The notes under the pieces: model-generated | Databases searched by the model: none | The model's input: the letters and a program-made list of their open reading frames with translations, nothing else | What the model was told of the DNA's origin: nothing | Source of the DNA: Promethearchaeota archaeon | GTDB taxonomy: Archaea; Asgardarchaeota; Lokiarchaeia; Sigyniarchaeales; SOKP01 | Length of the DNA stretch: 14,328 nt | NCBI GenBank assembly: GCA_018238625.1 | Contig: JABCSY010000102.1 | Span: 1-14,328 of the forward strand | Direction of reading: 5' to 3' | Shown here: in pieces, positions 1-14,328 of the stretch | How positions within the stretch are numbered: the first letter of the stretch is position 1 | How the letters are laid out: every line of letters starts with the position of its first letter | Program-made: the position numbers and the translations under genes

Positions 1-1
1 T

Positions 2-664
2 ACCGGACAATTAGGGAGTAAAGATAATTAAGGTAGATTTCAAAAAACAAGAAACATTGAAGAATGTAAGAAATCCTTCTTAAAAATGTTATCTACTTTA
101 GAAATTGATTATGTAGACATTCTTAATATACAATTTGTTACGCTGAAAGATTTACCTAAGATATTTAATACGGGAGGTTTATTTGAGTTAGCATTATCGT
201 TTCAAAAAGAAGGAAAAGCTAAATTTATTGGACTTAGCACTCATAACGTATCAATTGCCATACAAGCTGCGAATAGTGGAAAATTTGATACGATCATGTT
301 TCCAATTAATTTAGTAAATCATAAATTATCTGGTAGGGATGAACTATTAACAACATGTTTGAAGAAAAGAATTGGCTTAATAGCAATAAAACCTTTTGCT
401 GGTGGAAAGCTATTAATGCGTAATCGAACAGTATATATCGCAAAGTATCAAACAGGAGGAATTAAGTTCAAAAAAAAGATTCCTCGAGATATAACACCGA
501 TGAAATGTATAAATTACGTAAATTCCCTTCCTGGAGTCTCAGTTGTTCTTACAGGAGTAAAAAGTGTTGAAGAATTAAATGAAAATCTCAAATATTTAAC
601 TCAGCAAGAAAAGAATCAAGATATTTCATCGTTAATAGAATTTTTCAAGAATGATACAGATTAA
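2..664 (+). pseudogene. Aldo/keto reductase-like oxidoreductase, 5'-truncated by the window edge, with in-frame TAA at 29-31 (possible pseudogene or sequence error)
   Basis: ORF 86..664 has AKR-like motifs DYVDIL, GKAKFIGLSTH, MFPINL, GLIAIKPFAGGKL and VVLTGVKSVEEL. The same frame upstream reads TGQLGSKDN*GRFQKTRNIEECKKSFLKM, which resembles continued AKR sequence, so ATG 86 is probably internal. Confidence 0.65.
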
Positions 665-2628
665 ATTGATTTGTGCCAGATTTGCATTTTGTCTGGCCCC
701 CTATTACTCCACGCAAAATAGGGTATTGCTGTGAATATCTCGTTGTTTGAATTTTTTCCGGTAATGATATTAATTCCTCCTAATAGTTCTGGTTTATATT
801 TAACAATAAATTCTTGATTTCTTGGGATAATAGTCTTAAAAATATCGAACTTTTTATTATCTTTCTGTTCTAGACAATAGATTAAAGGACCGTAAGATAT
901 TGCCTCTCGACCTCTATTATCCTTGATTCTTGGGTCGCTTTCAATTAAATTTGGTTTCATTTTAAAAGTAAGCAAGATAATATCGTTATCTAACCAATTT
1001 CTTAATATTTCCACATATTTCCCTTTAGAGAGCCCATCAGAGTGTTTTATACCATTAACTTTTAGCTCGGCGTCGATGCTCCAATTTGGAATTCTAAGGA
1101 ATATCGAAAATTTTTGACTTTTACTTAAATTAAGGTGAATCTCTACCTTCCCTTTCCACGGAAAAAGACTTTTTTGGCTGATTTTAATTAAATTTGAGCG
1201 GAAGTTAATATTAGTCGTATTGCCAATGTATTGATGAATCCAAATGCCTTTTTCTGATGTACTATAGATATATTGCCCTAAAGATGCAATTGTACGAGCA
1301 ATATTAGGGGGGCAGCACGCGCAAAGAAACCATTCTTTTCTTTCATCTTTACCATGCGAAATTAAAGGGTTGTCGTATGTGTATTTTTTACCATCTATAG
1401 ATTGTCCCACTAACATCGCGTTGTATAACAGTTTCTCGATTAAATCTGCATATTTACAATTACCCGTTATTTGAAGCATCCTCCAATTCCACATCAAGTT
1501 TCCAATAGCTGCACATGTTTCCGAGTAAGAATTTCTATTTCCTAAGGCAAAATCTTTTCCAAAACCTTCGATACTTCTTTCTGAACCAATTCCTCCCGTA
1601 ACATACATTCTTGCCTTATACATCTTTAACCAAATTCTTCTGAGAGATTTCAATAAGGCGTCATCACCCGTCTCAGAATAGAGATCCGCCATACCACAAT
1701 AAAGATACATCGCTCTTACGGCATGCCCAACAGGCTCAAATATGCTTCTAACTGGTTTGTTGGATTGAATGAAATTACCGTTAAAATTTTCGCGGATTAA
1801 TCTTATAAAATGCTTTATGGTAAGTCCCGATACAAATTCGGCTACTTCACTTTGTACACTCGAAATATCTTTTCCTTTAACTTCTTTTTCGTATTCTAGA
1901 TTTTTTTTCTTAGCTAATTTTGTAATATATCCCATATTTAGATATTGGTTTATAACGTATGTTTTAAAATTGGAGATTTTTCCCCTTCGATTAATGAATT
2001 CTTCAGCGAGCTCCAAGTAACTAGGTTTATTTGTTAATCTATACAATTCAATTAGAGCTAATTCGATCTCTTCGTGCCCTGGAACCCCTTTCCTTTTCCC
2101 TCCTAAAAAGGTTTTTACGAGCAAATCAGCAAATTTAATAGCTACATTTAGTAGCGTTTCTTTTCCTGTTGCAATATTATGGGCTACCGCAGCTTGAATT
2201 AAATGACCTGCACAATAAAGTTCATGCATAATATAAAGATTTGTGAACCTCTCTTGAAGAAATCTCGTCGAATAGAATGTGTTCACGTACCCGTCTTCAC
2301 TTTGACTTTTGTCTATTAAATCAACGATTTCATTCGCCTTTAATTCCAAGTCGGGATCGCTGTGTGTGTGTAAAATATAACTCGTTGCTTCCAACCATTT
2401 ATATAAATCTGAATCGTAGTAAAACTCACCTATTTGAACTCCTTTTTTAACGCCTCCAGCAACTCTAAAATTGTCAATGTGGTGATCTTGCTCCAGTTTT
2501 TCGTGCTGTAAGTGAATTGACACGTCTCTATTGATCTGTTGCCTTTTTGCCCAAAAATCATCGTTAATTTGAACTTTATAGAATGGAACGTAAGAAAGTT
2601 TGTTATGGGGGCGTTTTATTAAGTCCAT
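661..2628 (-). CDS. Glycoside hydrolase family 127 (beta-L-arabinofuranosidase-like, HypBA1/DUF1680)
   Basis: Motifs DSDLYKWLEA, HELYCAGHL, GHEEIELAL, GHAVRAMYLY, YSETCAAIG and WFLCACCPPN. The Glu/Cys zinc ligands and Cys nucleophile region typical of GH127 are present. Confidence 0.93.
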   Translation of the reverse strand: MDLIKRPHNKLSYVPFYKVQINDDFWAKRQQINRDVSIHLQHEKLEQDHHIDNFRVAGGVKKGVQIGEFYYDSDLYKWLEATSYILHTHSDPDLELKANEIVDLIDKSQSEDGYVNTFYSTRFLQERFTNLYIMHELYCAGHLIQAAVAHNIATGKETLLNVAIKFADLLVKTFLGGKRKGVPGHEEIELALIELYRLTNKPSYLELAEEFINRRGKISNFKTYVINQYLNMGYITKLAKKKNLEYEKEVKGKDISSVQSEVAEFVSGLTIKHFIRLIRENFNGNFIQSNKPVRSIFEPVGHAVRAMYLYCGMADLYSETGDDALLKSLRRIWLKMYKARMYVTGGIGSERSIEGFGKDFALGNRNSYSETCAAIGNLMWNWRMLQITGNCKYADLIEKLLYNAMLVGQSIDGKKYTYDNPLISHGKDERKEWFLCACCPPNIARTIASLGQYIYSTSEKGIWIHQYIGNTTNINFRSNLIKISQKSLFPWKGKVEIHLNLSKSQKFSIFLRIPNWSIDAELKVNGIKHSDGLSKGKYVEILRNWLDNDIILLTFKMKPNLIESDPRIKDNRGREAISYGPLIYCLEQKDNKKFDIFKTIIPRNQEFIVKYKPELLGGINIITGKNSNNEIFTAIPYFAWSNRGPDKMQIWHKSI

Positions 2629-2658
2629 ACAACTAAAAATTAAACATTAATAATTTAA

Positions 2659-4092
2659 TTATTTATTATTCTTTGAACTAGATAGCTTTTCTTTTAAACG
2701 ATCAATTTTTTCTATATGTAAAATACTTACTTGTCGTTTCATCTCTTTATATTCTTTGCTAGCACCATCAAGCGGATAATACCACAACGAAACTAATCCA
2801 ACCACAATAAAGATTGCTGGAATTAGCCCAATCAACAACTTTATTCCAATTATTGCGCTTATTGGCTGAGTTTCACCTACTCCTAAATTTTGATTAAAAT
2901 TAGTAAAAACGAATATATATCCTGAAATCATCGCGGAAACCGATTGAGCAGGTTTAGTAACAAGTGCGTTAATCCCAAAAAAGGCGCCTTCTCTTCTCTG
3001 ATCCGTGTCTAATTCGTCTTTGTCAATTATATCGGCTAATAACGTGAAAACCAATAATGTTTGACCTGAATAACCAAATCCAATTATCATAAAAGAAATG
3101 TTAGCGAAAAGTGCGTCGTTCGAAAAAGTAACTAATATAAAACCAAAAACTACTATTATCGAAAGATAAAACAACGCTCTTTTATTTCCTTTCTTTTTGT
3201 TTAGATATAAGCCTACGGGGTATCCAAAAATAGAAAATATTATAAACATTAGTAAAGGAGTCGAACCAAGTATGTTGTCGCTTGACACGCCCAGTACGTC
3301 AGCCATATAGAACGGCAAATTCGATTGAATCGCAAATACTACGTAAGTCATCATGAAATTAAATATAACGAAAGTTAAAAATGCCTTATTCTTAAGCGTT
3401 GTTTTAGTACAATACCATATACTTAGTTTCTCTGATTTTTCTGGCCAAAATTCAGGACGCTCCTTAATACCAAATGCTGTAAATGCTAAAAGAATCGCTC
3501 CAAATAAAGCAAGAATCAATACGATGTTATAGAAGGCCGGCAAATTTTGAGAAAAAGGAACGACATCTAAATCAATAAATAATATAGGAAGGAGGTAAGT
3601 AATAGAAATCCCAAAACCAGAACCCACGCCCGCAAATAAATTTAGTTTAGCGCGCTCGTTTGAGTCGATCGTTAACTCTGCCATAAGCGAATTAAAGTTC
3701 AAACCAATTATCGTGAAAAAACTATCGTATATAATTAATGTAGTTAGTAACCAGACGAAATAAACCCATTGCTCGCTAACCGCGGGAGTAGCATAGAGTA
3801 AAATGAAGCTTAACGATAGCAAAGGACCACCAACCATTAAATACGGCATTCTCCTTCCATATTTAGTGTGGGTTCTATCGGACAACAGCCCAAAAAGGGG
3901 GTCGTTAACGGCGTTCCATATCAAATAGACAAGCCAAGAAAAAGCCCATAACAAAGGGTCTAAACCGATCATTTTGATGTAAAATATTAGCGTCCACGCC
4001 GCAAATAGTCCCGTTGTTAAATTAATCCCAAACGACCCTAGACCGTAAAAAGTCTTTGTTTTTAGAGAGAGTTTATTATATTCGAATCCCAT
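2659..4092 (-). CDS. MFS transporter, glycoside-pentoside-hexuronide (MelB-like) family
   Basis: About 12 hydrophobic segments. Motifs WNAVNDPLFGLLSDRTHTKYGRRMPY and LADIIDKDELDTDQRREGAFFG. Ends 30 bp upstream of the GH127 start on the same strand, so probably an operon. Confidence 0.92.
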   Translation of the reverse strand: MGFEYNKLSLKTKTFYGLGSFGINLTTGLFAAWTLIFYIKMIGLDPLLWAFSWLVYLIWNAVNDPLFGLLSDRTHTKYGRRMPYLMVGGPLLSLSFILLYATPAVSEQWVYFVWLLTTLIIYDSFFTIIGLNFNSLMAELTIDSNERAKLNLFAGVGSGFGISITYLLPILFIDLDVVPFSQNLPAFYNIVLILALFGAILLAFTAFGIKERPEFWPEKSEKLSIWYCTKTTLKNKAFLTFVIFNFMMTYVVFAIQSNLPFYMADVLGVSSDNILGSTPLLMFIIFSIFGYPVGLYLNKKKGNKRALFYLSIIVVFGFILVTFSNDALFANISFMIIGFGYSGQTLLVFTLLADIIDKDELDTDQRREGAFFGINALVTKPAQSVSAMISGYIFVFTNFNQNLGVGETQPISAIIGIKLLIGLIPAIFIVVGLVSLWYYPLDGASKEYKEMKRQVSILHIEKIDRLKEKLSSSKNNK

Positions 4093-4161
4093 TTTTCAAA
4101 CAACTCTATTATAAAATATACTATATAGAATTATAAACAGAAATTAAAATATATTCCATTT

Positions 4162-4269
4162 CTATTGAAAAAAAGATGTCGATTTTACAAAATAAACAGA
4201 AAAAAATTCTCTGTAGAATACAATAGTTAAAATTAACGCTATAGATGCTATTGCTAATTGTATTAATAT
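4162..4269 (-). pseudogene. Degenerate partial duplicate of the adjacent membrane-protein gene
   Basis: Minus strand from 4269 reads ILIQLAIASIALILTIVFYREFFSV, versus ILIQLVTASIASILIIMFYKGINFTEFFSM inside 4263..4757. The DNA direct repeat is approximately 4214-4269 versus 4417-4472. Confidence 0.65.
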
Positions 4270-4757
4270 TTTCCTCTTTCAGTCGGATCTCTGAAAGTTT
4301 GCCGTTCGGGAATATCAAAACGATAGTAATAAAAACAAAATGCGAAAAATAAGAGAGAAAAGAGAAATGCAAACAAAGAAAACATTGAAAAGAATTCCGT
4401 GAAGTTAATACCTTTATAGAACATAATTATTAAAATTGACGCTATAGATGCAGTTACTAATTGTATTAATATGCTCTTTGTAAATTTCGAGGGTTTTATC
4501 CATCGCCTATTCTTAAATAGATTTACTAGTGAAATAGAAATGCCTCTACTTGGAAAAAAACCAATAATTAATACAATACCAAGAAAAATATTACCAAAGG
4601 GAGCCCACATAAAGGGTATGTTATAGAGTAGAACTGGATTTATTGAGGAGAAAAATCCAAAAATAATGATTAATACCCAAATTAATAATACACCTGTAGC
4701 TGTAAAATTTAGCCTTTTATCGTAAGGTGCTTTAGTATTACCATTAGAATTATTCAT
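4263..4757 (-). CDS. Hypothetical membrane protein (about 4 TM helices)
   Basis: 164-aa ORF with ATG start and four hydrophobic stretches. No family recognised. Confidence 0.7.
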   Translation of the reverse strand: MNNSNGNTKAPYDKRLNFTATGVLLIWVLIIIFGFFSSINPVLLYNIPFMWAPFGNIFLGIVLIIGFFPSRGISISLVNLFKNRRWIKPSKFTKSILIQLVTASIASILIIMFYKGINFTEFFSMFSLFAFLFSLLFFAFCFYYYRFDIPERQTFRDPTERGKY

Positions 4758-5204
4758 TATCCCATGGTATAAGATCGAAATTTCACCTTTATATAGTTAT
4801 GTCACATATTTCTAATTTTTTTTTTACCTATTTACCATAGTACAGGTAGCAAAATAATGAAAATTAAGAATAAACTTGTACAAACAATTCATTGTGTATC
4901 GTAATTCCAAATTTATAACCATTTAAAATGCTAGTAAACATTCATTTCATGAATTCTTGAAATTTGTTGCCTAAAATCTTTTAGCTACTAAGCAATTTAT
5001 TGTTTCAGCGCTATAAAACTTAATCAAACAATATTAGAATAGATTCCTCAACTAAGTAAACCTCATCAATCGAACTCAATTTTTGATCCTATCTTATGAT
5101 CCGATTTTGCTATTAATTTTTTTTTTTCTTATCAACAATAATTCTTTTTGTCGACCAAAATTGGATGATAAAATCACTCGAATAAACCATGATCAACCAA
5201 CACA

Positions 5205-5212
5205 TTTAAATA
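5205..5212 (+). promoter_or_regulatory. Candidate TATA box for the histone gene
   Basis: TTTAAATA(TAA) about 90 bp upstream of the histone ATG. The region is very AT-rich, so alternative boxes exist. Confidence 0.3.
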
Positions 5213-5284
5213 TAAGTAATCCTAAATTAAATATAATTAACATCATAAAATTATAAAAAAATATTTAAAAAATTAGTAATTAGT

Positions 5285-5289
5285 GGAGG
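5285..5289 (+). promoter_or_regulatory. Shine-Dalgarno site of the histone gene
   Basis: GGAGG 9 nt before ATG 5299, within otherwise almost G-free sequence. Confidence 0.7.
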
Positions 5290-5298
5290 AAAAAAATT

Positions 5299-5505
5299 AT
5301 GGCAGCATTCGCATGGAGTCCTTTAAGGGCTTTAATGAAAAAGGCCGGAGCTGAAATCGTAAGTAGAGCCGCAGTTGATAAATTAATGGATTATTTGGAA
5401 GAATACGCCAAAGAATTAACTGGTTGTGCTTTAAGTATTGCTAAACACTCTGGTCGAAAGAAAGTAACTCAAGGCGACATGAAAATCGCAATTAACTTAA
5501 TTTAA
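5299..5505 (+). CDS. Archaeal histone (HMf-like histone fold, no N-terminal tail)
   Basis: 68 aa. SPLRALMKKAGAEIVS...LEEY...AKHSGRKKVTQGDMKIA aligns by eye with the HMfB pattern APIGRIIKDAGAERVS...ARHAGRKTIKAEDIELA. Confidence 0.95.
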   Translation: MAAFAWSPLRALMKKAGAEIVSRAAVDKLMDYLEEYAKELTGCALSIAKHSGRKKVTQGDMKIAINLI

Positions 5506-5545
5506 AGCGATTTCCTGGAAGCTTGAAAGCTTAGTATTTTCAAAA

Positions 5546-5565
5546 TTCTTTTTTTATTTTTTTTT
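5546..5565 (+). terminator. Oligo-T archaeal terminator candidate after the histone gene
   Basis: TTCTTTTTTTATTTTTTTTT about 40 nt after the stop codon. Confidence 0.55.
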
Positions 5566-5586
5566 AATACTGATATAAAGATTTTA

Positions 5587-5604
5587 TTATGTGTATTCAC
5601 ATAA
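5587..5604. promoter_or_regulatory. Inverted repeat TTATGTG-N4-CACATAA, candidate operator
   Basis: Perfect 7-bp arms, about 70 bp upstream of ORF 5676. Confidence 0.4.
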
Positions 5605-5606
5605 AT

Positions 5607-5641
5607 AATCATCAATCATCAATCATCAATTATCAAACATC
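5607..5641 (+). repeat. Heptamer tandem repeat (AATCATC) x5
   Basis: AATCATC AATCATC AATCATC AATTATC AAACATC: three perfect copies and two with one mismatch each. Confidence 0.85.
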
Positions 5642-5675
5642 AGATTATAATAAAATTATATTTGAGGAATAAAAA

Positions 5676-5990
5676 ATGAGATATGATTTAAATCGAAAAG
5701 ATGGAATTCTAGGCTTATTTTTCTTAGGTGTTGCTTTTGCTTGCTATCCGGCTTATTTAGTTTTTACTCTTGAGGGTGGTCTTGGAAATCTTGAATCAGC
5801 ATTAGCTTTTGCAATAGTTGGTGGTATTTCTCTTGCTCTTGGATTTGTGATGCTAATTCTTAATGCGAAAGCAGTAAAATCTGGGGAAAACAAGGAAAAG
5901 CCAGATCCCCATGTAGATATGCTTGTTCAAGTATTACTTATGCTTACACTTTTGATATTAGTAATATCGATGATTGTAGCAAATATTTAA
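5676..5990 (+). CDS. Small hypothetical membrane protein (3 TM helices)
   Basis: 104 aa with three hydrophobic segments. GAGG ribosome-binding site at 5664-5667 and a T-tract at 6022-6044 downstream. Confidence 0.8.
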   Translation: MRYDLNRKDGILGLFFLGVAFACYPAYLVFTLEGGLGNLESALAFAIVGGISLALGFVMLILNAKAVKSGENKEKPDPHVDMLVQVLLMLTLLILVISMIVANI

Positions 5991-6169
5991 GAAAATAATA
6001 ATTGAACTAATTGAAATACTCTTTTTACTTTTTTATTTTTATTTAATCGTCAACCATCCTTCTCTATCCATTTAATCTTAATAAGTATAATAAATCCAAT
6101 TTTGGCTCAAAATGTCTCAAAGAGATAATAAATATAAATAAGTAAAAATATTATTATATTAGAAAAACA

Positions 6170-6187
6170 TTGTATACTAGTATACAA
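6170..6187. promoter_or_regulatory. Perfect 18-bp palindrome TTGTATACTAGTATACAA, probable toxin-antitoxin autoregulatory operator
   Basis: Exactly self-complementary and 13 bp before the antitoxin ORF. An extra half-site-like GATACAA follows at 6189-6195. Confidence 0.7.
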
Positions 6188-6200
6188 AGATACAAAAAAG

Positions 6201-6485
6201 GTGATTTTCATAAGTACCGTCCGGATTGATAAAAAACATTTAAAATTGTTGGATAAATTGGTTTCTCATTTAACTTTACGAGGAAATAAAATAAGCAAGA
6301 AGGGTATAGTAGCAAAGCTAATTGAGGATGCAATGATAGCTGAAGGTCTTGAAGAAAATGAGGTTCCAGGTTCAATAACCGATGATCACGCATGGAAAGG
6401 ATTGAAAGATGTTTTTGAGTTAGGTATTGAAGATTTATCGGAAAAAGTCGACGAAGTTTTATATCAACTGAATGGGGAAGAATAA
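6201..6485 (+). CDS. Putative VapB-like antitoxin (ribbon-helix-helix-like N-terminus, acidic C-terminus)
   Basis: STVRID strand followed by predicted helices. Acidic tail (ELGIEDLSEKVDEVLY). The stop lies 1 bp before the likely toxin ATG. The start codon is uncertain. Confidence 0.7.
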   Translation: MIFISTVRIDKKHLKLLDKLVSHLTLRGNKISKKGIVAKLIEDAMIAEGLEENEVPGSITDDHAWKGLKDVFELGIEDLSEKVDEVLYQLNGEE

Positions 6486-6486
6486 T

Positions 6487-6897
6487 ATGGCTGTTTTTTT
6501 AGATACAGGATTTATATTAGCAGTTAAGAATAAGGACGATAAAAATTTCCAAATTGCCCAATCTTGGATGAGGAGGTTTCTAAAAAATGAATTCGGGGAG
6601 ATATATACATCTACATTAGTGTTTAATGAATTGGTGACCTTAGCATTGGTAAGAATAAAGCGTCCTGATTTTGCGATAAATCTGGGAAATTATATTTTGA
6701 AGAGTAGAAAGATAAAGATGATTAGTTTTACTGATGATGATTTTAAGAATTCTTGGGAGATCTTTCAAAAATATAAGGAAAAAAGATTATCTTTTACCGA
6801 TAGCTCCATTTTAACTCATTGTAAACGTTTAAACTGCAATTTTTTAGCTACCTTTGATAAGCACTTTAAAGGTTTAATACCCTCAAATTTAAGTTGA
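6487..6897 (+). CDS. vapC: PIN-domain VapC-family ribonuclease toxin
   Basis: Acidic PIN residues in VFLDTG, VFNEL, SFTDSS and ATFDKHF. ATG 6487 (MAVFLDT) is preferred over 6472 because it directly follows the antitoxin stop. Confidence 0.9.
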   Translation: MAVFLDTGFILAVKNKDDKNFQIAQSWMRRFLKNEFGEIYTSTLVFNELVTLALVRIKRPDFAINLGNYILKSRKIKMISFTDDDFKNSWEIFQKYKEKRLSFTDSSILTHCKRLNCNFLATFDKHFKGLIPSNLS

Positions 6898-6900
6898 TCG

Positions 6901-7362
6901 TTATATTATTACTTCCTTTTTTTCCAGTCTTTTTTCTGCGTAAAAGAACCGACCAGACCCCATGATATCAACGTGTCTAAAGTAAATTTCGTTAAATTCA
7001 ATTTTTTGAGATTTGATTCCTTCTTGTACCTTAACTTTTTCAAATTCTTCTCTGGAATGTGAATTGACGATTTTTTCAATCATTTTGCCTAGTTCGGAAG
7101 CTATTAGTTCTTCTTCAGAAGGATAATATTGGTTAAAATCTGCTCCAATTGCGATGCTTCCTTTCCGAGTTCCACCAGGGTTTTTAATAGCTTTCTTAAC
7201 GTATTTTTTTAAGTATTTTACAATCCTTTTCAAATTTCCAGAGCTCGGCTCTCCAACTTCTGCAAGGATGTCGTAGACTTTACTTGCTCCCCTCAAATAA
7301 TCTTCAATTGTATCTTGAGTTATTTTTGGTTCGTAATCTGGAAATAAATTTTTTTCACTCAT
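6901..7362 (-). CDS. Hypothetical soluble protein
   Basis: 153-aa ORF with protein-like composition that fills the gap between vapC and the GTPase. No family recognised. Confidence 0.75.
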   Translation of the reverse strand: MSEKNLFPDYEPKITQDTIEDYLRGASKVYDILAEVGEPSSGNLKRIVKYLKKYVKKAIKNPGGTRKGSIAIGADFNQYYPSEEELIASELGKMIEKIVNSHSREEFEKVKVQEGIKSQKIEFNEIYFRHVDIMGSGRFFYAEKRLEKKEVII

Positions 7363-7491
7363 ATTAGCTTATATTTCAAATCCAAAATAAATATTTTTTT
7401 AATTTAGGATATAAAGATTTAATACCGATTGTAATGTTTATTTCTAGAAAGTACAAATTTTTATTACACTTTATTAAGCAGTTGAAGTTTA

Positions 7492-8070
7492 ATGACCTTT
7501 GAACATGAAGTCCAGCCTTATTACATATTTAAGATATGTCTGTTGGGTCAAGGTGGTGTGGGAAAGACGTGTATAGCTAGAAGACTATGCTTTGATACAT
7601 TCAACGCAAACACAAGACTCACTATAGGAATTGATTTTTACACTTACGACATCCCTCTTGTAGTAAATGGCGATAAAACTTATGTTCGATTGAGTATATG
7701 GGATTTTGGCGGTCAAGAACAGTTTAAAAAAATGTTTAGTTATTATATCCATGGAGCAAACGGTATTTTTATGGTATTTAGCCTATTCAACCTTAATAAC
7801 ACTTTACTTGGCTTAGATTGGTGGTACGAGCACTTAATTAAGCAAAATCAAAAAGACACTCCGAAATTATTAATTGGTTGCAAAAGTGATTTAGCTGGTA
7901 GCCTTGAAAAAGTAGATGAGTTAGTAATTGAGAATTTTAGTAAGAAACACGAGAAAGTACAGTTTATTAAGACGTCTGCGAGAGACAACCTTAACATTAA
8001 AGAAATGTTTGTAGAGATAGCAAAACTAATCATGGATACTAATAATTTTAAATACGATAAAATTCTCTAA
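7492..8070 (+). CDS. Rab-like small GTPase (Ras superfamily, Asgard type)
   Basis: G1 GQGGVGKT, G2 TIGIDF, G3 WDFGGQE, G4 variant CKSD and G5 TSAR. No C-terminal cysteine prenylation motif. Confidence 0.93.
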   Translation: MTFEHEVQPYYIFKICLLGQGGVGKTCIARRLCFDTFNANTRLTIGIDFYTYDIPLVVNGDKTYVRLSIWDFGGQEQFKKMFSYYIHGANGIFMVFSLFNLNNTLLGLDWWYEHLIKQNQKDTPKLLIGCKSDLAGSLEKVDELVIENFSKKHEKVQFIKTSARDNLNIKEMFVEIAKLIMDTNNFKYDKIL

Positions 8071-8159
8071 AGATATTTTAGAAATAATTTTGGAATTTTT
8101 TAGAATTTAGATTTAAACTTTTTATTTGAATTTTTTTAAGATAGTATATCTTACTTTCG

Positions 8160-9149
8160 CTAGAATATTATTAAGATTATACCAATAATCGTCAATATTA
8201 TTCCAAAGAAACTTTGTATGGATATTTTCTCCTTATTAATCCAATAAGTTAGAGGAAGCGAAAGTAATGGGCTTGCACTAGCTAATAAAGACATAACAAT
8301 GGCACCAGCAGTGCGAGTAGCTTCAGTATATAAATAAGCTCCTAAAGAGGTGCCAATAATTGACGCTAAAAGTAAAATTAACCAAGTCTGAGAGGGTTTT
8401 TTTAGAGAAAAAGAAGTTTGATTAGGATCGGCAGTAATTTTTTCTCTCCACACCATTAATATCAAAATAGCTAAAGCAAATGGAAATCGAATTACATTGC
8501 TAATGATTGAGCTAACTCCTTCAACATTTAAAATCAGGTCAATCTGGTTTGTTGCATAATCAATAATAACTACGCCCGTTGCCCATCCGAGGGATGCAAC
8601 TAAACTATATCCTATAGCTTTAATAGAAGTATGCGCTATTATATCATGTAATTTCTTTTTCCAAGGGATATTTTTTGAATTTATTTTTAATGAATTATTA
8701 CTTTCAGCTTTAATTTTATATTTTCCAATAATAATTATCCCCAGTCCAATGAATATTAGCGACAGAATCATCTCAAGTTCAAAAGGGCGATTCAGAAAAA
8801 TAAATGATAGAATAAAAGTAAAAAGAGGAAAAGTCATGGAAATTGCTAAGGCAATTGTCGTGCCAAGTTCTTTTTGGGCTTTAAAATAAGCAGTATCACC
8901 GATTACCTGACCAAAAAGAAAACTAACGAATAATATTACCCACAATTCCCAGGGTAGTAAAAAAAGATAAGGAAGGATTCCTAAGACAACAGCAACAAGG
9001 AAAAATGTAATAGTGCCGAGAGCAGTACGAAAGAAATTAATAAATGTAGGGCTCGCATAACGCTCTGTCTTTCGATAGAGCACATTTGATCCTACAAAAG
9101 TTAGGACTGCTAAAACTGCTATTAATTCTCCAACCATAAGACTGCTCAT
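8160..9149 (-). CDS. EamA/DMT-family transporter
   Basis: About 10 TM helices in two repeats. Motifs GDTAYFKAQKELG...PLFTFILSFIFL and NKEKIS...GIILTIIGIILI. Confidence 0.88.
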   Translation of the reverse strand: MSSLMVGELIAVLAVLTFVGSNVLYRKTERYASPTFINFFRTALGTITFFLVAVVLGILPYLFLLPWELWVILFVSFLFGQVIGDTAYFKAQKELGTTIALAISMTFPLFTFILSFIFLNRPFELEMILSLIFIGLGIIIIGKYKIKAESNNSLKINSKNIPWKKKLHDIIAHTSIKAIGYSLVASLGWATGVVIIDYATNQIDLILNVEGVSSIISNVIRFPFALAILILMVWREKITADPNQTSFSLKKPSQTWLILLLASIIGTSLGAYLYTEATRTAGAIVMSLLASASPLLSLPLTYWINKEKISIQSFFGIILTIIGIILIIF

Positions 9150-9219
9150 TCTTAAATCTTTTTTTCGAATTATAAAAAAACTTTTTGACCAATATTATAA
9201 GATTTATTTGCCTTGAACT

Positions 9220-10689
9220 TTAATTTGGTTTAGTAGACAACCGTTTTCTCTTCCGACCATATTTATATAAACTTAGGAAAGATTTTGCAGCACTTTCTAT
9301 TGAGGGATACACTAAAAATCCACCCTTGACCAACTTATCGTGGAATATTTCTCTAGTTTCGCTTGGATATTGATGAAGAATAATGATGAAAACTTTTTCT
9401 AAGGATTCAGCATAGGTTTTTATACCATGTAAATTGTTGTAATAATCCTTAAACCTAACATCGTTTAAATCCCTCCAAGCGTCAGTCTCTACTATAATTA
9501 AATCGATCTCATCATCTATCGCTCCTTTACATACCTCTAAAAATACTTTATCAGCAACAACCCATGGCATATCAAAAGGGTTAGATAAACTACCGATTTT
9601 GATGGGGTAAATTTTTTTCAGTTTTTCTAGCTTTTCCCCTTCGAATAGTGGTAATTCTAAGCCTAATTCTGTTAAAGTATCGGTTGCCAAGATTCCAAAT
9701 CCTCCGGACCATAGAACAACTAAAGCCCGTTTACCTGATGGATAGATAACTTTTTTATTTAATTTTTTAAATTTTTTTATATAATTTGAAAAAAGGTAAG
9801 CGTAGTCAATCAGCTCATCTAATGACGGTGATATTTCCATAATGGCTGTTTGGTTAAAAATCGCGTCCCAAATCTTATGTTCAGACGCCATTGAACCAGT
9901 ATGAGTTAAAACTGCTTTCTGGCCTCGTTCAGTTCTACCCCCTCGCATAAAAAGTATTGGTTTTTTTGTATCTTTAAACGCTTTTAGTAGCTTTTTCCCT
10001 TCATTTTTATGCAAAATGGATAAACCTTCGAAGTAAACACAAATCAAATCAGTTTCGTCGTCGTCGTTGAAATATTGTAGAAGTTCAGAAACTTGTATGT
10101 CAATGCAATTACCTATGCTTACTCCTTTTGAAAATCGTAGGTTGTACCTTCGAGAACTAAATTTAACCATTTTGGAATGCAAATCTCCCGATTGGAAGAT
10201 TAAGCTTATATTCCCGCTTTCAACCGGAAAAGAGGAGTAATACGCGACCTTTCCGCGTGGGCAATACAAACCCATACAATTTGGTCCTATACTTCTGGTT
10301 TCTGGATAATTCATTAAAATTTCTTTTAAATCGCTTTCAATTTTAAGTCCTACTTCGTCAGATTCTGCAGTTCCAGCAGTAAAAATATGAATAAAATTTA
10401 TTCTCTTTTTAGATAACAATTCTTTTAAAGTTTGAACTACAATCTCTCTTCTAATGGATAAAATCAGTAAATCTATCGTATCGGCTGGAACATCGTCAAT
10501 GGATTTAAAACATTTTATTCCTAAAAGTTCGTCTTCTTTGGGTGAAACTAAGTAAAGTTTTTCTAAATCAAATCTTTGTCTAACAAAGCCTTCGATAAAA
10601 AAAGAAATTTTTGGTTTAGCTTCAAAAATTAATACATTTGTTGGTTTAAACAATAGTTCTAAAGAATTTGTGTTACTTTTTATTTCCAA
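9220..10689 (-). CDS. NDP-forming acyl-CoA synthetase alpha-subunit-like (CoA-binding) protein
   Basis: Motifs GPNCMG, QSG, VSIGN and YFEG, the phospho-His loop GRTERGQKAVLTHTGS, plus SGGFGILATD and SNPFD. Confidence 0.87.
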   Translation of the reverse strand: MEIKSNTNSLELLFKPTNVLIFEAKPKISFFIEGFVRQRFDLEKLYLVSPKEDELLGIKCFKSIDDVPADTIDLLILSIRREIVVQTLKELLSKKRINFIHIFTAGTAESDEVGLKIESDLKEILMNYPETRSIGPNCMGLYCPRGKVAYYSSFPVESGNISLIFQSGDLHSKMVKFSSRRYNLRFSKGVSIGNCIDIQVSELLQYFNDDDETDLICVYFEGLSILHKNEGKKLLKAFKDTKKPILFMRGGRTERGQKAVLTHTGSMASEHKIWDAIFNQTAIMEISPSLDELIDYAYLFSNYIKKFKKLNKKVIYPSGKRALVVLWSGGFGILATDTLTELGLELPLFEGEKLEKLKKIYPIKIGSLSNPFDMPWVVADKVFLEVCKGAIDDEIDLIIVETDAWRDLNDVRFKDYYNNLHGIKTYAESLEKVFIIILHQYPSETREIFHDKLVKGGFLVYPSIESAAKSFLSLYKYGRKRKRLSTKPN

Positions 10690-11284
10690 TGCGTTCCCCT
10701 AACTCGTTTGTTAAAAGATTATTACAATTATAACAGTATTTGGGAACCGAATTAAATTCTGTTCCACAATTATGACATGTTATTTTACTTTGAAGTTCAA
10801 TCTGCTTTAAATTTTCTTCTTTTGTTTCTTTTTTAAAACACTTGGTAAATTTTAAGATTAACGATAACCCAATCGAAGTAATTACGATCGTAATACCCAA
10901 AATGATTGTTTTTATAATAAGTGAAGGAAAAAGAGCAGTAAAATCTGTTTCTGAGTACCGGTAATAAAAAACATAAAAGAAGAAGTTAGGAAAAAAGAAT
11001 GTGAGCAAATTCATAGAATAAGCCTTCTTGAAATCCTTAAAAATAAAAATTGGTATTAATGATACTAAAATCCAAGTAAAACATACATACATAAAACCAA
11101 ATCTATTGCTATACATAATAAAATTCGAAAGAAGTTGGATTATCGACTTTCTTTCCTCTGAAATTGAGCTAGTAAACTCGGTTTGAGAGTTATATTGAAA
11201 TATTAGCATGAATAAACTTAAAATTAAGATTTGAATAATGAAAAGCACTAATTTACTTTTAAAACAATTCCTTGGCTTCATCAC
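10673..11284 (-). CDS. Membrane protein with C-terminal zinc ribbon
   Basis: About 4 TM helices followed by CHNC-x10-CYNC. Overlaps the next gene's start by 17 bp. Confidence 0.8.
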   Translation of the reverse strand: MMKPRNCFKSKLVLFIIQILILSLFMLIFQYNSQTEFTSSISEERKSIIQLLSNFIMYSNRFGFMYVCFTWILVSLIPIFIFKDFKKAYSMNLLTFFFPNFFFYVFYYRYSETDFTALFPSLIIKTIILGITIVITSIGLSLILKFTKCFKKETKEENLKQIELQSKITCHNCGTEFNSVPKYCYNCNNLLTNELGERIGNKK

Positions 11285-11470
11285 TAATTAATTAAAAATA
11301 TCCATAAATTAAACTCTTTGATATAAATTAATAAAAGAAAAGATAAAAAAATGCCTAATCCGAAAAATTTTTAATATTTGCTTGCTTAAATTCTTTATAG
11401 TGCAGAACTTGTTAACTTATTCTTTATTGTATTATATTGTTAATCTAAAATCTAAGAGTGATTTGGGTTT

Positions 11471-14328
11471 ATGAGCTATTCGTTTAGTCGTACTAAATTA
11501 ATTGATAAAATCAAATTCGGGTTGTTAAGCCCCGACGAGATTAGAAAGATGTCTGCTGCTAGAATTATAACAGCCGACACATATGATGAAGATGGACTCC
11601 CGATTCCTTCTGGCCTTATGGACCAACGCTTAGGAACTATTGAGCCCGGACAGAGATGTCAAACTTGTGGTAATCTCGTAAGTAACTGTATGGGTCATTT
11701 TGGGCATATTGAACTCGCCCGTCCCGTAATCCATGTCGGATATGCGAAAAAAGTATTGAAGGTCTTAAGAAGCATCTGTCCAGAATGTTCGCGGTTAATG
11801 CTGACAGAAGAAGAAATGGAGGGCTTTAGAGAAGACCAAATAAAACACAGAAAGATATACTCTGATGCGGATGCAGAAGCAACAAAGCTTGTATTCAAAC
11901 TTGCGCGAAAGAGTAAGATTTGTCCTTATTGTGGAGCTAAAAAGAAGAAGATAGTTATCGAAAAACCTACAACTTATTACGAAGAGGAGGAAAGTAAGGG
12001 TTCTCATAGAATAACTCCTATTGAGATATTAGAACGCCTTAAAATAATGACTGATAACGATCTTAGGATTTTAGGAGTATCTCCTGAAAACGCAAGGCTT
12101 GAATGGGTTATATTTACTGTTTTATCGATTCCCCCCGTTTGTGCGAGACCCTCTATTACTTTAGATAGTGGAATCAGATCTGAAGATGATTTGACTCATA
12201 AATTAGTAGATGTTATTCGTATTAATCAAAGATTAAGAGAAAATATTGACGCTGGTGCCCCTCACTTAATTGTTGAGGATTTATGGGAATTGCTCCAATA
12301 TCACATAACTACTTATTTGGATAACCAAGTGTCAGGAATTCCTCCAGCAAGACATCGCTCGGGAAGGGCATTGAGAACACTCACCCAGAGATTAAAAGGA
12401 AAGGAAGGGAGATTTAGAAGTAACCTTAGCGGAAAAAGGGTTGATTTTTCCGCTCGATCAGTAATATCACCATCTCCTTATATTAGTATTAACGAAGTGG
12501 GAGTACCATTGGCCATTGCTAAAATTTTAACTATTCCAACTAATGTTAACGATTGGAATATCGAAGAAATGAAACATTTGGTTTTAAAAGGGCCATTCGA
12601 TCATCCAGGAGCTAATTATATAATTAGAACCGATCGTAGAAGAGTAGACCTGCGATACGTTAAAAATCGAGAGATTATAGCTGAAATGCTCGCTCCTGGA
12701 TTTACTGTTGAACGCCATTTAGCAGACGGTGATTTAGTATTATTCAATCGGCAACCTTCCCTTCATAGAATGTCTATTATGGCTCATGAAGTAAAAATAA
12801 TGGAAGGTAGAACTTTCCGATTGAATTTGACAGTTTGTCCACCATATAATGCTGATTTTGATGGCGACGAAATGAATTTGCATGTTCCCCAAAGTGAAGA
12901 GGCTCGAACGGAAGCTGAATTATTACTCAAAGTTCAAGAGCATATTTTATCTCCAAGATTTGGTGGACCAATTCTTGGAGGGATTCAAGATTTCATTTCT
13001 TCAGTCTTTCAATTTACCAGTTTAAATTCACTATATAACAAAAAAGATGCTTTAATGTTATTTTATTTAGGAGATGTTTTTAAAACTAAACCCGAATTTA
13101 ATTTAGAAGATTTAACTCCCATAAAAACAGACCCTGAACCGCTCTACTCCGGAAAACAAATTTTTAGTACTTTATTTCCTGACGATTTAAATATAAAAGT
13201 CAAATCAAAATTTTGCAAAAAATGCGATGTATGCGAAAAAGAAGCCTGTCCGTACGATGCATATGTTGTAATTAAAAACGGCATACTAATAACTGGAACC
13301 ATTGACGAAAATTCATTTGGAGCTATGCAATCTAATAGCATTTTACAGAGGATAATTAAAGACCACGGAAACGCTCGTGGAAGAGAGTTTTTAGATAGCG
13401 CTACAAAAATGTTATTGTATGTTATCCGACAAAATGGAATGACAATGGGCTTAGATGAAGTATATGTTCATGGAGAAGCTTACGAAAAAATTCAAAAAAT
13501 ATTGAAAGACGCTAACGACGAATCACAAAAATTAATAAAAGCTCTATTCGAAAACGATACCACCGTTTTAAGAAGAGCTCCTGGACGCTCAATGCGCGAA
13601 ACACTGGAACTCAGAATTCGACAAATACTTGCTGAAGCGCGAAAAATGGCTGAAGAAACAGCGTCTGACTATATAGGAGATGAAGCTCATTCTGTAATTA
13701 TGACAAAGTCAGGTGCGAGAGGAAATATATTAAATTTAGGACAAATGTCTGCCGTAGTAGGACAACAAGCGATTAGAGGCGAAAGAATCAATCGAGGATA
13801 TATTTCAAGGGCACTTCCTCATTTCAAAATAAATGATTTAAGCCCTAGAGCTCGTGGTTTTGTCGAATCATCTTACCGAAAAGGGTTAAAACCAGCAGAA
13901 TTCTTCTTCCATGCGATGGGTGGAAGAGAAGGCCTTGTAGATACGGCTGTTCGTACATCCACTAGTGGATATATGCAAAGAAGGCTTGTAAACGCTTTAC
14001 AAGATATGATAATTGAAAACGACGGGACTGTAAGAAATAGTGACAAAAATATTATTCAGTTTAGATATGGTGATGACGGCATAGACCCTATGCATACCGA
14101 TCATTCTGCAGCTGTAAATCTTGATGTATTGCTACTTAAAGCTAAAGCACTTGATATTAATCAAATTCGAGAAGAAATTAAAGAATTGCCAAAACCTAAA
14201 GCGACGACAAAACCTAAAACAACGACAAAACCTAAAACAACGACAAAACCTAAAACAACGACAAAACCTAAAACAACGACAAAACCTAAAACAACGACAA
14301 AACCTAAAACAACGACAAAACCTAAAAC
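11471..14328 (+). CDS. rpoA1: DNA-directed RNA polymerase subunit A' (Rpo1N), 3'-incomplete, with in-frame repeat extension
   Basis: Manual translation from ATG 11471 gives IKFGLLSPDEIRKMS, CQTC...CMGHFGHIEL, RLKGKEGRFRSNLSGKRVDFSAR, catalytic NADFDGD (12848-12868), bridge helix FFFHAMGGREGLVDTAVRTSTSGYMQRRL and QFRYGDDGIDP. All motifs are in one frame and I saw no stop before the window end (at least 952 codons). Confidence 0.97.
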   Translation, partial: MSYSFSRTKLIDKIKFGLLSPDEIRKMSAARIITADTYDEDGLPIPSGLMDQRLGTIEPGQRCQTCGNLVSNCMGHFGHIELARPVIHVGYAKKVLKVLRSICPECSRLMLTEEEMEGFREDQIKHRKIYSDADAEATKLVFKLARKSKICPYCGAKKKKIVIEKPTTYYEEEESKGSHRITPIEILERLKIMTDNDLRILGVSPENARLEWVIFTVLSIPPVCARPSITLDSGIRSEDDLTHKLVDVIRINQRLRENIDAGAPHLIVEDLWELLQYHITTYLDNQVSGIPPARHRSGRALRTLTQRLKGKEGRFRSNLSGKRVDFSARSVISPSPYISINEVGVPLAIAKILTIPTNVNDWNIEEMKHLVLKGPFDHPGANYIIRTDRRRVDLRYVKNREIIAEMLAPGFTVERHLADGDLVLFNRQPSLHRMSIMAHEVKIMEGRTFRLNLTVCPPYNADFDGDEMNLHVPQSEEARTEAELLLKVQEHILSPRFGGPILGGIQDFISSVFQFTSLNSLYNKKDALMLFYLGDVFKTKPEFNLEDLTPIKTDPEPLYSGKQIFSTLFPDDLNIKVKSKFCKKCDVCEKEACPYDAYVVIKNGILITGTIDENSFGAMQSNSILQRIIKDHGNARGREFLDSATKMLLYVIRQNGMTMGLDEVYVHGEAYEKIQKILKDANDESQKLIKALFENDTTVLRRAPGRSMRETLELRIRQILAEARKMAEETASDYIGDEAHSVIMTKSGARGNILNLGQMSAVVGQQAIRGERINRGYISRALPHFKINDLSPRARGFVESSYRKGLKPAEFFFHAMGGREGLVDTAVRTSTSGYMQRRLVNALQDMIIENDGTVRNSDKNIIQFRYGDDGIDPMHTDHSAAVNLDVLLLKAKALDINQIREEIKELPKPKATTKPKTTTKPKTTTKPKTTTKPKTTTKPKTTTKPKTTTKPK
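14192..14328 (+). repeat. 18-bp coding tandem repeat (AAACCTAAAACAACGACA)n encoding KPKTTT
   Basis: Seven full units plus 11 bp. The first unit has GCG (KPKATT) and the rest are identical. The array runs to the last base. Confidence 0.97.

What the first reader, a model, noticed from the sequence alone, without database searches (positions are those of the whole stretch)
14102..14328. RNA polymerase A' extends into a (KPKTTT)n hexapeptide repeat: a CTD-like tail or A'-A'' linker
Seen: after YGDDGIDPMHTDHSAAVNLDVLLLKAKALDINQIREEIKELP, the frame stays open into KPKATT(KPKTTT)6KPK from residue 908 to the window end. Known: split archaeal Rpo1N normally ends shortly after the YGxDGxDP motif. Eukaryotic Rpb1 has a phosphorylated, Pro/Ser/Thr-rich heptad CTD, which archaeal RNAPs are thought to lack. 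Inference: this is a disordered, basic, 50% Thr repeat on the catalytic subunit of a probable Asgard RNAP. It could be a phosphorylatable platform, an H1-like DNA-binding tail, or a linker in a fused A'A'' subunit. It lies at the A'/A'' split point, not the end of A'', so it would be analogous rather than homologous to the Pol II CTD.
Basis: partly seen in the sequence, partly recalled or inferred. Interest (0 to 1): 0.88.

Follow-up and report, generated by a model that had tools for sequence, protein, structure and literature searches.

The report
Asgard RNA polymerase tail with mini-domain
The KPKTTT repeat is the expanded lysine-rich flexible linker of a tail that one group of Asgard (Loki-type) archaea adds to RNA polymerase subunit A'; the tail ends in a small, undescribed folded module and a stop codon, so it is neither a fusion to A'' nor a Pol II-type CTD.

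Summary
The rpo1N frame (11471-14326) runs past the canonical A' end into KPKATT(KPKTTT)6KPK, encoded by an 18-bp tandem array of 7.7 copies at 98% identity. The window is a whole contig, so the open frame is an assembly break inside the repeat.

The rest of the gene lies on contig C131 of the same genome. C131:537-673 encodes ...PDQKDQTLSDEDLRELYEKDTGKNAEWRGKLTKGYLEWKKEKLG, then a stop, 29 nt of spacer, then rpo1C, L30e, NusA and S12.

All 42 sampled genomes of two families (f1, f2) that have an Rpo1N hit carry the same layout: canonical A', a Lys-rich linker predicted disordered, 1-3 copies of a ~40-aa helix-hairpin-helix module, a stop, and a separate rpo1C. The module was found in 0 of 157 genomes of 25 other families of the phylum. 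It matches no Pfam or NCBIfam model above threshold. It also occurs on eL13, small GTPases, response-regulator-like proteins and tails of membrane proteins.

The perfect KPKTTT array is private to this genome; its nearest relatives have 2-3 imperfect KKPKATT/KPKATT units.

The A'-A'' fusion reading is refuted and a CTD-like phospho-platform is unsupported. A basic H1- or Rpo13-like tether that presents a docking module is the best reading, but its function is inferred.

The parts
11471..14328 (+). rpo1N (RNA polymerase subunit A'), 5'-complete and cut at its 3' end by the contig end
   Evidence: Open frame of 952 aa. Pfam Rpb1 domains 1-4 plus domain 5 positions 1-66 of 267. Aligns with solved Rpo1N chains at E about 1e-56.
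13883..14170 (+). Last canonical part of A': bridge helix GGREGLVDTAVRTSTSGYMQRRL, the YGDDGIDP motif, and the point near residue 900 where solved archaeal A' chains end
   Evidence: Sulfolobus chains (880 aa) align up to their residue 869, and Thermococcus/Pyrococcus-type chains (906-910 aa) up to 894-897. These positions correspond to ORF residues ~885-890. Naming this stretch the bridge helix is recalled knowledge.
14132..14191 (+). Genus-conserved helical stretch LLLKAKALDINQIREEIKELP that leads into the linker
   Evidence: Invariant or nearly invariant columns in the alignment of 17 congeners. Helices at residues 18-27 and 30-39 in the AF2 model of the G016 tail.
14190..14328 (+). 18-bp tandem array (consensus AAACCTAAAACAACGACA in the reading register) encoding KPKATT(KPKTTT)6KPK. 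This is the Lys/Pro/Thr-rich linker, and it runs to the contig end.
   Evidence: TRF: 7.7 copies, 98% matches, score 264. Translation. Homologous linkers in relatives are K-rich and have low pLDDT. The remainder of the gene lies outside the window: module and stop at G000:C131:537-673, and rpo1C at C131:703-1905.

Best explanation
SHOWN. The repeat encodes the flexible linker of a lineage-specific C-terminal appendage of the split RNA polymerase subunit Rpo1N (A'). The appendage is found in two families of one order of Promethearchaeia (Lokiarchaeia-type Asgard archaea). Its layout is: canonical A' (~900 aa); a low-complexity Lys-rich linker (20-44 aa in the genus, ~90-200 aa in the second family and the other same-order relatives read); one to three copies of a ~40-aa module with consensus L-x-E-E-x-L-R-x-L-Y-x-x-E-T-G-K-N-A-x-W-R-G-K-x-T-K-x-Y-x-x-W-K, predicted as helix, beta-hairpin, helix; a stop codon; and about 30 nt later a separate rpo1C. 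In this genome the 18-bp unit has expanded to at least 7 near-perfect copies. The assembler stopped there, and the module plus stop ended up at the start of another contig (C131), behind about 535 nt of foreign, GC-rich sequence.

INFERRED MECHANISM. The polycationic linker gives the polymerase a long, flexible, sequence-nonspecific contact with DNA or RNA, in the manner of the Lys-rich C-tail of Sulfolobus Rpo13 or of histone H1 tails. It also acts as a leash that presents the terminal module. The same module, often with the same K/P-rich leash, is attached to eL13, small GTPases, response-regulator-like proteins, an ABC ATPase and the cytoplasmic tails of membrane proteins. It is therefore most likely a general docking or adaptor domain for one common ligand, either a protein hub or a polyanion. 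On this reading it localises or bridges RNAP rather than acting in catalysis. The exact KPKTTT unit and its copy number are probably a nearly neutral microsatellite expansion that only changes leash length.
For: Gene structure. Rpo1C with L30e, NusA and S12 lies on C131. The frame C131:537-673 reads PDQKDQTLSDEDLRELYEKDTGKNAEWRGKLTKGYLEWKKEKLG*, and it aligns with the rpo1N 3' ends of G016 and G008 from exactly C131:537 onward.

Relatives. Of 29 rpo1N loci taken from 41 related genomes, 27 show linker, module and stop. One locus is cut by a contig end, and one has a masked stretch and no module. Locus L050 (= G020:C114) reads straight through...IKESPKIKTTTKKPKATTKPKATTKPKKPDIKKKPEPDRKDQTLSDEDL...KEKLG*, then the rpo1C ATG.

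Phylum sample of 201 genomes. The module occurs in f1 40/40 and f2 3/3, and in 0/157 genomes of 25 other families. In all 42 f1/f2 genomes with an Rpo1N hit, the module sits on the same contig and strand 100-900 nt downstream (coordinates). Most of the Rpo1N open frames listed outside the order are 880-935 aa. In the species-level collection, 77 of the 80 best module loci have the bridge helix and the module in one ORF.

Fold. The module alone has pLDDT 87.4, with H6-17, a hairpin at 22-27 and H29-39. In the 124-aa G016 tail, pLDDT is 44-57 with no secondary structure across the linker and 88-91 in the module.

Composition. The 27 linkers have Lys 26-46%, Pro 0-21% and Thr 4-20%.

Promiscuity. 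358 proteins match at E<=1e-3 among 1.84 billion representatives. Pfam partners among 93 of them: Rpb1_5 8, LRR 4, Beta_helix/NosD 3, Ribosomal_L13e 3, and Ras/Roc/Arf, RVT_1, Cap4 nuclease and ArdC 1 each. The own genome has 12 hits: the Rpo1N module on C131 plus nine other ORFs, one of which carries three copies.

Analogy. Deleting the Lys-rich C-tail of Rpo13 abolishes its dsDNA binding (PMC3479171, passages read).
Against: Nothing measures a function; DNA/RNA binding and docking are inferences from composition and domain distribution.

The physical join between C85 and C131 is not demonstrated by any read or contig. The sequence between the repeat and C131:537 is unknown.

The fusion partners are heterogeneous. 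By Pfam tally roughly 14 of 93 are related to nucleic acids and about 12 of 93 to signalling or the cell surface; most of the rest have no Pfam domain. They do not point to one ligand.

K/T-type peptide repeats recur in distant relatives: (KKKTTT)x3-4 in G036 and (KKKTP)x4 in G028. Thr may therefore matter more than a 'neutral microsatellite' reading allows.

The AF2 models of a 40-residue domain rest on shallow, closely related alignments of 28 and 17 rows.
Confidence: 0.6

Rival explanations
1. CTD-like regulatory platform. The Thr-rich repeats are phosphorylated (or otherwise modified) to recruit factors during the transcription cycle, analogous to the Pol II CTD.
For: The array is 50% Thr and sits on the largest-subunit lineage. 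K/T- or TP-containing peptide repeats recur in other lineages: (KKPKATT)x3, (KKKTTT)x3-4, and (KKKTP)x4, which gives TPKK-type motifs. The tail is predicted disordered.
Against: The repeat unit is not conserved, even within the genus. Thr falls to 4-9% in many congeners' linkers, while Lys stays at 26-46%. The conserved element is the terminal folded module, not the repeats. The position is the A'/A'' split, not the end of the A'' equivalent. No kinase link was examined.
Confidence: 0.1
2. The module is a nucleic-acid-binding domain distantly related to the RNase H1 N-terminal hybrid-binding domain. It would anchor RNAP, eL13, RT and other carriers to duplex RNA or RNA:DNA hybrids.
For: There are two weak and partly dependent sequence similarities. 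Pfam PF01693 scores E=0.006 (17.2 bits, cut-off 21) on the third module of L037, covering profile positions 4-21 of 44. Human RNase H1 HBD 3bsu scores E=0.41, with AiwRGKlTKgYleWkk aligned to AVRRGRKTGVFLTWNE. The invariant residues are basic or aromatic: K19, R24, G25, T28, W34.
Against: Both hits fall below their thresholds and cover under half of the HBD. The AF2 topology (helix, hairpin, helix) puts the 'KGYLEW' segment in a helix. In the HBD that segment is a strand, as far as I recall. Foldseek against the PDB gave no hit at E<=0.001 and did not list 3bsu among its 14 matches. Many carriers are membrane or signalling proteins.
Confidence: 0.15
3. The repeat at the contig end is an assembly artefact or a chimeric end, and is not part of the real gene.
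For: The array is perfectly periodic for its last 125 nt and ends the contig. The same assembly has a demonstrably odd join at the start of C131. Contamination is estimated at 7.59%.
Against: The junction (E[LS]P followed by K-x-K-[AT]-T-T) and KPKATT-type units occur at the same place in independently assembled relatives G008, G016 and G020. 12 of the 24 listed public runs, from several studies, hold half or more of the sampled 31-mers of window 13800-14328; the best hold 0.95. A de Bruijn assembler can only emit k-mers present in reads, so the true array must be roughly as long as what is seen (inference).
Confidence: 0.04
4. Linker of an unsplit (fused) A'A'' subunit.
For: The frame is open to the window end. 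A few Rpo1N open frames of 1300-1420 aa exist elsewhere in the phylum.
Against: There is a stop after the module in 27 of 27 relatives' tails that contain a module, and rpo1C follows with its own ATG in each of the four cases read: C131, G016, G008 and L050. rpo1C at C131:703 has its own ATG and is preceded by an in-frame stop at 671-673.
Confidence: 0.02

Closest known systems
Eukaryotic RNA polymerase II CTD (YSPTSPS heptads on Rpb1)
   Same: Both are low-complexity, disordered, tandemly repeated, Thr/Pro-containing tails on the largest-subunit lineage of a Pol II-like enzyme. In both, repeat number varies between lineages.
   Different: The unit is a different, non-conserved, Lys-rich hexad. 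The attachment point is the A'/A'' split, where (from recall) Rpb1 has its foot domain, rather than the C-terminus of the A'' equivalent. The tail ends in a folded module. There is no evidence of modification. The resemblance is at most analogy, not homology.
Rpo13 of Sulfolobales RNAP (Lys-rich disordered C-tail)
   Same: It is an archaeal RNAP element with a Lys-rich disordered tail. In Rpo13 this tail is required for non-specific dsDNA binding and is invisible in crystal structures (PMC3479171, passages read).
   Different: Rpo13 is a separate small subunit bound between Rpo5 and the clamp head. It shows no sequence relation, has no terminal module, and comes from a different phylum.
Histone H1 C-terminal domain / (S/T)PKK-type basic tails (recalled)
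   Same: The composition matches: Lys 26-46% with Pro, Ala and Thr. TPKK-like motifs occur in several relatives, for example KKPTPKK and (KKKTP)x4.
   Different: The tail is attached to an enzyme rather than to a winged-helix histone. The G000 array itself (KPKTTT) has no (S/T)PKK motif. DNA binding is untested.
RNase H1 N-terminal hybrid-binding domain (Pfam PF01693, PDB 3bsu)
   Same: There is a short shared pattern, A-[IV]-x-R-G-[RK]-x-T-x-x-[FY]-x-x-W.
   Different: The scores are sub-threshold and only about 16-18 residues align. The predicted topology differs, and Foldseek gives no support.

Membership tests
Archaeal split RNAP subunit Rpo1N (A') | Rpb1 domains 1-4 plus the start of domain 5 in one polypeptide | tested here: met
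   Pfam E-values from 2.6e-94 to 1.4e-26; domain 5 covers positions 1-66 of 267.
Archaeal split RNAP subunit Rpo1N (A') | A separate rpo1C gene carries the rest of domain 5 | tested here: met
   PF04998 positions 66-265 map to C131:823-1704, in a 400-aa ORF with its own ATG at 703, followed by L30e, NusA and S12.
Unsplit (fused) Rpo1 | In-frame continuation from the A' part into the A'' part | tested here: not met
   There is a stop after the module in 27 of 27 relatives' tails that contain a module, and a stop at C131:671-673 before the rpo1C ATG.
Pol II-type CTD | Tandem heptads of YSPTSPS type, with the unit conserved among relatives | tested here: not met
   The unit here is KPKTTT. Relatives have KKPKATT, KKPTT, KKKTTT, KKKTP or no repeat at all.
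Pol II-type CTD | Location at the C-terminus of the complete largest subunit (the end of the A'' equivalent) | tested here: not met
   The tail follows Rpb1 domain 5 position 66, at the A'/A'' split.
Pol II-type CTD | Reversible Ser/Thr phosphorylation that recruits factors | not testable with these tools
   No proteomic data were available.
H1-like / SPKK-type polycationic DNA-binding tail | Lys-rich (about 30-40%), Pro/Ala/Thr/Ser-containing, disordered low-complexity segment | tested here: met
   Lys 26-46% in 27 linkers. pLDDT 44-57 and no secondary structure in the linker.
H1-like / SPKK-type polycationic DNA-binding tail | Non-specific DNA binding | not testable with these tools
   This would need an EMSA with the recombinant tail.
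RNase H1 hybrid-binding domain (PF01693) | Pfam score above the gathering cut-off over the whole 44-position profile | tested here: not met
   17.2 bits against a cut-off of 21, positions 4-21 only, and in 1 of the 4 proteins scanned.
RNase H1 hybrid-binding domain (PF01693) | Similarity of fold to solved HBD structures | tested here: not met
   Foldseek against the PDB gave 14 matches, none at E<=0.001, and 3bsu is not among them.
Any curated protein family, for the terminal module | A significant match in Pfam-A or NCBIfam | tested here: not met
   No family reaches its cut-off for the tails of G000 (C131), G016, G028 or G038.

The most novel reading that the evidence does not exclude
The 'Lys-rich leash plus WRGK mini-domain' cassette is a lineage-specific address-tag system. 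By attaching the same small docking module to RNA polymerase (A'), the large ribosomal subunit (eL13), small GTPases, response-regulator-like proteins and cytoplasmic tails of surface proteins, these Asgard archaea tie transcription, translation and membrane or signalling complexes to one shared hub or to each other. That would be a scaffold-based spatial organisation of gene expression in close prokaryotic relatives of eukaryotes. The variable repeat number would tune the reach of the RNAP leash.
Probability: 0.15. Interest if true: 0.8.

Novelty: new variant of a known kind. Interest (0 to 1): 0.55.

Why it matters
Archaeal RNA polymerases are usually described as lacking any tail on the catalytic subunits. 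Here a whole order-level group of Asgard archaea carries a conserved tail on A', made of a disordered basic leash and an uncatalogued mini-domain. The same mini-domain also marks a ribosomal protein, GTPases and membrane proteins.

The tail is not the ancestor of the Pol II CTD. It does show that appending disordered, repeat-prone tails with docking function to the polymerase has happened within the Asgard archaea. Because the module is small (about 40 aa), well predicted, and present in many species-level genomes, the hypothesis can be tested.

For annotation, the result warns that rpo1N genes in these MAGs are often cut at this repeat. It also shows that contig C131 of this assembly begins with a foreign piece.

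Tried and rejected
Homodimer test of the module (complex prediction): no verdict (score 0.00 against a mark of 0.42). It counts neither for nor against self-association.

Foldseek of the module model against the PDB: 14 matches, best E=2.5, none meaningful.

ESM Atlas look-alikes: the best scores were 0.77-0.79, to unnamed 58-aa clusters. This is below the level at which shuffled sequences also score, so it is uninformative.

Logan contigs of 4 runs laid on C131:1-1000: no contig bridges position 536 from the GC-rich left part, and the left part has only sparse cover (69-305 in X1, 239-315 in X8). Absence of cover is not evidence. All four runs are contigs and not raw reads, and their contigs differ from C131 by about 2%, so they come from near relatives rather than this strain. 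The same call also showed a 35-nt look-alike (523-557) belonging to an unrelated organism, which I ignored.

Literature: four full-text searches (terms Asgard / Lokiarchae / Rpo1 / Rpo1N / C-terminal extension / lysine-rich / largest subunit / repeat) listed nothing that describes an Rpo1N tail in Asgard archaea. For PMC11894787 and PMC13257274 I read only the 'find' passages; neither mentions it.

I considered that the 47-aa frame on C131 starting at ATG 530 might be a separate small gene. I rejected this because homology to the relatives' rpo1N 3' ends starts at 537, in the middle of the linker, and runs to the same stop and the same spacer before rpo1C.

I considered that the recurrence of K/T/P might simply reflect A/C-rich DNA in a 32% GC genome. 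This remains possible for the repeat itself, but it cannot explain the conserved module.
Full report
OBSERVATION. The window is an entire 14,328-bp contig (C85) of a 4.29-Mb, 201-contig assembly. The frame 11471-14326 (+) encodes 952 residues without a stop. Pfam identifies Rpb1 domains 1-4 and the first 66 of 267 positions of domain 5, which is the pattern of split archaeal Rpo1N/A'. After YGDDGIDPMHTDHSAAVNLDVLLLKAKALDINQIREEIKELP the frame reads KPKATT(KPKTTT)6KPK up to the contig end. TRF finds an 18-bp array at 14190-14328 with 7.7 copies, 98% matches and score 264, whereas the other 16 rows in the window score 58 or less. Solved archaeal Rpo1N chains (880-910 aa) end about 10 residues after the last aligned position, which corresponds to ORF residue ~885-890. 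The canonical protein therefore ends near residue 900, and the repeat (from residue 908) is an extension. The 'open' end, however, is an assembly break.

WHERE THE GENE CONTINUES. The repeat occurs on no other contig. The A'' part (PF04998 positions 66-265) is on contig C131, in a 400-aa ORF at 703-1905, followed by L30e, NusA and S12. Immediately upstream, C131:537-673 reads PDQKDQTLSDEDLRELYEKDTGKNAEWRGKLTKGYLEWKKEKLG followed by TAG, then a 29-nt spacer and the rpo1C ATG. A DNA alignment with the rpo1N 3' ends of two congeners (G016, G008) is nearly identical from C131:537 to the rpo1C start and unrelated upstream of 537.

The first ~535 nt of C131 carry the 5' part of a minus-strand gene. 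C131:100-520 has 49% GC, in a genome whose 500-bp windows average 32.1% (SD 4.5%); only 0.19% of windows reach 47%. Logan contigs of three public runs that cover C131 from 536/537 onward continue upstream as ...CTAAAAAACCAGATATTAAAAAACAACCCG, which is linker-coding sequence like that of G008/G016 and not the GC-rich piece (table 7). I conclude that C131 starts with a misjoined foreign piece. The real gene most likely runs C85 ... (KPKTTT)n ... C131:537-673. The physical join and n are not shown. The minimum length is 952 + 44 = 996 aa, which is in line with congeners' open frames of 975-995 aa.

RELATIVES. A search of 41 related genomes with the last 148 residues found the gene in 37. I read 29 loci. 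Twenty-seven show the same layout: canonical end, a Lys-rich linker, a conserved ~40-aa module, and a stop. One (L011, G020:C59) is cut by a contig end inside KPKATTKPKATTKPK. One (L035) has an acidic tail with a masked stretch and no module. The overlapping contig G020:C114 (= L050) reads through the whole linker...IKESPKIKTTTKKPKATTKPKATTKPKKPDIKKKPEPDRKDQTLSDEDLRALYEKDTGKNAEWRGKLTKGYLEWKKEKLG*, followed by the rpo1C start.

The nearest relatives thus have only 2-3 imperfect units: (KKPKATT)x3 in G016, and KKPKATT-KPKAKT-KPKATP in G008. The perfect KPKTTT array of this genome is therefore a private expansion. Family f2 members have longer linkers and, in G028 and G025, three module copies. 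The record titled Candidatus Harpocratesius repetitus FW102 also has three copies.

DISTRIBUTION. I searched an evenly drawn sample of 201 genomes of the phylum with a profile of 28 modules (A1). It hits f1 40/40 and f2 3/3, and 0/157 genomes of 25 other families at E<=1e-4. The conserved Rpo1N piece is found in 192/201. In all 42 f1/f2 genomes that have it (39 + 3; G169 lacks the hit), a module match lies on the same contig and strand 100-900 nt downstream; this comparison of coordinates was done by eye. Outside the order, most listed Rpo1N open frames are 880-935 aa, and a few are 1300-1420 aa, probably unsplit forms. In family f4 of the same order the module occurs (4/4 genomes), but only in ~300-aa proteins, and the two Rpo1N frames seen there are 906-908 aa. 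In f3 it was not found (1 genome, 66% complete).

In the species-level genome collection, 120 stretches encode a relative of the module. The best 80 were fetched, and 77 of them have the bridge-helix motif and the module in one ORF. The record titles name Promethearchaeota/Promethearchaeia, which are Asgard archaea. A few titles carry other Asgard phylum names, and one carries a bacterial name.

THE LINKER. In 27 relatives the linker has Lys 26-46%, Pro 0-21% and Thr 4-20%. Only the basic, low-complexity character is conserved; the hexad and the high Thr content are not. Short peptide repeats arise repeatedly: (KKPKATT)x3, KKPTT x2-3, (KKKTTT)x3-4 in G036, and (KKKTP)x4 in G028. An AF2 model of the 124-aa G016 tail, built from an alignment of 17 congeners, has no secondary structure and pLDDT 44-57 across the linker, and pLDDT 88-91 in the module.

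THE MODULE. The consensus is xxxLxEExLRxLYExETGKNAEWRGKLTKGYLEWKKEK. K19, A21, R24, G25, T28 and W34 are invariant. AF2 gives mean pLDDT 87.4, with helix 6-17, a hairpin at 22-27 and helix 29-39. No Pfam or NCBIfam family reaches its cut-off. The only leads are sub-threshold matches to the RNase H1 hybrid-binding domain: PF01693 at E=0.006, positions 4-21 of 44, on one of four tails, and PDB 3bsu at E=0.41. Foldseek does not support them.

A profile search of 1.84 billion representatives finds 358 proteins at E<=1e-3 and 52 at E<=1e-10. Of the 150 listed, I took the 93 of at least 130 aa, apart from P0017, which I left out because its eight short matches sit in a repetitive bacterial-type surface protein and look spurious. 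Their Pfam partners are Rpb1_5 (8), LRR (4), Beta_helix/NosD (3), Ribosomal_L13e (3), and single cases of Ras/Roc/Arf, reverse transcriptase, Cap4 nuclease, ArdC/metallopeptidase and a BBS-like propeller. The sequences read show the same 'K/P-rich leash plus module' cassette at the cytoplasmic C-termini of large membrane-anchored beta-helix proteins.

The window's own genome has 12 matches. Besides Rpo1N, these are four response-regulator-like proteins and an ABC ATPase (module at the N-terminus), two membrane proteins (at the C-terminus), a protein with three copies, and a 1690-aa protein. For those nine ORFs the domain names are my reading of the sequences, not a scan.

MECHANISM. Shown: the gene structure, its conservation, the predicted disorder of the linker, the predicted fold of the module, and the module's promiscuity. 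Inferred: the linker acts as a polycationic, sequence-nonspecific nucleic-acid contact and as a leash. The best experimental precedent is the Lys-rich C-tail of Sulfolobus Rpo13, whose deletion abolishes dsDNA binding (PMC3479171, passages read). The module is then a docking domain for a ligand shared by all its carriers. From recall, the A' C-terminus lies where Rpb1 carries its foot domain, on the enzyme's periphery. One search shows only that Rpb1 continues beyond residue ~881 at the point where archaeal A' chains end. A homodimer prediction gave no verdict.

COMPARISON AND NOVELTY. The protein is a member of Rpo1N. It is not an unsplit Rpo1, not a Pol II-type CTD (wrong unit, wrong place, unit not conserved), and not a demonstrable HBD. 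It works most like a basic H1- or Rpo13-type tail combined with an adaptor domain. Four literature searches found no description of it, and the domain libraries do not hold the module. I therefore rate it a new variant of a known kind: a lineage-specific appendage of a known enzyme, built with an apparently undescribed mini-domain.

VERDICT. The headline ideas (CTD analogue, A'-A'' fusion) do not hold. What is there, a conserved leash-and-module tail on an Asgard RNAP shared with eL13 and other proteins, is moderately interesting and testable. Interest 0.55.

Noticed in passing
G000:C131:1-535 (locus L007): The contig that carries rpo1C starts with ~535 nt holding the 5' part of a minus-strand gene. 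C131:100-520 has 49% GC against a genome mean of 32%. Its product has a 45%-identical relative on C40. Homology to relatives' rpo1N begins abruptly at 537, so this is probably a chimeric join in the assembly.
   Followed up: partly
window 11285-11470 and G000:C24:27282-28403: rpo1N is not preceded by rpoB. The upstream genes are divergently oriented: a CoA-ligase-like ORF at 9220-10689 and an unassigned ORF at 10673-11284. The single Rpo2 match (open frame 1127 aa, apparently unsplit) lies on another contig.
   Followed up: partly
window 7492-8070 (+): A Ras/Roc/Arf-type small GTPase of 192 aa (Pfam Ras E=5e-34). It fits the Asgard origin. The same GTPase class carries the WRGK module in another organism (P0006).
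   Followed up: no
window 6201-6897 (+): A PIN-domain ORF at 6472-6897 overlaps the end of a 94-aa ORF at 6201-6485. This is a possible VapBC-like toxin-antitoxin pair. The upstream ORF was not scanned.
   Followed up: no
window 661-4092 (-): A GH127 beta-L-arabinofuranosidase-like gene (661-2628) lies next to an MFS_2 sugar transporter (2659-4092), forming a small sugar-use cluster.
   Followed up: no
G000:C127:29174-30019, C77:14790-15626, C138:37457-38362 and 38561-39562: Four paralogous ~280-330-aa proteins start with the WRGK module. By my reading of the sequences, this is followed by a ribbon-helix-helix-like stretch, a HisKA-like helix and a receiver domain. They were not scanned against Pfam.
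   Followed up: no
L059, L065, L073, L075, L081: These records are titled Nanopelagicaceae bacterium, Hermodarchaeota, Thorarchaeota, Hodarchaeota and Odinarchaeota. All carry Rpo1N tails with the module at 72-79% identity to this genus (L065 79, L059 78, L073 and L075 74, L081 72), which suggests the submitters' taxon labels are off.
   Followed up: no
L035 (G039:C81): The Rpo1N tail of this f2 genome is strongly acidic (E/D/L-rich). It then contains a masked stretch and ends in (RRGRRT)n with no recognisable module, which makes it the one outlier among the 29 tails read.
   Followed up: no
phylum sample, (G081, G074, G047, G052, G191): Rpo1N-containing open frames of 1303-1422 aa occur in families f18, f15, f11 and f16. 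These are probably unsplit A'A'' genes in other Asgard lineages.
   Followed up: no
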